A stretch of DNA of 64,000 nucleotides from Octopus vulgaris (lineage: Eukaryota). Both the position numbers and the translations under genes were made by a program. The stretch is from contig OX597825.1 of assembly GCA_951406725.2 (NCBI GenBank), forward strand, positions 73,718,001 to 73,782,000. The letters are read 5' to 3'. This document shows positions 1 through 64,000 of the stretch, one piece after another (position 1 is the first letter of the stretch; every line of letters begins with the position of its first letter). The notes beneath the pieces are model-generated. The model was not told the DNA's origin, ran no database searches, and saw nothing but the letters and a program-made list of their open reading frames with translations.

Positions 1-34
<34 letters not shown>

Positions 35-462
35 TCTTTTTGTTTCTCTTCTACAGTCACAGATATTTCCTCAGATTGGCAAAAGGTTGTGAAGACGAGT
101 GGTAAAGGGTGTTGTCCCCAAGGGCGCGGGTTCGATATCCAGACTCGGCGTTGTGTTGAGTTCTTGATCAAACGTTTCATTTCATTTTGTTGCATTCCTA
201 TAACCAGGAATGCTGTGATTTCGGCCCCTTATATTCCATTTGGCTTCTTATATGCCAAGTAACCGGACCTCTTGAGTTCTAGGATTCGAGACGGTACCTT
301 CTGATACAAGGTTACAAATTTGCTGGATTGGGGTGGGATGTGATAGTGACGGGTGGATGGATGGATGGATGGATGATGGACGTGCAGGGAGAATCATTTA
401 GACTGGGCCCTAACGCAAAATTGGCATTCGATTTTAACGATTAAATCCCGTTGGAGGAATTT

Positions 463-634
463 TGGCTTCTAATTTTAGCACAAATTTTGAAGGAGCAGGG
501 TAGTCGACTCCAGCACTCCAGCACTCAATTGGTACTTAATTTATCGACCCCGAAAGGATGAAAGGCAGAGCCGACCTCGGCGGAATTTGAACTCAGAACG
601 CAGACCGTGCTAACGATCCTGCCAACTCGCCACC
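463..634 (-). mobile_element. SINE family A copy (degraded)
   Basis: Contains reverse complement of family-A core 'ggtacttaatttatcgaccccgaaaggatgaaaggca...cctcggcggaatttgaactcagaacg', seen in many copies across the window. Confidence 0.8.
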
Positions 635-1602
635 AAGGATTGGAGGAATATTAAAGTTGTCCTCTAGTGGAATTCGAACTTAGAACGTAAAGAAACACCA
701 CAGAATAAGCAAAAGGATGAAATCCAGTTAAGTGCATTCGGATTTTATCCCCCAAGAATTCACTTTATAGATTTTCCATTTGAAATAACTTATTTCCATT
801 CACGACATTTATTCCGCTTAAAATAGTTTGCTTACACTTCGCTTGGGAATCATCCATTCGTTCGTTTTCTCTTCAGAGGGTTAAGTGTGGGCGGCCACTG
901 GATTCAAACGATGCAACTGTACTTTCTAATTATTCGGTCTGTTCAGTTAGCGGATACATCATCAAAAGAGTCCAGTGCTTAATCTCCAGTAATTTATTCA
1001 TAGTTCGGTTCATTGACGAAACCTTTAGGGCGTTAGACAAATGAGTTGCTTTAATTACTGATGAGATTTTGGAGCTTGTTGTTGTGGTTGTTGTTGTTGG
1101 GTTTTCAGGTTCAATCCTTGCTGAGATCATATTTGCTTTTCACCCTTCCATGGAGGCGGTACAATATCAATCAATTACCGGCAATTGTTTCGTCTGTCTT
1201 TTCCTCTTGCCTGTCTTTAAGTATCGGTCTACATACTGCATCGTGAAATCATCATGGAGGATCACCTACAGACATTTCTTCTATCCCTGAAGACTGAGAT
1301 TTTAATCTTAGACATTGTAACACCTTCTCACCGAGCGTGCCACGCACACACACACACACACGCACACACATGCAGATAAATTGTGTGCGCCTCAGTGATG
1401 TGCGCATGTCACATTCTATACTTGTATAGAACCCCACTTTCGCGAGGGAAGTACAAATACACTCTGTTCGAAATTATTCCATTAGCGCAAGCGTGGCTGC
1501 GTGGTTAAAAGGACATACTTCTCAACCACATGGTCTTGGTTTGAGTCCCAATGTAACGCACCTTGGCTAAGTGTTTCTCCGGGGTGGGGGGGATCAAATT
1601 TT

Positions 1603-1758
1603 AGGAGTGGCTGTGTGATAAGTAGCTTGCTTACGAACCACATAGCTCCGGGTTCAGTTCCACTGTGTGGCACCTTGGGCAAGTGTCTTCTACCATAGCC
1701 TCGGGTTGACCAAAGCCTTATGAGTGGATTTGGTAGATGGAAACTGAAAGAAGCCCGT

Positions 1759-1840
<82 letters not shown>

Positions 1841-1960
1841 TGTATGTATGTGTGTTTGTTTGTGTGTCTGTGTTTGTCCTTCCAACATCGCTTGACAACC
1901 GATACTGGTGTGTTTATGTCCCCATAATTTAGCGGTTCGGCAAAACGCCGATAGAATAAA
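1603..1960 (+). mobile_element. SINE family B with internal (TA)n/(TATG)n microsatellite, 3' truncated
   Basis: tRNA-like head 'ggagtggctgtgtgataagtagcttgc...gggttcagttccac', body 'ggcaccttgggcaagtgtcttct...ggaaactgaaagaagcccg', microsatellite, then 3' arm 'tgtgtttgtcc...cggttcggcaaaa'. Confidence 0.85.
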
Positions 1961-2117
1961 AAGCAGTTCTACTTATATACACTATCTAAACCGTTGTATC
2001 TCCTGGATTTTCAGAATGGCGCTAAGGTTCTCCCTAAACCTCAACCGCGGTCATTCTTGTCTGTCATGCAATTGGCGGAGAACTTAATACCGAGATCTGT
2101 TCGATTCTTTGAAATCC

Positions 2118-2118
<1 letters not shown>

Positions 2119-2172
<54 letters not shown>

Positions 2173-2188
2173 CACCACCACCACCACC

Positions 2189-2235
<47 letters not shown>

Positions 2236-2248
2236 CACCACCACCACC

Positions 2249-2314
<66 letters not shown>

Positions 2315-2353
2315 GCTTCTGCTCCTGCTTCTGCTTCTGCTGCTGCTGCTGCT
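2119..2353. repeat. Compound trinucleotide microsatellite (CTA)n/(CCA)n/(CTG)n
   Basis: Directly visible; gives rise to the poly-T/poly-V/poly-S ORFs. Confidence 0.97.
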
Positions 2354-3723
2354 TCTGTCACTATTCCTTCCCTCCCCCCTCTCTCTCTTTCTCTCTCTCT
2401 CACCCACACACACACACACACACATGCACACACAAGAGTTTATTGTGAATTACTTGCAGACCCACCACGACGTACTCCCCCAAGTCCGTACCATGGCAGG
2501 TTTGACGGCATCGACAGTATTTCTAGTATCCTATATTTTTTTGCAAGAACAAGTAATACTCCTTTCTTTCCCGGAACAATACCAATATTCTCAAGAGTTT
2601 CTTGTTATAACGCAATACCTAGTTTCATAATTAGAATTCGAATTTTTTTCTTCCATTCACTTCACTTTTTTTTGCTATATTAAAAGTATAATTGTCTTTT
2701 TCTGATAATGATTTCGTCATTTTCTTTTCAATAATATTTTCCATTAAACAGTGGCTGTCTGATGACTACATGACTTATTCAATGATTTCAATATATACTT
2801 TTTTGTTTTCTTACAATTGTGATGTATTTCGATTGTTGCACAATTTCTGAAGCTTTAAATCTATACAAGAATGCAAAAGGACGTTGGTATAAAGCGGTTA
2901 ATGCCTCTAAAAAAACAAAAAAAACATGTATGTTTACTGTCAATAATTAGCTAACTGGCTTGATTTTTTTTTAAAGAAACAAACTCGCAGCATTCTACAG
3001 ATCTTAATGAGTAAATTGCGAAGAAAAAAAACTACAAACTAACAAGCAAAATAGATCAACTGCAACAGCAACAACAATATCAAAACTGAAAAAAAGAAAT
3101 TGCTTTTCATATTTCGTCTGTCATTTTCTATTCAGAGATTTATCAAAGATTTCAATGCGATGATGGTGGGAAGGGGGAGGTGATAGAATGTATTGTAACG
3201 CGAAATCTGTGTTAACTATCTCAACACGAAAATAAACAGGCGGACTGGCTCCCATTAACTAGTTCGATATACTAACAGGAATAGCTGGTGGTATTTTGTT
3301 TTGAAGTGAATTGCCAAGGAAGAAGACAGAGAGGAAGGAAGGAAGAAAGACAGAAAGGAAGGAAAAGGACAGGAAGAAAGAAAAAAGAAAGAAGAGAAGG
3401 AGAATGGACGGATAGCAATAAATTATCTCATTTGAATTCTTCCCACCGAAAAGAAAACAAACTAAACTGGTTTCTAACAAAGAAGCGAAGCTGCATTCCT
3501 GGACATTAATTGTTCTAGTTACTGGGGTATCACCTTGAAGGGTTTTTTTTTTAAAGGCTGGTACTTATTCTATCGCCTCTTGTGTCGACCCGCTAAGTTA
3601 CAGGCACGGAAACACCAACGCCGATAGTCGAATGGTGGGAGCAGCAAAAAAAAAAAAACCCAAAAAACACTCACATACACATACACATCAACGACTCTGC
3701 TAGCTCACCGTCAGTGACAGTGG

Positions 3724-4040
3724 AGGCACTTGGCCTAGTTGGTTAGAGCAGTGGACTCGCGGTCGAGGGATCGCGGGTTCGAATCTCAGACCGGGCGATG
3801 TGTGTGTTTATGAGCTAAACACATAAGCTCCACGCGGCTCCGGCAGAATGTAATTGCGAACTTCTGCTGACTCTTTCGCCACAACTTTCTCTCACTCTTT
3901 CCTCCTGCATCTTGCAGCTCACCTGCGACGGACCGTCGTCCCATCCAGGTGGGGAACCTATACGCCAAAGAAACCGGGAAACCGGCCCTTATGAGCCAGG
4001 CATGGCTCGAGAAGGAACAAACAAACAAACAAACAAACAA
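3724..4040 (+). mobile_element. tRNA-headed SINE (OR-like family) with (AAAC)n tail
   Basis: A-box 'tggcctagttgg', B-box 'ggttcgaatc', body 'actctttcgccacaactttctctcactct' shared with 8097-8343 and 16190-16450; ends in (aaac)n. Confidence 0.85.
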
Positions 4041-4094
4041 CCGTCAGTGACAACACTAATAAAGACTAATCCCCCTCTTCCCCTCGTCCTCCTC

Positions 4095-4280
4095 CTCATC
4101 ATTTGACATCCGTTTTCCATGTTGGCCTCGGTCGTACGGTTTGACAGGGGCTGGCAAGCCGGAGAGATGCAATGGGCTCCAATTGCCTGTTTTGACAAAC
4201 TTCCTACGGCTGGATGTCCTTCCTATCGACAACCACTTTACACAATGTACTGGGTACTTTTTATGTGGAACCAGCACAGG
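4095..4280 (-). mobile_element. RTE-tailed SINE fragment
   Basis: Reverse complement of 'ggaaggacatccagccgtag...ctgtcaaaccg...catggaaaacggatgtcaaatgatga'; homologous to 46910-47140 and 54885-55050. Confidence 0.7.
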
Positions 4281-4531
4281 GATGCAAATTACGAAGATAT
4301 TTCGGAAATTTAACACTTGCTCAAATATTTCATTAACGAAACGCAAATTAACTAATTAATTTGTTCTGTTCAGCATGAGCTTCTGAGTAACAATGTATAT
4401 TTTAAAAAGGAGTGTTTCACATTCTACGTATTCCACCGCATCTAAGAACTGAGTACGATATATTTCTTCATTTACCCCGTCTTATATATATATATATATA
4501 TATTATATTAAATTATTCCCTAATATTTATC

Positions 4532-4562
<31 letters not shown>

Positions 4563-4566
<4 letters not shown>

Positions 4567-4711
4567 GGAATTCACGAAAAAACCAAAAGACGAAGACATG
4601 TGGTGTAGAAAACAAACAGATGTATTAGTATAACGCTCAGGAATTGAAAAAGCTTTTTCACGTTTCGAGCCGACGCTCTTTCCCAGAAAGGAACAGAAAT
4701 TGAAACAAGAA
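4563..4711 (-). mobile_element. Penelope-like pseudo-LTR fragment (family F1) with degenerate hammerhead motif
   Basis: Minus strand 'tttCTGGGAAAgagcgtcggctcGAAACGTgaaa'; flanked by (TA)n on both sides; homologous to 32986-33177. Confidence 0.6.
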
Positions 4712-4754
4712 ATATATATATATATTGACAGCTATGCCGCTAAAGCTTTTTTTA

Positions 4755-4908
4755 TTATCTCTGTTTATTTTCTCGTGTTCCTTTCTGTTGAAGAACGTAA
4801 GCTTGAAATGTAAACGACATTTTCACCTTCCTCAGCGTTAAACTAATACCCTTGTTTGTTGTTCATACACCTATCTTCGTCTTTCTTTTTTTTTTTGTAA
4901 ATTCCAAC
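4755..4908 (+). mobile_element. Penelope-like pseudo-LTR fragment (family F1), degraded
   Basis: 'tttCTGTTGAAgaacgtaagcttGAAAtgt...agcgttaaactaatac...cttcgtcttt'; opposite orientation to 4563-4711. Confidence 0.55.
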
Positions 4909-4917
4909 TATATATAT

Positions 4918-5205
4918 GTGGCTTAGTGGTAAGAGTGCTGCACTCATGATCGCTAGACGATGGTTTCAATTCCTAGACCGGGTGGGACATTGTGTCCTTG
5001 TGCAAAACACTTCATCTTACGTTCAACTGCGATCACTTCGAAACTTGTCGCGTCGTACACAGTGAACCTGTTCAGACAACGTCGTTTTGATGGAGAGAGT
5101 GAGCTACTGTGCGGCACGAACATTTGATCACTATAAACAATGCATTTGTGCAGGTCGTTCGGTAAAAACTGAAGACGCTCATACGTCGCCTTCAATGGCA
5201 GAGTC
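4918..5205 (+). mobile_element. tRNA-headed SINE (family C head, alternative body)
   Basis: Head 'gtggcttagtggtaagagtgctgcactcatgatcg...ggtttcaattcc...ttgtgtccttg.gcaaaacacttcat' matches the 11074 copy; downstream body differs. Confidence 0.7.
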
Positions 5206-5230
5206 AATCACACACAGACAGACAGACACA

Positions 5231-5275
<45 letters not shown>

Positions 5276-5358
5276 CATATATAGCAAGATAGACATATAG
5301 CTATACATATGAATATATGCCTCTATACCTATACATACAAATATGTCTATATGTATAT

Positions 5359-5391
<33 letters not shown>

Positions 5392-5416
5392 CACTTGCTA
5401 TGCAAGTACATCTCCG

Positions 5417-5465
<49 letters not shown>

Positions 5466-6021
5466 CACACACATATATATATATATACATATATCCGTAT
5501 TTATATGGGTATGTTGCATCAATAAATAAATATGGAGAAAAAGACACAGCAAGGGAGACGGAGGGAAGCAGAAAAGGACAGGGAAAGAGTGAAAAACTGA
5601 GTGAGACAAAACATGCAGTAAGAGAGGGGGAACGAGAGCAGAGAGAGAGAGAGTGAGGGGGAGAAAAAAGGGATAGAGAGAAAGAAATGAGGAGAAGGAA
5701 AAGAAAGCTTCCTTATAGGTTTGTAGTCGCTTTTGCTAAACATATTTCCAACGTTGTTAATAGGTTTCTTCGTGCCATGCTGCCTTCTTGTGCGTCACAA
5801 AATCAAAGAATCAAAGATAAATATCCTAATAGGAGCAACAGATAATTTACAGTGCATTTGGCACCATATCAGAGAGTGTGTTGAGAGCCGAGGAGTGTAG
5901 AGGTTGCAGAGGAGAAGTGAAACTTCCTTTCAGATGAATACATATATATATATATATACAAATATACATTATACATTACATACGTATGCATACACACATG
6001 CACATATATAAATACCTACAT

Positions 6022-6070
<49 letters not shown>

Positions 6071-6659
6071 GTTTATACATATTTATACATTGGCATAAAT
6101 GCATACACTGCACACATACAATTTCACTGCTTTCAGCTATTGGAATGCGGCCATGCTGTGGCACCGTTTTTATGATCGAACATATCCATCTAAGTACACA
6201 TTTTATTCAGGTCGTTTTATCGATCGGTATTTGTCAAAACTCTAATTTACATGACACGAAGGGCACAGAAAAAACAACAAACAAACACAACATAAACCCA
6301 GGCACGGACACACATACTTACAAATGTACAGATATTTCTACAAAGATTCTGCCACAGAAAACAGAAAATAACCCAATACAACCGCTTGTTGGAAGGTTTA
6401 AGAATCTGATATAGGTTTATTTAATTGTAAATAGATATGTAAACAGTTTATATAGTTTACATAGACTGTTTAAAATTTCTATTGATGGGTCCTTGTATCT
6501 ATTGTACGAGTCCACGGATTGGAAAAAAACGAAATGGAACTTGTGTTAGTGATGTAGTGGTGTATATCATCGCATGTTATGCGTCAGACACTAGCAGCTT
6601 ATCGTTGAAATTTCCGTGGAAGAATTTGATGTATGTGTTGACAGGTCAAATGTATTTTG

Positions 6660-7400
6660 TATTATTTGAAATTAGTGTAGGTCACTGAGTAACGATGAAT
6701 TTCTCAGTGGAACATATGTCACAGCTCTTTCATCCGTTCTTAGTTGTATGTACTATATCTCACAGTGCCTATCTTATATTGGGCGTCAAACCCTTATTTC
6801 TAGTTTCCCAATATGCGTTGAAAGAGATTATGTAGCTTGTTATTCTCTTTAAGTGAACATTTTTCTGGAACAACTTGTGAACGCATTGTATACTCTTCAG
6901 AACAATATGTAAACAACGCGAAAAAGGCTTACAAAGCATCCCTTTAAAAGTTCCCTTCACTAGAATAACAGCTTTTCCAGTTATTACTACCTGCAAAATA
7001 CAAGCGTAATTTTGAATTATTATATTTGTAAAACGCGGCTTAGAGAAGTCAACCGGCCAGAGGCAAGCAGCGTCAGTTAAGTCACGGGTATTTATGAGCC
7101 TGCAATTTCTGTTTTGCTGAGAAACATCACATCTTTCGCTAATCGTGTTATATTTAAAAAAAATACACCGTGCAGTTGTGAACAATACACTGAAGTTTAC
7201 AAAAGGGCTCAGTTATTGGCTCACTGAATTTCGAATGACAAGAGTGACAAGAAGTGTTTGGTCTTTAAAATCTTGTGTCTCCTCTTAACGAGATGCTTCT
7301 TAAAGGAATTTCTAATGGATTATTTCAAATTTTGATAAAGAATTTCAGTCCATCGATGTTCTGACACTGTGTTGGCATATGTGAATTGCTTCACATAAAA
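6660..7400 (-). pseudogene. Decayed Penelope-like retroelement, C-terminal region and GIY-YIG endonuclease
   Basis: Minus-strand frames give 'KGTFKG', 'LSTHIGKL', 'NKGLTPNIR*' and 'KSCDICSTEKFI', in the order of the PLE endonuclease motifs (FKxR...LSxHIWxL...CxLCxxEKxxI); multiple stops and frameshifts. Confidence 0.55.
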
Positions 7401-7757
7401 CAGCCTTTCATAGTGTAGTGGCTGTTTGGATTGGAGTTTTGATTGACTGAGAAAATGTGAGCATTTTGTAGAGCACTGTTTCAGCAGCAATCCGTTCCAA
7501 TTTGTTGTAAGTAATAGAGAGTTAGTTTTTCTCTACTTCAGCGCGATCTCCTTCTGCGATGATCCCATGGAAAGCTTTTTGGCGCGCAGTGAATTGCTTG
7601 TCTGTACATTCTGAAGTATTCTTTCAATTAAGACAGACGTACGACAGAATGTATCAGATTTGTGCTTTGTAAAAGCTGCTTTTTTCCCATTCTTTCTTTC
7701 TTTCTTTCTTTCTATATACATATATACATATACATAAACATAGACACGCACACACAC

Positions 7758-7791
<34 letters not shown>

Positions 7792-7934
7792 GGACAAGCA
7801 TATATATATCAGCCGAAATTGCGAAGATGATCCGGTTCTTGACTGATGATTGAGGGCTTCGAATGTCCCGGCCTGGTTTTTTGTGTCGTCTTCTAAATGT
7901 TTCACGTTCTTGTACCAGTTTGTATATTTTTTTA

Positions 7935-8021
<87 letters not shown>

Positions 8022-8096
8022 TTCTATACATATACGTACACACACATTTTTTGTGGATAACGTCATAAAAATTTTAAACCTTTCGGCAGAACGTAA

Positions 8097-8343
8097 ATTT
8101 ATTCAGGATTCACCGTTTCCCAATGATGCCATCCCGCTGGCTAAGCGAGTAGGCCAACAGAAGAAAGAGTGAGAGAAAGTTGTGGCGAAAGAGTACAACA
8201 GGGATCGCCACCACCCCCTGCCGGAGCCTCGTGGAGCCTTTAGGTGTTTTTGCTCAATAAACACTCACAACGCCCGGTCTGGGAATCTAAACCGCAATCC
8301 TACGACTGCGAGTCCGCTGCCCTAACCACTGGGCCATTGCGCC
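8097..8343 (-). mobile_element. tRNA-headed SINE (OR-like family)
   Basis: Minus strand begins 'ggcgcaatggcccagtggttagggcagcggactcgc...gattccc'; central body shared with the 3724 copy, tail different. Confidence 0.85.
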
Positions 8344-8358
8344 TTAAACACATACACA

Positions 8359-8411
<53 letters not shown>

Positions 8412-8419
8412 ACAGTTTT

Positions 8420-8550
8420 GTTTTAATTTACGCCTACAAAATTCACACAAGGATTTGATTGGCCCAGGAATATAAATGAAGACAATTGCTCTAGCTTTCT
8501 CGCAGTGGGACTGAACCTGCAACCTTTCAATCACACGCAATTGCTCCTAT
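8420..8550 (-). mobile_element. SINE family B 5' part, degraded
   Basis: 'cacacaaggatttgattggccc...cgcagtgggactgaacc' is the reverse complement of the family-B head/body. Confidence 0.65.
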
Positions 8551-9250
8551 CATATGTGCATGTGTGTTTTTGTGTGCATGCGTGCATATGTGCGTATTTG
8601 TATGTATGTGTACCTAAGCACATTGACTCCACGTATTTAATTCTCATCAACCTACAAAATACGAAACATCAAAAAAGAAAAACACGTGTCATGAACTTAG
8701 TGTTTATCGTCTGCTCTGCTGTGTACTGTACTTTTACTTCACAGTAAAGAACATTTTGTTAATCGCCACCTTTAAACTGCCAATGGCGAGATGCCAGAAT
8801 GTTTGTTTAACTTCCGTTTGATTCACTTTGAAGAAATCAACAAATTCCTTATACATTCTATGACGATATATCTTTAGAGAAAATGAATTGGTCAACGTAA
8901 GAACGCGTTCGTAGAGCGTCGAGTTATTATTTTTCTAACCAAATACGTATAAATGCGGAAGACGAAATGCCATTCACAATGCCCATGAGCACAACGTGCA
9001 CATATACAAATACACACACACATGCACTCATACACAAAGAGAAAGAGAGAGAGAAACATAAATAAATATAGGTAAATTCACATACTCAAACACATATATA
9101 CATATATATCTGAAGGAGTGATATGCCGTAGAAACCAGTGAGTAACAAGTGACTGAACCAGCATAAGTAAACTGCATGCGTGTTATATAATTTCGATGTA
9201 TGTATGTATGTATGTATGTATGTATGTATGTATGTATGTATGTATGTATG

Positions 9251-9292
<42 letters not shown>

Positions 9293-9495
9293 AATAGGGC
9301 TATTTGATTCTCTGTCTGAAAAACTTCTTCTTATAGGAGATATATACTTTCTACTACATGTAGAAATTTGTAATACCTATTAGGAAATGAAACATGTGTA
9401 ATGGGTGAATAAATAATACCACAATTTTTCCAATCTCCTGATTTGATGTTATTACTCTGCAACGAATTTGCTTCAAGAGACAAAGCTTGGGTTTT

Positions 9496-9526
<31 letters not shown>

Positions 9527-10808
9527 TTCGTTTGTGCGTGTTTGCGTGTGTGTGTAAGAGTGTATAAATATATATATGTGCGTATAGTAAAACTACACTC
9601 GGTATTAGAGGAGAAATCTACATCAAATTGGCAACAAATTAACCGAAATTTCTACAAATCTTTCTGCAAACCCGTATATCGTCTGTTTTGCCGCAACGCT
9701 ATCTTATCTCTTAAGGTACACCAGCTATTGTTGTATATATTGTAATACACGTCTTAAATATTATTGCCATGCCGGTCACCGATGCTGGTATCATATCTCC
9801 TTCGTAATTATCAGAGAAAATACTGAAGACAACAGGATAAATATTGAAGAAAATATTTGCATATAAATTCTAACACACATATTGCATGAAAGCAATGGAA
9901 TGAAGATGGGATAAATAGATAGATAGTATAGATAGATCTATAGATCGATAAATAGAGAAATAATAGATCGATAGATAGAGAGGAAATAAGGAAGATTTTA
10001 TTCTGTATTTTCTTGCATACAAGTCGATGTGGTATGTAGCGTAAAAGTCCAAACATCGTCACTATCTGCTCAAATACTGCTGCATTTCTCAAGGAATTTT
10101 GGTTCTCCGAACTGTCTTGGAGTATAATCTGACCTACCTATCTTGAATGTAGATTTTAGTCTGAAAAGTTCGACTCGTAAGCTGCAAGATATTGTAAGTC
10201 GGGCAACGTGTAAACAGTTTACATTTTAGGCACTCTATGAATATCGCAGTAGCGATAAGTCATCGCATGGCACTGGTAATAAACAGAATATTCAGAAATA
10301 TGGTTAATTTCAGAAAGATAAATGATTTCTTATGCAAAGTTTAAGCAAAGCAACTTATTATTACCCATATGTAAAAATTACAGTGGATAAAGAAATTCAG
10401 ATAAAATCAATATTGTGGTTAGATTTTGTTGTGTCCAAATTATACGTCTACCTATAACTGTTATTTGGAAGACGCATTAAATGTGTATTTTGCAAATATT
10501 CTTATTGGTATTTTTCTGGTGATAATCTGTTTAGTAAATTTATTACTGAAGTTCTTATCGCCATTGTTTTAAATATATATATTTATACGAAAAAGAAAAA
10601 AATATACGTTTATGAAATATAGAGTGGATAAATTTTATTTTCTTCAGAAATTCAAGTCTGCTGTTGACGTTCTTCTTGTTTTTATATTATTTCTCTTGTT
10701 ATTCCATACTTCAAGAACTCTCATAAAGCTTTGTGCAGACCTAATATCGTCTGCTTTCGCTACACAGTTTTTTCTCTTAACATACACTCGGTATCGTAGT
10801 ATATATTA

Positions 10809-11042
10809 AGGTGGTGAGCTGGCAGAAACGTTAGCACGCCGGTCGAAATGCGTAGTCGTATTTCGTCTGCCGTTAAGTGTTCTGGGTTCAAATTCCGCCG
10901 AGGTCGACTTTGCCTTTCATCCTTTCGGGGTCGATAAATTAAATACCATTTACGCACTGGGGTCGATGTAATCGACTTAATCCCTTTGTCTGTCCTTGTT
11001 TGTCCCCTCTATGTTTAGCCCCTTGTGGGTAATAAAGAAATA
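10809..11042 (+). mobile_element. SINE family A, full length
   Basis: Complete from 'ggtggtgagctggcagaaacgttagc' through B-box 'gggttcaaattcc' to tail 'ccccttgtgggtaataaagaaata'. Confidence 0.92.
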
Positions 11043-11073
11043 TATATATTGTAGCTCATATAAATATTGTGAA

Positions 11074-11397
11074 GGCGCGTGGCTTAGTGGTTAAGGGAGC
11101 ATTCGGCTCATGATCGTAAGGTCGTGAGTTCAGTTCCCGGAGGGGCGTTGTGTCCTTCGGCAAGACACTTCATTCCACGATGCTCCAGTCCACTCAGCTG
11201 GCAAAAAATGAGTAGTACCTGTATTTCAAAGGGCCAGACTTGTCACACACTGTGTCACGCTGATTCTCCCCGAGAACTACGTTATGGGTACACGTGTTTG
11301 TGGAGTGCTCAGCCACTTACACGTTAATTTCACGAGCAAGCTGTTCCGTTGATCGCATCAGCTGGGACCCTCGTCGTCGCAACCGACGGAGGGCTCC
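11074..11397 (+). mobile_element. SINE family C, full length
   Basis: A-box 'tggcttagtgg', B-box-like 'gagttcagttcc'; 3' region 'gtacctgtatttcaa...cgtcgcaaccgacgga' also present at 16268-16450. Confidence 0.85.
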
Positions 11398-11920
11398 TTC
11401 TATATAAATACTATAGACATACAGGTCTCTGATGCTGATATTATCTATCTATTGAAATTAGCTAAATATGCATTCTTAAATTCAATCGTAAGGCCAGACA
11501 CAAAATAACGAAACGAAATGATAGGTGAATCTACTCTGGTACATACGCATTTACATACCACTTTAAACGTTATCCCTTATCATCTTTACGTGTACAATTT
11601 GTGGACATATATATCGAAAGTCACGTTGTATTCCTGCTTCAGTCGTTTGAATCACCGGCAACGTGAAACTCAGTATTATACATATTTTCTGGAAATAACC
11701 TAAATATAATTACCACTATATATACATCTTTACGTTATCTAAAAGACTTCGAAAAGAACATTGTTGTGAGCTTACACGCACGCTCGCACGCTCGCACGCA
11801 CACAAACACACACAGACACAGACACAGACGCACACACATATTTACCTGCTCTTTATTAGCGACGGAAACAGAATGGCCTTCTGTAAAGCTTACTTGATGC
11901 GTATACATACATACGTACAT

Positions 11921-11998
<78 letters not shown>

Positions 11999-12617
11999 TA
12001 CGTACATATATGTTTGTATGTATGCATATATTTTATTTATTACACTATATATATATATAAATAATTATTTGGACTTTGGGTATATGTCACAACGTTTCAT
12101 ATGTGAGGATCAGATGCAGGGTTGGTCGAATCGATCGTTGTGCTAAATAAAGATTCTTGCAAAATCTATTTACCGCTGCCCTCACTCATTATATATATAT
12201 ATATATATTTCCATTTGATATGATTAAACATTATAAGTTTTGGGATAATTTTCGGTTAAAGTTGGCGGTTTTTTATTGTAGCCAACGATTGGACTGCGTT
12301 TGCGCAGAAAAATTTGAAAAGTTAGTTCGTATAAACACGAGACAAGTACCGGTGCTTGTCTTCTGTTTTATATGTTTAACCCTAGGTTGGACCTCGCCGA
12401 AGAAGATCAGACCTTGCGAGTTCCCCCGACTTGCTAAAAGATGATCAGAAAGCAATTTGGTCCGGGGTACTAGATGGTAAATGTTTTTCATTTCCAAATT
12501 TATTCCTGTCGAATTTTATCCGTTATTTTTGTGGCTTATAGAACCTAGCTGTTCTTTCTAATGTGTTGAATTTCACGCTAAGTGAAATTCCTTATGTGTA
12601 TAAATATGCACTATATC

Positions 12618-12675
<58 letters not shown>

Positions 12676-13122
12676 ATACACACGGAAATATAGGACAATG
12701 AAAATAAGTGCTCAGCACCCACCGCATTGGGGATAAAATTTCTTCATTTGTACATTAAGGCTACCATTGGTTTCATGTTAAGAAAATATTTTTAACAACA
12801 AATTTTCAAGCCGATCACATGTATTAGAATGCTACAAAACTGCAGTATTCATGTTGGGAGAGATTCTTGTATAGATGTATAGTGGTAAGAAGCACTGCTC
12901 GAATTGCTCAGTCACGATTTCTGTTTCTTTGCACGTCATCGAAAGCAAGTATCTTCTATCAATTCGATGGTTTGACAAATTTAGCGTCTACAGATACATA
13001 AACAAACAATAATGAACAGATCTTTGGTGTCTGAAATAGCAGGCAGGCTGGGTAGTAAATCGTTATTGGAGGAGGTAATATTGATTCAGAATAGCTTTCT
13101 GTTAATTTTGCGTAATGTGGAT

Positions 13123-13187
<65 letters not shown>

Positions 13188-13747
13188 TAGATACAGATAT
13201 ATAGAGAGAGACAATGAGAGAGAGTTTGAAGTAATATATATATATATATATAAGTTACAGGAGAAATATTTCTCACATGCTAATTACAGTACAGAATTCT
13301 TTAAGAAGCTGACGAACGAGAGTTAAATATATAGATTCAATGGTAACCAGGTTGCTGAGTTGTAACTCTATTTCACAATGCATGATTCGTTTCCAAAGGT
13401 AGCTAGTTATAATATGTGTAAGGGCTGAATATATATAAGCAGGAACGAAAACGCTAAGAAGGAACAGATGATAATTCCTAAATTTCTCATTTTCCTACCT
13501 AAAACTGAATACATATTTTCAGATGCTGCAATGAGTTTTGTTGCTTTTCAAAATCGCAAGGATAGGTAACACACTCTAAATCGCTAAGTTAGTCATCAGT
13601 AAATGTTAAAACATGCGTATGCGCGCGCACACGCGCACACATGTGCTTCCTTACACACACATACAAGTATCACATGTATAAACAGTTACGAATAACAAGG
13701 ACCTCAAAGTTTCGGCTTGCTCACTTCGTCAGACTGTATGTATGCAC

Positions 13748-14183
<436 letters not shown>

Positions 14184-14850
14184 ATATATACAGCTATCAA
14201 GAAAGATAGATATATCTGAATGATTACAGGACCTGCTGGGTTGCATACATTTCGTAGGTTACTTTGCTGCTTATTCGAAATTTACCCGGGTGGAATTTAA
14301 GACATTTCGCAAAAGAATGAAACGATATCCATTTTGTTCTTCTTTCTTGTGTATAACAATCTGTGGGGGATAGCGTTTAGAGATAGAGGTATTGTTTATG
14401 ACTAATATGTTATGTTTAGTATTTTAACTATAACTCAATGTTTTTCACTGTGTTTCTAAGGAGTGTCATATCAGCGACGCGTCTAAAAATGCTGATTTGC
14501 AATTCTCGGCGCCTCTGGTACCTCATACGGTTGTTCAACAATTTTAATTGGGGTTTTCATTGGGACATTCCACCAGTACTCCTTTTTATCATGAGTGACT
14601 ATGGCTTCTACCATATTGTGGGTTCATGCATGTATATGTGTATGATTCTGTTTTGGAACAGTGGTTCTGGAAGCTGTTAGGGCTTTAGATATTAACGTGT
14701 TAATGTGGTGTTAAAAAGTCCCTACTGACTTTTTTTTTCTCCAAAAGAAGTTTTAGCAATATTTACACACTATTCTTTATAATTTGAATTACTTCGGCGA
14801 AAAGTATTATTTCACATTCCCTCGAACTTTTGATACTTATGACCTCGACA

Positions 14851-14881
<31 letters not shown>

Positions 14882-14936
14882 AACAAAAATGGAGAAAATC
14901 ACAACTTTTTTATATGTATGTATGTATGTATGTGTG

Positions 14937-15032
<96 letters not shown>

Positions 15033-15149
15033 CACACATACACACACACACACACACATATATATATATTAATAAATAAAATAAAACGTATGCATATATA
15101 TAAACATATATGTACGTACCTACCTCTACATGTACATATACACGCATAT

Positions 15150-15315
15150 ATGAGTACAGGACACCAAAAGGACGTCGAACACAATGAGAAACGAAAACAT
15201 AGACACAAACCAAAGGAACTGGACATTTTTTTAAAACAACAAAAAAATAGAGTACAGGACAATTAACACAAAGAAAAAAAACCCTTCTTCAGTCGCTATG
15301 GTTTCATCTACTCTA
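15150..15315 (-). mobile_element. Short repeat in TA-rich context, related to 25430-25810
   Basis: Repeated 'gagtacaggaca' motif; minus strand 'gagtagatgaaaccatagcgaCTGAAGAAGGG' parallels 'gagtagtaaaacagtcgacaaCTGACGAGGAG' at ~25765-25805. Confidence 0.5.
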
Positions 15316-15583
15316 CATATATATATATGTATATAAAGTGAAGGAGTGAACAGTGTTATATATCCATTACTGCCCAACTGAAAAATCACATCCGCACTTA
15401 GGTTCAACCGTGCGCTCTTCAGAGGTAGTCGTTAGGGAATGAAATATGGCGACTGTATAGGCACACACACATGCGCGCGCCCACACAGACACATACACTC
15501 ACAAACACACACACAGACATACACACACGCACATACACAGACACACACACACACATGCACACACACAGAATCACACACACACA

Positions 15584-15614
<31 letters not shown>

Positions 15615-16189
15615 GTATACATAAATGTTCATATATATATACATGTATACACACACACATACATACGTATGTATGTATACATATATATATATATGTGTGT
15701 GTCTGTGTGTATATATATATATACATACATATATACAAATATCTATGATTGTATACATAGGTATCTATGTATTTAAGTAAGTATGTATCATGTTAAACAA
15801 CCGTAGGAGGTAACAAAGGCGCCATGGACTGCAAATCAACATTTCAGACGCGTCTCCGCTGTGACACTCCTTAAAAACACGGTTCTTTTCACTGCAGGCT
15901 ACTTTCTAGACGTCTGCCTGCCTTGATTCGTTAATTCCCTTTACCTCTTATCATATATATATATATACATATAGACATATATATATATATATACATACAG
16001 GCATATATATATACCACACACACACGTAACGTTTATGTGTTTGTTTTACAAGATTCCTGATGAGAAATCGTGGGTTGAAACAGATATTGCTTTATAAAGG
16101 GAATGGTTATATTTTGCCAATTAAACACACGCACTGTATATTTGGTCTTCACTTCAGCGTTAGTATTATCATTATTATTATTATTATTG

Positions 16190-16450
16190 CTCCGGCAGGG
16201 GATGGTGGTGATCCCTGCTGTACTCTTTCACCACAACTTTCTCTCACTCTTACTTCCTGTTTCTGTCGTACCTGTATTTCAAGGGGCCGGCCTTGTCACT
16301 CTCTGTGTCACGCTGAATATCCCCGAGAACTACGTTAAGGGTGCACGTGTCTGTGGAGTGCTCAGCCACTTACACGTTAATTTCACGAGCAGGCTGTTCC
16401 GTTGATTCAGATCAACCGGAACCCTCATCGTCGTAACCGACGGTGTGCTT
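16190..16450 (+). mobile_element. 5'-truncated chimeric SINE (OR-like middle plus family C tail)
   Basis: 16190-16252 matches the OR-like body of 8097-8343; 16268-16450 matches the 3' half of 11074-11397. Confidence 0.75.
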
Positions 16451-16457
16451 CCATATA

Positions 16458-16609
<152 letters not shown>

Positions 16610-17364
16610 GAATCTAAAACGATGACGAAATATACAGTGCGTGTGTTTAATTTACAAAATATGGCCATACCCAAATACAATACCTCCGATATATAACATG
16701 TATATATACATATATATATATGGTTATATATAGATATATATCTGTGTATATGTTAATGTGTGTGTGGTGTGTGTGCGGTGTGTATGTGTGATGTGTGTGG
16801 TGTGTGTGTGTATGATTTATTTTAGATAAAAATTTTCACCCCACCCCCATCCTACCCGGAGGCTTTGAAGAATACACAGATACGAAAGATGCATCTTTGT
16901 ATTTTGTCCGCACAAGTTTAGTTTTCTGTGTGCTTATATGAAAGTCTGACAGCATTGTAAACTTTAATTTTGATATCTATGTGAATACCTAGGCTGTCGC
17001 AAACACTACAGCAGGTTTCTGAAAGTAGAATTCATTTTTACCAATACGAGATTTCACTTCAGAAGCCATGTTTTATTCCAGGAAGCTCACACTACGAGCG
17101 TCCTGGAACAATATGGTAGAAAACGTTTGTTTCAGCATTATTCAGAGTGAGCCGAGAGTTACATATATACATTGCAAATATACACACATATATGCAAACA
17201 TACATACTTCCGAACATATTTACAAAGACCCACCCACCCACTTAACACACACACACACATACACACACAAACACATACACACACACATACATTGCTCTTT
17301 TACTCTTTTACGTGTTTCAGTCATTTGACAGCGGCCATGCTGGAGCACCGCCTTTATTTGAGTA

Positions 17365-17498
17365 CAGCAGGTTCCGCCACCACCCCCTGGTGGAGCCTTG
17401 TGGAACTTTAAGTGTTTTCGTTCAATAAACACTCACAACGCTCGGTCTGGGAATCGAAGCCGCGATCCTACGACCGCGAGTCCGCTGTCCTAACCACT
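17365..17498 (-). mobile_element. OR-like SINE 5' part
   Basis: Closely similar to 8195-8330. Confidence 0.8.
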
Positions 17499-17650
17499 TG
17501 CTATATATATATATATATATATCATGTAAAATTATATGTATGTCTGTCCATCAGCCTCAGCTCGCTGTGAAACATTGTTCGGTTACATATATGTGGAATG
17601 ACCTCTCGAACTCAGACCGCTTTTATGTACGTTACCCACATATGCATACA

Positions 17651-17701
<51 letters not shown>

Positions 17702-17837
17702 AAGTAATCACGATATAGACGGGTAGATACGGTCTTGAAATATCAATGTTCTTCGTGTTTACGTATCAACTCGGGCTAAACAACAAAATTAACGCGGATT
17801 TAATAATGCTCCTACAAAACTAGAAACACAATGTGTA

Positions 17838-17873
<36 letters not shown>

Positions 17874-18156
17874 TCAACGGCGTGTTCTTATCAATAAGAA
17901 TTCCTTAGCTTCTTTTTTTTTCTCTAGTGTTGCCAGTTATTGCTTTTTAATGGTTGTTTCTCTTTGACTCGTCTTGGTTTTGATTCAGAAAAGAAAAAAA
18001 AAAAACAACAACATTGTGATGAATGTATTCAACAAACCTTTACACATAAAACTATTTTCAGACATTCAGCTTAGCTGTCTATATTATTCACATATTTCCC
18101 AAATTAAGCTTTACCGACATATGTCTGTGTGTGATGGAAGTTCATAAATGTATATG

Positions 18157-18637
<481 letters not shown>

Positions 18638-19165
18638 AGAGTGAGAGAGGGAGATAGAGAAAAAGAAAGACTGATAGATAGATAGATACTAATGCACATG
18701 TGTGTAGTATGTACGCATCTATGTATCTCTGTATAGTGAGAGATATAGATAGGTAGGTAACTAGGTGAAACAGTTTAGTGATGTCATTATTACTAGTGGT
18801 AACTAAACATAGCTATAATAGCCATAAGCTGCATTTCCATCTGTGATGCTATTCCAATTAAGGACGGCAAGGCCAGTGACCCCTTCAGTGCAGAGATAAT
18901 ATCTTACACCCACCCACACACACATACATATATATTTGTAAGTATGTATAATCATAAAGCCAGGAGATATGTGGTGTGTGTGTGTGTGTATTTTCAGCCA
19001 TGTGACTTCCATAGGCTTACGGCCGTTTCGTAACCTTCTTCATGCAGCATTAATTTCAGTATACAAGAAATTATGCGTACATTTTAGCAGCATTATGTTT
19101 GCTCAGCATCATAAAGTACACTAGTCTATTTACGAATTAATGCATATAAAATAATATATATATAA

Positions 19166-19210
<45 letters not shown>

Positions 19211-19222
19211 AATACACACACA

Positions 19223-19285
<63 letters not shown>

Positions 19286-19606
19286 AGATTGCAAATGGCG
19301 TCTGATATTTACGACAGCTGCTGAATCATAAACGTCTTATATGTTCCTTTTTTATTTATGTCACTCCGGGAACCAACGCCAGCGTTGGATCTACGGGGTT
19401 GGTTCGATCTACGGGGTTGGTTCTTACATATTCTACAGTAGTGTACGAACACTTGATACCCTCATTGCTGTTCACTTCACTATGAACTCTATGCTATCGT
19501 ACCTAGCCAATTCCGGCGTCCTATTCGTTTGATGTACCTAGGTTTTATTGAATCCTAATAATTAATTCAGATATAGATAGACAGACAGACAGACAGATAG
19601 ATAGAT

Positions 19607-19665
<59 letters not shown>

Positions 19666-19693
19666 CAGGCAGGCAGATGGATAGGTAGATAGA

Positions 19694-19726
<33 letters not shown>

Positions 19727-19728
19727 GG

Positions 19729-19814
<86 letters not shown>

Positions 19815-20213
19815 GTAGATGTAGGTATGTATGTAAGCATGTATGTATATATGTATGATTTATTTATTTATTTGAACGATTCTTGACGCGAATCTTTTTT
19901 AGAAATATATTGTACATAGGGTTGGGTCTATGTGATTATGGGATGTTTTTCAACACCTTGGTGTATAGAGCGAGAAATGTTCTCAACGGCAAATAGCTGT
20001 GAACACGGCCTTTGTACACATTAATTATGTTCCAAACATCGTTGAACTGACCTAAATGTTTGTATACGTGCAATACTACTTTCTAGCTTCTGTACAGTAC
20101 GAAGGAAATTTAGCGATAAATAAATCACTGAAAAGTGCAACGTGGTGAGGCACGGACCTTTGATAAAGGAGTTAATTAATCAGTTGATTAATTAATATTA
20201 CTAAACACGAAAG

Positions 20214-20645
20214 CAGCTATCTGGCAGAATCGTTAGCACGCCGGGCGAAATGCTTAGCGGTCTTTCGTCCGTCTTTGCATTCTGAGTTCAAATTCCGCCG
20301 AGGTAGACTTTGCCTTTCATCCTTTCGGGGTCGATTAAATAAGTACCAGTTACGCACTGGGGTCGATATAATCGACTTAATCCGTTTGTTTGTCCTTGTT
20401 TGTCCCCTCTGTGTGTAGCCCCTTGTGGGTAGTAAAGAAATAAGAATCGCTAGCACGCCGGGTAAAAATTCTTTGCAAAACTTCGTCCGTCTTTATGTTT
20501 TAAGTTCAAATTCTGTCGAGGTCGACTTTGTCTTTCATTCTCTCCGGAGCGATTAAATACGTATCAGTTAAACACTGGGGTCGATGTAATCTACTTACCC
20601 ATCCCCCAAAATTGCAGGCCTTGTGCCAAAATTTGAAACCAATAT
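20214..20645 (+). mobile_element. SINE family A dimer with two different tails
   Basis: Unit 1 ends 'gtaaagaaata' (~20442) and joins 'agaatcgctagcacgccgg'; unit 2 ends in 'ggccttgtgccaaaatttgaaaccaat'. Confidence 0.85.
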
Positions 20646-20700
20646 TACAAAAATCTAACTGCAAGCAAAATGGCAAAATGACTCCTTTAAGGTACAACAT

Positions 20701-21095
20701 AGGCGCAAGAGTGGCTGGGTGGAAAGTAGCTTGCTTACGAACCACATGGTTCCTGGTTCAGTCCCCCTACGTGGCACCTTGGGCAAGTGTCTTCTACTTA
20801 TAGCCTCGTGCTGACCAAAGTCTTGTGAATGGATTTGGTAGACGGAAACTGAAAGAAGCTCGTCGTATATATGGATATATATATGTTTGTGTGTCTGTGT
20901 TTGTCCCGCCCAAAATCGCTTAAAAACCGATGCTGGTGTGTTTACGTCCCGTTAACTTATCGGTTCGGCAAAAGAGATCGATAGAATAAGTACTAGGCTT
21001 CCAAAGAATAAGTCCTGGTGTCGAATTGCTCGACTAAAGGCGGTGCTCACGCATGGCTACAGTCAAATGACTGAAACAAGTAAAAGAGTAAAAGA
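20701..21095 (+). mobile_element. SINE family B, full length
   Basis: Head through tail 'ggcggtgctc..gcatggc..cagtcaaatgactgaaacaagtaaaagagtaaaaga'. Confidence 0.9.
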
Positions 21096-21211
21096 TTTAA
21101 AACAGATATATATGTGTATATATATATATTATATATATATATATATATACATATATACATATATATGTATGTAGATATATATATAATATATATATATGTC
21201 TGTGTGTTTGT

Positions 21212-21245
<34 letters not shown>

Positions 21246-21487
21246 GTGTGTGTGCGTGTGTGTGTATATATATATGTGTGTGTGTGTGTGTGTGCGTGTT
21301 TGTGTGTATAAATGTAAGATCTAAGGATCGAGGTGTAGAAAGAAAGTTAGGTTCAAGCAATCCGTAGAAAATATAGAAAGCAACTTTCAGAAACTAAAAC
21401 TATAAAAAGCGTCTTTCAGCGAGGTTCTGCTCGCTATGAAACATATGTAGCCTGGATATTTTCTACTCCGTTCCTCAACTCTTTTAT

Positions 21488-21545
<58 letters not shown>

Positions 21546-21899
21546 ACGTTGATGCAAACAGGAAAACTAGAACTCAAATTATGAGTATAAGTATATTTTT
21601 ATTAATATTTAGAAGTAACAGATTGACTGAAGGTTACCAAAAGTGCCAACGCACGAAGCTCTCAGATCTTGAGTCAATCTGTTACTTTTAATTATTAATA
21701 CATAAAATATAATATATTCTTCTGTACTTTTACTTGTTTCAGTCATTTGACTGAGACCATGCTGGAGTACCATCTTTAGTCGATCGAATCGACCCCAGAA
21801 CTTATTCTTTGAATGCCTAGCCCTTATTCTATCGGCAAGTGGTAATACTTCATATTTTATATTACCTCTGAAACCGTTATATATGAAGCCATAATCACA

Positions 21900-22400
21900 A
21901 GCAGGTTTTTATAACAATTGTTCATTACAGGTATGCATTTATTAGGTCCTAATTATAAGTACATTTTATTATTATCTGTTAAATTACACGTATAAGTTTA
22001 ACATTAAAGGATGTAAGGATAACGAATATCTGATATGTATGTAATGTTTTAATTATTAACCTTTGGGTTATGAAATAGTGTCATTCACTCAGAATTAGTT
22101 ATATTATTACTTAGGTTCAATCGAGTCTGTTTTTGTTTTGGAAAGAATAGAATATAAAAGCTTTCCCTTTTTTTATTAATAACTATGGAAGACTGGTGGG
22201 AATATTATCTGTACGGACTTCAAGGGCTAGATTGCTATTTAGTTGGATAATTTAGGAGTTAGTTGCGAGTTTACGTATAGAATTAGTTTACTGATACTGT
22301 TTTTGTACATAGGGTAATGAGGTTTCTTTGTTGTTATTTAATTAATAATGTTAGTATTTAATCATTCCTAGAGTTAATATTGAACGAATGTGGTGATATC
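21900..22400 (-). pseudogene. Possible highly decayed Penelope-like endonuclease region
   Basis: Only weak minus-strand peptide hints ('TPKLSN', 'KAFIFYS'); adjacent 'gaaaccatag...ctgatgatgg' resembles other short repeats here. Confidence 0.25.
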
Positions 22401-23446
22401 TAAGGTATGTTTGTTCCCAAACAACACGTATTTTAATGCTGTTAACACCGCATAATTGAATGGTACTGCCGAGGTGTCGAAACCATAGTGATATCTGCGG
22501 GGCAGCTGATGATGGAGGTGTGTTGGATTGTTGGTATATGCGGAATAGTTTTATCAGACATCTATTTGATATATACATACACATATATGTACAAATGTGT
22601 ATATATATATATATATATATATAAATGTGTGTGTATGTATATATTTATATATATAAGTATATGTATATGTATGTATACATATATATATATACATATATAG
22701 ATACACACTTAATGCAAAACACAAACTTATATATCCACACACATACATATACGTACATGTATATTCATATGTAGGGCATGCGAAGATGGTGCTTAAGTGG
22801 AAACGTGCAAATGAAAGGGGGGGAAAAGCGAATATTTGGGAGTATAATTGAAATTATGTGGGAGTGATGTCCTGGAGATGAGGAGTGAATAAGGGACCGA
22901 GTGAGAGTGGATGTAGAATATGTGATACGTAAGGGCGCATGCGTGGATGTATGCATATCCGCGCGTGTGTTGACGAATAATTTATGAGATGTATTGATAT
23001 GAGCTAATGTTATTCTATATAGATGTATAAAGAAAAGGAAAGAGAAAGAGAGAGAGAGAGAGAGAGAGGAGAAGTGCGAAGTGGAAACATGACAGAACGC
23101 GTAAAAGGGAACAACAAAAGAGAGACCCAGAGATGGTGTGGGTGGTGGTGTGACTATATGTGTATGTGTGTGTGTATATGGGTGTGTGTAAGTGCAAGTG
23201 TATGCGTTGAGTGTGAAGACATTTTTGGAGACACAAGATATATAAGAACAGCTTTGCGTGTGAGTATTTGTATGTCTATGTATGTATGTATGTATGTATG
23301 TATGTATGTATGTATGTATGTATGTATGTATGTATGTATGTATGTATGTATGTATGTATGTATGTACGTACGTACGCATGTATGTATGTATGTATGTATG
23401 TATGTATGTATCTATGTATGTATCTATCTATCTATCTGTCTGTCAC

Positions 23447-23490
<44 letters not shown>

Positions 23491-23630
23491 AAACTGAAAC
23501 TGGGAGTTTATCTCGTGGCTTGACTTACATACGTCTGCGATCTTCAGACATTGATATGAAACTTGAGTCGCATACATTTATGTATATATATATGTATGTA
23601 TGCATGTATGTATATACGAATGTATACATG

Positions 23631-23671
<41 letters not shown>

Positions 23672-24668
23672 TAAATTCTACAAAGCAGTTGTTCAACATG
23701 GACGCAGTCCAATTACTGAAACATGCAAAAGATTGAAAGTGCAAAGAAGAAAATTCTAGAAATAAAAAAAAGAAAAAGCAACACGCCATTTTGACTATTT
23801 TCTCTTTAGTAAATAAAAGAAAAAAAAATTCCCTTTCATTATATTTTTCGTGTGATTACACACGCAAGTTATAAAAAACAAATAAACAATAATTAAGTAA
23901 ATAAATAACAAACTATTTTGTCATGAAATTTCTAAGAGGTTTACGTATCTTTTTTGCTTTTTTTTTTATTGTTTTTTTTTTCCTGAAATTTTATACACGA
24001 GTTTCGCAGCTCATCTTTTATTTTCTTTAGCCATTTTTGCACTCGTAGTAAAAATATACAGCAAAAAAAAAATAAATAAATAGAAACAAGAAAATGAAAC
24101 GGATGGCACTCAGAAGAGGAATTCTAAGAATAGTATCTGGAATTTCTCTCGGTCGTCTTCTTAAAGACAGATAGGGTTACTGAAATATGTTGGGGTAGGT
24201 TTGAATGAAGGCGAAGCATATGGGTTGATATCAGTTGCGTTTTTAACATGATATAGCTGCAAATACAGGAGGTCGGACAACACCATAAAAAATTGTGGGC
24301 GGGAGATGGGGAATTTCAGTGTTATTTTCCCTTGGTTGTTGAGCTATATTGCGTGCGGTAGAGGGAAGGCGAATCGCCTGGTGGTAAGGGTGTTGCACTC
24401 ACGTCCGTAACATCGTGTCTTTGAATTTTCGACCGTGCCGACTGATACGTATTGTTCTTCTGCAATACCCTTTATTTTCACATTACCGCAGTTCACACAA
24501 CTGAACACAAGTTCTATCCACACTCAGGCTGCTAGAAATAGCAGCCCACAAACGCCTATGGATATTGAGTTTAGGAAAAATAGTAGATAAAGAGAAATGT
24601 GGGTAGAAGAGACTTATAGCAGGAACTATAGAACAATGGGTAAGAGGAACAGGGAATTAGATCTCTCT

Positions 24669-25218
24669 AATTTTGCTAGGAATAAAGTATGTCCCTTAAA
24701 CTCTAAATGTTCGACGAAGAAACTTATATAAAGATGTAAAATCACTTCTGAGGAAAGAACATGCTTCTGCATAGGGGCGAGCTCGCTAAATGTTAAAGGA
24801 CTAGCTACTCTTTAAATTCATTTAGAGACAGAGATAAAATGAACAGCACGGGCTTAAGCAAACTAATCTGGCCCTTAATCATAGGAACTATAGTTTACCC
24901 CGGAGTGGGAGATAATTAGTTGGGCTAAACCTATTTCTTTACTACCCACAAGGGGCTAAACACAGAGAGGACAAACAAGGACAGACAAATGCATTAAGTC
25001 GATTATATCAACCCCAGTGCGTAACTGGTACTTAATTTATCGACCCCGAAAGGATGAAAGGCAAAGTTGACCTCGGCGGAATTTGAACTCACAACGTAAG
25101 CGGCAGACGAAATACGGTTACGCATTTCGCCCGGCATGCTAACGTTTCTGCCAGCTCGCCGTTTAGTTGGGCTAAACCGTATCAAGGAGGAGGAAGTGGA
25201 TGTCAGTCATGTAAAGAA
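24669..25218 (+). pseudogene. Penelope-like GIY-YIG endonuclease relic interrupted by a SINE
   Basis: Translates 'KVCPLNSKCSTKKLI*RCKITSEERTCFCIGASS', then in other frames 'NSFRDRDKMNSTGLSKLIWP' and, after removing the SINE and one TSD, 'EWEIISWAKPYQGGGSGCQSC'. This follows the PLE pattern CPLxxxC..IY..YIG..F....N.TxLSxxIW..WxII..AxPY..CxxC. Confidence 0.8.
24932..25162 (-). mobile_element. SINE family A, full length, 16-bp TSD
   Basis: TSD 'ttagttgggctaaacc' at 24916-24931 and 25163-25178. Confidence 0.95.
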
Positions 25219-25279
25219 GTCTGCGCCGGGTCGACGTTGTTTTCAGTAAGTCGTATTAGCATGATACAGTCGGCTTGAT

Positions 25280-25988
25280 TCTCTACCACATGATGTTGGA
25301 TTCCACCGCATAGCACCTTGGACAAGTGTCTTGTACTATAGCCTCGGGTCAACCAAAGCCTTGTGAGTAGATTTGGTACACGGAAATCGAAAGAATCCTT
25401 TTACACACACACACACACACACACATAAAATATACATTAAGTACAGTAAACACACGAGAGATAAGTACAGGACAAAATACAAAAACATATCAAACAATAC
25501 ACAATAAGTAGAGGACATCACCAATGAGGGAAAAATACGTAAACACACGAGAGATAAGTACAGGACAAAATACAAAAACATATCAAACAATGCACAATAA
25601 GTAGAGGACATCACAAATGAGGGAAAATACGTAAACACACGAGAGATAAGTACAGGACAAAATACCAAAACATAAAAAAATACACAATAAGTAGAGGACA
25701 TCACCAATGATGGAAAAATACGTAAAGACACGAGAGATTAGCAGAGGACAAAATACCAAAAGAAGGTAACTCCTCGTCAGTTGTCGACTGTTTTACTACT
25801 CCCTATTTCGTTCTTTTGTCTCCTCACTACCGATTCAAAACCGGTGTTGGTGTGTTTGCATCCACGTGACGGTTCGGCCAAATAGATCAATAGAATAAAG
25901 TATCCCGCTTAAAAAATAAGTACAGGACTTAAAGAATAAGAACTAATTCATTAGACTAAAAATAAGTCTGCGACCCCAGCATGGCCGC
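25280..25988 (+). mobile_element. SINE family B split at its central microsatellite by an insertion
   Basis: 5' arm ~25280-25400 ('gcaccttggacaagtgtctt...cggaaatcgaaagaa'); 3' arm ~25815-25988 ending 'ccccagcatggccgc'. Confidence 0.75.
25446..25760. repeat. Tandem repeat, ~92-bp unit, about 3.4 copies
   Basis: Units start 'gtaaacacacgagagataagtacaggac' at 25446, 25539, 25631 and 25722; each contains 'ataagta(c/g)aggaca' twice. Confidence 0.92.
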
Positions 25989-26130
25989 GTAACTGGTACT
26001 TCATTTATCAACCCCGAAAGGATGAAAGGCAAAAGGACCTCGGCGGAATTTGAACCCAGAACGTAAAGACAAACGAAATGGCGCTAAGCATTTCGCCCGG
26101 CGTGCTAACGTTTCTGCCAGCTCGCCGCCT
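25988..26130 (-). mobile_element. SINE family A 5' part
   Basis: Family-A core and head, reverse complement. Confidence 0.85.
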
Positions 26131-26182
26131 TAAGAATAATTCTTGTGTAACAACTGTAGCTGTTGTAGTAGTAGTAGTAGTT

Positions 26183-26243
<61 letters not shown>

Positions 26244-26535
26244 TAATCTCATCAGTAACGTATAAATATTTCGTTGTTTAGTGACGTATATTTCTAAATC
26301 CAAACTAAGATAATTAGTGGGGGTTTTTTTGTCATCAATAATTTATGTTATTTCCACTTTGCTTTTAAATCTAAGGAATTTCTGCCACATATTAAACATT
26401 GGATCGTTTCTTCGGTATTCCGAATTATCGCAGGAACCGCCCTTAGAATATATGTATACTTGGCAGCGAGGAGATAACTATGCAGATAACTGGGGGCGGG
26501 GGGAGATTAATATCTAAATATTTGAGAATGTGTCC

Positions 26536-26623
<88 letters not shown>

Positions 26624-26624
26624 G

Positions 26625-26657
<33 letters not shown>

Positions 26658-26672
26658 GTATATATATATATG

Positions 26673-26719
<47 letters not shown>

Positions 26720-26904
26720 TGTATGTATGAGTGTGTGTGTGTGTATGTGTGTGTGTATGTCTACGTTTGTGTGTTTTATTATTTTTAATGGGTAGAATTT
26801 AGAAAGTGACTCAAGGGCCGACAATTTCAGGCGTGGTACTTGGTAAGTGCCATGAACGAAACTTTTGGACGCTGAGTCAATTTGTAACTACTACCGATTA
26901 AAAA

Positions 26905-27108
26905 TATTGGCTTAAAATTTTGGCACAAGGCCAGCAATTTCAGGGCAGGGGCTGAGTCGATTAAATGGACCCCTGTGTCCAACTGGTATCTATTTTATCT
27001 ACCACAAAATGATGAAAAGCGGCATTTTAACCCACAACATAGAAACAGACGAAATGCCTCTAAGCATTTTGGCCGTCGACCTAAATATCTTGTCAGCTCG
27101 CCGCCTTA
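26905..27108 (-). mobile_element. SINE family A (tail variant), degraded
   Basis: 'tttggcacaaggccagcaattt...aactggtat...acagacgaaatgc...cagctcgccgcc'. Confidence 0.75.
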
Positions 27109-27132
27109 CGCCGAATAAAAAATTGTCTATAC

Positions 27133-27174
<42 letters not shown>

Positions 27175-27261
27175 TAATGCTTTTAATCGGCATAAGGCGG
27201 GAGCTGGCAGAATCGTTAGCTCGCATGCTAAAACGCTTAGCAGCATATATATATATATATA

Positions 27262-27425
27262 TACGATGAGCTTCTTTCAGTTTCCGTCTACCACATCCAC
27301 TCAGGAGGCCTTGGTCGGCCCGAGGCTATAGTAGAAGACACCCGTCCAAAGTCCCACTGCGTGGGACTGAACCCGGAACCATATGGTTGGGAAGCAAGCT
27401 TCTTACCACGCAGCCACTCCCATCC
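27262..27425 (-). mobile_element. SINE family B 5' arm
   Basis: 'cttctttcagtttccgtctacc...gtgggactgaacccggaacc...cttaccacgcagccactcc'. Confidence 0.85.
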
Positions 27426-27789
27426 CTATACACCCCCCTCCACAAATTTATATATAATAGAATAAAAGGATAGCTAGGCAAACGATTGGGTCAGATTATG
27501 AGACATAGTTATAGAGTCCGTGGTGTGAGTTCTTCGAACAGTTTTCGCTATTTGTTTACCGTGTGAAGATTTCTTAAAGCTCAATGTCTTATGAGCAAAC
27601 TATTTATAGATGCATTCATATTCGCCATATATCATATATACATGACTGATTTTCTTATTTTTCGATGCTTCTAAAGTATGTTCTAAATGGTACTACACAA
27701 GCACACACGTACATAAACATACATGCATGCACGTTCGCACTCACACACAAACATATACTTATATATAGTATAACCTGAAAGTTGAATAA

Positions 27790-28226
27790 TTCTTTTCCAT
27801 TCTACTCTAAGCACAAGGCCCGGAATTTTGGGGCAGGGGACCAGTCGATTGGATGGACCCCAGTACGCATCTGATACTTAATTTATCGACCCCGAAAGGA
27901 TGAAAGGCAAAGTCAACTTCGGCGGAATTTGAACTCAGAACGTAAAGACAGACGAAATACCGCTAAACATTTCGCCCGGCTCGCTAACGTTTCTTATTTC
28001 CTTATTGCCCACAGGGGGCTAAACATAGAGGAGACAAACAAGAACAGACAAAGGGATTAAGTCGATTACATCGACCCCAGTGCGTAACTGGTACTTAATT
28101 TATCGACCCCCGAAAGGATGAAAGGCAATGTCGACCTCGGCAGAATTTGAACTCAGAACGTAACGACAGACGAAATTCCGCTAAACATTTCGCCCGGCGT
28201 GCTAACGTTTCTGCCAGCTCGCCGCT
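27790..28226 (-). mobile_element. SINE family A dimer
   Basis: Two family-A cores (27875-27960, 28090-28180) joined on the minus strand as 'ggaaata|agaaacgttagc' at ~27995. Confidence 0.88.
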
Positions 28227-29065
28227 TTCTCAACGTGGAATAGTTACGAAGAAGAATGTAGGCAAATTTCTTCTATACGCTTGATGTGCAGGAAAACGAA
28301 GCAAGTCGCTGAATGGACCTTTACAATGAAATACGACGGCCATGCCTTCACTGAAGAGTGATCACAAGTCATGAAACGGTCCTGCAAGAGATTTCCTCGT
28401 TTATTTGCTCTTAGTAACAGTATACGACACATGTGCTTACATTATTAGTTTACCCACAGTGAGGCTTTATAATGTTTAAATATACTGAAGTTCTATATGT
28501 GTGAGTATGTGCATTCGTGTATGTGTGTGTTGTATATATTGCTCGGGTGATCAAAGCTTAGAGATACAAAATTAAGCACTCAATACCTCAATGTGTAGAT
28601 GTGTTATGATATTTATTACGTTACTTGTTGACAAACTCAATTCTACTTCAGTTGTCTGCGAAGTTCCATATAAAACTAAACTTGTAAATAGGTAATCTAA
28701 TATATATATACGTACCTATGCATGTATGTATGTATGTATGTATGTATGTATGTATGTATGTATGTATGTATGTATGTATGTATGTATGTATGTGTGTATG
28801 TATGTATGTATGTATGTATGTATGTATGTATGTATGTATGTGGGCATGTATATATGTATGTGTTGTGTGTGTGTGTGCGCGTGTGCCTGCGTTCGTGTGT
28901 GTTTAACTATATATACAGACATGCACACTTATATAATATGTATATACTCTTTTACTCGTTTCAGCCATGCGGCTGTGGTCATGCTGGAGCACCACCATAT
29001 ATATATGTATATAATTTTTGCAATGATAAAGATAGGAAGAGGGAGAAGTGTGAACGTGACCAAGG

Positions 29066-29112
<47 letters not shown>

Positions 29113-29616
29113 GTTTGGTCGGTGGCGTGTTTTGTAACACTATATGTTAGAGAACTATGTCAAGGGTTTCGTACTGCGGAAGCTAAGTATGTCAGGTAAA
29201 AAAAAAAAAAAATTCATAACGAATGGAGTCCTCGGTTATGCTGATAAACATCTCAATGAGAAACGTTGAGAACAGATATAAGAGGTATTAAGCACAAGCC
29301 AGAGAAAAAAAAAAATAAAACTAATATTTCGTCTTAGATTTCCGTTCCAAAGCACGTGAGGTGAGAATGCTCGAGTATTTTACTTACCATTTTTATTTTT
29401 GCGTGTTTTCAGAGACTATTTGAATGCCAGTGCTGCTACAGAATCACACATTGCTTGTTTTTCTTTCTGTGTTCCTTGCTTATGATGTAACCAGCTTGCA
29501 CAGTCATTTTGGGAACTCCTCTTCAACGCTTTGCTGTACATTATCACTTATATTAATTACAATTCTAATTTACCATCGTTGTTATTTTGTTTCTTTGGTA
29601 TTTATTTAAAGCCCAA

Positions 29617-30035
29617 GGCGGCGATGAGCTGGCAGAAACATTAGCACGCCGGGCGAAATGCGTAGCCGTATTTTGTCTGCCGCTACGTTCTGAGTTCAAA
29701 TTCCGCCGCGGTCGACTTTGCCTTTCATCCTTTCGGGGGTCGATAAATTAAGCACCAGTTACGCACTGGGGTCGATGTAATCGACTTAATACCTATGTCT
29801 GTCTTTGTTTGTCCCTTCTATGTTTAGCCCCTTGTGGATAATAAAGAAATAGGTATTTCGTCTGCCGCTACGTTCTGAGTTCAAATTCCGCCGCGGTCGA
29901 CTTTGCCTTTCATCCTTTCGGTGTCGATAAATTAAGTACCAGTTACGCACTGGGGTCGATGTAATCGACTTAATACCTATGTCTGTCTTTGTTTGTCCCT
30001 TCTATGTTTAGCCCCTTGTGGATAATAAAGAAATA
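29617..30035 (+). mobile_element. SINE family A dimer with 21-bp TSD
   Basis: TSD 'ggtatttatttaaagcccaag' at 29597-29617 and 30036-30056; second unit starts 'ggtatttcgtctgcc' at ~29852. Confidence 0.95.
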
Positions 30036-30559
30036 GGTATTTATTTAAAGCCCAAGTCGTCGACAGTTAAAATATGACGATGCTTGCCAAACTGATCTCA
30101 TTCATTGCCGTTGGTTTATTTATCTATTCATTTGTATATTCCTTGTTTTCTTTTCATCTATCTTTCTTTCTTGGAGTGGTGGTGCTGAACACTAGAAAGA
30201 ATGCAAGCGAGTTACATTATCGACAAGGTATCCAATTTCGGTAAAGTGAAATATCTGAATGGCGTGCTGAGATTTCAAGCTAATATATATGGCGTTCGTT
30301 TAGGATGTGAGACCAGCAGGCTCTGTAAAGCGACCGACGAATATGATTTGCCTTATTGAATTATAACCTTTTATGTCACCCTCTGAAATCCAAACCTATA
30401 TCCAGCGATGACAGGTCTTTTCTGTACTTCCGGGGTCGATAAAAAACATCAATCAAATATTGAAACCGGTTTAACTTATTTGTACGTTATAAGAATATAC
30501 TCCAAAGTGTCCAGCCTCATGCATAGGTTGTCCTCCAAAGCCTATATATACATATACAT

Positions 30560-30918
30560 ACAAATATTCTATAATTATAAACATTAATTATAATCAAGGG
30601 TCAGCTAATTAATTCACCAGGCACCGAATTTAGAAATAGGACTTAAAATACCTTTTCCGCTACTATAGATATCTTCCAGACAGTAACACACTTTTTTTAC
30701 GAAGGCAAAGAGGGAAAATAACGAATCCACACGATTCAGATTAGCTACATACGCGTTTCGGGATTAAAGTAAAGTTATATTTAAAAGTGTGTTACTGTCT
30801 GGGAGATATTTATGGTAGCGGAAAAGGTATTTTAACTACTATTTCTAAATTCCGTGCCTGGCGAAGCAATTAGCTGATCCCTGATTATTATTATGTTTAT
30901 AATTATAGAATATTTGTA
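30560..30918. repeat. Fold-back inverted repeat, ~135-bp arms
   Basis: 'caaatattctataattataaacat...cagacagtaacacactttt' versus 'aaaagtgtgttactgtctg...atgtttataattatagaatatttg'. Confidence 0.92.
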
Positions 30919-31670
30919 TAATTTTACCAAAAAAGGTTATTTTAACGTATCGATCTACTTGGTACAATTATTAATTATTAATTATAAATAAAATCAGTAA
31001 AATATTTACCATTTCAGCACCGGGGTAGATATAATCACTTTTACCCCAACCCTCAAAACCATGCTGGCCTTGTGCCAAAATTCGAAAATAAAATTATTTA
31101 GAGCTAGCAGTAATTCTTTCGACTCTTGAAACCCCACCGAGGTCAGCTTTGCTTTTCATCCTTTCGAGGTCAATGAAATAATGTACCAGTGGAGCTCAGA
31201 GATCGATTCAATCAGCCCACCTAAATCTGCTGGCCTTGTGCTAAAACTGGAAATCAAATAATTTAGAGCCAGCTAGCTGCCATTGGGTACACAATGTATA
31301 ATAGATTTCTTGTCTTAACAAACCAGTAGTTGGAAACGATTGCGCGGCAGATGGTAATTTGTCTGTATTGACGTGACACATACAATTTTCTGAGAAGCTT
31401 CGTTTCTGTGTTGAGTGAAATTGTTCCAGTGCAAATAGTAACAAGGTAAATAGACGTGTACCTGATGGCAGTGGAAAAGCTAGGTGATATCAAAGACGGA
31501 GAACAACGGTGCTGTAATGATGAGGTGTGATGAAGTAAGTTCCAGTGCAGATAACGTTAAATATATCATCAACATGGCTTCTGATATCTCTTGATTCATT
31601 TTACGGACGTAATGCGTAATAATAGGCTTGCTGTAGACGTATAAGCATTGATAATCACGATAGCTTCACG

Positions 31671-31750
<80 letters not shown>

Positions 31751-32147
31751 TAATAATAATAATAATGTTACTGGTTAAATCTATGGAATATCGACAGGAT
31801 ATGACACAGCAGGATTCAGGTAGTTAAGAGAGAGGGAGAGAGAGAGAGAGGGAGAGCGAGAGGGAGAGGGAGAGAAAGAAGCGAGGGGGAGGGTCACACA
31901 AGATGGTATTCTGTAGCATATCGTATTAGAGGTTAGGTGATATCAATACTATACGTAAGCGAAAAGTGAGAAAAATCTCTCTCCGCCCCAAAAGAAAAAA
32001 ATGAAAAACGAAAACAGCAGAGCAAATCAACAAAGTCATTAGATAGGGAAAAGTTGTGGCTGTTGATCAGAAAGATAGTGACGATAGCTGCTGCTGCTGT
32101 TGCTGCTGCTGATGATGATGATGATAATACTTTCTACTGTAGGCACC

Positions 32148-32322
32148 AGGCCTCAAATTTTATGGGGAGGAGATAAGACGATCACATCTTCCTCAGTACG
32201 TTACTGGTACTTAATTTATCGAGGCAAAGTCGGCCTCGGTAGAATTTGAACTCAGGTCGTAAAGACGGACGAAATGCCGCTGAGCACTCTGTCCGGCGTG
32301 CTAACGAATCTGCGTCTTCACT
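32148..32322 (-). mobile_element. SINE family A (tail variant) with internal deletion
   Basis: 'tactttctactgtaggcacc...actggtacttaatttatcga|ggcaaagtcggcctcgg...gctaacga'. Confidence 0.75.
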
Positions 32323-32743
32323 ACCCTACTACTACTACTACTACTACTACTACTAATAATAATAATAATAATATAACGGTGCCAGTGAGATAATTTTTCA
32401 ATAATAATACAAATAAGGTTGCAAAACGTTAGAAATTTAAGTAGGATCAGCAGTCAGAGTGGCAGCAGCAGCAGCAGCAGCAGAAATAGTGATGAACCCT
32501 ATGCACTTTGTAATTATGCGCATCCATAAGAAGGACTTTACCGTAATTTAGTTACGTTAACAAGGCAATATTCATAGTTCACACCTGTACACACAGACAT
32601 GAACACTGTCTCCGCGCATGTATCAATATACATACATACGTATTTATGTACACTGTTTAAATAAATATATAAATTTATTTATTTATATGTATATATGTAT
32701 ATAAATACATATGTACTTAATGTATATTAACATAATTTGTGCA

Positions 32744-32825
<82 letters not shown>

Positions 32826-32937
32826 GTATATGCATAATATATTTATTTATATATGTATATCTGTACATATTTAAATATATATACATATATATATATATAC
32901 GTACGTACATACATACATACATACATACATACATACA

Positions 32938-32973
<36 letters not shown>

Positions 32974-32985
32974 TATATAGAGAGA

Positions 32986-33177
32986 GGGGGGGAATTAACA
33001 ACAAAAAAAAAACAAACAAAAGACGAAGACAGGTGGTGTAGACAACAAACAGATGTATTAGTATAACGCTCGGGAAGTGAAAAAAGTCTTTAACGTTTCG
33101 AGCCTACGCTCTTCCACAGAAAAGAACACAGAAAGAAACCAGGAGAGAAAATAAAGAATGCGTAGTGGTTAGCGATC
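32986..33177 (-). mobile_element. Penelope-like pseudo-LTR fragment (family F1) with hammerhead-like motif
   Basis: Minus strand 'tttCTGTGGA-A-GAGC-GTAG-GCTC-GAAAC-GTT-aaag' at 33087-33125. Confidence 0.65.
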
Positions 33178-33223
33178 TCTATCTATCTATCTATCTATCT
33201 ATCTACTATCTATCTATCTATCC

Positions 33224-33299
<76 letters not shown>

Positions 33300-33585
33300 G
33301 CCTATCTGGCTGTAGTTATTAGTATTAAATTATGAAGAGAGCATAGTTAACCACAAAATGAAAAGAGTAGCTTAAGAAAAGCAAATCGCTTAGTTTAGCT
33401 ACACGAAGGTTGAATGCGACAACTGTACAATTGTTTCCCTTCCGTGAGAGATTATCAACAATCGGAAAAGCCCTATTAATTATCCTTATACACAGTCGTC
33501 AGCGTGAGAAAGAAAAAAAGAAAAGTAGTAAAACCCTGAACGTTGGCGAGCTGATTGAAAGGAAAATCAAAGATACGTGCGACCT

Positions 33586-33645
<60 letters not shown>

Positions 33646-33740
33646 CATATGCATACATATATATACATACGCACACACATATATGTATAAATATATATGT
33701 ACATATATACCCGCACAAATATTTTATATATGTATATATT

Positions 33741-33965
33741 ATGGATGTGGGTTTCTTTAAAACTAAATTGGATCTCTTCTTGTCGGGGGTCTCAGATGAA
33801 CCTACCTCACGACAGGAGACACAAATGCGGGCCGTAGCATCGAACTCCCTTGTTGACCAAGTGCCACGTATCAGAGGTGGATTCACATATTAGTGTAGCT
33901 CATTCAACGGTGGTGCCCCAGCATGGCCGTGGCCTTCGGGCTAAAACATTTTAAAGGAATTAAGG

Positions 33966-33968
<3 letters not shown>
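33741..33968 (+). mobile_element. 5'-truncated LINE 3' end (CR1-group-like ORF2 C-terminus plus 3' UTR)
   Basis: Encodes '[21 protein letters not shown]...[11 protein letters not shown]', stop at 33893, then 'ggtggtgccccagcatggcc' and a short terminal repeat; FKxxLDxFL is typical of CR1/L2-group ORF2 ends. Confidence 0.75.
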
Positions 33969-34010
<42 letters not shown>

Positions 34011-35125
34011 TGAGTATATACGTGCGTGCGTGCGAATGTATCTGGGCACATATATGTGCCTAAACACATACTATATATTTTCTTACGACCTACAAACCAA
34101 GGCACAGACACACACACATACATATACACACACACACACACACCCCACTCACGCGCAGACACAGACACACAGATATATGCATGTTTCCTTAAGTATTCTT
34201 GTATTTGCTTCCACACCTATATACCTATATATTGTATATCTACCTGTGTAAGAAACAATCAATCAATCCATCAGTCAATCAATCAATCAATCAATGTATG
34301 TGTCTATATATGTATGCATCTCTTTATGTATGTCTATATGTATGTGTGCGGGCATGCATGTATGTATGTATGTATATATGTATGTCTGAATGAATGTATT
34401 TATGTATGTATGTATGTATGAATGTATGTATGTATGTATGTATGTATGTATGTATGTATGTATTTATGCATGTATGTATGTTTGTATGTATGTATGAATG
34501 TATGTATGTATATATGTATGTATGAATGCATGTATTTATTTATGCATGCATGTATGTATGTATGTATGTATCTAGCTATCGATCGATCGATCTAAGCATA
34601 CATAAATACATTAATGATATATAAAATATACATATGCGTACGATCAGTATATTCAATATGCATACACATGTATGTGTGTGTGTGTGTGTGTGTATAGTGA
34701 GTGAGAGAGAGAAAGAGAGGGAGAGTGAGAGAAGCTGAGAGTGACAGAGAGAGCGGAAAAAATGAATATGTGTAATATATACATGGATGTACAACAAAAC
34801 CAGAAAAGAAACGAAGAGACAGAAAAAAGGAGAGAAAGGCGACAGAGACAAAGTGAAAGTAGAGAGAGACAGAGGCACGGAGGAAGAGATAAAGGAGAAG
34901 TAAGAAAGCGAAAGAGAGAGAGAGGGGGGGAGAAAGGAAACAAAACCATATCAAGAGTGTAAGAGAGAATCTGTCGAAACCACTTACGTATTGATTATCT
35001 GAGGAAATCATAATGTACAAGTTTTTTTTTCGTTTATGCTTGTTGATACATAGATCCAAAGCACATACAAACATAAATAGACGCACGCATACATACATAC
35101 ATACATACATACATACATACATACA

Positions 35126-35171
<46 letters not shown>

Positions 35172-35263
35172 AGTATATAAAAATAATTATATATATATAT
35201 AAATAAACAGACATACATAAAAAAATATATACACATACGCATATACATACATATGCATATACA

Positions 35264-35368
<105 letters not shown>

Positions 35369-35388
35369 AATATATACATATATATATA

Positions 35389-35422
<34 letters not shown>

Positions 35423-35576
35423 CATAGACATATTCATAGTAAAATGTATTTTTCGATATACATCCATGTATAATGCACAAGTTATTTTTTGTTTATATGT
35501 CTTTGTTACACAGATTCAAAGCACATGCGCACATGAATATATATATATATATACATATATACATATATACATGTAT

Positions 35577-35613
<37 letters not shown>

Positions 35614-36085
35614 TATGTGTGTGTGCATATATGTATTTATATATATATATATATATACATACATATGATTTGTGTGTTTATTCATAGGTTTCCAGTAAAG
35701 CTTTTGCTATTGTTTTCGCACTCTTTGTTTTGTTTTGTTTTTTTTCTTTTGTTTGCTTTATATTGTTGTGTTTATTTTTATTTGTGTCCCAGCAACACTC
35801 AGTTGTTAAATTTCAAAGAAGTGCACCAGATGACATCTGTAGTGTTGTACTGCCGACTGGATGGACAGTGTCTGATGACAGTGGGACGGAAAGATGGCTG
35901 GGTGTTTGGTTGACTGGCTGGCTGGCTGGCTGGCTGCCTGGTTTGTTGGTTGATTTGTTTGCAAATGGTGTGGCTGGTCGGTTTGATGGTTGGATAATTG
36001 GAGAGATAGATAGAAATATGAAGGTAAACAATGATAGCTGAATGGATGCACGGATCATATAATGAGTGAGCGTGTATGTGGTTGT

Positions 36086-36158
<73 letters not shown>

Positions 36159-36167
36159 AATAAATAA

Positions 36168-36218
<51 letters not shown>

Positions 36219-36231
36219 TAAATAAATAAAT

Positions 36232-36283
<52 letters not shown>

Positions 36284-36509
36284 GTAACACAATGTACGGA
36301 ATAAAGAATACAAAAACAATCAAATTGAGTTATGTAATAGTCTTATCTTGACAGCTGTTTCGGACAACCCGTGACTTATGCCGTATCCACGAACATTACA
36401 TAAAATGAAACAGAGTGTAACAGGTGTATGGAATCTCTCTTTCTCGCTCTCCCTCTTTTCTCTCCCTCCCTCTCTCTCTATATATATATACATACATACA
36501 TACATACAT

Positions 36510-36573
<64 letters not shown>

Positions 36574-36589
36574 TTATCAATTCGCTTTG

Positions 36590-36860
36590 CAAGATACCTG
36601 ATGTGAAATCGTGAAATCGTGTGTTGAAACAGATATTGTTGCATTTCGGGATGGTCATTTTACTTATAGTATTATATCTTTTGCTAAATAAACACACGCA
36701 CTATATATTTTTCTTCACTCGTTTATTACTGTTATTTGTTTTTTACTTTAATGCCTGTCCATTGTACGGAAATCTTTCGTCACACATCTGTGACCTCTAC
36801 ACAAACACCTTTCGTCTCCGTGTGTGTTCTTGCTCCACTTATTCCATTCTGTGCTTCTAA
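36590..36860 (-). mobile_element. Short repeat family F2 (pseudo-LTR-like)
   Basis: Shares 'aaacacacgcactata' and 'ctttcgtcacac.tctgtgacctc' with 38362-38555, and 'cctgatg.gaaatcgtg.gttgaaacagatattg' with 16050-16165. Confidence 0.6.
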
Positions 36861-37096
36861 GATGTGTATTTTTACGTACGCATGCGTTTGTGTCCTTGTT
36901 TGTTTGTTTGTGTGTGTATGTGTGTGTATGTGTGTGTGTGTATGTGTATGCTTGTGTGTGTGTCATAGTTTTTAGCAGCAGTGTGGCCTTCCCCTCAGCA
37001 GCTACTGTTTTAAGAGCCGAGTAAAAAGAAGAAAGATACAGTTCCTGTATCTTCTGTTTGTTCGCTAACGGTGTTACCATCGTGTTACTTGTTTTT

Positions 37097-37168
<72 letters not shown>

Positions 37169-37222
37169 GCATATAGGTTGATAGATAGACAGACAGACAG
37201 ATAGACACACAAACAGACAAAC

Positions 37223-37300
<78 letters not shown>

Positions 37301-37455
37301 TGATTCCAGTCTTCTGAAGCCACTAGTAGAGACGGATTAATTGTTTGTTTCTCTCTGATTAGTCCTGCGAGGTAGACACATTTGATGAGACCCCAATAAC
37401 GGTTGGAATTCGATTAGAATTTATCATATAGGTGTCTGTGTGTGTATATGTACAT

Positions 37456-37500
<45 letters not shown>

Positions 37501-37653
37501 CATATATATACATATACATATATATATATATATATATATGGATACACACATACAACCATACACATACACACAAGTCAGTAAACAAAGGAAAATTGGTACT
37601 CAATACATCTAGTAGATGTTATATCTTTATAATAAGAATTTGTCTCGGCACTG

Positions 37654-37703
37654 CATAACTTGAAGTTTCGTCCGAATAGGACACGTCCACATCTTCAGAT
37701 GTT
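37654..37703 (-). ncRNA. Candidate type-I hammerhead ribozyme
   Basis: Minus strand cat-CTGAAGA-tgtggacgtGTCCtattcGGAC-GAAAC-ttcaa-GTT-atg; core motifs intact, stem I cat/atg, stem II irregular. Confidence 0.45.
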
Positions 37704-38083
37704 CGCTGTCAGTATGAAGAGAATTTAAATTATTTCTATATGACAATATACATTAACGTGTGTAATCTTGATCTTTTAATTATTTCAGTCTTTCCTGCAA
37801 AGAACGAATTTTCATCCAGAAAAAAGAAAGCGAAAAACAGGTGGATATTAGAAAAAAAAAATTTTAGAAAAGTTTTGCACACATTTATTGTTCCGCTTAC
37901 TGATTGTATTTCGAAAATCACATCTGATCGCATCTTATTTGAAAACCTGTATGTAAGTATGTACACAGGCAGTTCACTCTCTAGTCACGTGATTCCGAAT
38001 TCAGTACCATGGAGTGACACGTCCAGTGTCTTCTGTTATTGCTTCAGGCAATGAATGTTAGAGGGAGACTTTGGAAGGCTTTA

Positions 38084-38115
<32 letters not shown>

Positions 38116-38308
38116 TGTATTTGTGCTTATTTTTGTGCCAGTGTTTTTCACACACCCAAACACCCCCCCAAACACACACAGTCACATAGACACACATATA
38201 TATAAATATATACATACATATAGATACATCTGTACAGGTATAGAAATGCATGGATAAATATACGTGTGTGAGTATCTATATATTTGTATGTATACATATA
38301 TATATACC

Positions 38309-38364
<56 letters not shown>

Positions 38365-38457
38365 CCAGTTTAGCCAATAAAAACACACGCACTATATATT
38401 TGGTGTTAATTTGCTTTAGCGTTATTTATTTTTTACATTAATCTTAATCTTATTTCG

Positions 38458-38500
38458 TCCAGAGTTCTTTCGTCACACTTCTGTGACCTCATCAGTGGTC
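38458..38500 (-). ncRNA. Candidate minimal type-I hammerhead ribozyme in family F2
   Basis: Minus strand cca-CTGATGA-G-GTCACA-gaag-TGTGAC-GAAAG-aa-CTC-tgg: intact core, perfect 6-bp stem II, stem I cca/tgg, NUH = CUC. Confidence 0.6.
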
Positions 38501-38881
38501 CTTTGCCTTCTTTTTTCTTATTTGTCTCTCTCTCCTTACTAACGGTCAGCCATTATATATATATAAGGGTAAAAATTGATATTAATTAGATTAATATCAA
38601 TTTAAACCAGTGGCCTAGCACATTGAAAAAAATTCCTCTTATATGTAAGTAATATATATATACATACATGTATTTATATAAACATATAGATATACATATA
38701 TACATACATGTGTGTGTGTGTGTTGTGTGTGTGTGAATATATGCATTTTGCATATACAAACATACTGTGTATATGTCGATGTTAAGCAGGTTAAGTATGT
38801 GCTTAATTCTGGTTGGATGTCAATAGTCATCTCTTGTCTCAAGTGGATCCCTAATGGACAGAAAAAAATTACCAAGTCAGG

Positions 38882-38932
<51 letters not shown>

Positions 38933-39437
38933 CGAGAGAGGTAGAGAGAGAGACAGTGAGGAAAGTTGAGAGACAACCTGAGTGGTTGAAAGGGAAAATC
39001 GAAATGAAGAGAAAGAGGTGAAAAGCATGGACAGAGAAAGAGAGAGAGAGAGACGTTCAGTGAGGGAGTGTGTGAGAATGAGAGGGAATGAAGAGACAGA
39101 GGAGAAATATAGGGACAGAGAGAGAGAGAGAGGGGAAGAGAAAGTGAGAGAGAGAAGAGCAGAGATGCGATGATAAACTGTGTTAGAGAATAAATTTTTA
39201 ATGATGTCCTCATAATCTCTGCATAGACACAACTCTATAAAGACCGAGGCTCTGTACCTACCTACCCATCCACCCACCCACCTACCTACTTACCTACCTA
39301 CATACATACAAACGTATAATTTATATATATATATGTATGCATATATGTCTATATATATATGTATACATATATATATATACATACGTATGATAAACATACA
39401 TATGATATACATACACGTGCATATATGTACACACACA

Positions 39438-39483
<46 letters not shown>

Positions 39484-39559
39484 CATATCTATCTATATAA
39501 ATATGTATACAGATACGTACATACACACATATACATACATAGAAATATATATATATATA

Positions 39560-39792
<233 letters not shown>

Positions 39793-40069
39793 GCTGTGGC
39801 TCTTACGTGTTTCTTGAGCAATCTCTTTTGACATACAAATGTTTACGAACACGTAAATATGCGTAAGAGAGTTTTCCTCGCGTTCGTTTGAAAAAACACA
39901 TGCGCACATGCACACCTTTCCTCCTCTCCATATTCATACCAGCATATACATAAACACACACACACACTCACACACATACACACACACACGTGTGTATGTG
40001 TCTTTATATATTAATTAATTATAGAAACCTATTCCTGATGTACACCCATTGTACACAAACACACATATA

Positions 40070-40097
40070 ATGTATATATATATATATGTATATATAT

Positions 40098-40147
<50 letters not shown>

Positions 40148-40176
40148 ACATATATATGTATGTATACATATATATG

Positions 40177-40219
<43 letters not shown>

Positions 40220-40234
40220 ACATATATATGTATG

Positions 40235-40296
<62 letters not shown>

Positions 40297-40338
40297 TATG
40301 TATGTATATATATATATATATAAATATATATATATAAA

Positions 40339-40415
<77 letters not shown>
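40070..40415. repeat. Interrupted (TA)n microsatellite
   Basis: Directly visible. Confidence 0.97.
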
Positions 40416-40416
<1 letters not shown>

Positions 40417-40928
40417 CACTTTTATACTTATATGCATTTATGTATTTGTGTGTTTGTATAATAAACTATGGAGGCCTCGAAGACAATGGCTGCTGTTGTA
40501 TAACGAAGGTCAATGAGTGAGCAGGAGGTGATGGTGGGAGGTGAAGGTAAGAAAACCTGATGCGTCGGAAAGAAGAAAAGAGAGAGTAAAAGAGAGAGGG
40601 GGGTGAGGGATTGGAGGTTGGAGATAGAGTGTGAGATAAAGAGGGAGGGAGTGGAGAAGGAGAATTGATGTTTTACTTATTGTTTTTTTTTGTGGACAGA
40701 GCGCGGAGGGTTTGTTTGTGTTAGTTTCTGCTGGGAAGAACAATGTATTTTATTGATCAGTGACTGACCATCGAGGGAGAGAGTATCACTTTGATTACGT
40801 TGATAATACAAGCAGACAGAGAGAGAGAGATTGAGAGAGAGAGAGAGAGAATAGGTAGATAGATAGATGGGTAGATAGACAGATAACTACGGGGAAGAGA
40901 GAAGGAAGGGGAGAGAGACAGAGCGAGA

Positions 40929-40964
<36 letters not shown>

Positions 40965-41127
40965 ATAAGCAGGTAGAGTAAGACATTGATGGACAGATGC
41001 AGACACGATTAACAGATTCATCAGATATATAGGCTAGACAGAGACATAAGCAAATAAAGACGTATATACAAAGGCACAAATATATCTAATCATGTATATA
41101 TATATATATATATATACATATATATAT

Positions 41128-41345
41128 ACTCTTTACTCTTTACTCATTTACTTGTTTCAGTCATGTGATTGTGGCCATGCTGGAGCACTGCCTTTAGTCG
41201 AGCAAATCGACCCCGGGTCTTATTCGTTGTAAGCCTAGTACTTATTCTATCGGTCTCTTTTGCCGAGCCGCTAAGTTACGGGAACGTAAGCACACCGCCA
41301 TCGGTTGTCAAGCGATGTTGGGGGGACAAACAGAGACACAGACAC
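41128..41345 (-). mobile_element. SINE family B 3' arm
   Basis: 'ctctttactc...ttgtttcagtcat...ggccatgctggagcac...gggggacaaacagagacac' followed by (CA)n(TA)n. Confidence 0.88.
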
Positions 41346-41350
41346 ACAGA

Positions 41351-41436
<86 letters not shown>

Positions 41437-41692
41437 AACTAGTGCAACAGATTTATTAGACAGTGATATATGAGGTAGATAGATCGATAAGTAGATAGAG
41501 GTAGGCAGACATGAATAGATGCACTGAGAGATATACACCAACATGTTGTCTGACAAGTGACCATGTATAACTCTATACTTATATGCACATACTCACCAAC
41601 ATATACACCGATGTTTATCGGTATATTATCGCATGCAAAGCGACATATATCTCTGTACACAGATTTGTGGAGGCGCAATATCTCAGTGGTTA

Positions 41693-41924
41693 TGGCAGCG
41701 GACTGGCAGACACATTAGCACGCCGGGCGAAATGCGTAGCCGTATTTCGTCTGCCGTTACGTTCTGGGTTCAAATTCCGCCGAGGTCGACTTTGCCTTTC
41801 ATCCTTTCGGGGTCGATAAATTAAGTACCAGTTACGCACTGGGGTCGATGTAATCAACTTAATCCGTCCGTCTGTCCTTGTTTGTCCTCTCTGTGTTTAG
41901 CCCCTTGTGGGTAGTAAAGAAATA
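41693..41924 (+). mobile_element. SINE family A, full length
   Basis: Head to tail 'gggtagtaaagaaata'. Confidence 0.92.
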
Positions 41925-41933
41925 CATTTCCAT

Positions 41934-42223
41934 TTTGTAGTAAAGATTGTTTGCCAACATAACATGGCAGTCCTGGTTTAGGACTAATGTTGCTGTAATT
42001 TATCCCCAGGAGACATCGTCTCCAGCTGGCTATACGACACGGAGTGTGTCCTTATATTTTGAACAAGGGAGTTGGGGTGATAGATTTCCTTGTTCGAAAA
42101 TATAAGGACACAGATCGTGTCGTATTGCCGGCTGGAGACGAAGTCTTATGGGGATAAATTACAGCAACATTAGTCCTAAACCAGGACTGCCATGTTATGT
42201 TGGCAAACAATCTTTACTACAAA
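41934..42223. repeat. Fold-back palindrome, ~137-bp arms, ~15-nt loop
   Basis: Outer ~75 bp of the arms are exact reverse complements; the inner part has scattered mismatches. Confidence 0.95.
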
Positions 42224-43074
42224 GTACTGTTGCTGAATATCTCACGTTGTGAGATTTAAAAATAGTAATTTTCCCATTTCCATTTTGTTAAGCACGTCAA
42301 TATATCGTTTCCCTTTCTCAACCCATATAGCTATCACGCCATCTTCTATAAAAAATGTTCCTGTAAAGCCATCGTTTGATATACTTGAATAACTAGACTA
42401 TGCAATCGCGATTAAATCACCATTTTGCAAAACAGAAGTGCATATTGAATAATGTAATCCTATATAGACTACATAATTTCCTATCTGTTGGATAATATAA
42501 CAGAATATAACAGTTTTGTATCTGAGAAAATGATTGTGGGTTTGATAGATAGTCCATATCATTGAACAAACATTTACCAATTCCTTTTTAAATAACGAGA
42601 ACTAGGTTTTTTTAAAAATGTATTTTGTTTTCTTCCGTGCAGTTGATAATATCTCTCTTAAAAGAATAACTTAACATTTTCTGAACATATCCCGTTACGC
42701 AAATACTCGAACTTACATTGATAAATGTATTTTATTCCTATGAAATTAGATCAGCAGTATGATAAATAAAGCGATTCACTGAAACAGTTTGAACGCATTC
42801 GAGATGGATGTGATTCGACAGTGTTTAAACATTTGTACAACTTCGTAACAATACTATGAATTTGCAGACGACCACAACTTTCTAAAGATGATTGATATAC
42901 ATTTGATTAAATCCAACTCATTACACGTTATTATCGATCCCACTTACTTGCTTTTATCAACACTATCAAATAGAAGGCATCTGTCTTTCTCTTTCTCATG
43001 TCTTCTCATTCCGTCTGACTGTCTCACTCTATATATTAGCACGCATGTATATATATATATATATATATATATAT

Positions 43075-43365
<291 letters not shown>

Positions 43366-44814
43366 GTATACGTATATGTGTGTGCGTATCTCTGTGTGTA
43401 TGTATGTATGCGTGTGTTTTCTTGTTACAATGAGTCCAACAAAAGCCATTTTGTTCCATCTGGTACATGCATAGATAAAAGATATTCAGATGGGTACAAA
43501 GAGACAAATGTAAGGATATTGGCTACGATATGGATATTGGTATGCCAAAGGGATATATGTGATGAACCTGGTAGTAATGATAATGGAAGCTTATATGTGT
43601 TTGAATGTATATAGTATAATACATACGAATATATTATTTATCAATATTTAGATAATCAGCGTGATATCGCTATCACTAATTTTGAAAAAAAACCAAAAAA
43701 ACTTACACGTCATATACAGGCATTCCTACAATTCAACATATGCAGGTAGAAAAATGGATCTTAATTCATGCTTATTTGTCGTATGGGGAAACTAATAGGT
43801 GGAATGTCCAACGGAATATCCTGTTAGCAAATATATAAATTATATATTTGATATATCACTGTAAATTATATTCCTCTACAATTTAGCAGCGAGTTCCCTT
43901 ATTCTTAATATTACCCTAAATTTACAACACACACACACAAACACACACACACCCTCCCTCTCTCCCTCTCTCTCTCTCACACAAAGATACGCATATATCC
44001 ACAAACAACAAAATTAACAAATGTGCATATCTATATATATATCTCTACATACATACATGTATATAAACATATATATACATACATATATATACGTACGCAC
44101 ACACACACACAAACACACATATATATATAGTCACATGCACACACATATACATAAGTGGAACAGAAAGTGCGTAAGGAAGTAAAATGAAAATGAGAGGTAA
44201 GATGATGTCTTTAACACTTTCCTGGCAAAGGAATAGTTAAACATAAAGTGAGGCCTCGAAAATTCACTAAGAATATAGAGATAGAGAAAACTTCCATAAT
44301 AATGATAATTACATGTAAATCATCCAATTTTAAAAAATAATTTTGCAATATTTTTTGGTAATGCATTATTATCACTTTAATTAAATTGTTAGAACTGCCA
44401 TTAAACCTTTCGCGCTATCTGCAAAGGCGAGTCCAATCGATTTACTGTCATCACTCTTAAATATGGTAGTATATGGAAGGCATAATCGTGCTTATGATGG
44501 AATAATTTTGGTCATTAGATACTTTCATTATTGAATGTCAAAATTAAATTAAATAATAATCGATAGAGATAATACAAATTAGAACTTATGGAGTTGGACG
44601 CCATCACACGGAAATTGGTGTTGAAATATTGTAAAATACATCAAGGATTCAAGCAGAAAATCGACCCCCCGTAAACTCAAAACTAACATGGTTTGGCGAA
44701 AATGTGTCACGAATGAAGTTTTGCTGCCTAGTTTTCATCGCCGTCGTCATGCTTGTATTGGAAGAAGAAAATTAATTCAAATAGAGAAGCATTTAAGCAA
44801 CAGAAACATTTATC

Positions 44815-45071
44815 TTTTTTATCAGTCGACTGCGGCAATACTGGAGCACCAACTTGAAGTGTTTAGTCGAACAAACTGGTCCCGGTACTTATTTGAAAAC
44901 CTAGTATTTTTTCTATCGGTGTCTTTTTGCCGAACAGCAACAAAGTTACTGGACTTAAACAACACAGTGCATGCTCCAAATTCAATGGTCGAAGACAAAA
45001 ACAAACAAACGGTGGCACACATACAGACACACACATGCACATACACATACGAACACACACATACACACACG

Positions 45072-45112
<41 letters not shown>

Positions 45113-45166
45113 GCACACACATATATATAGTAAAATAATAAAAAGAAAGTTCTTGGTAGCTCATTC

Positions 45167-45234
<68 letters not shown>

Positions 45235-45388
45235 TTATTTATACGACACCAATTTCTTTCACTTTCTATCAATCAAATCCACTCACAAGGCCCGAGAGCA
45301 TACAAGACATATGCCCGAGTTGTCACGTGTTAGTGAGCCTGAAACCATGTGGCTGGGAATCGAACTTCTTAATACACAGCCACGCTTT
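44815..45388 (-). mobile_element. SINE family B, degraded, with expanded internal microsatellite
   Basis: 3' arm ~44815-45010 and 5' arm ~45243-45388 flank (CA)n/(TA)n. Confidence 0.7.
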
Positions 45389-45475
45389 CAAAGTACACAA
45401 TTACCCACCGGCCTGACTCCTTACTGAACATGTTCATTGCAATATACGTGTGTAATGGCTTGCTACCAGCCTGCA

Positions 45476-45680
45476 TTGGCAGAAACGTTAGCACGCTGGG
45501 CGAAATGCTTAGCGGTATTTCGTTTGTCTTTACGTTCTGAGTTCAAGTTCCGCCAAGGTTGACTTTGCCTTTCATCCTTTCAGGGTCGATAAATGAAGTA
45601 CCAGTTGTATACTGGGGTCGATCTAATCGACTGGCACCCTTCCCCAAAATTTCAGGCCTTGTGCCTAGAGTAGAAAAGAA
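45476..45680 (+). mobile_element. SINE family A (tail variant)
   Basis: Family-A head and core; tail 'ccccaaaatttcaggccttgtgcctagagtagaaaag'. Confidence 0.88.
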
Positions 45681-46325
45681 TATATAGTGCGCTTATCTGA
45701 AGTAATCTCGTTATAGACTCCTTGGGTAACAATGGGGATAATATTGTGTAAATTAGTAGACCCAAATTCAGCAGAAAAGTTAGTATGTACTTTGAAATAT
45801 TTAATTACGTTTTTATAGCTTGAGACTTTGAAAAGTTTAGAAAGGTATTATGAAATGAGTTGAACGTCCTTTAGAATCCGTAATGCTGAAATGATTTGAA
45901 AGCAGTAATGTATTTTTGGATATGAAATGATATTTCCGAATAAGTAATAACATTTTCTGAAATAATCTGATTGTGATAATCTGGGTTTCAACGTATATTG
46001 TATTTTGAAACGACTTCACTGTAATAATACACTTCGGATATAATTTACTGCGATATAAAATGTAAAACGCATTTTCTTCTCCTTTTTCTATGTGTGTGCG
46101 TGTATGTTTTTCTCTTGTTGACACCCACATACATAGGTAAACACAGTGACATGTGTGTTTACATCCATGCAGACTATACGTAGACACACCGGCATGCGCA
46201 CACATGCGGGCACACGTAGGTATACTGCTGCTCTTACAATCCTAAAGCTAAGAGCAAAAGACAACTTACAGCGTTCGCAATGATCTTTTTTGAGATGAAT
46301 AAATAAAGCATTGCCGTTGTAGCTT

Positions 46326-46545
46326 ACAAGGGGCTAAACACAGAGGGGACAAACAAGGACAGACAAACGGGTTAAGTCGATTACATCGATCCCAGTGCGT
46401 AACTGGTACTTAATTTATCGACCCCGAAAGGATGAAAGGCAAAGTCGACCTCGGCGGAATTTGAACTCAGAACGTAGCGGCAGACGAAATACGGCTACGT
46501 ATTTCGCCCGACGTGCTAACGTTTCTGCCAGCTCACCGCCTTTCA
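46326..46545 (-). mobile_element. SINE family A with 35-bp flanking duplication
   Basis: 'tgagatgaataaata(a/t)agcattgccgttgtagctt' at 46291-46325 and 46546-46580. Confidence 0.92.
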
Positions 46546-46701
46546 TGAGATGAATAAATATAGCATTGCCGTTGTAGCTTCTAGTGACTGAGGATAGAGC
46601 AGCACCATACCAGATAATGAATGTGGCCACGTATACACAGCATTGTTACTTCAGAACATATATTCAGGCTTTAACCAAACAACAAATTTGAACAGACCGT
46701 A

Positions 46702-46892
46702 AGCGTAGGGGTGGCTGTGTGGTAAGTAGCTTGCTTACCAACCATATGGTTCCGGGTCAAATTCCACCGAGGGCAACTTTCATCCTTTTGGGGAGGTTAA
46801 TGGAATAAGTACCTGTCAGGCAATGGGATGGATGTAATCGTCTGTCTCCTCCTTCCTCCAAATTTTAGACCTTGTGCTTATAGTAGAAAGGC
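46702..46892 (+). mobile_element. Chimeric SINE: family B head plus family A body
   Basis: 'ggtggctgtgtggtaagtagcttgcttaccaaccatatggttccggg' (B) joined to 'tcaaattccaccgagg...tttcatccttttgggg...ccttgtgcttatagtagaaagg' (A). Confidence 0.7.
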
Positions 46893-46909
46893 CTATAAAC
46901 CGTATGACG

Positions 46910-47140
46910 CTTATATGGCTCGGACGGTTTGACAGGAGCCGGACAGGTAGAAGACTACTTCAGGCTACGGTGTGTGTTTTGGTAGAGTTTTCAAGGTTAC
47001 ACCACTGAGAGGGCTGAGTACTTTTTACATGGCACCAGCAGAGGCGAGATCAGCTTTGGCATGGTTTTTACAGCTGGATACCATTCCAAATACTAACCAT
47101 TTTACAGTGTGGACAGGATGCTTCTTACGAGTTACCAGTG
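46910..47140 (-). mobile_element. RTE-tailed SINE fragment
   Basis: 'ggacggtttgacagg...ggcatggtttttacagctggata...' homologous to 4095-4280. Confidence 0.65.
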
Positions 47141-47154
47141 CAAACACAGACACA

Positions 47155-47236
<82 letters not shown>

Positions 47237-47242
47237 CATATA

Positions 47243-47408
47243 TACGACGGGCTTTTTTCAGTTTCTGTCTACCAAATCCACTCACAAGGTTTTGGTCGGC
47301 CCAAGGCTAAAGTAGAAGACACTTGCCCAAGGTGCCACGCAGTGGGACTGAACCCGGAACCATGTGGTCCGTAATCAAGCTACTTACCACACAGACACTC
47401 CTATGCCT
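47243..47408 (-). mobile_element. SINE family B 5' arm
   Basis: Reverse complement of the family-B head/body adjoining (TA)n(CA)n. Confidence 0.88.
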
Positions 47409-47410
47409 AT

Positions 47411-47465
47411 ATCCTTAAATCCTTAAAAATGTTTTAGCCCGAAGGCCGCGGCCATGCTGGGGCAC
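47411..47465 (-). mobile_element. Extreme 3' tip of the LINE seen at 33741-33968
   Basis: Minus strand 'gtgccccagcatggccgcggccttcgggctaaaacatttttaaggatttaaggat'. Confidence 0.8.
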
Positions 47466-47654
47466 AAAAAAGGGCTTTGAAGAAAACTTAACTGCTATAT
47501 TTAGTTGGTCGATCGAGCTCAGAGAAGCTGCTTCATTAGTTAATGTGAACTTTAGCTCAAGTTTCGTTTTTACAGCGGTTAGAATGCAAACCGTTCGTAT
47601 AGCAATTTGTGGTGGAATATTTCTTTTGGCAACGATCTCCATCACGGCCAATCT

Positions 47655-47944
47655 TACGATGATGACAATGACGATGATGATACTGATGAGGGTTATGATG
47701 CTGATGACGATGATGATGATGATGATGATGTGGTTAATGAGTTTAATAATGATGGTAAAGACTGTAATTTGGACGAGGAAGATGACGACGACGATGATGA
47801 TGATGATAAAGAAATTGGCGGTGGCGATGATAAAAATGCTTGCGACGCCTCCCTGGCTGCTGCTGATAGTGATGATGATGACGACGACGACAACGATGAT
47901 TGCGAAGATGGTGACGACGACAACGACGGTGATGAGGATTAGTA

Positions 47945-47992
<48 letters not shown>

Positions 47993-48140
47993 AATTGACA
48001 GATAACATTTTGGTCTTGTTATTAACCGGATGATTATGGTGGTGAGACCCGGTAGCCGTGATGGGTCACAACGACGACGACAACGATGACAACGACAACG
48101 ATGACAACGACAATGATGATGATGATTGTGATGATAATAC

Positions 48141-48214
<74 letters not shown>

Positions 48215-48441
48215 ATAATGATGATAATGCTGATGGTGATGATGATGATCTACTTAGTGTTGATGTTTGTTTTTTGCTTAAAAAAAAAGATTGGCATTTC
48301 ATTAAAACTGTCATGAAAAAATGCAAATTTCCTTAAAAGTTTGGACATCAGCAACATCTTTCTTTTTCTCAATCATCATTAATTTAATATTCCTCCTCTT
48401 CCTCCTCCTCCTCCTCCTCTCCACTATCACCACCACATCAC

Positions 48442-48513
<72 letters not shown>

Positions 48514-48960
48514 TACCAAAACGACGGCGACGAGCAGGACCACCATCATGGTCATCATCATCATCATCATCACCACCAATACCACCATCACCATGATAAT
48601 GATTATAATAATGATGATGATGATGATGACGACCATCACCATGATGATGATGATGATCATCATCATCATCATAACCATCATCATTATTATCCTCATCTTC
48701 ATGATGGTGATGATGGCGGTGGTGGTCGTAGTGGCAATCATCATTACCATTATACTCATCATCATCATCATTGTCATCGTCACAATCGCTGGGATTATCA
48801 TCATCATAATGTTCGTTGTTCACATCCTCATCACATTACACACCAACATTACCGTCATCATCATAAACAACATCATCCTCTTCATCTATGTACATATCAT
48901 TACCAACAGCATCAGCATCAGCATCAACAACAGCAGCATCAGCAGCAGTAGAAGCTATAA
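47655..48960. repeat. Degenerate (GAT)n / (CAT)n trinucleotide region with strand switches
   Basis: GAT-rich 47655-48250, CAT-rich 48370-48960 with embedded GAT runs. Confidence 0.95.
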
Positions 48961-49400
48961 CAACTTCAGTAATTGCATAGTCATTTGCCGCACACTGATG
49001 GTTGCAGTCTGGCAATGTTACTATATCTAGACATTATATAAATGACTCAGTGAGTAGATACATCAAATTGGTGTTATTGAAACATATAATCATTGAAGCA
49101 GGGATGGTCACGTCTGGTATGGAACTGTTAATCGGTCTAGAGAACTAAACAACAACAACAACAACAACAGCAGCAACATAAACGTTATTATAATCTCGTG
49201 ACAAATGAATGCGTGTGTGGGGAAGAAGTTAAAAAGTGATTTAAGGAGGATGTGACTGATATTTCTGTGGGGTCGCCCGATAGCATAAAAATGTACCTCG
49301 TTAGTTTTAGAATAGTAATAGGCAACCTGGGGCCCGCAAGACCTTTTGAAAGAATGACACGCCTAACAAAAAATTACCTTCATTTTTTTTCTTTTTAGTA

Positions 49401-49547
49401 GTGCGCCAGTCTTTGTGGCGAAGTCCCACACGATCTTGCTATTCTCATTTTCCATCACATCCTCTGGTTGGTGTTCTTCTCAACACTCGGCTAATATCCC
49501 CATGCAGTCTACTATCCCCATGCTTACACAGTCATGTCTGCGCTTAT
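49401..49547 (-). pseudogene. R4/Dong-like (RLE) non-LTR retrotransposon fragment
   Basis: One minus frame: 'KRRHDCVSMG...EC*EEHQPEDVMENENSKIVWDFATKT', matching RHD...W.EH.P..V.EN...K..WDF of RLE LINEs; the stop lies where Trp is expected. Confidence 0.75.
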
Positions 49548-49579
49548 CATCATCATCATCATCATTATTATTACTATTA

Positions 49580-49632
<53 letters not shown>

Positions 49633-49934
49633 GTTATTATTATTTTCCCTTCTTTCTTCAAAATTACTTCCATTTCTCGCCGAGTGTTTTCCGTACACCT
49701 AGGATAGAGAAGCTCATTGTATGCACTCCCAGATTACACACGCAAATTGACAGGTAAAATAAGTATTTAAAAAGATTAATAAATAAATAAATTCATGAAT
49801 GGATGTTGTTTTCACAGCGATAATGCTCTTCTCAGTAAATGAGTCGTTCCAGTTAACACGATTTTTGCACATCCTGTAGGGATGGTAAGCCTGGAATCAT
49901 TATTATTATTATTATTATTACTATTATTATTATT

Positions 49935-49973
<39 letters not shown>

Positions 49974-50322
49974 GCTGTTGTTGTTATCGATCATAAATCT
50001 TAATCAAATACGAGTAAGAGAGACAACATCTTACATAGCGATATAATCATATTTGATATCTTTACCTTAACTAAATATATCAAATGTCAACAGGAAGATA
50101 AAGGATATCTAGAAAACTATGGCAGTGCGTGTGTGTGTTCACGCGCCTGCGCGTCTGTGTGTGTATGTGTGTGTATGTGTGTGTATATGTGTGTGTATAC
50201 ATACATTCACAGACAAATACATACACACATACACATATACATATTTATACATATATTAACATACGCATACGCATACTATATGTTTGTATATATGTATTAG
50301 CATATGTATGTATGTATGTATG

Positions 50323-50397
<75 letters not shown>

Positions 50398-50600
50398 CAC
50401 TAGAAATTCTAAACTAAGGCTTATAGCGCTATTGTTGTAATTGCAGGCTTTGAATGTTAACATGGGGGGATCCCTTCAGAGTTGTACTAACAGCACTTTG
50501 GTATTTCAATGTATATATATAATTATATATATATATATATATATAATCGCCATGTTGATTATATATATAATTATATATATATAATTATATATATATATAT

Positions 50601-50843
50601 AATCGCCATGTTGATTCGCTAGCTTTTGCACGCATATTTTTTTCTCTCCTTCTTTCTGTGTTTTTTTCTCTGTGTATCTTTCTGCTGAAGAGCCTAGGCT
50701 CGAAACGTTAAAGACTTGCTTCATTTATATTTCCTGAGCGCCATACTAATACAATTGTTTGTTTGTATTCCACCTGCCTTCGTCTTTTGTTTATTTCCGT
50801 AAACCTGCCTTCGTCTTTTGTCTATTTTCATAAAGCTTACCCT
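50601..50843 (+). mobile_element. Penelope-like pseudo-LTR fragment (family F1) with hammerhead-like motif
   Basis: tcttt-CTGCTGA-A-GAGC-ctag-GCTC-GAAAC-GTT-aaaga at 50677-50714 with a perfect 5-bp stem I; (TA)n flanks. Confidence 0.65.
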
Positions 50844-50899
50844 TATATATATATATGCATGTATAAAAAACATATAGCTATGTATTTGCATATCTATCT

Positions 50900-51225
50900 A
50901 TCTATCAAAGATGTGAGCTAAGTCAACCCCCAACATCGGGGTTTCGAGCAAGCAGTAAGCCACGCTAGCAAAAAGCTGTTCCACTAAATGGAAACCTTCC
51001 CTCTCATTCTGGTTTTGTGACATGAAGCAAAGCAGGCCTTGCCGTACACTCAAGACAACACATAATAAATGATCCACAATCACTCAGGCTAAGTGAGATC
51101 TCCATTTGCCTAAAGGCTTGCAAGGCACCAGCAGGCCTCAACAGGCACATGCGTGTCTATAGAACATGATTACCGCTTTATTTTACTGAACCTTCATTTG
51201 TCGCTGACGACGAGAGAATCTATCA
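50900..51225 (+). pseudogene. RTE-clade LINE 3' end relic
   Basis: Encodes 'SICLKACKAPAGLNRHMRV', resembling the C-terminal C2H2 finger (CxxCxxxCxSxxGLxxHxR) of RTE ORFs. Confidence 0.5.
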
Positions 51226-52095
51226 TATATCTGTATGTGTGTATGTGTGTGTGTGTGTATCGTATTAACATCAAGCGTATTGGGTATTCGTTTTATGCAT
51301 TAATTCGTGTAGAATTTCTACATCCATTCTTTAAGGTATCATACATAAATATACTCTGTTGTTGACTGGTGCAAATAACACAGATACGTTCATATATATC
51401 TGTCAGAGTACAGGCATAACATTCAAGACATTATTGAGTGTTCTTCTCTTTAGAAGGGGTAAATGTTTAAACCCTTCTCATCGCGTAATCTAATTTGTGG
51501 TTGGCAGGCGATGATAGGGAAAATGTTATATATGAAATAAATGAAACCTAATATACGAAGCAATAACTTATTGCCTCGTGTATTAGGTTTCATCTGTTTA
51601 AATCATGTTATTGCTAACAGAAGTGGGTTAACACTTATCTTGCATATACCGAGTAGAATACAGACGAAATGAAAATGAAAGTAAGAATTTGCCGATTGGG
51701 TGATATAATCATGGTTCCTTTTAAAAGGAAATCCCTATTGTCCCATGAGCTACGCTTAGATTAACTTCGTTATTATAAGATTTTATAGTATTATTTTCCA
51801 ATCTTAAAGCATACACATCTCACCATCTCTCTAATTTCGAATAGCTGTGCAAATCTAAAAATTGTATCAAAGAAGCATGAAGATGCCAGGAAAATGGGAA
51901 GGAAGTACTCAATACATAGTGTAGTGCGTGTTATTTATGTAAAATGAATTTGAATTGTGTTATTTTTCTTCCGGCTTGAGTTTTACGGCACTGCAAATAT
52001 TTGAGATCGCCTGTTGATCACAGTGGCATGAAACTAGAGTAGTGAAAAAAAAGTTGTCTCTGCAATCATCCACACCACAAGAATTCACGCACATG

Positions 52096-52132
<37 letters not shown>

Positions 52133-53542
52133 GTCTATGTATATATGCATATGAATAAATACATGCATACATATACGCACATTATATATATACCTGTGTG
52201 TGTAGGCATGTGTATGGTTGTGTATTCCTGCTGAGAGTTGTGACACCGAATCTCACAACATATTTTATGGTCGCAAAACTGTTGAGGATACCATCACTTA
52301 GCCCTGTATTTGGCGTCTGCGTAACCGGCAATCTTCAATTTTAATCCCTGATAAAGAAACGCTCTACATTATTTACTCAGGTGGTGCTTATTTACAACTA
52401 GATAGACTGAGCTGTTGATTCGTCATAAAGTACTGCAAACAGGATAAGAACCACCACCTCTTCGATTGGCAGTTCTAATATTTAGCTAGAAGCTAATATA
52501 GAGCCGTAGCAAATTCATTGAACGAGATTTAGCTTAGAATCCTGAGTTTCGACTATTTACGTCTTGTAATTACATGTGTGGCTTCTGTAGAGATAAGAAA
52601 ATACTTTCAAACGAATTTGATTTACGGTGAAATCAGTAAATCCGTTTAGAAAACGCTGTAAATAGTTTTGCGGTGATTCCTTATTGAAACTAGCTTAACG
52701 ATATTCGAGATGCTGTTAACCATTTCCTTTTAATCCACGCTGCCTCTAAACACACGTAAAATATGAAAAACGTACCCGGATCAAGTAAATAGTTTTGCAT
52801 TCATATCTACAGCGCGCCATTTTCTGGAAATTCTAATTGTGTGTGCGTGTGTTTGAGTGTGTTGTCAATATAACAGATAGAACAAAGTTTTAATAATTCT
52901 TATTTAATTCTGGACTATTTCATACTTCAATCAAGTAGAAATAAATTTTTAGCAGTACTAGGCTTCCATTTCGTTAACAACATAACAAAATAATTTGGTT
53001 AAAAAAAGCTGTAAGGCTAATACATAAATACGAGAGATACTACCGATCACTTTAACGCTTAGAATCTATTCAGTTGTGTCTCTTTTCCTACGTTTATTGC
53101 TTATAGCAAGGACATTATTTTCATTTAACGAGTAGCAAAATTTATACATCCTCACCTCTCGCCGATTCAGTTATCACTGATGCGGGATAACACGGTACGC
53201 TTAATTGAGCAAAATGTGACGCTTACCTCGAATTGATATGTAATGACTCACTCAAAGATTCCGCGTGGGCCGCAAAAGCGCATCTCAGTAACCATCCACA
53301 ATGCCCTCCTACCCGGAATCCACTGATTATAAATTATCTTTACGTCACATTGGGTTTACGTACACGTAGCCATAATGTTCGATTATTCATTTATTATTGA
53401 TTCATTTAACACGGTGAATTTTTTAGAACCAAACACCAGTGATAAACGAGGACATATATAACCACGAAGCGAAGTGTTAGCATGTTCTAGATATTCATTA
53501 ATTGCATTATTATTATCTTAGTGGTTTCATTCAATGGGCTAC

Positions 53543-54687
53543 TACCTATTTCTTTATTACCCACAAGGGGCCAAACACGGAGGGAACAAACAAGGACAGA
53601 CATAGGTATTAAGTCGACCACATCGACCCCAGTGCGCAACTGGTACTTAATTTATCGACCCTGAAAGGATGAAAGGCAAAGTCGACCTCGGCGGAATTTG
53701 AACTCACAACGTAACGCAGACGAAATACCTATTTCTTTATTACCCACAAGGGGCCAAACACGGAGGGAACAAACAAGGACAGACATAGGTATTAAGTCGA
53801 TTACATCGACCCCAGTGCGTGACTGGTACTTAATTTATCGACCCCGAAAGGATGAAAGGCAAAGTCGACCTCGGCGGAATTTGAACTCACAACGTAACGC
53901 AGACGAAATACCTATTTCTTTATTACCCACAAGGGGCCAAACACGGAGGGAACAAACAAGGACAGACATAGGTATTAAGTCGATTACATCGACCCCAGTG
54001 CGTGACTGGTACTTAATTTATCGACCCCGAAAGGATGAAAGGCAAAGTCGACCTCGGCGGAATTTGAACTCACAACGTAACGCAGACGAAATACCTATTT
54101 CTTTATTACCCACAAGGGGCTAAACATAGAGGGGACAAACAAGGACAGACATAGGTATTAAGTCGATTACATCGACCCCAGTGCGTGACTGGTACTTAAT
54201 TTATCGACCCCGAAAGGATGAAAGGCAAAGTCGACCTCGGCGGAATTTGAACTCACAACGTAACGCAGACGAAATACCTATTTCTTTATTACCCACAAGG
54301 GGCCAAACACGGAGGGAACAAACAAGGACAGACATAGGTATTAAGTCGATTACATCGACCCCAGTGCGTGACTGGTACTTAATTTATCGACCCCGAAAGG
54401 ATGAAAGGCAAAGTCGACCTCGGCGGAATTTGAACTCACAACGTAACGCAGACGAAATACCTATTTCTTTATTACCCACAAGGGGCTAAACATAGAGGGG
54501 ACAAACAAGGACAGACATAGGTATTAAGTCGATTACATCGACCCCAGTGCGTGACTGGTACTTAATTTATCGACCCCGAAAGGATGAAAGGCAAAGTCGA
54601 CCTCGGCGGAATTTGAACTCACAACGTAACGCAGACGAAATAGCGCTAAGCACTTCGCCCGGCGTGCCAACGTTTCTGCCAGCTCGC
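53543..54687 (-). mobile_element. SINE family A hexamer (183-bp period) with 9-bp TSD
   Basis: Units start at 53543, 53726, 53909, 54092, 54275 and 54458; only the last carries the full head; 'gctactacc' at 53539-53547 and 54686-54694. Confidence 0.95.
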
Positions 54688-54884
54688 TACTACCGTTTGG
54701 GGACATGACCTTCTTGGGTTCTAATTTTGGTTTTTGTCCATCAAATCGATCATCCGGGCATATTTCGGTCTTTTGCTTGTTCTGTTGAAAAGTTATATTA
54801 CACGTTACATAAGAAACACCACATATAGATTTTCTGCCATTTTTGTTCTCAGATAATATCTGTTATGGATGTACTAAATTGAAA

Positions 54885-55050
54885 AATCACTCAGTCCACT
54901 GTGCGAGGAGGTTGGTGTTAGGAAGAGCATCCAGCAATAAAAACAATGCCAAAACAGACAGAGTAGCCTGGAGTAGTTTTCTAACTGGCCGACCCCTGTC
55001 AAACCGCCCAACCCATGCGAACATGGAAGACGGCCATTAAACGATGATTA
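54885..55050 (+). mobile_element. RTE-tailed SINE fragment
   Basis: 'ggttggtgttaggaagagcatccagc...ctgtcaaaccg..caacccatgc..catggaagacgg.cattaaacgatgat'. Confidence 0.7.
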
Positions 55051-55064
55051 TGTATGTATGTATG

Positions 55065-55120
<56 letters not shown>

Positions 55121-55132
55121 GTACATATATAC

Positions 55133-55188
<56 letters not shown>

Positions 55189-55524
55189 CGGAATTAGTCA
55201 GAAATGTCCCACCAGAGACCAGTGGAAATGTTGAATGCATTTCTGTTTCCTTGGGCGTCGTCAATAGCGCTTACTCACAGCCAACCACATGATTAGACGA
55301 AATCTGTGGTCACCGATAGAGCAAATCAGTGAATAAACAATTACTGATGTTATAAGTAGAGATGTGGGCAAATAAAATTCTGTTATATGTAACAGAAGTA
55401 GTATAAGATTAAAATAGTCATCTATATATCATACTTAATGGAAATATATCGTGAAAGGCAAATTACGGCGGTATTCCTCTATATATATACACACACACAC
55501 AAATATACATACAAATATAGACAT

Positions 55525-55561
<37 letters not shown>

Positions 55562-55659
55562 GTGTGTGTATGAGCTTGATGGTCTTCCGCATAGATACCA
55601 TTTACAAGAATTCATATGTATTGGGTGACTAAATTTAACACACCAAATAATTGATGGTT

Positions 55660-55860
55660 TCAAGCCCAGTAATTTCGGAGAAGATGGTGGTGGTGGTGGT
55701 GTGGGGGGGGGGGCAAGTCAGTTACATCGACCCCAGTACTCAACTGGTACTTATTTTATCTAACTTGAAATGTTGACAGGCAAAGTTGTCTTCAGAGACA
55801 TTTGACCATAGAATGTAAAGACAGACGAAATGCCTCCAAGTGTTTTGTCCTGCATGTTAA
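55660..55860 (-). mobile_element. SINE family A, degraded
   Basis: 'catcgaccccagtactcaactggtacttattttatc...aaagacagacgaaatgc'. Confidence 0.7.
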
Positions 55861-56112
55861 ACACACGAAGCAAGTACTATAAACGAGCTAAGCACGTCTA
55901 GTTATTATAAAAGTTAACAAGACAATCTCATTTCGTATGACATGTAGCTCATAGACAATTCAGAAGCCACATTAGTCACCAGCAAATAGACAAATCCATT
56001 TAGCGACGATTATAATCCATTATAACACCGACATTTTAATTCGTGTATACGTATGACTTTATAAATATGACAATATAAATTTCACTTCGTTATAATATAA
56101 ACAGTCAAAATT

Positions 56113-56167
<55 letters not shown>

Positions 56168-56253
56168 AAATAAGGGTAGGGGAATTGATATTAATCAATT
56201 AAAACCAGTGGCCTAGCATATTTTAAAAAAATCAGAAGATTAAAAATTTTACA

Positions 56254-56420
56254 CATACAAAATTTAGAGGAAAGACCACTAATAGTGGACAGCCTGTATG
56301 CTAGATATAGACGTCAAATGTGTTCTCAAGAGAACACATTCTTCGTGGTAAATGGCGAGTTTGACGTCTATATCTAGCATACAGGCTGTCCACTATTAGT
56401 GGTCATTCCTCTAAATTTTG

Positions 56421-56424
<4 letters not shown>
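56254..56424. repeat. Fold-back inverted repeat, ~65-bp arms, with nested hairpin
   Basis: Arms ~56254-56318 and ~56359-56424 differ at one position; spacer holds 'atgtgttctc-aa-gagaacacat'. Confidence 0.95.
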
Positions 56425-56457
<33 letters not shown>

Positions 56458-56979
56458 GAGGAGAATGAAAACAAACAAGAACAATCTGTATATGATTTCA
56501 AAGGTTGATGTATATATTCATTCAATCCATATTACCAAAATTCTCCATGGTATACAAAATACATATACAGATGCATTCATCTATATGATATATAAAAAAT
56601 TTCATGGAATTTATAAATACATGTTATAAATACATGTTTGGCCCTATTTCCGTTTCCCACCATCTGCTCTTTGAATCAGTAAGCTTTTGTTTGTTCTTAA
56701 TTCAAAAGCTGTTTGTATCCAAAATACGAACGTTGGTCAGATTTTCCCCACTCAACGAACAACATAGACTTTACATGTAATTAATTAGACTCGCTATACG
56801 TACACCTCTGATTGCATCGAATGTATAGAATTCCACATACACACAGAGAAACACACAAACACACAAACATACTTGTATACATACAAATACACACACATAT
56901 ATATATGTTCATATGTTTCTTATATATATATATATATATTATATATAAATAAATAAATTGATATATATAAATAATACTA

Positions 56980-57047
<68 letters not shown>

Positions 57048-57051
<4 letters not shown>

Positions 57052-57241
57052 GAAATTTACACGAAAACAAAAGACGCAGATATGTGTAAGAACAGCAAGC
57101 AAGTGACTTAGTTTAACGCTCGGAAAAATGAAAAAGTCTTTGACGTTTCGAACCCACGCTTTTCAAAAGAAAGAAATAAGAGATAATGAACAGAGACAGA
57201 ATGAAAAAATCTTGAAGATTTCAGCGGTCCAGGATGGCGAA
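57048..57241 (-). mobile_element. Penelope-like pseudo-LTR fragment (family F1), degraded
   Basis: Minus strand 'ttgaaaagcgtgggttcGAAACGTCaaagac'; (TA)n on both sides. Confidence 0.55.
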
Positions 57242-57276
57242 TATATATATATATATATATTCCACACAGCCACGCC

Positions 57277-57409
57277 TGCCTTTCATCCTTTCGGGGTCGA
57301 TAAATAAAGTACCAGTTTCGCACTGGGGTCAATGTAATCGACTTAATCCCTTTATCTGTCCCTTGTTTGTCCCCTCTACGTTTAGCCCCTTGTGGGCAGT
57401 AAAGAAATA
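57277..57409 (+). mobile_element. SINE family A 3' part
   Basis: 'gcctttcatcctttcggggtcgataaa...gtgggcagtaaagaaata'. Confidence 0.85.
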
Positions 57410-57747
57410 TATATTCAATTTATTTTTTCTTCTAACCTTTCTTTCAAGACTACAACCAGGTAAATGCAACGCTTACGACGTGGTTTCTTCATTCAAAAAG
57501 GCAGTTGAGCGCGACTAATTCACAAATGTAAGGTGGGGTCAGCTACGTTGGTAAATATATAAAGCAAACACGTTATGATGTCACGTGACCTGGAAATGAC
57601 AGCTTCGGCCTGTTCAATCGGAGCTGTTAGTTGCCATGACTTTTAATGTAACATGCTAAGACTGTAACTAATCTAATGAAAATATGAATAGATTCTTTTT
57701 TTTGCTTTGTGTAAAGCATTCACTCCATATATTACCATTAGTAAATG

Positions 57748-57892
57748 ATATGTATGTATGCATGTATGTATGTAAGGATGTATGTGTGTATGTATGTATG
57801 TAAGGATGGATGGATGGATGGATGGATGGATGGATGGATGTACGTATGTATGTATGTATGTATGTATGTATGTATGTATGTATGTATGTATG

Positions 57893-57923
<31 letters not shown>

Positions 57924-57944
57924 GGATGTAAGGATGTATGTATG

Positions 57945-57975
<31 letters not shown>

Positions 57976-58040
57976 GGATGTAAGGATGTATGTATGCATG
58001 TATGTATGTATTTGTGTATATAAGGATGGATGGATGGATG
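57748..58040. repeat. (TATG)n/(GGAT)n tetranucleotide block
   Basis: Directly visible. Confidence 0.95.
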
Positions 58041-58357
58041 CTTAGACGTATCACTCTATGTATATGTGTTTGTGTATGTATGTGTACAGTGTGTATATAT
58101 GTTATACATATATGCACATATATATATATATATATGTACACACACATATATATACATATATTACTCACACACATATATATACACACCGACAAATACATAT
58201 ACATAAAACATATATGTGTGTATGAATATGTGTGTATATGATCGCGTATATACACACATATGTATATGTAGATGTGTGTGTGTGTTATATTTAGATATAC
58301 ATATATATAAGTGTGTGCACGTATTTATGTGTATAAATATAAATACGTATATATATA

Positions 58358-58423
<66 letters not shown>

Positions 58424-58467
58424 GAGAGAGAGAGAGAGAGATAGATAGATAGATAGATAGATAGATT

Positions 58468-58529
<62 letters not shown>

Positions 58530-58925
58530 CAAACAGACAGGCTTATAAGCTCCTCTCTTTGACTGCATCTCTTGTTTCCCTCCCAACATCTTTTAAAGAC
58601 ATCAATATTAGGGATGATTGACGCGTTGATAGCCACGTGACTGTCACCTCAGTGGAAGACAAACAGCATAACGTCCGCCATCTAAGTACACACTGACTTG
58701 AATAGTAAATAGTGTGTAAGTGTGGCGTGGCCAATGAGAAGTGTAAATGTTTACGTATGTTGCAATGTGTAATTCAACGGCAAAGCTGGGCTTTAGCTAA
58801 TGAAAACGCTCTTCTGCGACATTATTACCAAGTGACATTTATATCAAACAGCTTTTTGATCTACTTCGGAAAGTACTATTAACGGACCTTATATTGATAT
58901 TAAATATTGGTGTTACTTGCTGCTG

Positions 58926-58978
<53 letters not shown>

Positions 58979-59000
58979 GCAGCTGCTGCTGCTGCTGCTG

Positions 59001-59049
<49 letters not shown>

Positions 59050-59054
<5 letters not shown>

Positions 59055-59252
59055 TTTTACTTGTTTCAGTGATTTGACTGCGGCCATGCTGGAGCACCGC
59101 CTTTAGTCGAGCAATTCGATCCCAGGATTTATTCTTTGTAAGCCTAGTATTTATTCTGTCGGGCTCTTTTGCCGAATCGCTCAGTTACGAGGACGTAAAC
59201 ACACCAGCATCGATTGTCAATCGATGTTGGGGGTACAAACACAGACACAACA
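59050..59252 (-). mobile_element. SINE family B 3' arm ending in (CTA)n
   Basis: 'actcttttacttgtttcagt...ggccatgctggagcaccgcctttagtcgagc...aaacacagacac'. Confidence 0.88.
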
Positions 59253-59312
59253 AAGATATACACACGTATATATGAAAATCACGTATATTGAACAAAATAT
59301 GGTTACAATAAG

Positions 59313-59457
59313 AGCAGGCGTGGCTGTGTGGTAAGAAATTTACTTCGCAACCATACGATTCCATGCTCAATCTCACTGCATGGCACCTTGGGCAAGTGTC
59401 TCTACTATAGCCTCGAGCCGACCGATTTGGCAGACGGAAACTGAAAAGACGCCCGTC

Positions 59458-59525
<68 letters not shown>

Positions 59526-59765
59526 GTATGAGTGTGTCTTTGTACCTGTGTTTGTTCCCCATATCACGGCCCTGACAACCGATTTGGGTTTGTTTAGGTC
59601 CCCGTAATTTAGCGGTTCGGCAGAAGAGGACTGTAGAATAAGTACTAGGTTTTTGAAAGAATAAGGCCCGGAGTTGATTTATTCAACTAAAACCTTTAAA
59701 GGCGGTGCGTTGCTCCAGCATGGCTGCTGTCAAATGACTGAAACACGTAAAGGAGTAAAAGAGTA
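59313..59765 (+). mobile_element. SINE family B, full length
   Basis: Head 'gcaggcgtggctgtgtggtaag', central (TA)n, tail 'gtcaaatgactgaaacacgtaaaggagtaaaagag'. Confidence 0.9.
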
Positions 59766-61589
59766 CATATATAATGATGCAGCGCTCCTGTTACAGGAGG
59801 GCCCCTATCTGAAGATAGTCAAGTAATCTCACAGGTCGCGGATCACCCTGACCACCAAGTAAACCAGTTCTCTTTCAAACTGTTAGTTTTTCAATCTACA
59901 GGCGAATTTTCAAAATTTTCCCGTGAACCCTAACCATTTTCGCCACTGTTACTATCTTTTGACAAACTGAAAGTTATGAGGAAACAAAGTTGGTGTTGAT
60001 GTTGGGTGGAGGTGGTGATGGTGGTGGTAGTGGGCACGAAACTTTTCTTTTATGCTGTAGTATTACAGTTCTTTACTTTTTAATTTTTCACTTTTTCTCA
60101 GTCATTGGACTGCAGCCATGCCGCAAGGGTTTAGTTGAACCCCCTCCAAAAAAAAAACAACAAAAAAAAGCAACCTCAGTTCTTATCTTTAAGTGCGCCA
60201 CGTATTCTATCATTCTCTTTTGTCGAACCGCTATTTAACGGATGCTTAAACAAAGCAATTCCAGTTGCCAAAGGATGATGGGGGACAAACACAACACACA
60301 CACACATACATGCATGCATACATATGTGAATATTTCTTCGAAAATCATAGAGAAGGTGGATAACTTCGAAAGCTCCAGCATCTAGACTCTGATTATATAT
60401 TTACATTTATATGTGTATGCGTATATGTATATAAATATAGGTTTATATACATAAATATATGATGTATAGGTAAGAATATAAAGATAGGGAAAAGAAAGAG
60501 TGGGGGAGAGAGAACAGGTTGAATTTGTGCTGTCTTTTATTGGATATTGGTGCGTGGCTAATCCCTTATTCGAGTTGGAAGAGGGTAACATACGTGGCCG
60601 TTCCACCTGCTAGAGATAGAAAGTAAATCTGCATCAAACTAATCTATAACATCTTAAAGAAATTCGGGATACGGATAACAATGTCGAAAATACAATGCCT
60701 GATGTACAGACGAGATTGGCACAGGTGGAATGTCATTGTGCTCAAATGGAGCTAATCAACAACTCCAACGACCAATTATGAAGAAAGTGTACAAGTCAGA
60801 CTTTAAACTTTTAACAAGCAATAAATCATTAAGAATTAATTAGTGAGCGCTAAATGATAAATCATTGAAGTTTCTTTATGATTTGTCTCTCTGTTTTAGA
60901 GTCAAAATAACAGGATACGTTTTATGGTCTTTTATGCGTTCTTAGTTTGTAAATATCTGTAAAAATAGGAGAGATTTTTATGGCTCACAACTGTGAACAC
61001 AGCCCAGGTTATATAATGTTTGTTTTATTATTTTTCTTAGTTTGTAAACGACAGTAAAACATGGGAAAGATTTTATAGCAATTTCCCGACCGTTTTAGAA
61101 CATAACTAACAGCAAACAGCGTTCATTAGATCTTTGCAGCGCAATATAGGTATACGTGTATAGTTTGCTCAATATTGGCAGGAGTAGAGTCACACGTAAT
61201 TATGGCTAGCACATGAAGTGTTTATGGATAGATATACAGATATTAATGAAGGTAGTTCTATTGAAAAAGGCCAGACAAACTGCCATTAAAAGCAACCTCT
61301 TGGACATTTGTTTCGGATGTCATACAATAAATTATACAGAAGAATATTTAAAAATCATATCGATCGATGCGGTGTCCGACCATCTAAACAAAATGGCGTA
61401 CTTAGATCACATTGTGTCCTGCTGAGATAAAAATAAACAAATATAAATCCTCAAATAATAAGACTGAAGAAATACTTCTGTACACTCTCACATATGTACA
61501 TGCGTGTTGCGCATATACATACATACATATACATAAATATTTATATATATATATATGTATGTATGTATGTATATGTATAACATGATACG

Positions 61590-61629
<40 letters not shown>

Positions 61630-61999
61630 AGATCGAGTATATGTTTATATATGTGTGTGTGCGTGTTTATTGGTGTTTGATTTGTGTTTCTTTTTTTGTA
61701 CAAGAAAAATATCAATGAAGAATTTAGCTTACAGAAAACAAATACATAACAAAAAACAAAAGAAACAAAAAAAGACCTAAAGCAAAACATTCAAAGGAAT
61801 GTGCATCAAGCTGGCAGCCATTGAAATTTTTAATGAAAGGCCATAGAAAACAAAATAGGCTTGTGAGTGTTTCTCGTCGTTAGTGACCAAACAAGTGACT
61901 TCGCTAAAGCTTTCTTTAGAAAACAGAAACGCCATCTTAAAAGTGTCCTTTCCTCCTTGAAACTTAATAAGGTCACGCCAATCACGCCGACTCCACTCA

Positions 62000-62005
62000 C
62001 TACTG

Positions 62006-62039
<34 letters not shown>

Positions 62040-62218
62040 CACTACTACTACTGACATTGTCATTGTTGTTATTGTAATTAATATTTTTGTCATTAGGGCC
62101 TCCTCCATCTCAGCATCATCACCATCGTCAACATCGTCATTATCGCCATCATCGGAGTCATTGTTATCAACTTCATTATCGGTATCACCACCACCACCAC
62201 CATCATCATCATTATCAC

Positions 62219-62261
<43 letters not shown>

Positions 62262-62428
62262 GTCATCACCACCATGTGTATCGTCATTATCAGTGTCATC
62301 ATCATCATCGTCTTCATCGTAATGATTTTCGATTCTCAACATCAGCACCTCACCACCCCCACCCCCCCCCACCACTATCATCTTCATCGTCACCCTCCTC
62401 CTCCTCCTCTTTTCCTCCTCCTCCTCTT
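62000..62428. repeat. Degenerate (CTA)n/(CAT)n/(CCA)n/(CCT)n trinucleotide region
   Basis: Directly visible; explains the poly-H/S/D ORFs. Confidence 0.93.
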
Positions 62429-62549
62429 TTGAGAAATGTTGTCCTTTAGACTATTCCTAATTAATGAGGAAAGAAACTTTTCTCTTTTTTTAGGCGGAAT
62501 ATTGCCTGAAACAACACCAAATCGTTGGACAAAAAGCCTTGGCTACGAC

Positions 62550-62870
62550 AGAATCTTCCCAACCACATGGTTCCGGGTTCAGTCCCAATGTGGGGCAGCT
62601 TCGTCAAGTGTCCTCTGCTATAGTCTCGGACCGATTAAATCCTTGTAGTGGATTTGGTAGACGGAAACTGAAAGAAACCCGTCATATATATACACATATA
62701 TGTATGTATATATTTGCGTGTCTGTATTTTTACCTCCAACCATCGTTTGACAACCGATGTTTAGTTCCCGTAACTTAGGGGTTCGGCAAAGAGACTGCTA
62801 GAATAAGTACTAGGCTTACAAAGAATAAGTCCTGGGGTCAATTTGTTCGACAAAAGGCGGTGCTCCAGCA
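62550..62870 (+). mobile_element. SINE family B, near full length
   Basis: 'cttcccaaccacatggttccgggttcagtccc...ggaaactgaaagaaacccgtc...aaaggcggtgctccagcat'. Confidence 0.85.
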
Positions 62871-63481
62871 TATTTCTTGGCCCTCTCTTTCTTTAACTCA
62901 CTATTTCTCACTCGTTTATCTCCCCCTGTATCTTTCTCTTTGTCTGTTCTTTCTATTCTTTCCATCCCGCTGCCCCCTGCCCATCTCTCCTCCTTCCACA
63001 TGACCGGTGTCCGGCTAGCTATGATCTTTCTTTCTGGCCAGACTGTCGACCGTCTACACCTCTTATGTCAATCTCCTATGTTCCTACCTTTAGGCTTTCA
63101 CTTCATACACGCCAGCTCAAGTTGATTCGTTCTCAGTCGAAAGACACCTGTTGTTATTTTCTAGTTTGTATTCGTAATTGCGTACCATGTTCTCCATTTT
63201 TCGCCTTTTTCTGTAGCATGTTCCTCGTATTCTGTCTTTGTTGCCGTTCACATTCGCTAAAAAGGGGTCTAATGCTCTTAGCTAAGACTTTTTGCGGAGA
63301 AACCAGATCGAACCGTCTCAAATGTAACTGCTCGAAACGGCCGTGACTTCTCGGACTTGACTGAGGAAACAAGGCCACAAATGACCTGTCTCTTTTTGCC
63401 TGTCCTTCTAATTGTTGTTTCTCTTGTCCGCCTTGTATCGTCTATTTGTCCGAATGTTTTATTGTACCCTATTGCGTTTTT

Positions 63482-63566
<85 letters not shown>

Positions 63567-64000
63567 ACGACCTCTGTATATCTAGACATCTACATCTTAC
63601 ATAGGTCAACTTTTCCTTTTCTCCTTCCGAGTTGCAAAGTCAACTCGAGACAAAATATAATAACGAGTGTCGTTCCACCTTTGTATATGCTCATTATAAA
63701 TGCTATACATAGTTTTTCAATCTAAGGCTTTTGAAATGCCTATATTAATATCATTCTGGCCTAGCTAGCTTTCGTTCAAATCAGTAAATGCGTTGTTTAA
63801 ATATTTCTATACCCGAACAAACGTTTTCAGTTTCGTTCAGCATGAGAATTCGTCACTGAGAGGACCGCGTCAGGTCGAAACAATGTGTCTGGTGATTCAC
63901 CGGCGATCTGAACGATGCGCTGCATTTTGATACACAAATTTTCTTTAAAAGATTTTCTGTCGGACAAATTATTACAACTAGTGTCGTTTTAGCTTGATAA

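Follow-up and report, generated by a model that had tools for sequence, protein, structure and literature searches.

The closest described counterpart of the locus analysed here comes from another mollusc, the bivalve Scapharca broughtonii, where arrays of the form TSD1-(SINE)n-TSD1 hold 4-15 units within one outer target site duplication (TSD), the first unit carries the full tRNA-related head and the later units are cut at the same head position, as in our array (PMC11481361). The squamate satellites sSat1-3 also resemble it: their tandem units fall short of the full SINE, the terminal unit is the longer one, and there are four monomers in the middle and alternating unit types. Their unit number varies between orthologous loci, for which unequal recombination has been proposed, and satellites of this type tend to be subtelomeric and to form long, homogenised arrays (PMC10702118). 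The first duplication in such SINE-derived arrays has likewise been put down to unequal recombination (PMC10702118, PMC11481361). At the RNA level, the R2 and L1 reverse transcriptases are described as jumping between templates, so that, as the element integrates, the 3' end of one RNA copy is joined to a second copy at a 5' or internal point (PMC3414825). Rolling-circle mobilisation has been proposed for non-LTR retrozymes, which are marked by abundant circular RNA and, like the family studied here, form short non-autonomous monomers, dimers and multimers (10.64898/2026.07.22.740005). Octopus carries tRNA-derived SINEs, OR1 and OR2, that have been termed CORE-SINEs (PMC4824008, PMC4758252), and the available text of an octopus SINE annotation makes no mention of arrays of this kind (PMC13282606).

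In the window, i.e., the whole stretch of 64,000 nucleotides that was analysed, we found a SINE hexamer on the minus strand at 53538-54694. Its six units have an exact period of 183 bp, with tails starting at 53547, 53730, 53913, 54096, 54279 and 54462 (TRF: period 183, 6.0 copies, 98% matches, score 2109), and a single target duplication lies around all of them, namely the 9-bp direct repeat GCTACTACC, whose only two copies in the window start at 53538 and 54686. A sequence-only reading of this DNA had described six 183-bp units within one 9-bp TSD, and this holds, although the left copy starts at 53538 and not at 53539 as it had stated; the last two letters of that copy possibly belong to the element itself, giving a TSD length of 7-9 bp. 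Its statement that only the 5'-most unit bears a head, the others restarting after the tail, also stands: the 41-nt head is present once, five headless units restart at GGTATTTCGTCTG immediately behind the tail AAAGAAATA, and the tail end AATAAAGAAATA is present on all six. Viewed by the sSat criteria, the 183-bp unit is shorter than the SINE, units 2-5 are the middle monomers and unit 6 is the headed one. The features of the locus are as follows.

53538..53546, minus strand: 3' TSD copy, GGTAGTAGC in element orientation; it starts with GGTA, the first four letters behind the tail at internal junctions
53547..53729, minus strand: unit 1, 3'-most, type A', with 5 differences from A and 9 from B
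53730..53912, minus strand: unit 2, type A, identical to units 3 and 5
53913..54095, minus strand: unit 3, type A, identical to units 2 and 5
54096..54278, minus strand: unit 4, type B, with 4 differences from A
54279..54461, minus strand: unit 5, type A, identical to units 2 and 3
54462..54644, minus strand: unit 6, type B, 5'-most, with GC in place of GG at the junction-equivalent position
54513..54530, minus strand: body motif of the subfamily, one in each unit, with the core AATACCTAT; its complement is the junction at 54451-54468
54608..54620, minus strand: B-box-like motif GAGTTCAAATTCC, spotted by eye and found in every headless unit too
54632..54661, minus strand: 13-bp apical stem carrying a TAGC loop; the first base of the 3' arm is where the repeat unit begins
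54645..54685, minus strand: the single 41-nt head, with the hairpin 5' arm, the TAGC loop (54645-54648) and an A-box-like motif (about 54667-54681)
54686..54694, minus strand: 5' TSD copy, seen in the sequence

The units belong to three types, A, B and A', in the order B,A,B,A,A,A' from 5' to 3'. Units 4 and 6 (B) are identical except for one letter at the junction position, and the 4 columns that separate A from B are linked in every unit; A' differs from A at 5 further columns (72, 73, 91, 92 and 116). The division into two variants that had been proposed, units 1, 2, 3 and 5 versus 4 and 6, is right for the four columns it quoted and missed A', and the alternation of types that it described is not strict. 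The present analysis adds this third type, a further multimer in the window and the finding that the junction sits at the apex of a hairpin. Five of the eight changes on the A' side (53547-53729) are A-to-G when read on the RNA strand, with T or A as the preceding base, an excess with a P of 0.004 against the window background and of 0.016 with one common variant removed. A' is possibly a copy of an edited RNA, chance or conversion being likewise possible; RNA editing as the sole maker of the unit types was ruled out, as A and B also differ by C/T changes. Since the sense strand of the hexamer lacks any run of four T, the first lying 262 nt downstream, the headed array could be transcribed whole. 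A 152-aa ORF across units 1-4 was rejected as a gene, as it merely mirrors the period (183 = 61 x 3).

SINEBase defines a SINE as a short (under 1 kb), interspersed repeat (PMC3531059), and the element is SINE-like in size and dispersal: its monomer has about 230 nt, and of the 25 blast pieces that the window contains, 18 are not part of the hexamer. Several of the window copies bear TSDs of their own. A- and B-box-like motifs were spotted by eye in head and body. ARAGORN returned 0 tRNA genes, and Rfam gave no match at 53300-55000 (E up to 5) and three chance-level matches, none a tRNA, at 46300-46570. We presume from the SINE and its microsatellite-rich setting that this is an octopus genome with its abundant SINE, perhaps OR1 or OR2. 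In four of four public sequencing runs, 80,929 to 165,010 contigs per run fell on a one-unit stretch, a figure that is not a copy number but is far above single-copy depth, and three raw-read runs of 12,895,792 reads each contained 16, 239 and 0 family reads. Runs X15-X20, with small shares, do not enter these results. SINEs are transcribed by Pol III and share their tail with a partner LINE; among the blast pieces in the window there was no LINE with this tail. The junction and tail patterns had no match in viral contigs; their 7 metagenome matches were rejected as chance matches to other DNA (0/7 share a blast piece with the SINE), and a phage search with the SINE monomer gave 6 hits, all at chance level. 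The copy at 46326-46542 (minus strand) is missing the last part of its tail and still lies between long direct repeats (18 bp exact, longer with mismatches), and 25446-25761 is an unrelated 93-bp minisatellite of 3.4 copies with 93% matches.

A second, independent multimer of the same subfamily shows the same junction.

29597..29617, plus strand: 5' TSD copy of the dimer, 18-21 bp, starting GGTATTT; the 3' copy is at 30036-30056
29618..30035, plus strand: dimer, with a headed unit (29618-29851) and a headless unit (29852-30035) joined as in the hexamer

The two dimer units have 7 differences from the window majority in common and therefore come from one source. The headed unit has one T4, possibly a later change, and hexamer and dimer carry different head types. 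The junction is not peculiar to the hexamer, as the join of the tail to GGTATTTCG recurs both in this dimer and in contigs from public runs. In run X2, the RNA nature of which is a guess, contigs on the monomer 10740-11120 join the tail back to the same inner position as in the hexamer, with G, GTAG, TTAG or GGAAATAG in between at the best-supported joints; the joint from the tail to the apex position with G in between has a depth of 73.6. Another 126 X2 contigs are loose-ended behind the tail, and their consensus continues GTATTTCGTCTG with an agreement of 0.43. Degenerate forms of the junction occur in runs X1, X5 and X7, with none for X4 among the matches listed. In run X22, which has 239 family reads in 12.9 million, the tail is followed by GCTATTTCGTCTG and then a deletion, the junction being GC and not GG (51 reads, 31 starts).

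On the monomer 10740-11120, the X22 reads run through the tail and GCTATTTCGTCTG and jump to 10977, which gives a unit of about 79 bp, and other X22 reads have 16 letters and then jump to 10989; these jumps are shorter tandem derivatives of the same SINE family. The window has two cases of a second junction type, in which the tail joins about head position 14, and the X2 matches listed include one more. The two window cases are heterodimers, at 27790-28228 (minus strand) and 20208-20650 (plus strand), where a copy of a second subfamily, with a different 3' end, begins immediately behind a AAAGAAATA-tailed copy. That second copy starts at about head position 14 (AGAAACG and AGAATCG), and in each heterodimer a head variant is common to both parts, as though the head were a duplicated target. 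At 31062-31273 (plus strand), an old diverged copy of this second subfamily contains its 47-nt 3' end twice, 166 bp apart and 85% alike, and is likely an old tail-to-inner tandem of the same kind.

The junction coincides with a structural landmark, as the repeat unit begins at the first base behind the apical loop of the head hairpin. In all six copies folded, the head is predicted to form an elongated rod that ends in an apical stem capped by a TAGC loop (z -0.35 to -4.3), while the full headed unit folds no better than its shuffles (z -0.31). Across ten window copies, 96.2% of 130 cells in the 13-bp apical stem are paired, and one pair is altered on both sides, which 3 of 500 shuffles also reached; this is weak evidence, for the copies are related and the structure was derived from them. 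The altered pair closes the loop (head alignment columns 37/42) and is T-G in five copies and G-C in five, so that the two changes together preserve the hairpin and distinguish two types of head.

The multimers also share a mark in the body of the SINE. The motif AATACCTATGTCTG occurs eight times in the window, each time in a multimer (six hexamer and two dimer units), and other window copies have AATCCCTTT or similar at this position. Its core is the exact complement of ATA|GGTATT (9 nt) inside 18-nt arms that are 83% complementary, and the predicted probability of pairing between motif and junction is 0.85-0.97. Both multimer bodies contain this 9-nt complement across the junction, which none of six other copies has. 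Seven of its nine letters already match in other copies, and nine random substitutions yield such a complement at a frequency of 3.6e-4 in a post hoc test. One of the two diagnostic substitutions pairs with the letters behind the tail and the other with the tail itself, and in run X2 the two changes stand at roughly 15-16% of the summed depth. Private changes in the dimer lengthen this same predicted 3' stem at 29768-29858 and 29952-30042 (z -3.1 and -3.5), which suggests, on folding models, templated correction or selection on the fold.

A further correlation concerns the target sites. Among eight window loci with a complete tail, the target starts with GGTA at both multimers and at none of the six others, one of which starts GGT (Fisher p 0.036, post hoc; GGTA frequency 0.0025). 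The target shares 4 letters with the junction in the hexamer and 7 in the dimer, and the junction letters themselves (GG in the hexamer, G in the dimer) agree with the start of the target, while the multimers' own head units read GC and C. Overlap between the 3' end of an element and its target is described for the L1, CR1, L2 and RTE clades, where pairing between RNA and DNA during priming is given as the cause (PMC6007223). Read most simply, these data point to a source RNA with GGUAUU behind its tail. The links of the junction to GGTA and to the subfamily rest on two multimer loci with readable flanks.

The flanks give an indication of age. A 396-nt contig from run X1 on 53180-53729 covers flank and TSD and reaches 11 letters into the tail, differing by 10 substitutions and 4 gaps; these 11 letters are below the bridging threshold of 31 letters, and the contig suggests that the insertion is shared with a haplotype about 2.6% apart in which the site is filled. 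Contigs from X4, X5 and X7 match up to 53543 with 16-18 substitutions and 7 gaps and then continue for 248, 248 and 159 unaligned letters, and their leaving at 53543 suggests an empty site. If the insertion is as old as the X1 split, 5.6-12.8 private changes are expected in units 2-6 (915 bp), versus 0 observed. Pairwise flank divergence gives 12.1 expected changes (P 5.5e-6, lower bound 0.003), and the nearest 247 nt of flank alone give 5.6 (P 0.004, lower bound 0.32); five window-only flank changes, all 250-330 nt from the site, soften this age test. B and A' differ at 9 columns, where 4.8-8.5 are expected for a pair as old as the insertion; at the nearest-flank rate 2.2 are expected, and 9 would then be excessive (P 0.001). 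To pass from a B-A' dimer to the order of the hexamer takes a minimum of 4 steps with conversion and 5 without. A one-base deletion and a C-to-G change are common to all six units; from the window majority the 3'-most unit differs 12 times, compared with 9 and 5.

Because the junction recurs, the targets start with the letters found behind the tail and the subfamily motif pairs across the junction, we favor an origin of the junction at the RNA or reverse-transcription level. The earlier proposal of such an origin is thus favored for the junction; that of unequal exchange in a two-variant dimer is retained for the step from two to six units, where the absence of private changes in units 2-6 favors expansion at the DNA level. 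Our results lead us to speculate, in roughly even balance between belief and doubt, that a dimer was inserted from an RNA with GGUAUU behind its tail, which primed on GGTA, and was later duplicated to six units at the DNA level. In a first step, a subfamily transcript would pass AAAGAAAUA and continue as GGUAUU(U), coming from a master locus that is already multimeric or reading on into such a flank. This extension might fold back on the body motif AAUACCUAU, and it might also pair with nicked GGTA targets and prime reverse transcription there. As it repeats the first 6-7 letters of the hairpin 3' arm, a reverse transcriptase that has reached the apex could transfer to the 3' end, recopy the 183-nt part and then finish through the head. 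In a second step, seed units B and A' would diverge, and at least 4 rounds of duplication or conversion, at this site or at the master, would produce B,A,B,A,A,A'. What is observed is the anatomy, a second multimer, a junction that recurs and the complementarity; the strand transfer itself is our proposal. The GC junction of X22 fits a join by position better than a join through a GG extension and counts against this reading, as do the differing head types and the small number of loci.

A history at the DNA level throughout appears unlikely. A monomer inserted at a GGTA target would leave a repeat of 2-6 bp shared by the hairpin 3' arm and the 3' TSD, so that slippage or break repair at the hairpin could duplicate the intervening 183 bp and unequal exchange could add the remaining units. 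The junction letters match the start of the TSD at both loci, the dimer offers microhomology of 6 bp (GTATTT), expansion to six units is probably a DNA-level step in any case, and unequal recombination is what has been proposed for similar arrays (PMC10702118, PMC11481361). The head unit of the hexamer, however, has just TA in common with the start of the TSD, and this route leaves unexplained both the junction-complementary motif in the two multimers and the high frequency of the junction in the family; moreover, the distance between B and A' suggests a pair about as old as the insertion.

A more doubtful variant at the RNA level makes the body motif a splint. The motif GACUUAAUACCUAUGUCU would pair with the 3' tail and the hairpin 3' arm together and thereby align the 3' end of the RNA with the apex. 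A cut in the UAGC loop might then yield a 183-nt circle by ligation, or the reverse transcriptase might be passed from apex to tail, and we regard these sequels as no less doubtful. If true, headed multimers would be a normal product that become master genes, and a retrovirus-like strand transfer in a SINE would offer a direct route from retrotransposition to a satellite seed.

Nested self-insertion, which we consider improbable, would start with a nick at the apex of a resident copy, into which a new copy inserts, its 5' end joining the old head seamlessly by homology; equally improbably, repeated rounds would add units at the head end, with the 3'-most unit the oldest. The junction lies exactly 3' of the apical loop, the 3'-most unit is indeed the most diverged, the heterodimers at 27790-28228 and 20208-20650 resemble a copy within the head of another subfamily, and the GC junction of X22 fits a join by position. 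Such insertions give no reason for the GGTA start of the outer TSDs, and independent events should bring unlike copies, whereas the hexamer units share a deletion and the C-to-G change and the dimer units 7 variants, so that this route is workable only with the locus's own transcript as template.

It seems quite improbable that all six units arose in a single event, from a circular 183-nt RNA or by repeated RNA-RNA jumps ending on a full-length RNA. One TSD, one head and exact junctions are what such an event would leave, the body motif could hold the 3' end beside the apex arm through its 18-nt arms, template jumps by non-LTR enzymes are documented (PMC3414825), and, should the age from the flanks be wrong, the absence of any private change in units 2-6 would agree with a very recent event. 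One circle, however, cannot yield three interleaved unit types, and the insertion appears to be common to a diverged haplotype. The unit read across the junction contains no hammerhead core (CTGANGA) on either strand, its circular folds are no stabler than shuffled ones (z 0.11-0.35) with no Rfam match, and no HDV-type fold was found by eye at the unit start; copying of a circular RNA in one round, which the sequence-only reading had offered, is therefore not supported. An assembly artefact, in which the assembly inflated a real dimer or trimer or polishing homogenised its units, is highly improbable and would at most put the copy number in doubt: units 2, 3 and 5 share one sequence and units 4 and 6, apart from the junction letter, another, and no contig spans the array, but the four A/B differences are linked in every unit, the types are interleaved, the array is just 1.1 kb and the junction is present in independent data.

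The architecture of the array is already known from bivalves and reptiles, and the hexamer locus has no shown function; a fixed junction together with a subfamily that pairs across it was not found in the literature searched. That search returned no such cephalopod arrays, no apex-fixed junction and no junction-pairing motif, within a scope that left most subscription papers, including the original octopus SINE paper, outside. In the Scapharca broughtonii arrays the first and inner units lack the end of the tail, which the last unit has, whereas the hexamer has a full tail on every unit; in addition, our junction is found again at another locus and coincides with the apex of a hairpin, neither of which is reported for those arrays in the available text (PMC11481361). 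Short squamate sSat loci vary in the region that is repeated, whereas the short arrays here have one junction, and the sSat account, as far as available, does not discuss TSDs or pairing across the junction (PMC10702118). Non-LTR retrozymes are defined by a hammerhead ribozyme and full-length units, in contrast to the hexamer, where none was found and a tRNA-type head occurs once (10.64898/2026.07.22.740005).

Here the first junction is fixed, sits at a structural landmark and comes with a subfamily mark and a target preference. If our reading is true, a very abundant SINE seeds satellites through its own copying. The hexamer may offer a small-scale view of SINEs seeding satellite DNA, and the fixed junction with its two marks makes the RNA- versus DNA-level origin of SINE-derived satellites testable by counting.
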